Origin: Tubulanus polymorphus | Taxonomy: Eukaryota > Animalia > Nemertea | NCBI RefSeq assembly: GCF_964204645.1 | Contig: NC_134035.1 | Span: 1,364,001 to 1,428,000, forward strand | Direction: 5' to 3' | Length of the DNA stretch: 64,000 nt | Shown: piece by piece, positions 1-64,000 of the stretch | Position numbering within the stretch: position 1 is the stretch's first letter | Layout of the letters: each line of letters starts with the position of its first letter | Made by a program: the position numbers and the translations under genes | The notes under the pieces: generated by a model | The model's input: the letters and a program-made list of their open reading frames with translations, nothing else | What the model was told of the DNA's origin: nothing | The model's database searches: none

Positions 1-288
1 AAATCAGAACTGTACATATGTTTACTAATATAAGGCCTAAGTTCACATCCTTTGAGCAAACCAATACAAATCTGATCATATGACAGACTTGCTTTGTGCC
101 ATACAACGATACATGTAACATGGTAACATCTGGAGCAGTATCGAAATTCAATTAACTACACTTGGATTCATGATACAATTCACGACAATACAAAGAACCA
201 CAGTTTTCAATTTTTACAATCTTCTAATATATAATAATTGTAACAACGCCGCGTAAGGAGTTTTAAATGCGTTAAATATTAATTATAC

Positions 289-939
289 CTTTTCTGGAAT
301 GATTTTCCGAGAATGTTATCACTGAATGAATTAAATACAGCTGCGTATTTATCACGACTCCATTCAATCGTCATCTACAAAATATATATACATATATATA
401 TATATACAATTACTTAAACACTATATGTAAACAGGCAGATTTTATAGTATTGTCGACGTGGCAGGCCTACAAGCCACCTGACAGTCTTATCAGATTTGTA
501 CAGGCTGCTTCTGTAATTGTAGTACTGCTTGTTTTGAAGTGAGATATTTTGCCACCTTTAATAAACCTGAATCATTCAGAATGGAATTAACAAGTGCACA
601 TCTGTATTTCCAGCAGACAAGAGGGGAAGGACGCCTCAAATAAAATTCAATAAAGTCCATGTTTCTCTCTTCAATTCTGCCTGGTTCTGCCATTGACATT
701 CTCTACCACTAAATCAACCCCTGTTATCATGAACCCTCTGCTGAGCGACAGCGAACCCGTAAATCTCAAGTCAATATCGAAATATAATTAATTGAATTTA
801 TGTTGACATTTACCTCTCCGAATTGAAATGCCGAGATAAGAAGAATGAATAAACCGACAATCACCACAAATATACCATAACGATGAGATAATACATCGTA
901 GGTTTGTCTCTGCAAAAGTTTGCACAATGTCGAATACAT
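289..939 (-). CDS. GNPTAB: N-acetylglucosamine-1-phosphotransferase subunits alpha/beta, coding exons 1-2 (gene continues beyond window start)
   Basis: Exon 1 939-814 ([42 protein letters not shown], donor GTAAAT) and exon 2 374-289 (acceptor TTGTAG; [28 protein letters not shown], donor GTATAA) match the known GNPTAB N-terminus [36 protein letters not shown]. Confidence 0.93.
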
Positions 940-966
940 AATTGCGTCCAATTTTCCGAATTTTGG

Positions 967-1020
967 TTAGAAAAATGCAAAAAGCCGACGACTCCACGTA
1001 AACGTCATGGGCGCTGCCAT
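967..1020 (-). promoter_or_regulatory. Upstream ORF (17 aa, MAAPMTFTWSRRLFAFF*) starting in a TISU/YY1-like element, in frame with GNPTAB ATG
   Basis: Minus strand CAACATGGCAGC at the ATG (1020); TAA at 969-967, 27 nt (9 sense codons) before the ATG at 939. Confidence 0.55.
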
Positions 1021-1622
1021 GTTGGATTCGCCTCCAATGTTGGGTTCGAATCCCAGCGAATCGTCGGGCCGCGCTGGACGATCCGGCGCGCAGTTTACTA
1101 GCTTTAGAGCGGTTACAAGAGTGACTTATTAACAGCACGTGTGAGATAATCCCCTTCCTTAATCCTTCGACCAAATTTCGTAATTAGTGATTTTTAACGG
1201 CGAAAAACCAAAGTTGACACGAACACCTGAAAATGTTATGAAACTTATTACCAGCTGACCACTTTCACCTTTTCAAATTGGAAAGAAACTTTTCACCTGT
1301 ATGAGTGCAATAATAAGCCACAACGCCAAATAAAACCCTTCCGAACAGAAATGATAAATTAAAATTCGAGATTTGAGTTTTATCAAATTTATTTCGACAA
1401 TATCAACAATCATTCATAAATGATTTATCTTTTCATTTGCACAAAATAACCTAAAAGTCAACGGATTCTATATAAGTATTTCAACAACAATCTGTTGGAC
1501 TCATTTCATAACGGTTTTATTTCCGTGTTTCTAATAACGTTCCCAATGATTACAATTATTCAAAATAACTGAGCACAAAAAATAGTCGTCCTTGCATCGA
1601 GATATTTCTGAATTAGATTCCG

Positions 1623-1732
1623 GGACCCAGTTCCACAGTTGTGAGTTAGAGTTAACTCTGAGTTAAAGTTAGTTCATTTTCAATGTTTTAAACCAGGGTC
1701 GAATCTTAACTCAGAACTGTGGAACTGGGTCC
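1623..1732. mobile_element. MITE family A (PIF/Harbinger-like), ~110 bp
   Basis: TIR GGACCCAGTTCCACAGTT ... AACTGTGGAACTGGGTCC; further copies at ~4217-4309, 14198-14306, 47141-47248, 50026-50119, 50187-50299, 53517-53608. Confidence 0.8.
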
Positions 1733-1881
1733 GAGTGTTTATTTTTAACCAATGCATAGTTTATTGATGCGCGGTAATCCCTGCTTAATCCGTTTGATCA
1801 TTTGAGACGGACAGAAATTAATCCGGTTTATAGGAATTTAGGGCGGAAAGTCATATCGTATATACACAGGGTTTCTACTGA

Positions 1882-2000
1882 TGGGTCATTCCTGAATATA
1901 AGGAGTTTTTAAGAAAGGAAATTTCAAATTTTGAGGAAGCCTCTTCATCACTTTCATATCCCAATTAGTGGCACCAAATTAAACCATTAATTTGGCGGTT
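1882..2000. repeat. Interspersed repeat (DNA-transposon end-like)
   Basis: GGGTCATTCCTGAATATAAGGAGTTTT...AAATTTTGAGGAAG recurs inverted at ~12510-12593 and ~46120-46198. Confidence 0.6.
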
Positions 2001-2589
2001 TCGTAAGCAAATCTTTATCCTAGTCAGTATAAGACCAAGTCAGTAAACACAAATTTGGTGCTGACTGTATGATTAGGTGACGATGAGGTCACCGTAAATT
2101 ATATCCCGACCAGAACGAAATCCTGATTCAATTCATCTGGATTAAGCGGGTTTGACTGCGCGCACCGACTAATTTAACCTGTTTTTAACATTCCAGATAT
2201 CAAGCCGTGACATTTACTAAATATTACGTTATTGAGCAATAATCGAAATTTACACAAAAATTCAACTCAGCAAACGATGATTTTGTTCGCAGTACGGACG
2301 GCCACAACAGGAGTTCTCTGTCATTTTGAACCTCAATGAAATCGTTCACTTCTAATTTCCTAATCGTTCCCTCCCTGTGGCCTAAGATGCATATATTCAA
2401 GACTTCTCTCGACACAAAATATTTGACACTTAGATTTAGAAATTCACATGCGTTTTGTAATAAACCGCCGATGAAATCTCGAGTGACAATTAGCACATTT
2501 ACACAACATTCTATATGTACAATTTGTGAGATCTACCACAAGCTACTGAAACACGCAACAGGGCTACATTTTTCAAAGCCGTGTATTAA

Positions 2590-2981
2590 CCCTTTCAGTG
2601 TGTCTACATCATAGTGCGGTGTATTAATCAGTCAGTGATGGACTTTGCTTGTACACTGCATAGCGGTGTATTGATGTAATTAGTTATTATTGCTAATGAA
2701 AGATGGCAGCACCTGCCAAACACAGTTAAATGTTAGTATTTAACAATACATCGCTTGCTTTTGACTCAGCGATTACTCTGTATCTCGATGTATAGATATT
2801 AGTAATTGTCTCTACTGAAAGATGGCAGCACCTGTCAAAACATAGTGATATTAGTCACTAACGATACACCGCACTGCTGTACACGCATTATAGTGGTTTG
2901 CCTGATATATGACGCACTGGGATGGAATTTTTCAAATTACATCTAGCACTTCAGGTTGAGAATTAGTCGGCAATGAAAGGG
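2590..2981. mobile_element. piggyBac-like MITE with TTAA target duplication
   Basis: TTAA|CCCTTTCAGTG ... GAAAGGG|TTAA; internal partial duplication; same family at 6640-6845 (partial), 37552-37773 (inverted), 44510-44637 (partial, inverted), 49498-49758. Confidence 0.8.
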
Positions 2982-4529
2982 TTAATCTATCCCTGGTTCT
3001 ACCTTCTTATTGTGCTATCTGAAATACAGTAGCAGTCGTTCAGATGAAATAAACACTGCTTTGGAAAATGTAACCATTGGAAAGGCTATCGCACATATGA
3101 CAACATTTGTCTATCTATGTGTATCAAAGGAAAACCGACAATCGAAAGAAAAACTACTGGCATACAAGACAGTTTCAACTCATCAAATACTAGGAGCCAT
3201 TTTCGAAACCATTTTGAATAAGGCTTATTTGAGTTGAGATACAGTAACTCATTTAGTTCTTCTTTCGATTGCAGGCTTTTCTTTTGATTAAAAACATCTT
3301 TAAATATTCATCATTTGATTCGCAATATTATTATCTAACCACTTTTTATAGTAAATAAACTTCATCCTATATGAAACACGTAATAAATGCCTACATTATG
3401 CAGGTTTCACTTGTGTGACGCGACGGTCTTTTTTGCATAAATAAATCTATTATTATATCTACATCCGGTGAGTAAAATAATACATCACAAATCGGAGGTT
3501 CGCGGCGGAGTCGATCGAGACTCCAACTCAAAACGCATCTTTAATATTCAATATTTGATCAAAAATTTGTTGTCGTCTTATCTAGAAAATAATAATGTCA
3601 TGATTTCAACATTTTACGCAACGACGAACACGAAAAAATATAAACATTTATCAATTCGTTCTATATAGAAAAATAATTCAAAGCGTTATCGACACATTTC
3701 TACTGGGTTTAAGTCTCGTTTAGCGTTTTAGGCAACCTAATAAGATATCACTTTAGCAATTACGCTTAACTCACAATTCAACTCAAATAAAGCGTCTTCG
3801 GCAAAAAAGGTTTTAGCACATATCAAGCTGAGCACTTACATAAAGCTTCTGAAGCCTCGATTGTCATTATGAGGAAAGTTAGTTATATCAAGTTGAAGAG
3901 AAAATTCGACTAATTTTAGATGAGTGATTTTTTTTACAAAAGGTGTAAATTACGATGCGGCAGGTCCCGTTTCAAGAAGTTGATCACCGTATTCGTTAGT
4001 CACTTATTGACTTATCATAATACAACTTTCAGTGTTCTCCGCATGGGGTTTTAGAGGGGCAGCAGCCACCTGCGTCATTTTACAGTCACCCCTGCGAAAA
4101 TCAGCCAAAAAATGTTTAAAATTCGCATGAGTTGATGTTAATGTTATATATCACAGCTTACAATGACAAACAGCGATCTACATCAGTGAGATGATAGTAA
4201 GTGACATCAAGCAGCAGGATTCGGTTCCACAATAGTGAATAAGAGCTAACTCAAGAGTTAAAATCAATTTTCGAGTCAAATCTTAACTCACAACTGCGGA
4301 ACTGGGTCCGGATTACTCCACAATCTAGCTTCATTTTCATCATGCTTTTGATGAGACCCCAAACCCCTACTGAAAGCATTCAGCATTGAGAATGTTACAC
4401 TAAATAATGAATGAAACGCCCCAATAATCCCAGCATATTGAAAACACTGACTTCATGAAACAGATCCTTCTAATACTTATCAAAATATAATGTACCTATA
4501 TAGATATAAGGAAACCCGACACATAGAGC

Positions 4530-4810
4530 CCCGCCCAGTTCTCAGATTGAGTAAAACTATAGTTTCACAGTTCTGGGGCGAATTGCTCAAAAGTTGTTAA
4601 AAGATAAGCATTTGATAAATACTATCGTAACAATGTATTTTGAATTGTCACTATGTCAAATATCCACGGGTTAAATCTAACCAACTATTGAACAAATGCC
4701 GCCCCTGTTCCACAGTTCTGGGTCCAGTTGCTCAAAAGTTGGTTAGAGTTAACCATCGGATGAATACCATAGTAACAATGAACTTTCAATTGTCACTATG
4801 TCAACTGCTG
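4530..4810. mobile_element. Nested cluster of Harbinger-like MITE fragments (families A and B)
   Basis: Two family-B ends (GGGCGAATTGCTCAAAAGTT, GGTCCAGTTGCTCAAAAGTT), each directly following CACAGTT-CTG; family B also at ~13540-13682. Confidence 0.6.
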
Positions 4811-5528
4811 CCGGATATGCCCATGTCGTGAATTAAACTCGATTTAAGAATTAAGTTCAACTCGATTTCACATTTCACAAAAACCGGGTTCAGATGTTAA
4901 TACACATGAAACATCGATTTGATTCACATACGTTTGAAATTTCACCATCGAAGATACAATGATATGATTTGAAAACGATATCGGCGGCAACTGATAACTG
5001 AACACCACCGCGAGTATTACAGGATCTAGCCTCAGAGCTGCCTAAACCAATACAACGCAGTATAAAACCGAAAATCTCTCCGAAGCGACTCGAGGCTAGA
5101 CCTGACTCTGATAACGCGCACAAACATGCTCGCAACGCTAAATAGTGTTTACCGCTATTTCACGTAGTTCGTAAAAACACTAAACAACGGTCACGGTCGA
5201 CGCCGGGTAGTAGTCCAAAGCTGCAGACGCCTCCGTCGTTAGATTCAAACACGTCGTATTAACGAGAAAACATTTATTGGCACGCTCGTTAAAAATACAG
5301 CAGCCGATAACGATCGACACTTGAACGTTCGTTCTCCGCGTTTAAGACATCGTTCAATCAGAAACCTTCGACGTTTTTCTCTTCTCTTTAAAGTAAAAAT
5401 CTTACCACTTCGGATCCGATCCGTTTTTTATAAATCCGCTAACGCGTATATATGAGACAGGCGCGAAATATATACCTAGTAGTAGTGTCTCGTTCACGAC
5501 CTACAGAGGATTATACAGCGAATGACCT

Positions 5529-7207
5529 TCACTTCGCCGCCGAATCCTTGTCATCGTCGTCGCTATCGTCGTCTTCCTCCTGCATTAGTTTTTTCGCTAG
5601 TTGTATCGCGTGGAATTCGTTGTAGTGATCTTTTCGTTTCGCTTCGAACGACTTTCGATGAACTGAGAAAAAAAATCGGAGGAAAGTTCGTTATTGAAGA
5701 TGAATTGTGAAAATTAACACCCGGTACTTGTCAACGTAGAACGGGTCGACACAGTACTGGTCAACGTAGAACAGGTTAACACAGACAGTACTGGTCAACA
5801 CAGTACTGATCAACACAGAACAGGTCAACAGAGTACTGATCAAAATGGTACTGGTCAACACAGTACTGGTCAACACAGAACAAGTCAACAGAGTACTGAT
5901 CAAAATGGTACTGGTCAACACAGTACTGGTCAACACAGAACAGGTCAACAGAGTACTGGTCAAAATGGTACTGGTCAACAGAGTACTGGTCAACAGAGTG
6001 CTGATCTTACCTCGCTTTTCTTCTGTTTCCTCCTCGCTTTCATCATCTTCATCATCGTCATCATCATCAAAATTATGACGGAAAACTTTTGCATCAGTTC
6101 CTTCTTGTAACCTAGAAATTGAACGCCAGAAGACATTAAACATTTTATTGGGGTCATTCCTGAACGTAAAATGTCCAAGCTGAGGTTGGTTCCAGGTGAA
6201 CCAGGGCTTGTTCTAGGATGAGGAGGATGGCTCCATCAGTCTATATGGGGTGGTTCCAGGGATAAGAGGTTGTTCTAGGATGAGAGGATGGTTCCAGACT
6301 AAGAAGGGTGGTTCCAGGCTGCAGACATGTAGCCTATAGGCTTAATACTGGGACTTACTTCTCAGCGACTGAGGCTGGATTGAGAGGCTCTTTTTTCTCG
6401 ATACTGAGCCGGCGTTTAGGCTTATCCGCGTGAACACACTCGTCGCTGCTATCTGCGTCTTTATAATAACTGTACGGCGTTTTAGGTTCCTCGATTTTCA
6501 TGTGTCCGTAATCTTTATCGGCGGGATGATGAGTCGCCAGGATGTTCATCTCGTCCCATTTCATTTTCATCTCTTTATCACCGTGGTGACGATGACTACA
6601 ACAATCGAATAGTGTTATCATCAATTATTGGGCTTTAAAACCCTTTCAGTGCGGTATATTAATCGATGATGGATGTTGCTAGTACACCGCATTACGGTGT
6701 ATTGATGTTATTAGTATTTAGTTTTTATCTCTTTTGGAAGATGGCAGCACCTGTCAAAGACAGTAAACTATAACTAATAATACACCGCACCGCAGTGTAG
6801 ACGTGCTATGTGCGAGTTATTCAACACACTGGGTGAGACACTGATATATATTTTTAAACGGACGACACCAGCTATATTTACGACGTTTCATTCTGATTGG
6901 CTGATTAACGTTGCGCGACTTAGAAAATTTGAAGAAAGTGTGGAGAACGGAGTTAGAGAAAATAGCAGATAGAACTAGACTCGAACCCTAAACTTTAAAC
7001 AAGACTAAAAGGTGTTAGAAGACAGGAGCGAACCGAGAGAATCACCAGATCACATCATCATAGTCATCACCTTCTCTCTTACCCGGCAGCGGTTGTTGTA
7101 TGACATGGTTGAGCTGGTGGCTCTGGAGTATCAAAACTGGAAGAATTCTTCAATATCCCTTTGAGGGATTTGTTTTTTGCCGTTGCAGTCGTCGAAGTCG
7201 AAGCCAT
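5529..7207 (-). CDS. PPP1R2: Protein phosphatase 1 inhibitor-2, 4 exons, 198 aa
   Basis: Exons 7207-7083, 6595-6359, 6111-6011, 5662-5529 with GT-AG ends and consistent phases (597 nt). Motifs: KGILKN (SILK), [27 protein letters not shown] (GSK3 Thr site), acidic tract, [11 protein letters not shown]. Confidence 0.96.
5725..5998. repeat. 15-bp minisatellite (GGTCAACACAGTACT variants) filling PPP1R2 intron 3
   Basis: Direct tandem copies; explains the repetitive LTSTV ORFs in the track. Confidence 0.9.
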
Positions 7208-7726
7208 TTGTCAATATTTTTGACCAGGGCTAAATCGCAATTTGGGTAATGTTTTAGAGCCTAGACAAAATAAATTCAATTTACTATATTATTGAATCCA
7301 CTGGTTGGGTTCGAGTCCCACATGTGAGATAGGTTTGTTTCTTTTTGTTTGTTTGTTTTTGGCTTAAGGTCTCTTGGAAATTGTTATCCCGAGACAAAAA
7401 ATTCGGATTCCGCAGACTCTTGTACTCCTTTTCTAATTTATGTAAAACAACAAAGTTATTGAATTGGATTGCATTGACAGATCGATCAATCACTTCCGGG
7501 TTTAAAAAAACTTTTTTCCTGCCCCCAGGATTTAGCTGTTAAAGTATCTGTGTGTGCAGAATTGCAAGAACCCGTCATCGCTGTCGCTGTGGAGAGAATT
7601 ATTCGGTTCTTCTTCCCCAGACCCCAGGACAAGACTCCAAATCGCTGCTTCAACATTTTTCAGTTTCTCTACTAGGTCGGGTACTCACTACGACTTTTTT
7701 ACGTATAATAAAAGTCCAAAAACATC
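7208..7726. promoter_or_regulatory. Bidirectional promoter region between PPP1R2 and SMPD2
   Basis: Divergent ATGs 520 bp apart; ETS/GABP-like CACTTCCGG at 7491-7499. Confidence 0.65.
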
Positions 7727-8926
7727 ATGAAAACTGTCGGTGGTAATTTGAAGATCCTGACCCTGAATTGTTGGGGTTTATTTGTGCCGTTTGTTTGTCA
7801 AAAACGACGGGAACGTATGACGGCGATAGCGGCTCGCCTGTCCGAGGGCGAACACGATATCGTCATGTTGCAGGAAGTCTGGTCTCAGTCCGATTACGAG
7901 ATGTTATGTAAGCGAATAACACCGGCGTACGCGTATACGCATTACTTCCACAGTAACTTCATCGGCTCGGGAACGTGCGTGTTTTCCAAATACCCGATCT
8001 ACGAGACGTTTTATCACCGTTACCCGGTGAACGGTCACGCGCATCGGATCCAGCACGGCGACTGGTACGGCGGGAAGGGCGTCGGATTGTGCAAGATCGT
8101 CTACAATGGCGTGCGAATAAACCTGTACGTAACGCACCTTCATGCGGAGTATTCGACGAGTAACGATGAGTACCTGGCGCACCGCGTCGTGCAGGCGTTC
8201 GATATGAGTCAGTTCGTTAAAACGACGAGCGAGACGTGCGACGTCGTCATCGCCGGCGGTGATTTCAACAGTCGCCCGACCGACTGCGGATACTCGCTGC
8301 TCGTTACTAACGCCTCGTTAAAAGACGCGTGGTTGAATCAACGCGAGACGCCCTCTGGTGGCGGCGAGACGTCGGACACGCCCTCGAACCCGTTCACCTG
8401 CAAGAAACATCTGATGGATTTCCCGCTCGGTGAACGCCTCGATTACTTGATGTACCGCGCGAACGCGAGTTTCAGCGTGGACTGCGCGCGTTGCTATCTG
8501 ACGATGGGTCGCGTACCGCGCGAACAGTTCTCCTACTCCGATCACGAGGGGGTCGCCGCCGAGTTGGAGATCAAACGGAACATCACGGCGATGGGCGCCG
8601 AAATCGACTTCGAAAAGCGTAAAGAACATTTGAATCGAGCGTTGAGAATCGTGCAAAGCGGATTCGTTCAGTGTAAAAACGAACGGCTGTATTTCGCGGT
8701 TTATTTCGTAGTGGCGTGCGCCGTGTTGGCGATGCTCGGTTTTACGAGCGCTCCATATGGTCTAGCGATCGTTTGCGGCGTCTTGCGGGTATATTTCACG
8801 TTGTTGATGGCGTACGCCGCGTGGGTCGTGCTCATTATTAAACCGGCCGAAGAGAACGCCTTGTGGAATGCCAAAAAAGACATGTCGAATCTGATCGCGC
8901 AGGAAAAACTTTTATCGCAATTCTGA
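7727..8926 (+). CDS. SMPD2: Neutral sphingomyelinase (SMPD2/nSMase1, Isc1 family), single coding exon, 399 aa
   Basis: EEP-fold motifs TLNCWG, LQEVW, P-loop-like GDWYGGKGVG, THLHAEY, GDFN, RLDY, SDH; two C-terminal hydrophobic helices. Confidence 0.95.
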   Translation: MKTVGGNLKILTLNCWGLFVPFVCQKRRERMTAIAARLSEGEHDIVMLQEVWSQSDYEMLCKRITPAYAYTHYFHSNFIGSGTCVFSKYPIYETFYHRYPVNGHAHRIQHGDWYGGKGVGLCKIVYNGVRINLYVTHLHAEYSTSNDEYLAHRVVQAFDMSQFVKTTSETCDVVIAGGDFNSRPTDCGYSLLVTNASLKDAWLNQRETPSGGGETSDTPSNPFTCKKHLMDFPLGERLDYLMYRANASFSVDCARCYLTMGRVPREQFSYSDHEGVAAELEIKRNITAMGAEIDFEKRKEHLNRALRIVQSGFVQCKNERLYFAVYFVVACAVLAMLGFTSAPYGLAIVCGVLRVYFTLLMAYAAWVVLIIKPAEENALWNAKKDMSNLIAQEKLLSQF

Positions 8927-10069
8927 AGTTTGTCTCAATGTTTGGTTCCGCTGGAAATGGAATAATTATAGGTAGTTGGAAAAGTTTACCGGGACAGAAC
9001 AATTCTCGGATCCTTCTAGGAACATAATAATTGCGGAGATGTGTAACAAGCATTTCTACGTTATTGGAAAAGTTAACTGTGAAGGAACAATCCTCTTGAC
9101 TTCTCAGGAACAGATTGATTCCAAAAATGTGGAACACTGGAAAAATGTGGAAAATCTTGAATTGTTATTTTATTGAATCTATGTGTTGTAATAAACTGGA
9201 TAGGTAATTTATTTTTGCTGTGAAAACTTTTGATTCATATATATATTTATTTAGCTATTTTAATATATTTATAAATAATTATTGATGTGTAGAACGGCTG
9301 ATATATATATATATATATATTTGTCAGCGTTGTTTTGTGATAATGTAGGTGCACCAGACATATCTTCTCTTTTTGTCTTTGGATTTTTTTTCCGGTGACT
9401 GTAATTTGTATTGCTAGCACATTGTTGATTATTTCAAAATTGATTATTTCATGAAATCGAAATAAAGATCTCTAGAATCAAATTGCCTTATTGTTGGTTG
9501 TCATAACGATTGTTAGTTTAAGAGCAGACACTCGCATTCTTTCTTTCTTCATTGCCGCTACTGTGGAAACCTCTACCATCCGAGTAATTATCCTGTGTGC
9601 AGGTTTTGTTGTTTGATCAGTTGAGGAACACTTCAGCATTTCTGAGCACTGGTTTTCCGAATGGTTTTGAACCATGGTTGCAACCTGTTCCATCCTTAAC
9701 TACAAGCGCAAAGATAAGGACTGGTTGATTGATTGAGTTTAATAGACTAGACACTCATGTACCAAGGGGTTTAGGCTATTGGGTAGCCAAAGAAAAAAAG
9801 GCATTTCAGTGATTTTTAGCGCATTATTTTGATTGCAAGTCTATAAAACTGTCATGTTGGGTTTGAGAATGATGACGGCGATAAGAAAATGAATAACCAA
9901 TAGAAAAAATTGAATGCGGTAAAAAGAATATTGTTACGGGTATTTTTAGAAATGGTTTGGTCGACTCAATGTTTCAATATTGTTATAACTAACAAGCACT
10001 AATAAAGTTTGATTTGAATTTCTATAAAATTCTGTTAATCGGTTTCGCGCGGTATTCAGTGCGTTCAAA

Positions 10070-17799
<7,730 letters not shown>

Positions 17800-17984
17800 T
17801 CAACCTCTCTCCCTCGCCACTCTCTCCCCTCTCTACACGAAGCAATCTTCTTGGAGAGCGTTTTGTAGATAAATGTGTAATGTTTTATTTGAGGAGGTAG
17901 TAGATTATGATGATCATGATTCTGTCTGATATTTTGTATGTGTAAATATTATATTTTGTACATAAATGAAAAATATTGAAAGTG

Positions 17985-17990
17985 AATAAA
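17985..17990 (+). terminator. Likely CPSF3 polyadenylation signal
   Basis: AATAAA 185 nt after the stop, followed by a U/GU-rich tract. Confidence 0.6.
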
Positions 17991-19300
17991 AAGATCTTCA
18001 CTGCATTTACATTTATGGGTTTTGCGTTGATTAGATTTTGCGTTACTGGCTACGGTTCTGCTGTTATCTTTGGAACAAGGAATTATCCGATACTAAATAC
18101 ATAAAATATCTTGGTGAAGATCTTTATATTCGCGTAATTTAGATATTTAAATGACGCTGACAATGTCGACGGTGGATGCGGTTGCTGCGGCAACGTTAAG
18201 ATGGTAACGATGATGATGATTATTTAACCGAGGAGGAAGAACATGAATTTATTAAAGCGCTTTTTCTAATGATTTTAATGAGGTTTAATATTGAATTTAG
18301 ACAACCGAGTTTCTTAGGTCATTATTTCTCCCTGCCCTAGTAGAGTTTATATACAAATTTCCGAAAGGGTTTATTTATGAGGATTTGGTGGATGTTAGGC
18401 TCCCCCTTCCTTCTCCATTCAGATTAGATATTTTTGAAATTTACATTTTTCTTATTGACACTTACGTTTTGTAAAATTTGGTGACTCTTTATTTCACGTA
18501 TGTTTAGATATTTCAGTCACGGATTTATTTGGAATCTCAACCTGAATTGAGACAATGAATTCTGAGATATTGGTTTCCCCAATGACTCAAATAGACCGCT
18601 TTCCCCGTGCATGATGTGAGTTAGTATCTCGGGGTGCATGAACTGTCCTTACGTAGTTGTGACTAATAAACTAATTTCATTAGTAAATGTTTACGCGGTT
18701 TCCATGATATGAAGACCTGTGTTGGTATGAATCTTTAACTGAAGTGCTATCGGTCGGTATAATTTATAAATTATTCTAGAATTTAAGAAAAAAAAACAGG
18801 CGGTGGCTGATAAATTCGGAAGTAGCTGTTGGGAATCAAGTAATTTATTTCATGGCCTTATTAAAGTTCCTCCACTATATTGTTCAGCTGACTACTGGCG
18901 TGTATTCAACCTGGCGGCGGTGGAACCTTTCATAATGTAAACCCATTCAACCATAGAGATACACAATTGCGGGCTTTTCAGAGCTGTTGATATCATTCTG
19001 ACACGCGCTATTGAATACGTTACTGGCTGACCACGGTGTACACAAGCATAGACCATTCACCTCTGCACACTCACACTGTGAACATGCTACCGTGGATTCT
19101 CCTCCTGGCGATCTTCGCTGCGCTCCCGCTCCTGCTCCTGTTCCTGCTTCCTGAGGAACGACGTCTTTATGTTTTATGTGTTACTGTTCGTCTCTGTACT
19201 GTCCTGTACTGTTCCGTGTTAATTAATCCGTTCTATTTTTCAGCCATTAACCCGTTTTATTTTTCAGGGCCGATTTCTCTGTCGAATTTCGACGTTTGCT

Positions 19301-20076
19301 GGAACAAAACTAATGTCCGAAAGCGTCAGCTCTCCTTCGCCGGTCACGTGTCGAGGATGTCAGACAAAGAGTCGGTCAGGAAATTCTGCCCTCTACACGC
19401 CCTCATACGGAACACGAAAACCAGGATGACGAGGCCTCACTGCCCCCACCTATCTACAAAGTGTGCTGAGTGATGTCATTGACGGGCATATCTGTGGGAT
19501 TGCGCGGGATACAAATGGAGCGGTTATACTGGATTGTCACGCTACTAGCATTCATTGTGTCCTTGTGACCACCCGGATGAGGGATGATTCTACTGTCACG
19601 CTCTTTGTTTCTGGTATTCTGAGTCGGCTGAGGGATGATTCTACTGTCACGCTCTTTGATTTCTAGTTTGAGTGCTAGTTTTCATTGTGTCCTTGTGATA
19701 ACCTCGGTCAGTGGATGAAGTCTCTCGTCGGCTTGTGAGTGCTAGTTTCATTGTGTCCTTGTGACAACCTCGGTCAGTGGATGAAGTCTCTTGTCACGCT
19801 TTTGGGTGCTAGTTGAGATCCTGAATCTCAACCCGGTCAAGCTGGTTGTACTGCGCTATTTGTGTTTCGTGCAATTTTACAGGTGTGTCAGTTACTGACG
19901 TCGCCCAGTACATCCTGCAGTTAGATGGGGAATGTGAGGCGTCGTCATCCTGGTTTTCGCGTTCTGTGTGAGGGCGTGTAGAGGGCAGTATATTCCTGGC
20001 TGGCTCATTGTCTGGTGTTCTGGGCATGTGACCGGCAATGGAGAGCTGTAAAGCTTTCGAACATTAGTTTTGTTCC
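19301..20076 (+). ncRNA. Candidate long hairpin RNA built from inverted RTE-like LINE 3' fragments
   Basis: Arms ~19301-19538 and ~19835-20076 are reverse complements; arm translates as VRKRQLSFAGHVSRM..LYTPSYGTRKPG (RTE-type ORF C-terminus); differences mostly G-U compatible on + strand. Confidence 0.55.
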
Positions 20077-20285
20077 GTACCAGGTTTTCATCGCTCTTCT
20101 CTTTTTTTTCATTTCAGGACTCCCAAGATGAAGAAGAAGATGCTGAAGGCGACTACAGAAGATGGCGAAAAAAGAACACTGAACTCAGCAATATTGAAAG
20201 TTAAGTTGATACACATGTAAATTACGATGTATGATACAGAAAGGATTGTGTAACTACATAATATCGTTCTTTTACTCATTTCCGG

Positions 20286-20510
20286 TTAATCCAGAAAGGC
20301 CCATTTAAAATCTGCCCACCAGAAGTGCCCACAAAAGACTCCACGTTGAATGAACCAAACACCGAAAGTCCTGCCGCAACCGAACCTGGCAGTCTCATCC
20401 TGCATGGCAAAAGGAATGCATACATACATAAAGCTAAGTTGATTTTTCATATCTGGGGTAGAATGCATAGGCACTGGTGAGGAGAGACACGCTGGTCGAG
20501 CTCACCATCT
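20286..20510 (-). mobile_element. Decayed CR1/L2-like LINE ORF2 C-terminal fragment
   Basis: QDETARFGCG...FKWAFLD loosely resembles the Q..AARF..G...LKW.SL pattern of CR1/L2 ORF2; by-eye match only. Confidence 0.35.
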
Positions 20511-20534
20511 CCGCACTACTTTATTGAAGCTCTA

Positions 20535-23150
20535 TGGCCGGTATATTGTTAAAAGTAAATTGAAATATAGCTAGGGCAATGATTGCTTGAATATTTACAA
20601 GGCGAAATGATTGAGTGAGGTCCCTTGAATATTCTTTGGTCTGATAATTAAAATGTAGATTGGTCAGTTATTGATTAAAAGATTTTTTAAGTATGTACAA
20701 TTAAGGTAAATTCAATATCTTATGAAATTTTCTGAATCTACCGTAGATATTTCAGGCCTCATATGACTATTGTTTAACTGACAATCAAGATATAGATAGG
20801 ACAATTTACTAATTAACCAATCGCTTAGATATTAGCAATTATTCAATATCTTATAATGTTTGATGAGAAATTCTTCAGGTGTAGATATTTTAGGGCCCCG
20901 TATACATTTAGGCTGGCTTTACTTGTAAAGATCTAAATCAATCAAATTCATCGTCAGTTAATAGTTTTTTTTACAAATAGTTTATTGATACATTTATAAA
21001 CATTCAGGCACTTTACAGTATATATTATGTGCTGCTTTACCCATTGCATTAATGAATTTCTGGGGGAAAGATGTATAAAATAGTGTCTAGGGCTCTATCG
21101 AGATCTGGTGTAATATATATATGGGGAAATCTATGGACTGCGGGTTTTTCAGAAACCTTGATTAGGTCTCACCACTTTGATAAATCTAGAATAAAACAAA
21201 GCTTTAATTGGTTCAAAACATTCCACAGAGCCATACTTTTGCCTTGTTTTGCGCTATGATTATTATTTAACTGAAAATTATCATGTATATATAGCTAGGA
21301 CAAGTTGCTCATTAACCAATGGCTTAGATATCCACAATTAAGTTGAATTTAGTATTTCATGTAAGATCAAAAACTATTAATATGTAATACAGGTCCATAA
21401 TATAAATGTTGTTAAACTGAAAATTTAAATATAGCTGATATATGTATGAGCACATCTGAATCAGTCTCATCGACTGATCAGTATTTACATCTCCAACTGC
21501 CGTGCTTACGGCCACTGGTCTTGGTCTTCAATATTGCCAAAATTTACCAAAACTTTACTGATTCATCAAAAAGCCATACTGTGTGCCAAGTTACGCATAA
21601 TAGATATTGTTTAACTGACAATTAGAATCAAAGGTGAATAACACATTAATGTATTACTATAAGATATATATGATTAAGGTAAATTCAATATGTTATTTGA
21701 AATTGTTTTTAATTCAGGTCCATGTACATTTAAAATGTAGCTGATACATGTGTATCTGAGCACATTTATTTATCTGTATCTAAGTATTGTGTCTTCATAC
21801 AGCTGTATTAGTTTTGATACATATTGCCAAAATCATTTCACGCAGATTTACTTGCGATCGAAGGGAGATGAAACAAATCTGTACGTGCACAAATACATTC
21901 CTGAATTTGGAAGGGAGAATATTTCAATTTCGCTGTGTATGTCGGATTGAAAGCCTTATTCTGACAGGATATCCTAAACTTAGGTCTTATTCCTCTTGCT
22001 AATAGCTCTCTTTTATTAACCCCTCTCCTTCAAACTATTTTCTAGCATCATGTCTTGCACCGCACCAGGGAGGTCCGGTCATAACAAGGTCTTTCGGTCC
22101 TTATACACAGTGTGCTACTATAAAAGGGAAATAAAGATTATATAGCAATTCGGCTTTAAGGGAATTTCTAATTAACCACTTAAATGTGCTTTTATCTTAA
22201 TTTCTGATGAATTCATAATAGTGATGAATTCCCCACATCTGAAATCCAACTCATGAAGATTTTCAGGCTCCGTGTTCAACTGACTATTAAAATGTAGCTA
22301 GTATGATTACTAATTAACGGATCGCTTAGATATCTAAAAGATTAATTAGAATTAATTCAATGTAATGAATATAAGTGAAAAGTATTTAAAAAATAGTGCA
22401 GTGGATGAGACGACTGTATCGTGCAATGTCACCTGCGTCATGACTGGGCGACATGTGTGTGGGATCTGTTGAATCAGGTTTTGGGGAATACTGTATTCGT
22501 CAAACTATATATCAAAAGCTCTGATGCAAAATCAGCATTTCGAAATAGTGATCAATCGAAATCAGATCTGAAATTCTTGTCGTGTAGAAATATCAAGCCC
22601 CGTATAAAACATTGTCAGAGACAATTTTAATTATAGCTAGGAAATTAATTGAGTGATTAGGTATCTAAGATGAAGATTAATTCAGCATCTTCATATAAGG
22701 TAAAAGTGCTCAAATCTAAACCGTAGGGGTTGATAAGAAAACTGTAAGTATAAGAAGCTGTAAATATGCAGCTGTAAACTGTAAATATAAGAAGCAATAT
22801 TTAGAATTACTGGAATGGATTAGAATAACATTCACTGGGCACAGATGTCACCACCTATGGGTAGAAAACATATCTCTTCAAGTTTATTAACTGAAGTTAG
22901 TTTGATAATACGAACATGGTTTAGCTGACAATCGAAATGTATATAGGGAAACAGTACAAAAACAATTTGATAAGATTGATTATGCATTACTAAATTTGTT
23001 GTAACTCTGGTATTCCTAGAGATGACTATAGATGCTTTAGTCGAATTTTTTTTAAACTATAATAATCAACCGTTGCATAGATATCTAGAATATAGATGAA
23101 TTACGATATGAGTTGAATTTCATACAGATATTGTTTAATAATTGACTATT
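20535..23150 (+). repeat. Highly diverged interspersed/tandem ~130-150 bp repeat, forward copies
   Basis: Recurring GTAGATATTTCAGGC..TATTGTTTAACTGACAAT..ATAGCTAGGACAA..TTAACCAATCGCTTAGATAT at ~20540, 20743, 21260, 21390, 21600, 22257, 22583, 22915, 23125. Confidence 0.65.
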
Positions 23151-23184
23151 ATCAAAATCTACTTACCGGTCCACATCGCTGATC

Positions 23185-23187
<3 letters not shown>

Positions 23188-23279
<92 letters not shown>
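23188..23279. repeat. (TA)n microsatellite
   Basis: ~45 perfect TA units. Confidence 0.98.
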
Positions 23280-23282
<3 letters not shown>

Positions 23283-23819
23283 TTGACACGTTAATTATGA
23301 TCAGTGATATTCGAAAGGATTTTCTGCTCACAAGATTCTGCTCTTTTTTTCAGCTATACTACTAATCGACTAGTCATAAAATGTACAAAATGATCTTCAA
23401 CCTTGTAATATAGATATTCCAAATCTCGATGTATTAAAATAGGCAGTCAACTTAATTGACCCCAATCAGTCACTTGCCGGTTCAGACTGGTTGGAAGATT
23501 AATTGAATGAACCAGAACCGAATTTCCCAATTATCTGCTCGGATTTAAAGAAAAAGAAAGTTATGTGAAATCGACCGCCGATCACACAACTATATCTGTA
23601 CTTCGATTTCCGATTTTGAAAAAACTTAAAACTACAAAAAAAATTTAAAATTAGACAAAATTACGACCTTGTAAACTTTCGGACTATTTACATGAAAAAA
23701 AAGACCAAAGAAATCTAGAAATTAGACTAAGTGATCTTAAACCTTGTAAACTTTCGGACTATTTACACGAAAAAAAGAGCAAAGAAATGTAAAATTAGAC
23801 AACCAAATTAGGAGACCTC

Positions 23820-24745
23820 ACCGATAATGAACCCGGCAATCACAAAAGGTAACTTAATATATTTGGAATTATTGCAATAAATTCTGAATGAACTTGATAT
23901 TCATGGAATTATTACGATTAATTCTTATTGAAATATTTTGTCATTAAAGGATATCTTCTTTTGATCATTGCAGCTAAATTTAAACTATGCGAAAAAACCA
24001 AGTTTGAGAATAACTACTCGCCCAAAATCGACCAACTTGAACGGTGCACAGCCAACTAGGATCGAACTCATTAACCAATCAACTAATAAGATAATCGCCG
24101 ATAATGAAACCAGCAATCATAAAAGGTAACTTGATATACATGGAATTATTACGATTAATTCTTATTGAAATATTTTGTTATTAAAGGATATCTTCTTTTG
24201 ATCATTGCAGCTAAATTTCAACTATGAGAAAAAACCCAGCTTGAGAACAACTACTCGCCCAAAATCGACCAACTTGAACAGCGCACAGATGGAGCCAACA
24301 GAATCGAACTCATTAACGCACAAACTTTAGATGATCCACGCCGATAACGAACCAAGCAATGATAAAAGGTAACTTGATATACATGGAATTATTACGATTA
24401 ATTCTTATTGAAATATTTTGTTATTAAAGGATATCTTCTTTTGATCATTGCAGCTAAATTTCAACTATGAGAAAAAACCCAGCTTGAGAACAACTACTCG
24501 CCCAAAATCGACCAACTTGAACAGCGCACAGATGGAGCCAACAGAATCGAACTCATTAACGCACAAACTTTAGATGATCCACGCCGATAACGAACCAAGC
24601 AATGATAAAAGGTAACTTGATATACATCAAATTATTACGATTAATTCTTATTGAAATATTTTGTCATTACGGAATATCTTCTTTTAATCATTGCAGCTAA
24701 ATTTCAACTATGAGAAAAAACCCAGCTTGAGATCAACTACTCATC
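23820..24745 (+). repeat. 243-bp tandem repeat, each unit an apparent intron (85 nt) plus exon (158 nt)
   Basis: Donors AAG|GTAACT at 23849, 24126, 24369, 24612; acceptors TTGCAG ending 23973, 24210, 24453, 24696. Confidence 0.85.
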
Positions 24746-26519
24746 AGAAATGAATACTGATTGACCCATTTGCTGATGAAAACTGCAGAAGCCCAGATGA
24801 GAAGTTGATGAGCCAGCAACGGATTAATCACTCAACGATGGATTCTTCTACAATGGTAGTTGATCTCTATGAAATATTTTATCAGGAGCAGCAGAGACTA
24901 AAGTGAATCTTATAAACACTTATTCGAGCGACAAAGCTAATGGATTATCTCATAAACACTGATTCAGGATAAGCACTGTTTTAAAGGCAGCAAAGACAAT
25001 AGCGGATTTCTGTAGTAAAGTATTGATTTTTTTACTTATCACCCTTTTTCAAACCAGTCTGATATAGTGTTTTAAAGGAAAATATTTTATAATGTTTAAT
25101 GCAATGTGAGAGTCTAATAAAAGCTCCATTAATTCACGATATTGGTATTCGATCCTTGGTCGATAGAGAAGTCAAGTTAGGTTAGTCACTAGGGGTAAAT
25201 GGTTGCGTCGAGCGCCTAGTTTGGGCTCGCAGGTCTGTTGAGTTAACTCCTAAACTGAGATATAGTTTCAACATGATATTGTGAGTTTAATCTTTAAACT
25301 TTACCATAGTTAAACATAGTCAACTATGGCTATTTGTCCGTGTAGGTATCACATAGTTAGGAAACATAGAACATAACGTTAGGCCAGTGTTGATGTACAA
25401 ATATTAAGTATTTGCTGAATTGTAGGTGTATCAATTTGATGGATATATATTTTCGAAGGCCCGTGTAACTGATTTCACAATTGAATCGTATATGTCGATT
25501 TTCACATCGAGTTTTAACTTTGAGCCTCCATCAATCTGTTTGATGATCATAGCTACGTATTTGAAATCAAAAGCTTTATTTGAAAGGAGACCATTATTTA
25601 CATTTGAGAGGTAAAGCTAGGAATAACAAGGCATAAAGTTATAGCTAGGACTAATTTTGAGCGTTTTAACATTGTTTATAGCTGTTTGAACTTCTATTAT
25701 TGTAATGGGTGAATCCATCACAAGATGGCTCGCGTGAATTATCACTTAGCTTCAAATCGGGTGTATAATGATTATTAAGGAGTGGCAGTGAATCGGTAGT
25801 GCTTTTCTAAAATGGGCCCAGAAACTTTACAGTGAAAAAATGCCTGCAGTTGTAAATAGAGAAGTATAAATAATACATAATACAAACGACAAGTACATAA
25901 ATTAATATGAAAATAAATTTAAAAAAAACCAATAAATAATAAGTAGTAAATAATACAAAATACAAGTACATAGATAAATAGATAATATTAAAAAACATAT
26001 AAAAATAATAAACAACAATAGAAACAAACAACAAATTAATATTCTATTTACATGAAAAGGCATTTTTTCAAATATTTATCAACAAGGTTATTCATTTATC
26101 GAAAAACCTTCCCTAAGTATAGATCTTTTCACCCTAGATCTTTTCTGTTGTTATTCAAAGCATTCTATCGGACTCAGTTATTGTAATGAACAAAACAAAT
26201 GACCATAAACCTTAACTAAAGCGAACACACTTAAAAAAATAACTTATATGATAGAATGCTTTGAATAACTGTGATGAAAGATCGACCGTCCTATGAACTA
26301 GCCGCGCTCAATCACTGCTGTGACCGTTGATTGTTATACGGGGGTAGACTTACTATCTAAAATCTGGTACATACATTTTACTTTTTAGAAAGAAAGTAAA
26401 ACAGCTATAAACTTAAGTTATTGATTAGTTACCGATTGTATGATTATGTTGTTGTTTTCGAAGCTGCCAGAAAAAACATCAGAATACTTAGTATTTAATG
26501 CCAAGGTGCTTGGACATCT

Positions 26520-29410
26520 TTAAGTCAGGGCAAAGTTGGCAAAATTCTAGTTTTTTAGTGAAAGTAATGATTAGATGATACTTAGATTCCAGAGTGAATC
26601 TGTATGTTCCATCTCTAGTTTTCTCTATGTCGGAGACTGTTATTGTAACACATAACGCATGTTTGGTAATTAGGAACTTGCATGATGATTCCTCGTTTAA
26701 GATATTATTGTCGTGTGAATAAAACGATGTACATTTCCGTCATTCATGTTGAAACTTTTAAGTTGTTAATTTCTAAAGCAACAATTCCACTGTGGTGCTT
26801 TTCAGTGGTTCATAAAATACTGATTTAATTAGCAGGAGCATAGAATAGAAGGAGTTCAGTTACTTGATAGGCCAACTCGAGGATACAGTGCTAATTGGTC
26901 AATTGTCCTAGCTTTGTTTTGATTATCAGGTTAACCGCATCTGTGTGGGGCCTGTAATATCTGGACAAGAAGAATTTCTGATCTTTATATAAGAGTTGTA
27001 TTTATATCTACTATCAAGTTGAATAATACAAATTAAGAAGTTGCCGTAGCTTCGTCAGTCAAACCATATTTATATGAAAATACTCGATTAATCTTAAATC
27101 ATCTCGAAGAAAAACCTTTATAATAGTTTGCAGGGTTTGATCTAAGGAATAAATGCCACTTGACCTTGGGGCAAGCATATGTATTATCACTTGCCCCCCC
27201 ACAGAAATCAACTTGCCCTACATGAGCAGTCCGATTGAGACACAATCATCCCTTGCATCGAGTGGGATAAAAGCTTTGAGATATATAGAATTACACAAGC
27301 TCGGTGGACGAGTGATTGTGATAACCTACATGCCCTAATGAAAATATACTTGTCCCGGGCAATTGGACTAGTGCTTAAATCAGACCCTGCTTTGTTTCAA
27401 ATGTAACATTTGTGAAATAAGCTATAGTTGATAATTAAAGAAATCTCTCAGACAAGGAAAATTTTGTCACTGTTTTTAGTTTTTTTGTAATAACTAAGAT
27501 TAATTAGTTTACGTTACGCTTTCCAGAGTGAGTGAATTTTTAGGTTTTGTGTTGAACTGTTTTTTGATAACTCATTTAGCGGGGTATAATTGTTGTGTAA
27601 GAATAAAATGATATACATGTTTCGTCATTCATACTGTGGTGCTCATCAATGGTTCATAAAATACTATTTTGAATAAGGCCCTTATGGAAAATAGAGTAGC
27701 AAAATAGAGTAGTAGTCTCTTGATAAATGAGGATGAACAGTATTAATCAGTAGATTATGCTAGCTATGGACTCTAAAACCATGGTTTAACAATATCTTTA
27801 TGGGTTCTGAAATATCTGCACAAGAAGCACCTCAAAAAGTTAGTTATTGAATCTTAACTTAATTGTAGCAAAGCCATAAGTTATTAGTAATTGCCCTAGC
27901 TCTATTCAAATTGACAGTTGAACAATATTTATGTACTCGATTTATATACTCTTGAGACTTTTTTTGAAATACAGGTCACGTTTTTGTAAATGACTGAGGC
28001 ACTTCCTCCAGTACATGAATACCTGTCATTTAGGTATAATTGTTGTTGTGGAGATAAAACGACATGTTCATGTCAATTGTTCATAAAACATTGATTTATT
28101 AAGGTCCTATCTATGTCTATATGGGTTCTGAAATATCTGCACAAGAAGCACCTCAAAAAGTTAGTTATTGAATCTTAACTTAATTGTAGCAAAGCCATAA
28201 GTTATTAGTAATTGCCCTAGCTCTATTCAAATTGACAGTTGAACAATATTTATATACTCGATTTATATACTCTTGTTGAATGCATAGAAGATTATACCTC
28301 ATAAATACTTTGCATTAAATGTAACATTTGAGAAAATAACCAATTTGATAATGTCTTGAAACCTCTTAAAGACAAGGCAAAGGTGGCAAAACCACCGGGT
28401 CATTATCTTGTAATATAATGTTAATGAAAATTAAATCAAAGACTTTATTTAATCTAATCTTAAGCTTTCCAGATTGAATTTGTGGTTTTATCTCCGGTTA
28501 TAATGTTTTTATGTTGGAGACTTTTTTTGAAATACAGGTCACGTTTTTGTAAATGACTGAGGCACTTCCTCCAGTACATGAATACCTGTCATTTAGGTAT
28601 AATTGTTGTTGTGGAGATAAAACGACATGTTCATGTCAATTGTTCATAAAACATTGATTTATTAAGGTCCTATCGAATAAAGTTGAGCTTTTTCTTGATA
28701 AATGAGATGTCCTCTATCGATGTCATTTGAAAAGTTAACATGATAGATTCATATTTCATGAAATATAACAAAGTGTCGGTTATATTGACCTCATGAATTG
28801 TCAAATTCATAATCTTAGACTTTTAGACTAGTCCAATTTTCGTTTTTTTATGGATCAAAGTTTATAATTCTGTGTGTATTTTTGTTATTTTCCTATTGAT
28901 GCAAATTGTATAAATCAGCTGTAGTGGAAATGTATCGTAGATAATGACTTCTAAATACCTTACATGTAACTTTGTTTTAAATTAGTCAATTTCATACATA
29001 GTAATAGAAATATAATTACTATTAGAATTTGAGAAAATAAGCTAAAAGTTAATAATATTATATGTGAAAATAAAATGATGTAAGAGTGTAAATCAGATTG
29101 ATTACTTAATCCTACGCTTTCCAGAGTATTTGGCCAGGTTTATCTCTGGTTTTAGTGCGGGGAGCCATGGACTCGCGGTTTAAGAGTCCATGGTTGTGGG
29201 CCATAGACGTTTCTGTTTTGGAGTCTATGTTTGTACCATGCGCATTTAAACACTCGTTTATAGTTTATACGCACATGGTGAATTGACTAGTTGTTTTTGA
29301 AAGTCCGTGTTTGAGGAGCTTACGTTATAATTCCTCGAGCACAAACCTGGCATTTTGTATAATTGTTGTATGAGAATAAATATGATTGATTTTGGAATTT
29401 GTCATTCGTT
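26520..29410. repeat. Diverged ~0.7-0.9 kb tandem duplications carrying inverted copies of the 20.5-23.1 kb repeat
   Basis: Shared blocks (TTCCAGAGTGA, ATAATTGTTGT..GAATAAAA, GGTTCATAAAATACT) at ~26520, 27450, 28370, 29030; near-exact recent duplications 27800-27955=28121-28276 and 27954-28110=28517-28673. Confidence 0.7.
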
Positions 29411-29701
29411 GGGTTTAGCAACAAGTGTTACTAAAACGAAGCACTACTAAAAACGAAGACTATATGCACCCGAGAAAACCGACCAATTTATAACGTTTCC
29501 GGCAGAGGTGGTACACAGAGCGCCCCAAGTGATGATTTCGAGTATCTTCGGACTTCTTTTTAGTCATGCATAGTTCTAATACCCCAAAGTGCAGGCCTTC
29601 GTTTAGTAGCGCATAGTTTTTAGTAACACCCCCATTTCACTGCCCTGCTATAGAATAACTGCTTTTCACGGCCGGCCCGTGAATCATTTTCACGAACCCA
29701 G

Positions 29702-29862
29702 GGCCGCCTTCGGTTATTTGAGTTAGTCGACTATAGTCGAACTAACGAAACCAAATGTCCGTTAGTCGGAACTATATTCCGGAAATAGTTCGAAAATCAA
29801 GCGCATTGGCTATCCTTTCGATCCGACCACTAGTCGACTAGATACGAAAACCGAAGGCGGTC
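29702..29862. mobile_element. MITE family E (Harbinger-like)
   Basis: TIR GGCCGCCTTCGGTT / AACCGAAGGCGGTC; related copies at ~33048-33221 and 33264-33342. Confidence 0.75.
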
Positions 29863-30120
29863 TTGGCAGTTGAATCGGTTGCTGTTCCCAGGAAACGAAG
29901 AGGCGCTTTTACGACACGCGCAGATCGCAACGAGTCTTGTGGTGCACACGTGTGTGTGTGTGTAGCACGGCCGAGAACGTGCGTGAAAGCGCATGAACAA
30001 AATGTATTTCGAACGACAAATAAATAACTAAACTGATAAACAAGCGACGCATTCTGATGAAATTCAATAGTGTTAGAGATTTTATTACTGCATTGAATGA
30101 TTTGAAAGTTCCCAAGAAGA

Positions 30121-30180
30121 TAGAGACCGGTAACCAGTCTAAACGAACCCGTACGTCATAAGACTGGTTGCCGGTCTCTA
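30121..30180. repeat. 20-bp inverted repeat (mini fold-back)
   Basis: TAGAGACCGGTAACCAGTCT-N20-AGACTGGTTGCCGGTCTCTA; related half-site TAGACACCGGAAACCAGTCTA at ~33547. Confidence 0.7.
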
Positions 30181-31994
30181 ACTATCCTGACTGCGAATGC
30201 AGGCGAGAATTTTTTTTTTCACACCAGCGGCCTTTTGTTTCTACATGTGACATGCTATCACGTGATCTCAACATGTAATCTACCGGTATACATAAAACAC
30301 GTAATCCTTATAAAACAGGAATAAGTTGAATAACGACACCCACTAAGTAACAAAACGAGAATTGGAGTCTAGAATAGAATCCTTAATTATAATGTTGATA
30401 AAATTTTGAAAATTAGGAGCAATTTAAAGCGTTTTCCCGCCACCTTGAGTGATTACCTTGAGGAAAAAACACGAGTTTCAGTAAAAAATGAAGAAACCTA
30501 GCCGAAAAAGGGGGTTCTTTCGTGCAGCAGTTTAGTAACTAAAACTAACAGATTTGTGATAATTTGTCTGAATTTGGCGTGCATATTTTTAACCGATCAT
30601 CCGCTCCGATAGCCATGAGGCTTGCGTGAGGGTAAAGATACTTAATATTCTGACACTCAATACACTTTTTTCCTTACACTTTCTAAACTTCCTTCCGCGA
30701 AGCGACGTCTAAGGCTGGCTTCATGTCGACGCCTAGACCAACGCAACCGGCCGGATAATCCCCGATCAGCGCCACATAACCTCAGCGTTTTCAAACTTCC
30801 AAACATTTTCAAACTTCAAAAGAAAAGATGCCATTGACTGCAATTCAAGAATGGCCAGTGACCTACCTACGATACCTTTTGAAATCATTCCCGAAGCTTT
30901 TGTTATTGGTGATGCAACCAATCACCGGCTACGAATTTTAAAGGGGTCAGTTAAAAACTGGTGGGCGCTCCTACAAGTTGTCATTACACTTGGAAATTCT
31001 ACACGGCGAAGAAGTCTCTGTCGCTGGTTATTGCTCAGATAGGACACGTTTTAGAAAAAGAGAATTTTCATTAGATTGTAACAAACGCAGCTGAGCTGAT
31101 AAACTATTTATTATTAATACAACTGGATTTTGGCAACAGGACACGGAATTTAAAAATGACTTTAAGATTGACTCTTAAATAAAAGGATTACATTTTCAAA
31201 TTGCTGCTTCATCCGCGTTACAAGGTTGCTGTAAGGTAGGTGGAACATTTATTTAACATTAGCGGTCGAAATTATGTTTTATAGGTTTAGATTTAGGAAA
31301 AATAGTTGCACTTTAGGTTAGGGTTAGGTTTAATTAACAGGTACCGGTACCCAGTGTTACAGCTTCATGGAAGATACAACAGATTCGCCTACCGATGAAA
31401 AGAAAAGAGCGATCCGAATTGAATAAGGTAGGACATATTTCAGCGTGGACTTATCAACTAGAGTTGATACGTCCATGATTTCAGTGAGAAGAAAAAGACC
31501 CCCGAGCCACAGAAGATCGAACGCGAAGTTGAATGATGATGACAGAGTGGCTTGAAAAAATTCAGGTGCGACTTGTATGACATGTCTAATAGTCTTGTAG
31601 ATAAATAGAATTGATAGAATTTATGTTAGTTCTAACTAGTTATTTGACCCCCCAATTAAAACATAATTTCAACCGTTAATATTTAGGTATTTTGAATATA
31701 TTTCACAATTATCCAACGCCCCTCCCCCCACCCTCACCCCTCCCCTTAAAACGAAGCTTCCACGATTTTGTGGGTTAAGCGTGTCTTAGGTAGGATGAGG
31801 AATTGACGATTTGGACTTGACAACTTTTTTCTACATAATAGAAACTACATAAACGTTAACACATGTAGAGCTAGGGGGTTGGACTATTAACCCCCCCAAA
31901 AATACGTACAGAAAACAGTGATACAAATATAAAACAATAGACAAATATACACTTACACAATATTACACATTTAAATGATAGAATTAAATTTTTC

Positions 31995-32246
31995 ACACGC
32001 CATTTTATTTTGAGTAATCTCGCGCCATTTTTTCGAAGTCTCATCTCGCGCCATTTTATTTTGAAGTCTCATCTCGCGCCATTTTATTTTGAAGTCTCAT
32101 CTCACGCCATTTTATTTTGAAGTCTCATCTCACGCCATTTTATTTTTCATCTCCCGCCATTTTATTTGGAGGTAATCTCGCGCCATTTTATTTGGAGGTA
32201 ATCCCGCACCATTTTATTTTGAAGTAATCTCGCGCCATTTTATTTG
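31995..32246. repeat. 22-28 bp tandem array with nine perfect CGCCATTTT (YY1/Pho-like) cores
   Basis: Cores start at 31998, 32023, 32049, 32077, 32105, 32133, 32155, 32181, 32233; variant CACCATTTT at 32207. Confidence 0.9.
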
Positions 32247-32296
32247 TCTTTTTGCGCATCGTTGTTCTGTAATTAATCATATATCAACTCACTCAG

Positions 32297-32432
32297 TTAT
32301 GTATTGTAATATGTATTGTATCATGTATTATATTATGTATTGTATTATGTATTTTATCATATATTGTAATATGATATGTATTGTACCATGTATTGTATTA
32401 TATATTGTAATATGTATTGTATTATGTATTTG
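32297..32432. repeat. Low-complexity TATTGTA(T/A)TATG repeat
   Basis: Direct degenerate ~12-mer tandem. Confidence 0.85.
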
Positions 32433-33743
32433 TAATTACTCTTCTAACTCGGTTCTCTCTAATTAGTGTCAGTCTGCCTATAAATACTGATAAGTAGCGA
32501 AAGCTTGTGCGTCAAATAAACCTATATTGTATACTTATACTTGTCTCGTTATAATTATTCTAAACCCGGTTTATACCCCAGGCTCTTCTACGGAATAAGG
32601 GAACATCTTGTTTTAATTCGTGATTCGGACCCACTGTCGCAGCCTTCGTCAGTGGACACAGGACAACTCGGGCTGGATTCGAACCCTTGAAAGCTGCAGG
32701 CCCATTTCTCTTGGACATTGAGGAAAACTTCTAAGACTAAGATTCGATTTTCAACCTTTTTCGACGAAGAGAAATTCAGTGGGACAATACTCAGAATTCG
32801 AACTTGTGGAATGAACCTGTTTAGGAATTTTCTGCGTAAGCTTCACTTTTCTAGAGGAAATATATCAACTTCATATCGGTAACTATTACGGCGAGTAATA
32901 GGAAAAATTGTGCCGAAATTGAGAGTATTGAAACAAACACAGCTAACCTACACGGCTGTCTGGAATCAGTTGTTTCGGGATGAAAAATTTGCAGAAAATT
33001 CCGAAACATTTTCATTCCATCACGAGGAGACTGAAATTGACTGGTGGCCCACGTACGCTGGTCGAACTTTGGTTATCGGAGTTAGTCGCGACTATAGTCG
33101 AACTAAGTGAAACCGAATGTCAGTTAGTCGGAATTATATTCCGGAAATAGTTTGGAAATTAAGCGCATTCGGGTATTAGTTCCGACCACTAGTCGACTAG
33201 ATACGAGAACTGAATTTGGCCCTTACTGAGGAACTAGGATTCGGCGGACACGACCATCAGCCAGGGCCAAATTCGGATTTCGTATCTAGTCGACCAGTGG
33301 TCGGAACTAATAACCGAGAACTCAGAAAACCGAAGGTGGCCCATCCCGACCAGTCTGACCAGTGTGTGGTCGGCGGATGCGAGATTAATGTACAAGGCTA
33401 GCAACATCGAAGCCTCGCTTGGAAGGTCTCCACTGAAGGCGCTGCGATGCACTTATCTCGGTAAGTGGACTTTATTAGAATAACAGACACTAACCCGGAA
33501 TGCGCGAGGCGCAGAATTGGACAGGCGACCAGTCTATAACTGAAGGTAGACACCGGAAACCAGTCTAACAATTTGTGGTGATAATTAGTTCGGCCTAGGC
33601 TGACGTGTATTCCGACCGTTCACGGCGGTATTCAGCGTGACTCACTGTTGTTGTTGACTTGTTTTCACATGACACATAAACAGATTAAAACCTGAGTATA
33701 CTCTGTGGTTTATCAGATAAGTCGTCGATCGTATTTTTACAAT

Positions 33744-36700
33744 ATGCGTACTAACGGCAGCGGAGTCACTAATCAGCAAATCAATCCCGGTCATATCGGA
33801 ATTCATGGACAAAGTGCACGTCAAAACAACGTGTCGAAGTCCACCAGCAGCAGTCATAGTCCTCAAACTTGCTGCGGTTATTCTCAATCCCATCAGACGC
33901 AGTTATTAGAATCGGTCGCCGCCGCTAAAAACACTAACATCATTACAAATATCATGGATCAAAGCGATTGTGCTGTTCGCACGAACGACGCGGTTCCCGA
34001 GGAAATTCGACAGAAAGGATATCAATTTTGTCGCGAGTTTCTCGGAGGTGTTTGGTGTCAAATCGATCCGAGTGCTATTGATATTCGACCGGTTTGGTAA
34101 GTCAAAAGTGCGAGTTAGTCAGTTAGAAACTTTGATTTATCTCCAATAGGCCTCCTTGTCCGTGTCATCGCAAATTGGCAAATTAAGTCGCGAAGTTTAG
34201 CACCCAAATAATCACAGGGAGTCAAAAGTTATTGATTTTGAATCCCTACTAGACCTCCTGATATTTAATTTTTTGAAATAAACATTTCTGTGTAGGGGGA
34301 ATGAAAGTGCAAGAGTGTTGTTAGGTTATTATAGGCTAACAATTACTGTCTGCGTTTTAGAGTGGTAAAACTAAGCAGGCAAGTGGCAACAACTTTAAAA
34401 GAAATGTTTAATTTTTCAAGCATTTACGATGTTATAGAAGTCCTCAGAATATTCAATTGAGGATAAGGGTCTAAAGGGTATAGATAGGGTCTAAAGAGTG
34501 AGGGTAAGAGTAAGGTTTAAGTGGAGTGCTATAAGTGAAACATTAGGTGGAAAATCACAGCGAAAATCAAGAAATTCTGAACCATTTCTTTAAAATCAGG
34601 GGATAAAGAAGAAGTCGAGCAAATTTCAAATTTCTGATGTCTTCTTGTAACGAGTGGCATTATAAGGGACTTAGTGATAAGAAACAGCCTCCACTGAGGA
34701 TGATTTCCTGATGAACCCTGTAATGACTCAGGTTAAGGTTGTAATGAATCTCGCAGGTTTAACCTCTCCACTGAAAACACATTTATATAGGCCTATGCAG
34801 AGCTAGTTTTAGATCTCTCAGGTCTTAAGTTATTATTGAGTTGTTTGTATCATATACATATCATTCAACATAGAATGCAGATTGTGAGATAGGTCTATAT
34901 TGCTCTCATATTTGTCTAGACCTGTTAGTTAGGGATTTAGTCTTGGGCCTATCGTGGCCCTGTGGGTCGAGGTGGGGGTCAGTGGCAGTCCAGAAGGCAA
35001 TTTGGGGGTTCGAACCCTCCTTTTCTGAACAAGTGCCCTTTTGAAATCCACTCGATCTAAACGTTTTATCTCCTGTAAAGATCTTGATCTAAAATATGCA
35101 CTAAAATCGTATGAAAATGAACGTAAATCTGGCGTAGGATCCACTGCAAGCATTTCCCCCTGTGGCGCTCCTCGGGCCCCGGCCCTGACTAGATGCCCTT
35201 TTCATGTGAAATGAATTTCATCTCAAATGATCCGAATAAAGCGGGTTTTACCCACTATACTTATCAAGACATGTTTCTATCACTCGAGGCTCGATATAGG
35301 GCGTAAAAAAACTGGCATTTTTTACCATATAACTGTGTAATGTTTTTCATATATCGCCTTCTGGCAACTATTAATGAGCTTATTGTAAATATCTGGCCTG
35401 TGATATTCTCGATCACCAGCTGGCAAAGGAAAGATCAATATCTTCGAGTTCATTGTCCGTATTTCTATCGACAAAGATGTAGTGAATAGAATAGTAACGT
35501 CTTAATGCATTGATTTCTAATCAATCTTGTCCTCGCGAGTCTCTCCCCCCTCCTCACGAGGACGACTAGACCATTCGCCTTTTGTATTAATTACGTCTGA
35601 TGCAGTTCGAGGTCAACCTATTGTTTTTCGGACATGTGTCGTCCGTGAATCTCTTTGTCGAGGGGGTCTGGGATGATTAATCTGGTTGTCTATACCACCA
35701 GGGGCTGATGAAGGCTGGAAGGAAGGAAATTAATCTAATTATCATATTTTACATATATATTTACTTATGTATTGTGTGGATAGTAAGTAATATCTGAATT
35801 AGATCAAAATCCGGGTTAAACTGATTTGCAGCATTTTCAAGCTGAAGATACGTGCGCTAAACACAAACTGTTATTGTATTTTCTGATCCCCTTGATCCCC
35901 GCAGTGGTCGGTTTAAGTTTGACTCAATTATTGATGGTGTCTGATATTTTGACCATTGAGTCGAATCTTAACCAACAACTCATGGATTGCGTCTAGAAGT
36001 TCACAGTATAATAGCTTCACTGTACAGTACGTACAGTATGTACAGTATGTACAGTATGTACATACTGTTGTATACTGTTTTATTCGATTTTTATGGATAT
36101 TAAAAGACCACAATGTATATATTCCTATTCATTTACATGTATAATCAAAAAAATTTTCAATGAGGGTTCGTAAAAGGGTCAGAGTAAGAGTTCAGCGTTA
36201 GAGTATAAGGTTCAGGTTGAGGGCTATGTATGAATTCCGGTGGTTGTAGAAAGCTGCACTAAGCACGCAGTATGTGATGGGTTCAAATCCTGATTTTTAC
36301 CATTAAATGATGTGTTGTTATCGAAGGGGCTCTGTTTGAGTCAATATAAACGGTTTAATAATGAAATGATTACGATGTTGTTTGATAATTTCAGCGGTGG
36401 TTTGAGTAATCTACTCTACCTGTGTTCGTTGCCCGATGACGTCAGCCCGAGGAACGGTGAACCGCGTCGCGCTCTGCTGCGTATTTACGGTCAGTTGTTG
36501 CAGGAATGCATGGACACGGTGGTCGTCGATTCTGTGATATTCGCGCTGTTGTCCGAAAAGCGTCTCGGACCGAAACTGTACGGCGTATTTCCGGGCGGTC
36601 GCGTCGAAGAGTACATTCCAGTGAGTATCAACTCGTTCGACGCGTAGCAAAACATTGATATTTTTTTGCCTGTGACGAGAGAAATCCCACAATAACGAAG

Positions 36701-39700
36701 CCAAGATTGAAAAAATTCTATATCAGAATGATTGTATTTGAGGAGCGACGTTTCGGCTAACAACTGTTAGCCATCATCAGGCGTACTCAAATTCTAATCA
36801 TTCTGATATAGAATTTTTCAATCTTGGCTTCGTTATTGTGGGATTTCTCTCGTCATCATCGTACACGGATATTGTGTATCTTCTCGTCTAATTTTTTGCC
36901 TGTGTTTTTGTGGCTTTTTCTGCGCTGCAAAAAGCATATTCTGATAGTCGAAATGCTGCCCAATTGTACCTGCATGGCGGCAGGAACGTTACAGAGTCTC
37001 ATGATGCCATCAGTTTCAGTTCCCGCGAGGGAGGAATGTGCCAGAGTATCACGGTGCATCGAAGTTGGTTCTGTTCTGTGAGGGAGTAATTTAACGGGGT
37101 CTCATCGGGTTCAAATCCCTGTGAACAGGATCATTGTGGAGTCACGTGATGCATACCATCAAATCCCCCTGCGCAATGGATGATAATGATATTTTTATTT
37201 ACAGTCGAGAAGTTTAACTACGAAAGAGTTACAAGATCCGGACATATCGGGATACATCGCGAGAATCATGCGAAATTTCCACTCATTAGACATGCCGTTA
37301 TCGAAGGAACCGCGATGGATTTTCGATTTGACCGATAAGTGAGTGTTTGAGAAAAAAAATTACGTCACGTATGTGACGACCAATGTCTATTGCGGTTTCT
37401 CTCGAAATCTGAAGTGAATGAAGTTTTTCGAAAATGAACCTTAGATTTGACAATACATTTCTCTATTTCATGGCCTAATCATAAGAAAATGATGGGAACA
37501 TATCTTTATACTCTGGAAAAAATGTTGACATTGGTTGTTAAGAACCCTTAACCCGTTCAGTGCTGACTAATCAATGCCTTTAAGTGCTGGAGATAATTTT
37601 AAAGAATTCGGCCCCGGTGTGTTGAACACTACTGGCGCACCACTGTAGCGGGTCAACACAGGTGCTGCCATCTTTCATTAGATAATAACATCAATACATG
37701 GCAGTGCGGTGTACCAGTACGTTGTGTATCACTGATTTATACGCTGCACTGTGGTGTAGACGCGCTGAAAGGGTTCAAAGTGCAAAATTTCACCTGAGTT
37801 TTGATGCTTGATGACGTTTTTTTTTTTTTAATGGCGACGATATTTTTCCAGGTGGATCAAAGAATGTCGCGAGTTCACGCCGGAAAATCGCGCGAAGAAT
37901 CTTCAGCAGACGAGTTCGAATCGGGTCCAGCGACCGACCACCGAACAATACGTGAAACTGATGTCTTATAATTACGAAGAGGAATTCGAATGGCTCAGGT
38001 ATGTCAGGTATCAGTCACTGGTCTCGCTCATCGGTCCGCGGTTCTAATCAGTGCAGGGTAGCCACTCAACTTGAAATCAGGGGCCAGTTGCGCAGTCGTG
38101 ACTTAATTCCAAAAGTTGTTAGATTGTCTATAGAACTAAGTTGGTCTTAGACTGGTCTTAGGTCTAAGCCATGACTATGCAACCGGCCGCTGGGATACAA
38201 TCAGCTTTTCTTTTAAGTCTGGGAATAGACAAAGAATTTTTTTTAAAAAAGCTAAAAGTCAAGAGGAAAACGCAAGAATATTAAGGCTTTTGAATGATGT
38301 GAATGAAATATGTCAATTTTGCCTTGCAAAAATGCTTAGAAAGTGCTCAATTTTCCCTAAGCCTTATTGCTATGAACCCTGCTGTTATACGAGCTTACCC
38401 CCCAAAAAAATGAATTACGATCATAGTTAATGAATAAGCGTCCCAATTTCTGGGACAGTTATAAGAGATTGGTCAGTTGGTGACTGAGAGTTTCGAAAAT
38501 CCCAGACAGACTTCGTAGGTTGGTTCTAAATACGGAACAAGAGAAGGAGTTCATTCAATATTCATATCACGTTTCGTCTTGTCTCGCTGAATAGACGTTG
38601 ATGTTCTCGCAGCTGTCTCCTCTTGCTCTGCGTATATTTTTTTTAAAAAGCCACATATTGTTGTAATTGTTTGAACGGTCTTTCTTTCCAACCTAGTCAT
38701 CGAGTATTTCAGACCATTAATTTACATAATAGGAAATGAATAGAACAATAACAACAACTTAGTCAATATCTGGAATAAATGAATTACGGCGTTTAAAACT
38801 TTTGAACAGAGTTTCGGCTGAGTAAAATTGAAATTGATAGAATTAGTAGGCGGGCCTTGTTGCGACCTGCCCTTTGACATTGTTCAACGGTCATATTTAT
38901 TACGTTAAGTTATTACGTAATATTTATGCCAAATCAGGAAAACTCGTCCAAACAACAAGAATCAGATCCCTCAGATGAGACTTGAAAAGAATGATATAAA
39001 GTCGACTTTATTCTAATACTGTCTATACTTTAATCATAAGGCTGAAATAAAACGATACCTTGTTTCTCCTAATCGGCTAGGTCATTTTGTAAACCGCAGT
39101 AAAATTTGTAATCAGCTCATTTCTAGGCCGCCGGCTGTGTCAACTTTTAAACATAGCAGAAATGAGAAACAAAGTATACATTTTTTCTAGCCTAAAATGG
39201 AATATCATTCTATTATTATCACGTAGACAGATTGCACTAAATCTATATCAATATTTCAATCATTCTTTACTGATGATAAAATGATAAGTGAAGACATTAT
39301 ACATGTGCATTATGATGACGATATCAATCTCAATAAATTGTTTTTTAGTATGTGGAAAATCACGAACAACCTAGAGGCCTATATTAAATCGCGATCACCT
39401 CACATGTTAATCGTGAAAGGTTTTGGTCACAGCTGAACTAAACACATGTCACTCAATCCGAATTTATTGATTTAGGTAGTGATATTAGTATCCTCTCAAC
39501 CGGTATTTCAGTAGCCGTGACCATCTGTCCTTCCCGACTGATTCTAGGCATACCGTACGCGATTTCTGATGTAACATTCGACATTTCTGAACTCGAAATA
39601 AACCTTTGTATTCATTATTGGTTTTTGTAGGCAAACTTTGTTGCTGGTGAAATCTCCTGTGGTTTTCTGTCATAATGATTTCCAAGAAGGTACGTATAAA

Positions 39701-42700
39701 TGTATATATTGAGATAACATTGCGTCATGTGTTACCGTCTCGTTAAAACGGCGTTCATACGTGATCCAACCCCTGGATGCTTACCGGGTTTCTCCCTAAA
39801 TTTGCATCTTTCATGGCTTATTTCTTCAAAGATATCTTACACTTAGGATGGGACCTTTGACATGGTTGCATTATTTTAAAAATACCTTTCCGTTCTTATC
39901 AGTATTAAAATGGTTTTTGTTATATGTTGAATCGAGGACATTATCTATGAAATAAAGTGCAAGCCATCGGAATTTTAAATAGTCATAGAAAGCCATTATG
40001 ACAGATATCAGGGCACCGAATTTCTAAATCTGCTGGTGTATGTGTATATGTTAATTATGAACCTTGTCAACAATGATGTCACAGCATGTCGTTATGTCTG
40101 TCTGTCTGTCAATCGCGAGCTGCCTGAATTAAGATGATGTTGGTAGTGAACAGTATGGTGAATATTGTCTTCTAGTCAAATCATCAACTGATTTGTTTCT
40201 GAGTATCATCTCATTACAGCTTTCAACTGCCGGCCTTAGATTGTTCACTGAAGAGATTAACTCTTAAAGGTTTCGTTGTTTCTGGAGTCCATTTTCCCAA
40301 TTGCACATCCATGATTTCTACTGGTGAAAGAATTCCGCCTAACCGCGCGGAGCCCTGGCCTAGTTCAACTGCCCCCCTTCCCCGACTGGACTGAAAAACT
40401 GATTCTGCTGTCACTAAAACATATAAAACGCATAACATTTTTTTTCTCGAATTTCAATAACAGCTTTTATTTGAATTAAAAAAATTGGTCGATTATTGTA
40501 AAGAATAGATGTCGACGTAAAGAGAGAGCTTACACAGCTGTTTTGTACCCGTTGAATGACGTTGATATATTTATTCATCAGTTCGAAAATCAATTTTACA
40601 AAACGATATAAAATGTCATGAAATTGTTTTAACGTCACGCGCGTGTTCTACTAATATTGACGCGAAAAACCGTTTTCATTGTTCGACATTTTGATAAACT
40701 AGATTTATCATTTATTATGATTCGTAATTTTTAGCTGAGAAATACTGATTTGTGAAAATATACAATAGTGTGACTGAAGAGAGTCTTAAGCCAAACGCAT
40801 ACGACAGGCGGATCTAGAAAGGAAAGGATCTATGAAAATTGGATAGCCCCGGTCCAGAAGAAAAGAAAAAGGCATTTTTCAGATAAAATGCTAGCCATGT
40901 CGAAGGCCACTGGCAGGGTCCCATCCTCGATATTAGATATCTTTTGAAGAAATTAACCCGAAAATATGCAATATCCAAGAGAATGACAATATGCCGGTTT
41001 TATCAGTTTTTGACGTGATGAAAAGGCCAACCCCAACGAGAAGGCAATGGCCGGATACCCGGGAACAACCCCTGAAATATTAGATGCTATAGAACATCCC
41101 CTAGAATATTAGATGCTAAAATATTGGACGCTATCGAACACCCCCTGAAATATTAGATGCTATGGATGCCTCTAAATTTGTTTCTAATTGCAGAAACCTA
41201 GATTTCAGTTGCAGACCTGGGTTGGGTATGACTACTACTATCTGAGAGTAGTTTCTACTCATTTTAAGAGCTCAATTACTTCCAAAAATGTCACTCAGAA
41301 TCAGAATAATTTGTAGTTCACTATTTGGTACGCAGGTCTGCAGTTGGTCTCACACCATTGTTTTCAAAACCATGCTGCTATTCATCTAATATAATTTTCT
41401 AAACCATATGTTTATGTATAAATGTTATATCGCACGTTATGTAGACATGTCGCATATTTCTATCGATAGTTACACTGTCGAGATTTCAGGCGACATTTCC
41501 TATGAAACTCGTATCCTGAGAGCGTGTTTTGAACTTTGCTTTCCGGCGAAATAAAAGGCGCTTTACGCGATAACAATTGTCATTCAATCGTTCGTTTTTT
41601 CTATTCGTAGGTAATATCCTATACTTGCCCGGCACCGATGGCAACAGTGATTTCGAATTGATGCCGATTGATTTCGAATATTGCGGTTATAACTACAGGT
41701 AAATATTTAGTTTCGTAGTTACAACTCGTATGAATGTGTAACGGCTTCAGTTATCTGTCGTATTATATCGTATTATTACAGGGTTTGTATTACTCCATTT
41801 AAAAATTCTAGATTCCGCGAAAACTCTTCTCAATTGACGGCCGCACATCTCCTCTAAATATTTGAGAAATTAAACGCTGAACCTGGTCGATTTTCGTTAG
41901 AATCAATTTTTTTAAATGCAAATCTCCCTATGAGATATGAGATCAAATCACACTTAGTAGCACGGAAATGCCTCTTAGATTAATTACTGCTGCAGATTTT
42001 TGTGATATCAGAAAACTCAAAAATTACTATGTAAACATTCTCAAATTTTCACTCAAGAGGTGTTTGGAAGCAACAATAATACAGTGATACTCGTGTCACT
42101 GAATCCGTCTTTTGAAATCATGAAATCTTCGCTAATCTCACTTAAATTGATCGTTGTTCCAGTAAAACTTGTTCTAAGTCGGAATGAATTTCTAGGCCTC
42201 GAATTTCCCAGTTCGTTTTCCGACTTACGCAAGTTTTACTGTCGTACACGTGAAATTCTCGTGATAATCTCGTTTGATTACGCCTTAACCGAATCTGTAC
42301 TGGACATCAGCGCTTAACACTAAGATCTAAGACAATTTTTGGTTCTTTCCTCAAAAGGACTGGATGTGTGTTTTTAACCACTTGAGTACCACCGGGTGAA
42401 ATGTGGGTCGCTACACCGGGTTATTGTTAAACTGCCTGGTATTGATGGGTGTTCATTGATCGTTTACTGCGTGCGGTTGCCACTCTCCTCAAGATTTTGA
42501 TACAGAGGGCACCACTATCGTTGAACTATAAGTACAGTAAAAGTCGTTTATAACGCCGCTGTTGGAACTGACACTATAACACATTTGACATTATAACGAA
42601 TATGTGTTAAAGACAATGGTGTTTTCATTAAATTTGAGTTAGATTTGACAAATCTGTTCTCTGAGAAATGTTTACGTTATCAAATGGGTTTAGATTCGAA

Positions 42701-45700
42701 TTTTCAAAGCAATATGAGCGGGAAAGCTTTCGATAGAACATGCAAAATGTTAGAAACTTGAGGACTATAGTGATTTAACTAATTGATTTCCTAGAGTCGA
42801 AATTCACGAAAAAAGCTGCGGGGATTCCTGTGTTAAACGTGACCTGGTACTCAAGAGGTTAAATCCATCATACGATTAACATCGAAATGATAAGAACCCG
42901 AGCAGACGGACGGACGGATCGGGACCGTCCGGCGGGGACCCCCTCTCCTGTCTAATCTATGTGTCGATGTATGTTAACGTTTTTGTAGAGGATTTGATAT
43001 CGGCAATCATTTCTGCGAGTGGGCGATCGACTACAAGGTCGACGTGCCACCGTTTTACGAGTTTGACGCCGATGGTTACCCGTCGAAGGATCAACAGGTA
43101 ACGAATACAACAGACAATAACAAAAAACAAACGTGTAAAACCACTTCACCGCTCTCCTCTCTCCTCTCTCTTTCTCGATATTATTTCGATATCGAGTTGA
43201 ACCCGGTTGCGAGAGAATATGATTTCGTGTTCGAATATTTGCCGAAGAAACATGGCCGAAATAATCGAGTCTCGAAAAATGCCAATCAAAATATACGCTG
43301 AGGGCCTGATTTGAACATTGACCCTGCAGAGGGGGTTGGTTTTATTGATCAACTGAGGGGGGGGGGGTGGTTTCGTTCGCCAGTTTCAACTCAAACTCGG
43401 GGTTTATTCGTTCACTTTGTGGCTTCATATTCTACATTGTCTATCATGGAATTATCGATTGTATTGTTGATTTAATAGATAGTTCAGCTTTTTCTAATAA
43501 CACTGTAATTGGTTGCGGCATGATGCGTTCAGTTGTACCCCACTTGTAACATCGTTTTTAATGCAGTGTCCACAACTGAAACTGAATTCGGTTATTTTCG
43601 ATGATTTAGTTCATTGCTGATGAAACGTGACTATACGCATGAAGTCTACGCTGCAGATGACGCACGTTGCTCGGATATCCGCGAAGCCATCAAGCTAGAA
43701 ACAGTTAAAGCAGAAGCCCTCTCTGTTTTAAATCCAAAGCCCACCACACACTAGCGACAACCAGCGTACTGAGTTCATCGGCGACATTGACGCCAAAAAC
43801 AATTCACCTGGGCTGGGTTTCATAGATGTGGAAGAAAAATAGTCCCCGGGAACATTTTGAAATTTGTCAGTTATTACCATGGTTTCTCATTGTAACCATG
43901 GTGGTTGTTACCTAGATTGAGGATTTACCCCTAGGGATAACTTTGATACTCAGTCTATGAAACCAGGCCCTGCGCTCTAACTTAGCGTACTGCGTCTGTC
44001 GCTATTGTCAATCATGTGATCAGTCAATCCAATGATATACTCGACTCACGGGTATCTGACTAAATCTGACGGCGAGTAGCTGAATAACACACAGATTCGG
44101 CATATTTGTTACGTCTCAAAAAATTGAAGTGAAAATAACAGTTGAAAATGTGACTAGGTGAATTCTATGCCAGTGAATTTGTTGTGAGGTACTTGGTTAC
44201 AATGCCACATATCGAAGTGGAACCGCGCGCTAGGCGTATTTGTCATGGCGTACTTGTTGCTAGTGTGCGACCACCGGCTTAAGTCGCTCCCATTAACTAT
44301 CCACTAGGTCCGTCTGGTTGGTTATAGCTGCAACTGCACGCATTGTTGCGAACAGTTTCAGTGTAAGACTCGATACTGGGTACTGGACCCTTTTCTCGGT
44401 TTTGGAAAAGGTCTCTCGTGAAATACGGATATGTTGTTTAATAGAAAATCACTTCACCGTCAACTGATTTGGACTCTGCTGTATCCTTTAGACTAGTCGA
44501 CTGTACTATACTATATCTCGTAGTGTTAGTGATGCGGCGCATTTGAAATGAATTTTTTTGGTTGCCGTGGTGCGGTGTACTAGTAAATCCCTCACCAATC
44601 TATACACCGTACTGCAGTATAGATGCACTGAAAGGGTAAAGGAGGGGAAAGGTTACTCTCTGCATGAAAATAAGTCGCAAACATGCGCTGGTTCATTTCG
44701 GCATAGTGGCTGAATATGCGTCGCGATGTGGCGGTGAAGGTGATAAAACGCGACCTATTGAAATAAAAAACCCTACATATCCGTATAAAACCTGTTTCTA
44801 TCGACGAAAATTCATAAAAAACGTGTGCGTTATCGGATGAATTACGGTCATCAACTATCCGGGATAGCGTGTTTACGGCAGCAGCAGCAGCAGCAGCAGC
44901 GTGGTAGAAGTGTGATTACGTTGTCTATTCTAATGTTGTCGGTGGTTTTTTTTCGTTTCAGGGGCTGCGAAATCGGTAATCACTTTTGCGAGTGGTTGTT
45001 CGACTACAACACGACCGGCGCGAATAATAAATCATTTCTCTTCAATCCCAATTGGTTTCCGTCGAGACAACAGCAGGTATTCATTTCCCCGCCGGCCCTC
45101 GAGCCCGAGGCAGGCTTGGCTCTTTTTTGGGGTGATTTTAGTTGCTGATCACAACTGAGTCTTTCAGCGGCACTCATTTATCAATTCCGAACATTTGAAA
45201 TGTATATTCTGATGTAGAATCCCACGCTAATGATCAAATATCATATATTTGTCAACTCAGTTTTCTTGAAGGTGACATTTAGGCTAAGAAAACAACGTGC
45301 TTCGTGAAATAAACATCTTGCTAACGCAAGAGATTAACTGACAGAAAGAGCCAAATCCTCTGGGGCCGGTTCCATAGTCAAGACTTAAGACCAAAAGTGG
45401 TCTTAAATCTTATAGATTGGCTCTAGAACTAAGTTGGTTTTAGACTGGTCTTAACCTGCCAAATCCTCTCATCAATTAACTTGTGAATTTCTATTTTTGA
45501 AATTACAACTTTGGCATCGATTATATTTTTCACCAATTTCTTGTGTTTCAATAGATGCAATGATAATGATCGTGATACTGTGAATTATATACGCTGAGCC
45601 TGTAACCTGACGGCCGTAAACGGCAACTAAAATCACCCGCAAGTCGCCGCCAGCCTCAGCTTTACGCTTGCACGTCACAGCTCACAACTCTTCTTCTACT

Positions 45701-48700
45701 CACGTGTGTATATATCTGTTGAGATGTGTCGCAAAAATCGTCGATTTCAATAATAATGTGATTTCTCGTTATTATACCAGGTAGTAATAACAATACGGTC
45801 CCTATGACTCCTTGATTCCTTGAAAACTCATTCGAAATGGAGAATGCTTTTCAAGCTGCTCGAAACTCCTTTAATTCGAACAAAATGCCAAATATTCCTT
45901 TAAAACTTATTCGATTTCGAGAAATAGGCAATGAGAAGTTGTACTGTAGACTACACCTAAATCGATACAGTTGGAAACAGGATCTTTTTCTTACAATATT
46001 AAGTGGTTTACAAATAAGAAACTGAGTTTTAGACGTGTCAAGGATGTAAATTTGCTCACAAAACCACCGAATTAATGGTTTTATTGAGATAAGCAAGTAC
46101 CGATTTAGGAATCTACAGTTATTTGGATATGAAAGTGATGCACACGCTTCCTCGAAATTTGAAATTTTTCCTTTAAAACTCTTTATATCAAGGAATGATT
46201 GATTTGTAGGGACTCTGTATATCGTGCTATACTAGGGGAATCGTTCTTCTAGTGTTCTGTACACAGTGGATCTGCCTACCAGTGCTGGCCTACTTTCAGA
46301 ATGATACCGATTATCGTTTCAAACCAGCCAAAAACTACTCAAACAAATTGGCAAATCCCTTGTGAGGCAGATCTGCTGGTTTGTGATATGTTTGTTTCAT
46401 CGATGTCCACTTCATCAAGTTTTAAAAGCGTTGAAAAACCGCGTTCGACCAATAATTCATTAGAATTCCAGTTACTGCTATCAGCATTCTTGTGTCTTTG
46501 ACGTTTTCTGTAAATTGGCGAAAGTAATTTGTATTTGGTGTTAGGCTCGTTCATCTGATGTAATTAGTTCAAGTCCCAGGAGCCGTGCGAGTGTTATACT
46601 GTGGAACTGGGCTCATTAGGTCAGGGTCATTCTGTGTCAGTCGGTTTTTCCTTGATTAATGCGGATGAATCTTTTAGGGGGAATTAATTCGACATGTTGC
46701 TTATTGTCAATGACTGATATATTTGCTGTAGGGACAATAGTTGGAAGAGAGTTTGAACGTAGAACATGATGTAAGAAACTACCAGGGGACCTCATCGCTG
46801 CGACGAATTCCAGGGAACCAGAAAATCTGTTTGTTATACGTTCATTATAACCTGTAGTTCTGGAACAGTGCAACCTCATTAAAATGAACTTCAAGTTTCC
46901 AGAAATCAGTTTGTTATAACTGTAGCCACGCCCAGCATTTTAGGCAAAGGCCAATCTGGGCCAAATCATCTCCGTGTGATCACGGCTCATACGCAGTGGT
47001 CGAAAACTTCAAGATACCCAAAAAGGCACTTGATAGCAAGACTTAATGAGCAGGAGCAGGAGCAGATGATCGGATAGACCTTGCTCTGTATGCAGATGTT
47101 TGTGAACAATACGATTTGTTCCCTGTGAACATTAACTGCTGGACCCAGTTCCACAGTTGTGAGTTAGAGTTAACTGAGTTAAAGTTAGTTCATTTTCAAT
47201 GATTTAACTCAGAGTTAGATCTTAACTCGGAATTATCGAACTGGGCCCCGGTGATCACTCCCAGCGGTCACTCCCAATCCGCAGCTCCATAAGAATGTCC
47301 ACGTATTTGTGATACAGATGTCATATTCTAACAGATGTCATATTCTAACGTAGACACGTGTCATTGATTTGTGATTGATATAGGAGATGCAGCTTGGAGT
47401 AGTTACTCAAGTGTATTACTTGCACTAGGTAACACGTGTTCCTAATTGCTGACGACGTAACCGTAACCGTGGTGAACATTTAACAACCGCAAAATTGAGA
47501 CCCAAATCGGGAGCCAGTTCCGCAGCTGTTCGTTATGGTTGACAACTAGATTAAATCAATTTTCATGGCATGGTTTTATAACTTAACCGTTTCACTGCAA
47601 ACAAGTTGAATTGGGTCCTGTATTTCTATGGGATGAATTGGGTCCTGTATTTCTATGGGATGAATTGGGTCCTGTATTTCTATGGGATGAATTGGGTCCT
47701 GTATTTCTATGGGATGAATTGGGTCCTGTATTTCTATGGGATGATTTGGGTCCTGTATTTCTATGGGATGATTTGGGTCCTGTATTTCTATGGGATGATT
47801 TGGGTCCTGTATTTCTATGGGATGAATTGGGTCCTGTATTTCTATGGGATGAATTGGGTCCTGTATTTCTATGGGATGATTTCACAAATCGATGAAGCAA
47901 ATAGCGTGTGTATTATGTTTAAGCGTCGTCTATGCTGTATTCTGCACAAATCTTCGTAACAAATTAACATTGATTTCTTTCTTCCTTTTTACAGGATGAT
48001 TCTGATTCGTAATAATGTCGCAAATATTACTAATCAATTATCGATAAACGATACTATAAACATTTCAGGAACATGTATTACTGATATTATATACAGCTGC
48101 GTTCTGCATGTTCCTTTTCCCAATCATGGTCAATCAACAGCGAACTGATTTTCAATCAGTCTCCACTCGGTTTACGCGGTTCTCGAATACATTTTACTCT
48201 TGATTTAGAATTATTTTCAATTCCAATGTTTTAACCCTGGGCAGATCTGATTACGACTACTATTCGAGAGTAGTTTCTCCTTTTTGGGAGATAGGAAAAT
48301 ATTCTTAAAAATCTGAATAATTACAAATTCATTTTCAATGAAACTGCATGTACTATCATTGAGAGAAACCCAAAATTTCATTTTTAACAACTGGTTTTTT
48401 TTCTTATGTTTCCAATGGAATCCTTGAATCCATCTTCGGAGATAATCTGAAAAAAATTCAAATTTCATTGTATATTCTCTCAATGGTATTATCAAGACTG
48501 GAAATAGTCTCAACTATTAAAAATACATGTAATATTTTCAGTGTTAATTTACTCTGATTTTTGTTGATGACTTTATATTGATTAGCGACTTGTAGTCTGG
48601 TCTGCTTAGGTTAAAATCTCAACTGGGAACCGTGAAACTGGGTTCTGATTGTTTGGGTTTGAAGCTTCGTTCATTATTGTTTTTAAATGATTTTTGCTTG

Positions 48701-50486
48701 TTGTAAGTTTTAGTTGCTTGTATACAATTAATGTGCGTAGAATTATTCAGTTCATGTAGGCTTCGTAGTTAATTCTGCACCGAGGTCAAAATGTTATTCC
48801 TGGGTCTATTCATCCTCCCTCTGCAGGGATTTGAACCTGATGGCATCGCTACACTCAGCCACGGCACAAAACCTTGCCACACTAGACCGGGTGCGCGGCT
48901 ATATGCGCAGGTTTACCGCATGAAAACTAGCTGCACCAATCAGATTGCCTGTTTTATTATAATTGCTGAGGCAATTTCATGGATAAACTATAAACGGCAA
49001 AAAAACCTGAGCGATAATAAAACGGGATTTCTGATTGGCTAATAATGACATTATCTACGCTGCACATGTAGCTGTGCACACGGTCTAGTGTGGCAGGGTT
49101 TCATACTGTGGCGATATCGATGCCATCAGGTTCAATCAGGACGGGGTCAACTTTGCCCTTGGTCCGAAAAAAATCCCGTGAAGTTGATTACATGTGAATT
49201 TGGTTTATATTTTCATAATTCTTGAAATAATTTTCGTCGATTTCGAATTCGTCGATGATAAAAACGTTTTATTTTCTGACGATTTTTCGATTAGGTACAT
49301 TTCGTGAAGGAATACTTGAAGGCGAATCGCGGCTCGAATTGCGCCGATCCCGGAGATGAAGAGATCGAGAATATTCTCGTTGAAGCGAACACGTTCGGTT
49401 TAGCCTCTCACTTTATGTGGGTTCTCTGGTCACTGATACAATACAACATATCATCAATAGAATTCGATTATTTGGTACGTAGAATATTATTTGTTAACCC
49501 TTTCAGTGCGTCTACACCGCAGTGCGGTGTACGAATCAGTGATGGATTTTGCTAGTACACCGCACTGTGGTGTATTGATTTAATTAGTAATTACTAATTA
49601 TCTCTCTTGAAAGATGGCAGCACCTGTCAAACATAGTGAAATATTAGTAACTAACGATATACCGCGCCAGGGTGTAGACGCACTATAGTGGTATTCCCGT
49701 TAAAATTTTCAAATTATCTCCAGCACTATAAGGTATTTATTAGTCAGCACTGAAAGGGTTAAACTACCATATGTTGCTCTCTAGACCCTGCACCGCCTTT
49801 CAGATATTCGATATTAACTTCATCCCCGTCCTTCAGATTTCCGATCATCCACACTTCACTTCTGTGTTAAGAGCTTCATCCGATACATGTCTAATTGAAA
49901 ATGAACTGTCAACACACAACTTGACATTTTACGGGCACACTTTCAAAAACTGATCCTCCACACATGTGTTCAACACTTCAACTGAGATATTTTTGATTGA
50001 AAATGAACTACGATACTGATCACCAGGATCCAGTTCCACTCATGAGTTGAGATTAGTCCCTTTCAATGTTTTAACTCAAACTGGAACTTAACTTAACTTG
50101 GAACTGTGGAACTGGATCCAAGACTTCAAAAGTTATTGTCTGAAGGGATGCAGGTCAAAAAATTCAAATACATTCTTAGGGTTCTGAGCCAGATTCCACA
50201 GTTGTGACTGAGTTAGAGTTAACTTTTGAGTTAGAATCAGTTCATTTTCAATGTTTTAACTCTAGAATCAAATTTAACTCAGAACTGTGGAACTGGATCC
50301 TGAATTTGGCCAACTAGTCTTTATCTCACAAACAACCACGAGTCTACTGACATGTTTTTTGTTTTCTAATTTCAGGAATACGCGGAAGTTCGACTGGACT
50401 GCTATTACCAGTTGAAGAATAATCTGCCGATATTGCGAAATCAAGAAGGTGCTTACGGTAAAAATGGCGGCGAGACCGACGACTGA
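33744..50486 (+). CDS. Choline/ethanolamine kinase (CHKA/CHKB-like), 9 exon positions with alternative exon 7a/7b, 468/470 aa
   Basis: Exons 33744-34096, 36395-36620, 37205-37338, 37852-37998, 39631-39689, 41611-41698, [42989-43097 or 44962-45076], 49295-49474, 50376-50486. Motifs CREFLGGVW, GGLSN, LLRIYG, LGPKLYGVFPGGRVEEYIP, Brenner motif [58 protein letters not shown]. Start could instead be ATG 33954. Confidence 0.95.
36673..36855. mobile_element. Palindromic Penelope-like remnant (~60-bp near-perfect arms) in choline kinase intron 2
   Basis: TGACGAGAGAAATCCCACAATAACGAAGCCAAGATTGAAAAA.TTCTATATCAGAATGATT and its reverse complement enclose a hammerhead core. Confidence 0.7.
36737..36791 (-). 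ncRNA. Minimal type I hammerhead ribozyme motif
   Basis: Minus strand TTTGAGTAC-GC-CTGATGA-T-GGCTAACA-GT-TGTTAGCC-GAAA-CGTC-GC-TC-CTCAAA: intact CUGAUGA and GAAA, 8-bp stem II, palindromic ACGU stem III, GUC triplet. Confidence 0.65.
42989..43097 (+). CDS. Choline kinase alternative exon 7a (canonical-type)
   Basis: TTTTTGTAG|A GGA TTT... [42 protein letters not shown]; 109 nt, phase 2 to 0. Confidence 0.92.
43811..43969. mobile_element. MITE family D (Harbinger-like) with CTG target duplication
   Basis: CTG|GGCTGGGTTTCATAGA...TCTATGAAACCAGGCC|CTG; tandem pair of relatives at 54906-55118. Confidence 0.75.
44962..45076 (+). CDS. Choline kinase alternative exon 7b (divergent paralogous exon)
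   Basis: TTTCGTTTCAG|G GGC TGC... [44 protein letters not shown]; 115 nt, phase 2 to 0, no stops. Confidence 0.88.
47607..47880. repeat. 27-bp minisatellite, ~10 copies
   Basis: GAATTGGGTCCTGTATTTCTATGGGAT tandem; source of three spurious repetitive ORFs. Confidence 0.97.
48831..49135. mobile_element. ~305-bp fold-back element
   Basis: TTGAACCTGATGGCATCG..GCCACACTAGACCG..CCAATCAGA / TCTGATTGG..CGGTCTAGTGTGGC..CGATGCCATCAGGTTCAA. Confidence 0.8.
49498..49758. mobile_element. piggyBac-like MITE, full length
   Basis: TTAA|CCCTTTCAGTGC ... GCACTGAAAGGG|TTAA; TTAA begins at intron position +20 after exon 8. Confidence 0.85.
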
Positions 50487-52489
50487 ACGGCTGACACGGT
50501 CGCGTGCGCGGGTGTTTCATACTGCTGCGTTTAAAACATCCTCGCGTCATTTTACTGCGGTTTCGACGCAACTGTTCAGATCGTTTATAAACTCGGGACA
50601 TATCGGTATACGCATGAAACGAAAACAAAAACGACTGCCTCCCGCGACCACCAACATCATCACTTTTAGTGCTAATAGTATATAACAGAGTAGTTTATAC
50701 TTTTTTTAAAGCCGTTTAGAATATCAGAATTTTGCCTTTAAAATCGCAGATATGAGTAGGGACTCGGTTACACAGGTGTCGGTTAAGACTTCAAGTTCAA
50801 ATAACAGCCAAAGTCCGTTATAACGCGGCCATCCTTTTAAATGCCACTGCTCACTAAACATGGAGATTTTCTGAGAAAAAATTTGCCCAATCGATGTCAC
50901 ATTTCTGTGATCACGTGGAGATGATTTGGATTCGAATACCATTCTTTATAATGTCAAATTAATGTGATAACATGTTTTATTTGTCCTAACGGTGGCGTTA
51001 TAAAGGACTTTAACTATTGATCATTTCCATCAAATTTCTAAGAGTCAAACTGAGATCTATGAACTGAGTCCTGTTCCGTAGTTTGACTATAATAGAGTTC
51101 CACTGGGCTACCGGCGAGGTTACAGTGGCAAGCGATCATTCGCACTTTTATACTCGATGATCGCACTTCTTCGAAGAAATGGAAAAAGTGCGATCATACG
51201 CGGTAGCCTAAAAATCTCTCGTTCAAATTTCATCGAATATAAACTGATTTCAGCTAACACGGACTGTTAGTTGCGCCATCTGGTGGTCGGATAGCTGGCG
51301 TATCGGTACCTCCGTTGTTAGACGGTCAGAGTCAAATATTACCTCGGGAACTGTGTAACTAACCGGTTTGAATTCATCAACCCTGCCTCAAGGCGAGTCT
51401 ACGTGAAGTAACGATTGATCGGTTGTTATGCTGTATACGTGTATATCATCTACTTAATTTATTGAGCAATTTTTCGAATATTTCGAAGTGAAATGATTTC
51501 TGAGAATTTTCCTGAGTCAACTCGACTGGTGCATTTAATTTCAATATTATATTCTTGCGCGGACTGCCGCAATCTTGCTTATTATTAGACTTTGTAAATC
51601 AGTGGAAATGACGATATTTTCTCAAATCTTTGATGTTAAATGTATTCAACGTTGAATGTTTTTTTTTTTTCCGGTGTACAATGATAAATAACATCGTACA
51701 CCGTGGTCGATTCTACTGAATAGACTTCGAATTGATTCTTATACAGAAATTAAAATGATTAATGTAGAATTGGGACACAGTTTATAATTCATCATTAGCG
51801 AGGTATCAGTCTGCTGCAACCAGGACCCTGTAACTCATCTTACTTGTATTCAAAACTTAACGCGAAATGTTTTTGATTGAAAATAAATTTGAAAAATTGA
51901 ACTTTAGACATTTAATAAGCACACTTTGAAAAACTGCTCGCCCACACTTCACTCTGGGGGGTGTAGGTTCCAGGCTGCAGATTGGTGTGAAGGGGCGCAG
52001 GTTCCAGGCTGTTGCAGATTGATACCTACACTAGGTTCACACAATTGCACACTTAGTGGAAAATGGGAACATTATCTCACAATTATTCATATTTTCGAGC
52101 GTTGAGAGGTGACTCAAAAAATCGTTATATATATAAATTCGACTTCTTCTATTGTTTTGAAAATTGTGAGGGTGATAAATATGGGAACAACAATGGTACC
52201 GTTATTGTATCGATACATTCTAAGAAATACATGTACTTATGGGTCTGGGTGTTTCGGCTGTGACCTTTCTAATCTAATGGCTTCTTAAGTGTTTTATTTT
52301 GTATGAATACTGCTTGATATTTTCTAGTAAAGCACGGAACATTACGAATGACGCGACAAGTTGAACATGTGTAGATATGTACAGTAAAGAAGGATTGTCT
52401 GTAACTGTTTAGTATTTATGGTGAAATTGATTTTTTATGTGCAATAAATATGAACTTGTATAGATTCTTTGAGCACGAATTTGACCAGT

Positions 52490-53091
52490 TGCCTGTGACA
52501 GACTAGGTGATCACTGCCTGGGGAAAACAGTGTGATCACTTCCTGGGACAGACTAGGTGATCACTGCTTGGGACAGACTAGGTGATCACTGCCTGGGGCA
52601 AACAGTGTGATCACTGCCTGGGACAGACTAGGTGATCACTGCCTGGGGCAAACAGTGTGATCACTGCCTGGGACAGACTAGGTGATCACTGCCTGGGGCA
52701 AACAGTGTGATCACTGCCTGGGACAGACTAGGTGATCACTGCCTGGTGCAGACTAGGTGATCACTGCCTGGGGCAAACAGTGTGATCACTTCCTGGGACA
52801 GACTAGGCGATCACTGCCTGGGACAGACTAGGTTATCACTGCCTGGGGCAAACAGTGTGATCACTTCCTGGGACAGACTAGGCGATCACTGCCTCGGACA
52901 GACTAGGTTATCACTGCCTGGGGCAAACAGTGTGATCACTTCCTGGGACAGACTAGGCGATCACTGCCTGGGACAGACTAGGTTATCACTGCCTGGTGCA
53001 GACTAGGTGATCACTGCCTGGGGCAAACAGTGTGATCACTTCCTGGGACAGACTAGGCGATCACTACCTGGGGCAAACAGTGTGATCACTC
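52490..53091. repeat. 25-bp minisatellite with two monomer types in higher-order AB/AAB pattern
   Basis: A=GGGACAGACTAGGTGATCACTGCCT, B=GGGGCAAACAGTGTGATCACTGCCT; palindromic GTGATCAC core. Confidence 0.95.
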
Positions 53092-53798
53092 ACTACCTTG
53101 GAAAGACAAAATGATCAGTCTGAAAATATTGTGAATTTTATTTCTGTTCTTAAGATGAACTTGTATAATGATGTATGCAGTATTTTGAAGGGTTTGATTT
53201 TATCCGGTTAAGCTCTAAGAACATGTTCCACTAGGACTCGATTTCGTTGTTACAAATTTTGAGGGTGTATTTATTTTTTCGGGGACGAAGTGTCTTTCAT
53301 ATTGTGTTTACTGTGATGACGCAATCATGTCAATAATTAAGGGTTGGGTTTATACTAATATATATCGGTGATAGGTCGAGATTTTTGTTCATCGGAAATA
53401 ATCTTTGCTATATATTTTTTTCGAAACTGTATTTGTGAACACGGTGATATTGAATTCATTCAATTGCATCAAAAATCAACTCATTGATTCAAGTTTAAGG
53501 GTTTCTTCTAATCGTCAGGGCTCAGCTCCACAGTTACGAGTTTGAGTTAAAATCGATTCATTTTCAATGAGTTAACTCTGAGTCAGATCTTCAACTCAGC
53601 TCTGGACTGATTTCTGCATGGTGTATTGATGGTGTATTCGACCACTTTTCGGTTATTGTGGGACCCAAGTTCAGGGCCGAATTGTAGTTTGTAGTTTGAA
53701 ACTTCGATTGTGCATTTAATTGATGTATTATTCTAAGATGATGTGGGTATAATATTCCCATTGTAGGTCGAGGACAAACACAATTTACGTGTAATATG

Positions 53799-54042
53799 GG
53801 AGAAATCCTGCAGTAATTCGGCCCAAAATGTAAAGTTCTTGAGTAAAATATTAGTATTGGTTTATATATTTGAGCAACATTTCTTCAGCTAAAGACTATT
53901 GGCCATCATCGGGCGTACTGCAAGTATGTTCCAGTATGCCTGATGATGGCTAATAGTCTTAAGCCGAAACATAGCTCTGAACATATAAACTCTTCTTTTC
54001 AAGACATTTTCATCTTTGGCTGATCTATTGCAGGATTTCTCC
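53799..54042. mobile_element. Palindromic Penelope-like remnant with two divergent hammerhead cores
   Basis: Ends GGAGAAATCCTGCA / TGCAGGATTTCTCC; + core GC-CTGATGA-TGGCT..AGCC-GAAA-CATA-GC (53938-53975); decayed - core at ~53875-53918. Confidence 0.65.
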
Positions 54043-54417
54043 GATAGATTTGATTTTGTAGCAGGGCTAAAAACGTCTGAATTCTAATTCTTCCGCACGG
54101 GCTTATTCTAATTCTAATTCTCAGGCCTAATTGGATTTAAGTTTTAAATGGAATTTTGACGACACGATCAATTTGTAAATTATGTAATTTGCTCAAAATG
54201 TCAAATATATAGATACTCTAAGTACCGTTTGTATTCAACTAATTGTAGTTTATAGTGTAGAAAGTCAAACATTGCGACGAGGCGCTCACATTTAATTTAT
54301 CGTACGTAATTACTTATTTAATCAAATTCTGATTGTAAAATTCTTAGGACCTGGTTCGGCAGTTGTCATTCGATGTTTGAGAACTGCCAAATAGGGTACT
54401 GTTCACTGATACTGATG

Positions 54418-54742
54418 CATCCTCGCTTGCCAGTCTTTGTCCCATCAAAGCTCACGTCAACACCTACCCTGGCTACAGACCCTGCATTGGTCTATTTCAC
54501 CCCCCAAGATTTCTTAGGCGGACAGTTTGCCACTCGGTGTCCACCTGTCTTATGTATTAGGCCAATCAGACGTTGTTTTTCATTGGTAGGTCACCTTATC
54601 ATAGAACCCATCTGATTGGCTCGATACACTGAGTGGCAACCTGTCCGCCTAAGAAAACTTGGGCGGTGTAATAGACCAATAAAGGGTCTGCGCCAGGGTT
54701 TGTGTTGGCGTGAGCTTCGTCAAACCCTGGCAAGCGAGGATG
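54418..54742. mobile_element. ~325-bp fold-back element
   Basis: CATCCTCGCTTGCCAG..CTTAGGCGGACAG..GCCAATCAGA / TCTGATTGGC..CTGTCCGCCTAAG..CTGGCAAGCGAGGATG. Confidence 0.8.
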
Positions 54743-56323
54743 TCACTGATGTTGTCATTGTAATCGGTACATGCCAAAAAATTGTCTCTTCTTGATGGTG
54801 CAAAAATATGTATCGAGTTCTATTAGTAATTTTCTCGCTGATTTCACAGGGGCCTCATACTAAAAGTTTTTGACCCAAGTATTCTAGGTACTTGCCTATC
54901 ATACGGGGGTTGGTTTTATAGACTGGTATTAACTTTAACCCAGGGGTTAACTCAATTCATTTTCAATCGAGTTAGCCCTAGGGTTAGAGATAATACCAGT
55001 CTATAAAACCAACTCCTGGGCTGGGTTTTATAGACTGGTATCAACTTCAACCTGGGGGTTAACTCAATGCAATTTCAATTGCTGGGTCAAAGTTAATACC
55101 AGTCTATAAAACCGGGCCCCGTGGGGTCTAACTTACCTAGGATACTGGGGTTTAAATACTGACCTGGGATACCAGAGTCAGAAACCTTTAGTGTCAGGGC
55201 ACTGTGGCTGATATACTTTGCATGCTCTACTGCATAAACTATATGACCATGATGCATGTAATTTCCAATTTCTAACTCACACACACATCTATGATAAATC
55301 CTGCCATCTTTTTGGTGAATGCTGTTGTATTTGGTGTAAATATACCACGTTCGATGATTAATAATAATGATTTTATGATAATAACAGCCGTGTTTGAATT
55401 TTTCGTTTATTAATAATGTCGGAGAGACATGAGATTTGCGTTAGATTCTGCTCCACGAAAAGTTAAAGCGAATTAGCTATTTCACAGGTTGCTAGCCGCC
55501 GTTTTCTTGGGATACCATGTCTTGCGTTGTTGGGTCATTGTTTTAAATTTATGATGCGGGTTTTATCATATTTCGATGGATGGTTCTTGAAAACATTCAA
55601 AGCGAGTCAATCCCCGTAACCTAATTTCCAATAGATGGCGTACTAGTCACACCTGGCTGCTCAAACTTCTTCAACATGCTTTGGCTGTAGAGATGTCAGG
55701 TGGAAAGTCATTTAAATCAACGAGCAAATATCTCAAGAGATAATTGCTTGAGATAAAACTCACGGGGAGCGCTAGCAGTGGATGATTTTATTCGAACAAA
55801 TAATCACTTAAAATGCCGAAAAAGATGCCGTGGGTAAAATTCGTTTTGCAAAAGAATGAATACCAGTAATTGAGTTTTTAAGGTTTTAGAATTGACGGTT
55901 TTCGATCAACTGCATAAAACAAACCGGTGTATTGTATTAGAAATCACATTTTTCAGTTCAGAAGTTTGCAAGTCGCATGATTAGATCAATGCCCAGCGTC
56001 GCGCACGATTAACTAAACCGTGACCGTGATCCGGACGTGCCCAGATATGCATTTAGTACAATGGTTGTCATTCGACACACGGACTGGCTTACGGTTTAGT
56101 TGTCGGGGAGCTGCAACTAAAGAATATGGAATTCTTTATTGGATTACGCGTTCATCTGATCTATCAACTCATCCTCGTTCACAGCTGAATTTACGAAGCT
56201 GCAACGATCAGTCAAAACTGTTATCGTAGAATAATCGCCGAATAAATGCTCGATTTCGTTGAAGATTGTGACGCTAAGAAATCTGAAAGGAATAAACTAG
56301 TGCAGTATCGGGATATATTGAAT

Positions 56324-57004
56324 CGGACAATGCGCGTGTTCATCGGAATAATAATCAAACGCGATCGCTTTGAAGTGAAACAATGACTTATGTTACATTA
56401 ATGTTAGTGTTGATATCTTTGATTTTCAAACCGCGGTTGTAAAGTTGGATTCCTGTTTGTAGGAAATACGTTGTTCACCTTGGAAAAACTTGTACATTCA
56501 AACTCTTTGTTCATCTCGATAAAACTGCTGCTATCATTATATGGACATGTGTAATATCGGGATATAATTCTCCCAATGTTGATCGCTAATTGATAAAAAC
56601 GGCAATGATAATTGTGTATTAATTGTTTTAGGGTTGATCATGATTCATTTATCCTAAGATATTAAAACTGAGAGGTGAGTCGGATTCCTGTTCTGTTCGT
56701 AACCACTTCAAAACTAAACAAATGGATTATAATTAATATTCCATATTGGTTGTTATCATTGTGAGACTCTTGAGAAGATATTTGATCGGACAATACGTGT
56801 TCATCGGAATAATAATCAAATGCGATCGCTCTTTGAAGTGAAGCAATGACTTATGTTACGTTACTGTTAGTATGACGTGCGAGGTTGATATCTTATATTT
56901 TCAAACCGCGGTTGTAAAGTTGGATTCCTGTTTGTGGTGTGTAAACTGATTCCTGTATTCGGAAATACGTTAATCACCAAGGAATCGCTCGTACATTCAA
57001 ACTC
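56324..57004. repeat. Direct duplication of ~190 bp
   Basis: TCGGACAAT..CATCGGAATAATAATCAAA..TTTTCAAACCGCGGTTGTAAAGTTGGATTCCTGTTTGT at 56324-56504 and 56786-57004. Confidence 0.85.
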
Positions 57005-58650
57005 ATTAGGATGGAACCATTGAGGTGTTTGATGATGCGTAAACTTCATCACGAATACTGGACATAGTGGACTTCAACTGAAATTCATCACAGTTTTACT
57101 TCTTCCGTCAACTTCTTCTGGACTACTAGTGAACTAACCAGACTATATGTGAACTAACTGGACTATTTAGTCAACTAACCGGACTATAAGTGGATTGATA
57201 CTCATAAAAAACAGTCAGTGGTGGACTCCAGGAGGTGTGGAACTCTTATGTGGATTTGTGGAACTCTGTGGACTACCATTACTGCTAATATTAGATTAGA
57301 TAAGATTAATATTAGACAGCGGCTAGTGAATGTGTGAGTATAATTTCTTAAGTTTCCAAAATATCAAATTTGATTATAGTGATATTGAAAGATAATTGAT
57401 TATTCATTTACTATAAATGTAATTGATTTTTTTGGGAGTAAGGTTGGTAGACCGTTTGCTCAAGGGTGAAATATTGAGATTCAATCATAAGCTATACACT
57501 AACGTGCATTGAGTGCTAACGTGTTTTTAAATAGCCATTAAAACCCAGGTATCGAACCAATACAAAAAATTAGAAATTAGTATATGCAGCAAGTGTTAAT
57601 GACCATGGATCCAGCAGATATTTTCACCAAGAACCTAATTAGTCATAAGTGTCTGATTGATTTTACTGTTCGTTGCATAAAATTGTTGTATCCCGGATTG
57701 CTCTTTGTCTCAGCTTTAACGGTTCCTGTAAATGTCGATATTACTCAAATACGGGTTGTTTATCATTATTTGGAAGTTAGCGAAAATTATTGTATCTTAC
57801 AATCAATGATTCAGATTGAACTTGATCCACGATTATTGAAAATCAAAACGTTCTTATCTGAAAACTGTACATTCCAACAAAATACGATCATTTATAATAA
57901 AAGAGAATAGCTTTAATGCTCTGTTTAAAAGTGCTTGTTAATCATATTCAATTTTATAATCACGAAAACTGGTGGTAAATTCTGTAACAATTCCTCCTCG
58001 ATATTTAAAGTTTCTTCAGTCTGTTCTTCCTCGGAGAAAGATACCTCCTCCGTATCAACATAGTGACGTCACGGGTAGAGTTAGGCCGCGTATCGAAATC
58101 TGGTAGGCAGTCTACATCGATATTGGATCCGTGGGCGTCATAATCAGTGTTTGTATCGACAGTTGGTAGACTGTCTACATCTAAATCAAACTCAGGAAAC
58201 TCAGGAAATGTTTTGTACAGGTGGTAAACTGTCGTAGCCAAAATCATCGTGAATGATAGGACCACCAGCCTTATATCGTTTGGTCAGAGATAACTTTCTG
58301 TTTTGTATAGTCAGTCGCTGCTGGCGCTCCTCCGTCCCGAGCGTGGGGCGTAGGGAAATCCGGATTTCGTGTTGGTGTTTAAATTACATTTGAATTATAT
58401 TTATCGTCTAGATTTTAAGCGTCTAAAAAGTTGAATAAATGAGTATGATGTTTTTTTTTTCAAAGAAAGCATTGTATGAATTCCTAGAAATCTAGTGATG
58501 TGTACCCCAGTGGTACCGTAGCTGCGAAATTCAAATTTGGTCAGAAACGGACGATTTCAGTCAGAGTCGACATCGTCACGGCGTTGACCATTGTGGCGTC
58601 CGAATGTGAATGGCCGTGGAATATGTTCGAATGTTTTCCAGTCACAATCG

Positions 58651-58938
58651 GGCGGACCGGATGGCGTAGTCGGTAGGCGACTTGCGTGTCACCGCTGTGG
58701 CCCAGGTTCGAGTCTCGGAGGAGGCGGGTCAGGATGTGGCAATGAGCTCCGGTAAGCGGACGGTGGCTACGCGCAGCACTGTCCTCCCTGGAATGAGGTT
58801 GCTAATGCGTGAGTCCTACAAAATAACTGGTGTGGGGTAAATTATGTTTAATTCAGTCGTTTCTGGCTGAATTATTTATTTATCCCACAATACCGGTCCC
58901 GGCAGCGGAGTAATTCCACCAGGGGCTTCGACTTTTTT
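58651..58938 (+). ncRNA. tRNA-derived Pol III-type unit (SINE-like head plus structured body, T-run terminator)
   Basis: A box TGGCGTAGTCGG 58662-58673, B box GGTTCGAGTC 58705-58714, Asp-like GTC loop remnant, several helices, TTTTTT at 58933-58938. Confidence 0.6.
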
Positions 58939-60081
58939 ACAATATTAGTTTGTTATTTTAAGTTGAGTGGTGAGGGTTTGGGAAACTTTTATATTTATTT
59001 AATTCCTCGAAATGAAGAAATCCAAGCGACTATTCGGTGCAAGCAGCGCGCGGTGATCAATCACAGTTCTTTCTCAACTGATGATAAAACTTTGATAATT
59101 CTTTAACGTCACCAGATTTCAGTTAAAGAAGATGTGTACGCGGCGATGTCTGGTGAACTTGTGTATAAATTCGGATTGAAAACGACTCTATCCAATAGAG
59201 AATCACTCTCTGGAGACCTGCCATACGCTCCACTACACAATAGTACCGCGTCACTGCACAAACCCTTAAGGCAGCTTCAATATCCTAAAGCAAAACTCGA
59301 AAATAGTAAAATTGAGCCGGTATTATAGTTCAAAACCAGACGTAAATAGAAGGGAAATCTACACTTAAGTTTGTTGGATAGTTTAGATAAAATTTCAGCA
59401 TATAATTTTAGGCTAAAATCGTAGCATTCGATATTTCTATCTTTAAAAATATGTGTCTCTATGAATAGTCGAATTAAACTCGATGACCTGTAGGCCCCAT
59501 TGAAAATGTTTGGCACGAATTGAATGGTTCTTGCGGATTAGCGTCACGGACTCGGGTCTGTCACAGGAATGCGCGATCGAGCCTTCTGATTGATCCATTC
59601 CGGTCGCATCGATGATGCACCGTCGCTGATTGGTTGACGTAGGTATTAGAAGCGCGGTTCGAGCCGCCCGATGCCAGTCCGAGAACTGATGTCCAGTGAT
59701 GAAGGTCAACCCATAAGAGCTCTGCAACAAGGCGTTAAGAAAGTGTGGCTTCAAGCGAACAACCTACTAATAAGCGGCTGATGATGTTAGGAGAGACTGG
59801 AACGTGAAGGAATTTGTGGTGCTGATGATAGCGGAGGAGATCCCGATACTCCTGCTGCTGTTACTGGTGTTGCTGCTGCTGTTGATGTCGGATTTCAACT
59901 ACAAACAGATGACGGCTAATTTGCTGATGAAGACGAGTTGCTGTTGTCGCTGATTTCCGATGTTCTATTTCGCGCACATTCATACATTATGAATATTGTG
60001 TCTTTTTAGGGTTAAACCGAAACCAGTTCGCTACTACTGACAACTACATGTACACACAATTCGTTTGTCGCAACGTCCTGA

Positions 60082-60084
<3 letters not shown>

Positions 60085-60176
<92 letters not shown>
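60085..60176. repeat. (CTG)n microsatellite, ~30 units
   Basis: Perfect trinucleotide run; source of the poly-Cys ORF. Confidence 0.98.
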
Positions 60177-60345
60177 GCTGCTGCTACATTGGGAACCGCA
60201 TCAACTCACATTTTGCTGTTTCGGTATCTTTACATTAAGATAAGGTAAATTATATTATATTACACCCATCCGTACATTTTGCATCTTCATTAGCTTGACG
60301 ATTATCCGATTTGTTTTTCAGCTGGCAATATTTGAGTGACGGCAA

Positions 60346-60593
60346 CATCTTCAAACCTCGAGACGCAGACTCTACCCCGACTACAGAACCATCTTCAAAC
60401 CTCGAGACGCAGACCCTACTCCCGACTACAGTACCATCTTCAAACCTCGAGACGCAGACTCCGACTACAGTACCATCCTCAAAACTCGAGACGCAGACTC
60501 TACTCCGACTACAGAACCATCTTCAAACCTCGAGACGCAGACTCTACTCCGACTTCAGAACCATCTCCAAACCTCGAGACGCAGACTCTACTC
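60346..60593. repeat. ~44-bp minisatellite, ~5.5 copies
   Basis: CATCTTCAAACCTCGAGACGCAGACTCTACTCCGACTACAGAAC variants. Confidence 0.93.
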
Positions 60594-60950
60594 GTCATTA
60601 TTTCGTTTTGCCGCATGTTATAAAAAGTAACGTAAATAAATAAACGTCCATATATAAAATGCTCTCTTTAATAAAATCTCTTTGTCTCTGGCACTTTGCC
60701 CCGGAAAGGACTCTCCCCTCTCACGACTTCCACTTGCCCCGGAAAGGACTCTCTTACTTCTCACGTTCAAGGAAAGGACAAAGTCAAAAAGGAAAGGACA
60801 AACGCAAAGTACAAATCAAAGGATTTATTCCAAATTCAAAGTAGGAATTTGTTACAGCTTGTTTGCAAAAGTAAAATTCAACATTTTATTGAAACGAACA
60901 AAATCAAAATTCAACATTTTATTTAATCAACAACCAATAAAATATTATTA

Positions 60951-61014
60951 TGGGATTTGAACCACCAACCACTGGTCTAGCAGTCCAGCACCCTACCCAC
61001 TACGCTATAGGGAC
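60951..61014 (-). pseudogene. tRNA-derived fragment (no acceptor stem)
   Basis: Minus strand GTCCCTATAGCGTAGTGGGTAGGGTG-CTGG-ACTGCTAGA-CCAG-TGGTTGGTGGTTCAAATCCCA: A/B boxes and anticodon-like arm, but 3' end does not pair with 5' end. Confidence 0.55.
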
Positions 61015-61148
61015 GTACAGGGCAGCCTGCAGGGGAACTCATATTTATCCATTGCTTAAGCAAATTTTATCAAAAAAATAATGCCATCTACCGGGCGAGA
61101 CAGGAACTAGTTCCTATCACAACCCGGTAGATGGTGGAATGAGACCAG

Positions 61149-61405
61149 AAGAGAGATGAGAGAGTGAGATGAGACAGAATGAGAGATGAGTATGAGATGA
61201 GTGATATGAGAATGAGACTATGAGAATGAGAGATGAGTATGAGAGATGAGGATGAAAGAGTGAGATGAGAGATGAGTATGAGAGATGAGTATGAGATGAG
61301 GATGAAAGAGTGAGATGAGAGATGAGAGATGAGTATGAGAGATGAGTATGAGATGAGAATGAGAGAGTGAGAGATGAGAGATGATAGAAAGAGAGAGACA
61401 GAGAG
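61149..61405. repeat. (GAGAT)n-type compound microsatellite
   Basis: Purine-rich GAGAT/GAGTAT repeats. Confidence 0.93.
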
Positions 61406-61839
61406 GGGATTGCATATCACCTGAACTTCTATGTTCCTCGTTGTTTTCTATCCGGCAGATTCTAGATGCCGTCAGTAGTTTTAGTTTTACAGTTTTTAGT
61501 TCAAACAGATATTTATCCCATCAGCAGCAAAGTCATCACATAGTTAGTCCTCGTGGACATAAAGTTCACTATAACTGAAGTCAAGTTCTCCCAATATTTG
61601 TTCGTTTGTTCCTCCCGGTGAGTTCTAAAGCTGCCAACACATATTTATCCAGTTCATCTGATGTAGTCATGATCATCAAACACAATAAGTCAATAATTCC
61701 ATCCTAATGATGACAAACATCCTAAAAGATATAAACGAAACTTAATAGATTTGAGGCAACCAATCAGTTAGGCCTATACACAGTGTAAGAGTCTAGTTAC
61801 CGGTGTATCAGAGAAATGAGTGTCAGACATCAAATATTT

Positions 61840-62460
61840 TTTGTCTCAGATTTTGATAAAATTCAGTATAGACATGTATTCTTGGGTGCTGATCACAAAT
61901 CTGAAAGAATTTGTCGGATTCGAGGCCCAGAAAATGAGAAATTCGAATTTTTGGGGGGACCCCCTAAATTTTCAAAAGGCCTTGGACCCCAGAGTTTTTG
62001 AGATATTCGAAATCTGATTTCAGATTTGGAATCAGCACCCCTAAAAATATAGAGGACTAAAATTTTAAGCAAATCGAAGAGATTCGATTTTTTGGCGAAA
62101 ATTTTTTTCTCTGATTCCTTCGAAATTTGGTAGGAATATGTATTCTGAAGTGTAGATTCCGGATCCGCAATCAGATTTTGAATCGGAATTCATCTTCATG
62201 GGCAAATAAGGGTTTTAATGGCTAAAATATGCACCCCAAAAATGGGGTGTAAAGTCAAAATTTTATTTTGGCTCAATTTTAATGAAATTTTGTGCAGACA
62301 TGTTTTTTGGGGTGCTGATTACAAATATGGGGTTAGATTTTGGATCCGAAGCTCCTAAAATGAGATATTCAGGATTTCATGTTTCGGCCCCCTTCATTTC
62401 GTCACAAATTTTGATGAAATTCGTCCGTGAAATTGATTCCAAAAATGATTTTTATTCAAT
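61840..62460. mobile_element. DNA-transposon subterminal-type repeat region
   Basis: Recurring GGGTGCTGAT.ACAAAT.TG and inverted CAGATTTGGAATCAGCACCC motifs. Confidence 0.45.
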
Positions 62461-63012
62461 GATGTCAAATATTCAATTAATTTTTAAGGTAGAAATTGAT
62501 GCTCTTACTAAAACCCTGGATTATAATTCCTGCAACACAATTACAGGCTGCTTTGAATAACCACATTGACAATTCTTATGAAATGCAGTAAAGAGTGTTT
62601 ACAGATAAACTGCTTTCACATAATTTTTTTGGAAACTTATAAAAAATTCTACTCACACACTCACTAGCCCTTGTCTAGCAGTAATGGTAGTCCACCGAGT
62701 TCCACAAATCCACATACAGAGTTCCACACCTTCTGGAGTCCACCACTGACTGTTTTTTTATGCGTATCAATCCACTTATAGTCCGGTTAGTTGACTAAAT
62801 AGTCCAGTTAGTTCACATATAGTCCGGTTAGTTCACTAGTAGTCCAGTTAGTTCACTAGTAGTCCAGAAGAAGTTGACTGAAGAAGTAAAACTGTGATAA
62901 ATTTCAGTTGAAGTCCACCACGTCCAGTATTCATGATGAAGTTTACACCACAGCCCGACAGAGGAAAACCTGAAATATTAAAATTTAAATCACATTAACA
63001 GGGAGACTGACT

Positions 63013-63207
63013 GAGAGGTGGGGGAGGATGGGGTGAGAGGTTGAGGGAGGATGGGGTGAGAGGTTGGGGGAGGATGGGGTGAGAGGTTGGGGGAAGATGG
63101 GGTGAGAGGTTGAGGGAGGATGGGGTGAGAGGTTGGGGGAGGATGAAGTGAGAGGTTGGGGTGAGGTTGAGGCAGGATGGGGTGAGAGGTTGAGGGAGGA
63201 TGGGTGA
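63013..63207 (+). repeat. G-rich 27-bp minisatellite
   Basis: GAGAGGTTG(A/G)GGGAGGATGGGGT-type tandem units with repeated G3-G5 tracts. Confidence 0.9.
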
Positions 63208-64000
63208 AAAGTGAAACAAAACAGCACAATTACTCTGACATAGTAAAGGCTTAAGCAAAAGTTTTCAGCAGTTTTCAGTCACACTGGATTAATAGATTCT
63301 CGTTTTACACAAGAGCCCAGCCTGTGGCAGTGGGAGACAATGTTGTAACTAACTGGTCTAGTCAGCTGGTGTTAACTTGCTGAACAAGATGTGATGCTGG
63401 AGGAAGTTGAAGAACAGTTCATCAAGATTTGTGAAACTATCACCTGCACCATGTGCAATGCAAGCGGCTAGGGTAGTGCGGCCGTGTAGGCTAGAAAGTG
63501 GTTTTTGACACCGAGTGAGGTCCCTGTTAGTCTAAAGTTCTAGTTCCCTAAACAACCCGGAACCCGTAGTAACAACGACTGACTGATTAAGACAAAATTT
63601 GACGTAGGTCCCGGCCTCACTGACTGTCGAGTGTCGTGAACTTGAAGACGTGTCTGCGAAGTCACTGGAGTGAGGTCCCCCTAAACTGTGTGTGTACCTG
63701 AGGACTGAAAATGAAATATCATGTATGAATTTTTATCTTTTTTACCAATATCAAAATTCGTACATTTAAAATCATCGTGGCTTTAAAGTCTTTATCAATT
63801 GAGGAAATAGTTCACTGTAAATAAAGAATTAGCGATTGAATTGAGCCCGCTCCACAGTAAAAATAGCGCGATCCATTCAATCTCGACCGTCTAGTGCTGC
63901 CCCTATGTATAACGATAGCGTGGAAACCGTGAACTAACATAATACTCGCTTACCAGAGTCTTCGAACGGCAGGAGCGGACGAACTAATTACCGATTTGCG

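Follow-up and report, generated by a model that had tools for sequence, protein, structure and literature searches.

We consider it likely that the region at positions 19301-20076 of the window (the whole stretch of 64,000 nucleotides analysed here, positions 1,364,001 to 1,428,000 of contig NC_134035.1 of the nemertean Tubulanus polymorphus) is one copy of a module that belongs to a multicopy gene-like repeat, and that its + strand encodes a selected RNA hairpin which would act as double-stranded RNA. Selection has maintained the pairing of this hairpin in the lineages behind the present copies, through changes that preserve G-U pairs and through compensatory changes. The module is probably a real, functional multicopy RNA hairpin.

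The fold-back and its copies

A repeat search of the window confirmed a 776-base fold-back made of three collinear inverted-repeat blocks (Table 1). The inverted arms of about 240 nt described in the initial annotation were recovered by this search and by a global alignment of 19301-19530 against the reverse complement of 19845-20076, and the left arm contains the 25-mers quoted there and the peptide strings RKRQLSFAGHVSRM (frame 2) and LYTPSYGTRKPG (frame 0). The alignment contains 177 matches, 13 transversions and 4 gap columns. Among the transitions, 30 differences are of the type that leaves a G-U pair on the + strand (17 G/A and 13 T/C) and 9 are of the type that leaves an A-C mismatch (5 A/G and 4 C/T), so that the earlier hand count of 28-30 versus about 9 was accurate. 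The ratio departs from 1 (binomial p=0.0011), each transition class is skewed separately (17:5 and 13:4), and both arms contribute to the bias.

Both strands of the fold-back were then folded as RNA. The + strand reached -443.4 kcal/mol (z=-24.5) and the - strand -331.0 kcal/mol, a difference of 112 kcal/mol in favor of the + strand. As DNA, the arms are only about 77% identical, with longest identical runs of 20, 18 and 16 bp, and on the + strand the runs paired by Watson-Crick and G-U pairs extend to 34 and 28 bp. The predicted + strand duplex of about 230 bp, with approximately 77% Watson-Crick and 13% G-U pairs, is an extended double-stranded hairpin of the kind found at hpRNA loci, and its length and continuity are those of hpRNAs. 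When positions 17500-29500 were scanned against Rfam, no covariance model matched at E values up to 1.

Table 1 Features of the hairpin and of the repeat that carries it (window positions)
Feature	Position	Strand	Remarks
Host unit, a gene-like mosaic dispersed repeat of ~9.4 kb with the hairpin	18574-27954	+	right end approximate
ETS-like CGGAAGT	18817-18823	+	present in 13/30 copies
Open frame (putative coding sequence), 145 codons	19036-19473	+	ATG at 19075; hydrophobic N-terminus; enters left arm
Conserved core of all subfamilies	19084-20289	+	hairpin plus ~215 nt on each side
24-nt tandem duplication ending in TTTTTCAG	19222-19267	+	Tandem Repeats Finder; just upstream of left arm
Hairpin left arm	19301-19530	+	repeat search, arm alignment, RNA fold
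Inverted-repeat block 1	19301-19324/20053-20076		24 nt, 96% identity
Inverted-repeat block 2	19327-19382/19993-20048		77% identity
Inverted-repeat block 3	19383-19524/19850-19991		76% identity
Loop	19531-19844	+	G+T-rich (0.62); most conserved part of the whole unit
Hairpin right arm, antisense copy of the left arm	19845-20076	+	repeat search, arm alignment, RNA fold
Polypyrimidine tract with candidate CAG acceptor at 20117; exon-like stretch 20118-20200	20095-20200	+	sequence

We searched the window's own assembly (268 Mb, 77 contigs) for further copies. The sequence search returned at least 40 full-length hairpin matches at 98-99% identity; with up to 3 mismatches allowed, the genome contains 86 occurrences of a 31-mer placed at the junction of loop and right arm, and a 27-mer from the loop has 97 exact occurrences. 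Near-identical copies (98-99%) number at least 86-100, and there are more than 60 diverged ones. A protein-level search of the genome with the right arm gave 328 candidates, of which the best 150 were scored; all of these seem to represent arms of this family, an assignment made from the places that could be checked against known copies and from open-frame lengths. An invariant 24-mer was absent from metagenome contigs.

The copies fall into subfamilies. The young copies, with hairpins 98-99% identical, form type A, and type D comprises copies 82-94% identical that have the same loop as type A, the loop being nearly invariant across these two subfamilies. In type B the arms are about 88-90% identical, and the loop is a different tandem array, of 2-5 units each about 60 nt long, which share the CTAGYATTCATTG motif with the type-A loop and vary in number among copies. 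Each type-B loop unit also carries a small perfect hairpin (L057-L069, e.g. L057:1295-2094). The loop in the window is made of two tandem units of about 54 nt followed by 2.2 units of 66 nt, with a common CTAGYWTTCATTG motif, and its + strand folds to -105.3 kcal/mol (z=-2.55) versus z=+0.75 for the - strand.

Of the type-A copies (n=77), 95% are found no more than 4 Mb from a contig end, versus 37% expected under a uniform distribution, and B-like copies are more internal (median relative distance 0.26 versus 0.087 for type A). Isolated fragments of loop and right arm were found at L047 (G000:C4:6077600-6081600; 348 nt at 96%) and L037 (G000:C9:5217100-5223100; 229 nt at 92%); they are without the outer arms and the usual flanks, and are truncated or rearranged copies.

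Maintenance of pairing on the + strand

We analyzed 60 copies to determine how the pairing has evolved. G-U pairs outnumbered A-C mismatches on the + strand in every one of them, and the Watson-Crick fraction stayed between 0.70 and 0.77 despite subfamily divergence of up to 14%. Twenty-three pair columns showed two or more Watson-Crick types, each type being counted if present in at least two copies, versus 7.6 ± 2.2 (maximum 16) in 1000 permutations in which right-arm columns were exchanged among columns with the same majority base. RNAalifold, applied to 24 diverged representatives, predicted 223 pairs with 33 compensated double changes and a covariation term of -12.62 kcal/mol. Watson-Crick switches across subfamilies occur at 19328/20047 (AT/GC), 19352/20023 (CG/AT/GC), 19365/20010, 19427/19947, 19440/19934 and 19503-19506/19868-19871. 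Compensatory changes beyond chance and a strand-specific excess of G-U pairs, which mark conserved structured RNAs in general, are both found here. The initial annotation had proposed a transposable-element fragment domesticated into a strand-specific structured RNA. Its strand-specific structure under selection stands on the 60 copies and their compensatory changes; the single locus does not, as the hairpin exists in at least 86-100 near-identical copies plus the diverged ones, always inside one larger repeat.

The polarity of the changes was obtained by parsimony reconstruction. On internal branches, changes from Watson-Crick to G-U (46) exceeded those from Watson-Crick to A-C (23; p=0.008), and + strand changes comprised 31 C>T versus 16 G>A and 15 A>G versus 7 T>C. 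In addition, 45 G-U pairs were restored to Watson-Crick pairs, about four times the neutral expectation derived from the transition rate at Watson-Crick pairs. The private mutations of young copies gave G-U to A-C ratios of 28:21 and 41:29, a weaker and non-significant excess. Since this private-mutation ratio is statistically no different from the internal-branch ratio, part of the G-U bias could be mutational. The covariation result is independent of the private-mutation ratio.

The best surviving alternative, to which we give a low probability, is that the region is a non-functional DNA inverted repeat whose G-U excess stems from strand-asymmetric mutation, such as C>T and A>G changes left on the non-template strand by transcription. 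The + strand excess of both C>T and A>G is what this explanation predicts, the private mutations lean the same way (41:29), and the loop is G+T-rich as well. Such asymmetry cannot, however, yield the excess of compensatory double changes or the fourfold restoration of Watson-Crick pairs, and it does not fit a hairpin far more conserved than its flanks. The G+T content averages 0.556 in the arms, 0.618 in the loop and 0.45-0.54 in the flanks; the excess is thus confined to the hairpin, and its absence from the flanks of the unit argues against a unit-wide transcription-coupled skew, which we rejected.

Further sources of the pattern were considered and rejected. An ADAR-edited retrocopy is not the full cause, because ADAR gives A>G only and C>T is also in excess: C>T outweighs A>G, and the private spectrum is near symmetric. 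The hairpin thereby withstands the objection, raised in the initial annotation itself, that the bias might come from one ADAR-edited arm or from the insertion of a distinct subfamily, as both arms and both C>T and A>G contribute to it. Gene conversion from arm to arm was likewise rejected as a source of the covariation; it is unlikely since in none of the 60 copies do the arms share an identical tract of more than 31 bp.

The host repeat and the apparent spread of the inner stem and loop

The hairpin is an internal part of a larger repeat, since the flanking sequence on both sides is the same in each of the 55 end-complete copies retrieved and the genome contains no match, with up to 3 mismatches, to the hairpin-junction pattern of an empty site. 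All 40 scored copies show a sharp left edge of this host unit, at 18572-18574, and upstream of 18574 the sequence is unrelated between copies; on the right, matches stop at query position 7878, which corresponds to 27954. Alignments of diverged copies (82-86% identity) cover exactly 19084/19156-20281/20289, the core in which nucleotide diversity is lowest.

We call the host unit gene-like from features read in its sequence. In 54 of 60 copies the frame at 19036-19473 remains open, over 135-237 codons, and indels do not break it; its dN/dS is about 0.78 in the part upstream of the arm; the value within the arm is unreliable owing to frameshift variants. This frame may thus be a coding sequence. 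It had no Pfam match, giving merely sub-threshold transmembrane-like noise, and no homologue at E values up to 0.1 in a word-based search; an exact-sequence look-up in public assembly contigs gave none, and the ESM Atlas returned only noise. The TTTTTCAG duplication is kept in all subfamilies, and looks as if it could be read in two ways, as acceptor-like sites and, within the open frame, as NPFYFS codons. Beyond the hairpin, 41 nt past its base, the motif at 20117 is kept in all subfamilies shown; it is strongly acceptor-like, and a candidate splice acceptor.

The remainder of the unit is mosaic. The 3.3-kb segment from 20283 to about 23549 is absent from 8 of 30 copies, in which 20282 joins sequence like that from 23550 onward; the segment, close to whose end lies a long (AT)n palindromic microsatellite (23185-23294), is optional and is possibly a nested insertion. 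At 23818-24824 there are four tandem units of 243 nt, each with an exon-like stretch ending in AAAAG/GTAAC, which look like repeated micro-exons of a gene-like unit on the + strand. The 3' end of the unit (27787-28674) has an A-B-A'-...-B arrangement, in which a 168-nt repeat occupies 27787-27954 and 28108-28275 (97% identity) and a 158-nt repeat 27954-28111 and 28517-28674 (100%); the first 47 nt of B are found again at many other loci.

The hairpin is markedly more uniform than the sequence around it. Identity among copies is 97-99% in the hairpin versus about 90% in the adjacent flanks, and nucleotide diversity rises from 0.010 in the loop to 0.02-0.03 in the arms and to 0.2-0.3 at 500 bp out. 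Private mutations follow the same order: their density per site is 0.001 for the loop, increases to 0.005 for the arms and reaches 0.02-0.03 in the outer flanks. Such a diversity trough at the hairpin is not what a plain transposition burst with neutral decay would predict. The tree of the right flank mixes type-A and type-B hairpins, and at 24 sites diagnostic for A versus B the type-A copies carry variable blocks of the B state left of about 19440 and are uniformly A from 19442 inward. From this mixed tree and these mosaics, the inner stem and loop seem to have spread over already diverged copies via gene conversion or recombination centered on the loop. Purifying selection on individual copies may add to this homogenization.

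These observations also bear on a reading at the DNA level, in which the element is a fragile site or recombination initiator that spreads in a homing-like manner as breaks are repaired from paralogues, and in which pairing matters in single-stranded DNA. A diversity minimum at the loop center that rises outward on both sides, A/B mosaics with a uniform inner part, a flank tree of mixed types and enrichment near contig ends all agree with it, and the + strand also folds better as single-stranded DNA (-188.8 versus -164.8 kcal/mol with DNA parameters). We nevertheless hold this reading to be improbable, slightly more so than mutational asymmetry. RNA parameters give a far greater asymmetry between the strands than DNA parameters do (112 versus 24 kcal/mol), arms that are 77% identical are poor cruciform formers, a mechanism acting on double-stranded DNA gives no cause for favoring one strand, and the genome search yielded no empty sites with up to 3 mismatches.

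Insertion at this place of a fold-back or MITE-type DNA transposon, its terminal inverted repeats 230 bp long, would explain a 776-bp unit with sharp inverted termini (24 nt at 96%), but it is most improbable, as 55 of 55 end-complete copies have the same flanks, with no target-site duplications and no varied insertion contexts, and the lack of an empty site (up to 3 mismatches) contradicts current mobility; at most, the hairpin would descend from a single ancestral insertion.

Candidate functions and comparison with known systems

The initial annotation had gone further and read the fold-back as one hpRNA gene, a single domesticated fragment whose endo-siRNAs silence its parent family of RTE LINEs. 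In this strict form we find the model hardly tenable. It does account for a long, G-U-rich and + strand-specific hairpin, and the arm peptides bear a possible resemblance to the C-terminus of a LINE ORF2 of the RTE clade. The copy number given above, all of it within one host repeat, contradicts it, and no sequence outside the family emerged as parent or target among the matches scored. The arm peptides had no Pfam match, no homologue and only noise in the Atlas, searches that their broken frames make weak; tblastn with them against the window and 68 loci found no match outside the hairpin family. An RVT_1 search detected at least 150 reverse transcriptase (RT) loci in the genome, and no RT or endonuclease domain lies near the hairpin. 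No LINE with arm-like sequence was present among the best 150 of the 328 protein-level matches, a comparison outside which the RT-bearing loci lay, nor in about 330 kb of DNA; silencing of a parent LINE, and RTE copies matching the arms, thus found no counterpart within that scope. Among the best candidates scored for a target in trans, only family copies match the arms. The ETS-like motif that had been suggested as part of a promoter is kept in just 13 of 30 copies and is not conserved. Finally, nemerteans are reported to possess siAGO and to lack DICER2, and a small-RNA library from the gonad of Notospermus geniculatus had no endo-siRNA signature (PMC11114477), which also speaks against the strict model.

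Returning to a selected RNA hairpin in every member of the family, we asked which role would suit it best. A domain search of the genome found a single Dicer_dimer locus and four or more A_deamin loci; RdRP had no match in the genome, in a search whose control was uninformative. One A_deamin (ADAR/ADAT-type) gene, at G000:C6:22412835-22415754, lies about 4.5 kb from a hairpin copy (C6:22407586-22408358), probably a coincidence in a chromosome-end region.

Our leading guess, which we put forward tentatively, is that the hairpin serves as a precursor of small RNAs acting on the family's own transcripts. As part of the likely reading given at the outset, the module would be read on the + strand, the same as the open frame and the splice-like signals of the unit, and the resulting RNA would form an imperfect duplex of about 230 bp, capped by a structured and conserved tandem-repeat loop, and act as double-stranded RNA within the sense transcript of the unit. 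In the small-RNA model, the single Dicer would cut the duplex, and the small RNAs would be loaded into siAGO. The G-U pairs would reduce the identity of the arms at the DNA level to 77% and leave the RNA paired; in engineered G:U hairpins the DNA inverted repeat is broken and RNAi activity is retained (PMC9263138). With the left arm inside the family's open frame and the right arm antisense to it, such small RNAs would be directed at their own family. That conservation peaks in the loop is a point for which the hpRNA model offers no explanation.

Next, and only a little less plausible to us, comes a cis-acting structure, which might collapse an intron adjoining the candidate acceptor at 20117 or affect the stability or processing of the transcript. 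A more specific hypothesis, which we regard as rather doubtful, would place in each member of this chromosome-end-enriched orphan family a built-in, selected and G:U-buffered hairpin of 230 bp as a self-directed small-RNA or double-stranded RNA 'brake' that works through Dicer-1 and siAGO, in a phylum regarded as having partly lost endogenous RNAi, with loop and inner stem spreading by gene conversion.

The module shares features with several known systems. Like intronic 'zipper' or bridging stems, the hairpin lies between an upstream open frame and an acceptor-like site, at 20117, and its folding would take 776 nt out of the effective spacing, if the splicing suggested by these signals takes place. 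Known bridging stems are short, however, and a covarying 230-bp duplex with a conserved repeat loop exceeds what that role needs. Long inverted arms and sharp ends recall fold-back or MITE transposons, and the arm peptides presumably recall the ORF2 tail seen in 3' fragments of RTE-clade LINEs; unlike either, the hairpin has constant flanks and gives no hint of independent mobility, and no parent LINE was found for it in the matches and DNA searched. The family offers a clear case of repeat copies that are not neutral fossils, as hairpin and loop are held or homogenized while the flanks diverge.

The hpRNA loci of Drosophila, including suppressors of the Nmy/Tmy type in D. simulans, which derive from the families they silence, are a second point of comparison. 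As in those loci, a long inverted-repeat RNA that arose from duplicated sequence is predicted to give a few hundred base pairs of double-stranded RNA and is tied to an amplified, fast-evolving family, with one arm antisense to the family's open frame. Drosophila hpRNAs, in contrast, come from one or a few dedicated loci, whereas the nemertean hairpin is present in every family member, in more than 100 copies, has a strongly conserved loop and occurs in a phylum reported to be without Dicer-2 (PMC11114477). If transcribed and processed, it would be a natural source of double-stranded RNA with more than 100 copies in Nemertea. Given that nemerteans reportedly have siAGO without Dicer-2 or an endo-siRNA signature (PMC11114477), the family provides test loci for a non-canonical route of endogenous RNAi. 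The initial annotation described Drosophila hpRNAs as G-U-rich; the word 'wobble' occurs 0 times in the 2023 Drosophila hpRNA papers PMC10292708 and PMC10317233.

The G-U pairs have their likeness in engineered plant transgenes that express G:U hpRNAs (PMC9263138), where they make up 18-21% of pairs versus about 13% in the nemertean hairpin. In both, wobble pairs keep the RNA hairpin and break the DNA inverted repeat. The plant constructs were designed, and their benefit is to avoid DNA methylation and self-silencing (PMC9263138); the nemertean pattern is natural and arose via C>T and A>G in both arms. The hairpin family thus parallels, in a natural genome, the engineered design of G:U hairpins.

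Follow-up and report, generated by a model that had tools for sequence, protein, structure and literature searches.

Tandem exon duplication with mutually exclusive splicing has been reviewed previously, and known examples include exons 7a/7b of ATE1, 5a/5b of SNAP25 and 4a/4b of OGDH (PMC8373072, PMC9741552, PMC9013439). Choline kinase, which is a drug target, carries out the first step of phosphatidylcholine synthesis. The human enzymes CHKA and CHKB (PDB 2CKQ, 3G15 and 2IG7) possess the same motifs and fold as the choline kinase of the nemertean Tubulanus polymorphus discussed below. Human diversity is provided by these two genes together with an 18-residue cassette (residues 155-172), and the segment corresponding to exon 7 of the Tubulanus gene is not swapped. 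The CHKA and CHKB isoforms differ in their sensitivity to hemicholinium, a difference traced to L419/F352, which a different exon encodes (PMC2871500).

We describe here a duplicated, mutually exclusive exon 7 in the choline kinase gene of T. polymorphus. The gene lies in a 64,000-nt stretch of contig NC_134035.1 (assembly GCF_964204645.1, positions 1,364,001 to 1,428,000), referred to below as the window. The first-pass annotation of this DNA knew of no described pair at this position, and we likewise found no paper on mutually exclusive choline kinase exons in the largely open-access literature; the text of the C. elegans exon catalogue does not mention choline kinase.

Results

The choline kinase gene of T. 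polymorphus consists of nine coding exons on the + strand, spanning positions 33744 to 50486 of the window. The coding part of exon 1 (33744-34096) starts at the ATG and agrees with the RefSeq protein, exon 2 (36395-36620) encodes the ATP loop of the N-lobe, and exons 3 (37205-37338) and 4 (37852-37998) precede exon 5 (39631-39689), which encodes the HND of the Brenner motif. Exon 6 (41611-41698), which is constitutive in Tubulanus, encodes the DFE motif. Exon 7, encoding the F-helix and groove loop, is present as a canonical copy, 7A (42989-43097), and a second copy, 7B (44962-45076). Exon 8 (49295-49474) and the coding part of exon 9 (50376-50486) complete the gene, the latter containing the stop codon and providing the same terminus as in the RefSeq proteins.

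Exons 7A and 7B measure 109 and 115 nt, respectively. They are flanked by an AG acceptor with its pyrimidine tract and by a GT donor, and the reading frame enters each of them in phase 2 and leaves in phase 0; every coordinate, length, splice site and phase reported for the pair by the first-pass annotation was verified in the sequence. In a pairwise comparison the encoded peptides (36 and 38 residues) share 16 identical residues, and tblastn within the window detected their homology with an E value of 5e-8. The 2 exons are homologous, adjacent and on the same strand, as expected of tandem duplicates. Within the window we detected no third copy of exon 7 and no doubling of the remaining exons, and the T. 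polymorphus genome contains one choline kinase locus, in which only exon 7 is doubled.

The window also contains several repeats and other coding segments. High-copy repeats occupy the introns around 7B (43806-43972, 44435-44630 and from 45360), with a summed contig depth of up to ~36,000 compared to 37 for unique DNA. Nested inverted repeats at 48831-49135, 160 nt upstream of exon 8, have 21-nt arms that are 95% identical and 53-nt arms that are 81% identical, and resemble a miniature inverted-repeat element. Minisatellites are located at 47607-47879 (27-nt unit, 10 copies at 99%) and 52490-53090 (25-nt unit, 24 copies). An open frame of 404 codons 25 kb upstream (7712-8923) matches PF03372 (exonuclease/endonuclease/phosphatase) and is, judged by eye, presumably a neutral sphingomyelinase, another choline-lipid enzyme, while we take exon-like frames at ~11567-13593 and 16643-16966 to resemble the cleavage factor CPSF3.

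Inclusion of 7A alone leads to a protein of 468 aa, and that of 7B alone to one of 470 aa. The first-pass annotation had argued that including both exons or neither would shift the frame, and translation of the respective joins bore this out: joint inclusion of 7A and 7B ends translation at residue 377, with the last junction 277 nt further on, while skipping of both ends it at residue 339, with 167 nt remaining to that junction. Nonsense-mediated decay usually acts on mRNAs whose stop codon lies well ahead of the final junction, and we infer that it removes the out-of-frame products. Because both alternatives lead to such early stops, only one copy can be present in each in-frame mRNA. The 7A and 7B models correspond letter for letter to RefSeq proteins XP_074659766.1 (isoform X2) and XP_074659765.1 (isoform X1), respectively. 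A protein search in which both exon peptides were aligned to the frame of a natural distant kinase led to X2, and the cluster also contains X1. Both isoforms are already in public RefSeq, as automatic annotation without a description of the duplication or its function. Support for 7A consists of this annotation together with its conservation, and the RefSeq 7A model may be based on RNA or solely on protein homology.

Four public runs, belonging to one study and 2 samples, contained the stretch, in each case as contigs. In one of these, a 2041-nt contig with a depth of 74.5 contained GT-AG joints between exons 5 and 6 and between exons 6 and 7B, skipping 7A. The 6>7B junction (41698>44962), one of those proposed as a check by the first-pass annotation, is present, and the accompanying doubt over whether 7B is used has its answer: 7B is the copy for which splicing was observed. 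No junction into 7A (41698>42989) was listed in these 4 contig-only runs, nor was a 7A>7B joint listed among their contigs. Since contigs drop minor variants, the missing 7A joint does not make 7A silent, although the contig hints that 7B was the main form in the sampled RNA. Taken together, the frame logic, the 2 matching RefSeq isoforms and the spliced 6>7B contig support the proposal that 7A and 7B are a mutually exclusive pair. At a minimum, the reading frame enforces exclusive use, and splicing of 7B is established.

At ~1.9 kb, the spacing of 7A and 7B is incompatible with exclusion on simple steric grounds, for which the intron would have to be very short. In the surrounding 7.6-kb stretch, the two islands with the highest GC content flank the pair, one preceding the 7A acceptor and the other following the 7B donor. 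They contain candidate pairing elements on the + strand, one in the intron upstream of the 7A acceptor (42929-42938) and the other just past the 7B donor (45086-45095), which form a perfect 10-bp complement (about -33 kcal/mol with extension). The upstream island was also computed to be able to form a local hairpin. This helix, the best of 28 pairs and chosen post hoc, was equalled in 41 of 3000 strict island shuffles, and unlike the standard docking/selector layout it encloses both exons. We regard it as a candidate only for a role in exon choice.

The 2 copies have diverged extensively at synonymous sites. Over 22 alignable codons, dN was 0.19 and dS ~1.6 (Fisher P 0.001), while over 31 codons dN was 0.34 and dS was saturated (Fisher P 0.0004). 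If one copy were neutral, pN would be expected to lie near 0.5 at the point estimate of dS, compared to the observed 0.17-0.28; with dS set to its lower bound, the data are compatible with a neutral 7B (P 0.26-0.33). These values, which come from few sites, indicate that both copies are likely under constraint. The many synonymous differences mentioned in the first-pass annotation amount to a different codon at 5 of the 15 shared residues compared (pS ~0.66, from only ~12 synonymous sites). The introns flanking 7A and 7B can be aligned only over ~40 nt of the acceptor region. The duplication is old, and 7B is the derived copy, with 7A closer to the family consensus.

In human choline kinase alpha (4da5), the exon 7 peptide corresponds by alignment to residues 340-375, a segment that, as the first-pass annotation stated, includes the pocket residues E349 and Y354. 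Choline is bound by the F-helix glutamate E349, and N345 is a signature residue of the family (PMC4702295), while Y354 and F361 line the hemicholinium-3 groove (PMC2871500). Residues N345, E349, W350, D353 and Y354 (human numbering) are identical in 7A and 7B. The earlier list of differences between the exons was incomplete, overlooking F341C and D342E in 7B, both of which affect near-invariant positions. In a mostly vertebrate set of homologues, position 341 is aromatic in 167 of 167 and position 342 is Asp in 166 of 167; 7A retains the conserved D342, while 7B has Glu. In addition, 7B has lost P360, kept as Pro in 134 of 140 mostly vertebrate homologues, and the groove residue F361, kept as Phe or Tyr in 130 of the 140, and its loop is 2 residues longer, a length found in none of them.

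Both isoforms are predicted to fold as choline kinases (pLDDT 89 and 92). The predicted 7B model matches human choline kinase with a TM score of 0.83 and 45% identity, and Pfam PF01633 was matched over the whole domain by both isoforms, with 325 bits for 7A and 297 bits for 7B against a cut-off of 29. The Brenner motif, the DFE motif, N345, E349 and a kinase-like predicted fold are thus present in each. In both predicted structures exon 7 comprises the helix after the DFE motif, a short strand-loop-strand and the start of the next helix, and D342 or E342 is part of the opening turn of the first of these helices. Judging from this position, D342 is probably the F-helix aspartate, equivalent to D220, a conserved residue that supports the catalytic loop in kinases (PMC1821047). 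Since F361 lines the hemicholinium groove and is lost from 7B, it is plausible that the 2 isoforms differ in groove shape or in their sensitivity to inhibitors.

We compared the locus with 13 other animal loci spanning exon 6 to exon 8, namely those of Capitella, Paralvinella and the soft coral Dendronephthya, together with ten metagenome contigs whose peptides were annelid- or chordate-like. All 13 contained a single exon 7, and the exon 7 pair was accordingly absent from the loci examined in other phyla. Exon 7B alone, searched against 1.84 billion representatives, matched three unrelated repeat proteins only, a result of little weight for so short a query under the length filter of the search; 7B with its open frame returned no candidate from a 5.8-billion set, which likewise carries little weight. 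An invertebrate kinase profile search returned mostly vertebrate matches, and generic choline kinase clusters were all that was found in the ESM Atlas.

The annelid loci contained a pair of a different kind, in exon 6. The Capitella teleta copies are 79 and 94 nt long (L078:2060-2138 and 2709-2802), and those of Paralvinella palmiformis 79 and 97 nt (L079:16569-16647 and 17992-18088). All are intact, with AG/GT ends, the same phase and frame-enforced use, and the short and long types correspond between the 2 species. The long copy is used in the public proteins of both Capitella and Paralvinella. A short and a long type are also present in two intronless contigs whose run numbers are adjacent and which, outside exon 6, are 88% and 81% identical; this suggests that both types are spliced. 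We found no paper on this pair in the largely open-access literature. A hidden second exon 6 in Tubulanus was considered and rejected, as a single exon 6 was found. Since exon 6 is single in Tubulanus and exon 7 is single in annelids, these pairs represent 2 separate duplications, affecting adjacent exons of one motif.

Other loci varied in further ways. In a profile scan, annelid-like metagenome contigs L032, L037, L039, L054, L055 and L062 contained the short exon 6 type only, and L052 (2163-2230) contained a broken, partial second copy; it is possible that the long copy was lost in the lineage of those annelid-like contigs. Xenia sp. has 21 annotated choline kinase proteins, which come from several nearly identical copies of the gene on a single scaffold, reflecting either a gene-level expansion or an assembly artefact. 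The 620-aa choline kinase of Cordylochernes scorpioides was rejected as an instance of the exon 7 pair: it has a multi-exon internal repeat of most N-terminal exons, and is probably a fused tandem gene model.

Discussion

We propose that exon 7 was duplicated in tandem long ago, giving rise to a mutually exclusive pair in the sole choline kinase gene of T. polymorphus. Under this model the 7A version would be the standard choline kinase, while the 7B version would keep the core of the choline pocket, with F341C and D342E altering the start of the F-helix and with an outer groove loop that is rebuilt, 2 residues longer and devoid of P360/F361. The choice between 7A and 7B would then adjust the flux toward phosphatidylcholine according to tissue or stage. 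Based on the alignments and predicted structures, we lean toward the view that 7B is an active choline kinase with a changed rate, affinity, stability or inhibitor sensitivity, and one gene probably makes 2 differently tuned enzymes.

The first-pass annotation had inferred 2 kinases that differ in head-group preference (choline versus ethanolamine or another amino alcohol) or in inhibitor sensitivity. In the head-group version, 7B would favor ethanolamine, a methylated ethanolamine or another amino alcohol. Such a shift is conceivable given that pocket residues E349 and Y354, as well as groove residue F361, are encoded by the exon, that the loop is rebuilt in 7B, and that in small-molecule kinases the F-helix region serves generally as a site of specificity (PMC4702295). 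However, a choline-versus-ethanolamine switch fits poorly with the choline-contacting residues of the exon, the mapped pocket positions being the same in 7A and 7B, and with the location of the remaining pocket residues (W420, W423, F435 and Y440) in shared exons. The ethanolamine kinase type is recognized by a short loop after NHFxEW that lacks DY. Neither copy has this trait, and the retention of DY and the long loop led us to reject 7B as an ethanolamine-kinase-like exon. Moreover, T. polymorphus possesses a separate locus of the ethanolamine kinase type, with the short loop, on the minus strand of C11 near 4.89 Mb (about 4891300-4894900); an intron of that gene cuts the exon 7 segment directly after the NHFCEW motif. 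We consider a head-group shift unlikely, and the residues involved make an effect of 7B on catalytic rate and the outer groove likelier than one on choline-to-ethanolamine preference.

It is more doubtful still that 7B encodes a low-activity or nearly dead regulatory subunit, acting for example by pairing with 7A subunits in heterodimers or by reducing the overall activity. The F-helix start differs in 7B at 2 near-invariant residues, and choline kinases are dimeric, with homo- and heterodimers differing in activity (PMC8226952), both of which would suit a regulatory role. Nevertheless, the catalytic residues are intact and are encoded by shared exons, the change from Asp to Glu is conservative and is found in one other homologue, and D220 has been lost from some kinase families that remain active (PMC1821047). 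Furthermore, the sole spliced contig keeps 7B, suggesting that it is the main form there of a single-copy housekeeping gene.

We assign a similarly low probability to a near-neutral pair or exon turnover, in which 7B has replaced a rarely used 7A or the 2 enzymes are equivalent. This would account for the lack of a 7A junction among the contigs of the 4 runs and for the single exon 7 of the 13 other animal loci. It is less readily reconciled with the state of 7A, which is intact, nearer to the family consensus and equipped with good splice sites, or with synonymous sites that are near saturation while both frames remain open, and a parallel pair in the adjacent exon has been retained across distant annelids. 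Finally, we rejected as highly improbable an assembly artefact (haplotypes placed side by side) or the tail of a second gene copy, because identity between the copies is only 44% and their introns are unrelated, the doubling is confined to exon 7 of a single locus, and a DNA-like run covers both exons unspliced, in long pieces and at an even depth of 33-40.

Returning to 2 differently tuned enzymes as the preferred reading, the natural isoforms of T. polymorphus are otherwise identical and differ only in the start of the F-helix and the outer groove loop, and they would therefore provide a clean test of these elements, including the poorly understood F-helix aspartate. A broader reading holds that a switchable choline kinase motif arose independently in two lophotrochozoan lineages, through exon 7 in this nemertean and exon 6 in annelids, and that 7B is in addition tissue-regulated, with either a new substrate range or a catalytic loop re-tuned through a natural F-helix Asp-to-Glu change; this combined reading we put forward tentatively, as a fairly improbable possibility. 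Surprise at the pair is limited by its common splicing design and by the fact that both proteins were already annotated automatically, while interest in it is raised by the unusual, expressed copy 7B and by the annelid parallel.

As in known mutually exclusive exons, 7A and 7B are homologous neighbours with the same phases and a frame-shifting length, and they swap part of a conserved domain; unlike in the described examples, the gene is choline kinase and the lineage is one not represented among them. The pair is thus an undescribed member of a well-known class whose splicing design is common. The annelid exon 6a/6b pair involves the same gene and the same design in the adjacent exon of the same motif, with lengths of 79 versus 94/97 nt, but affects the DFE motif and the preceding loop, and hence a different exon from the Tubulanus pair. 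This parallel suggests that invertebrates with a single choline kinase gain isoform diversity by exon swapping, whereas vertebrates do so by means of 2 genes.
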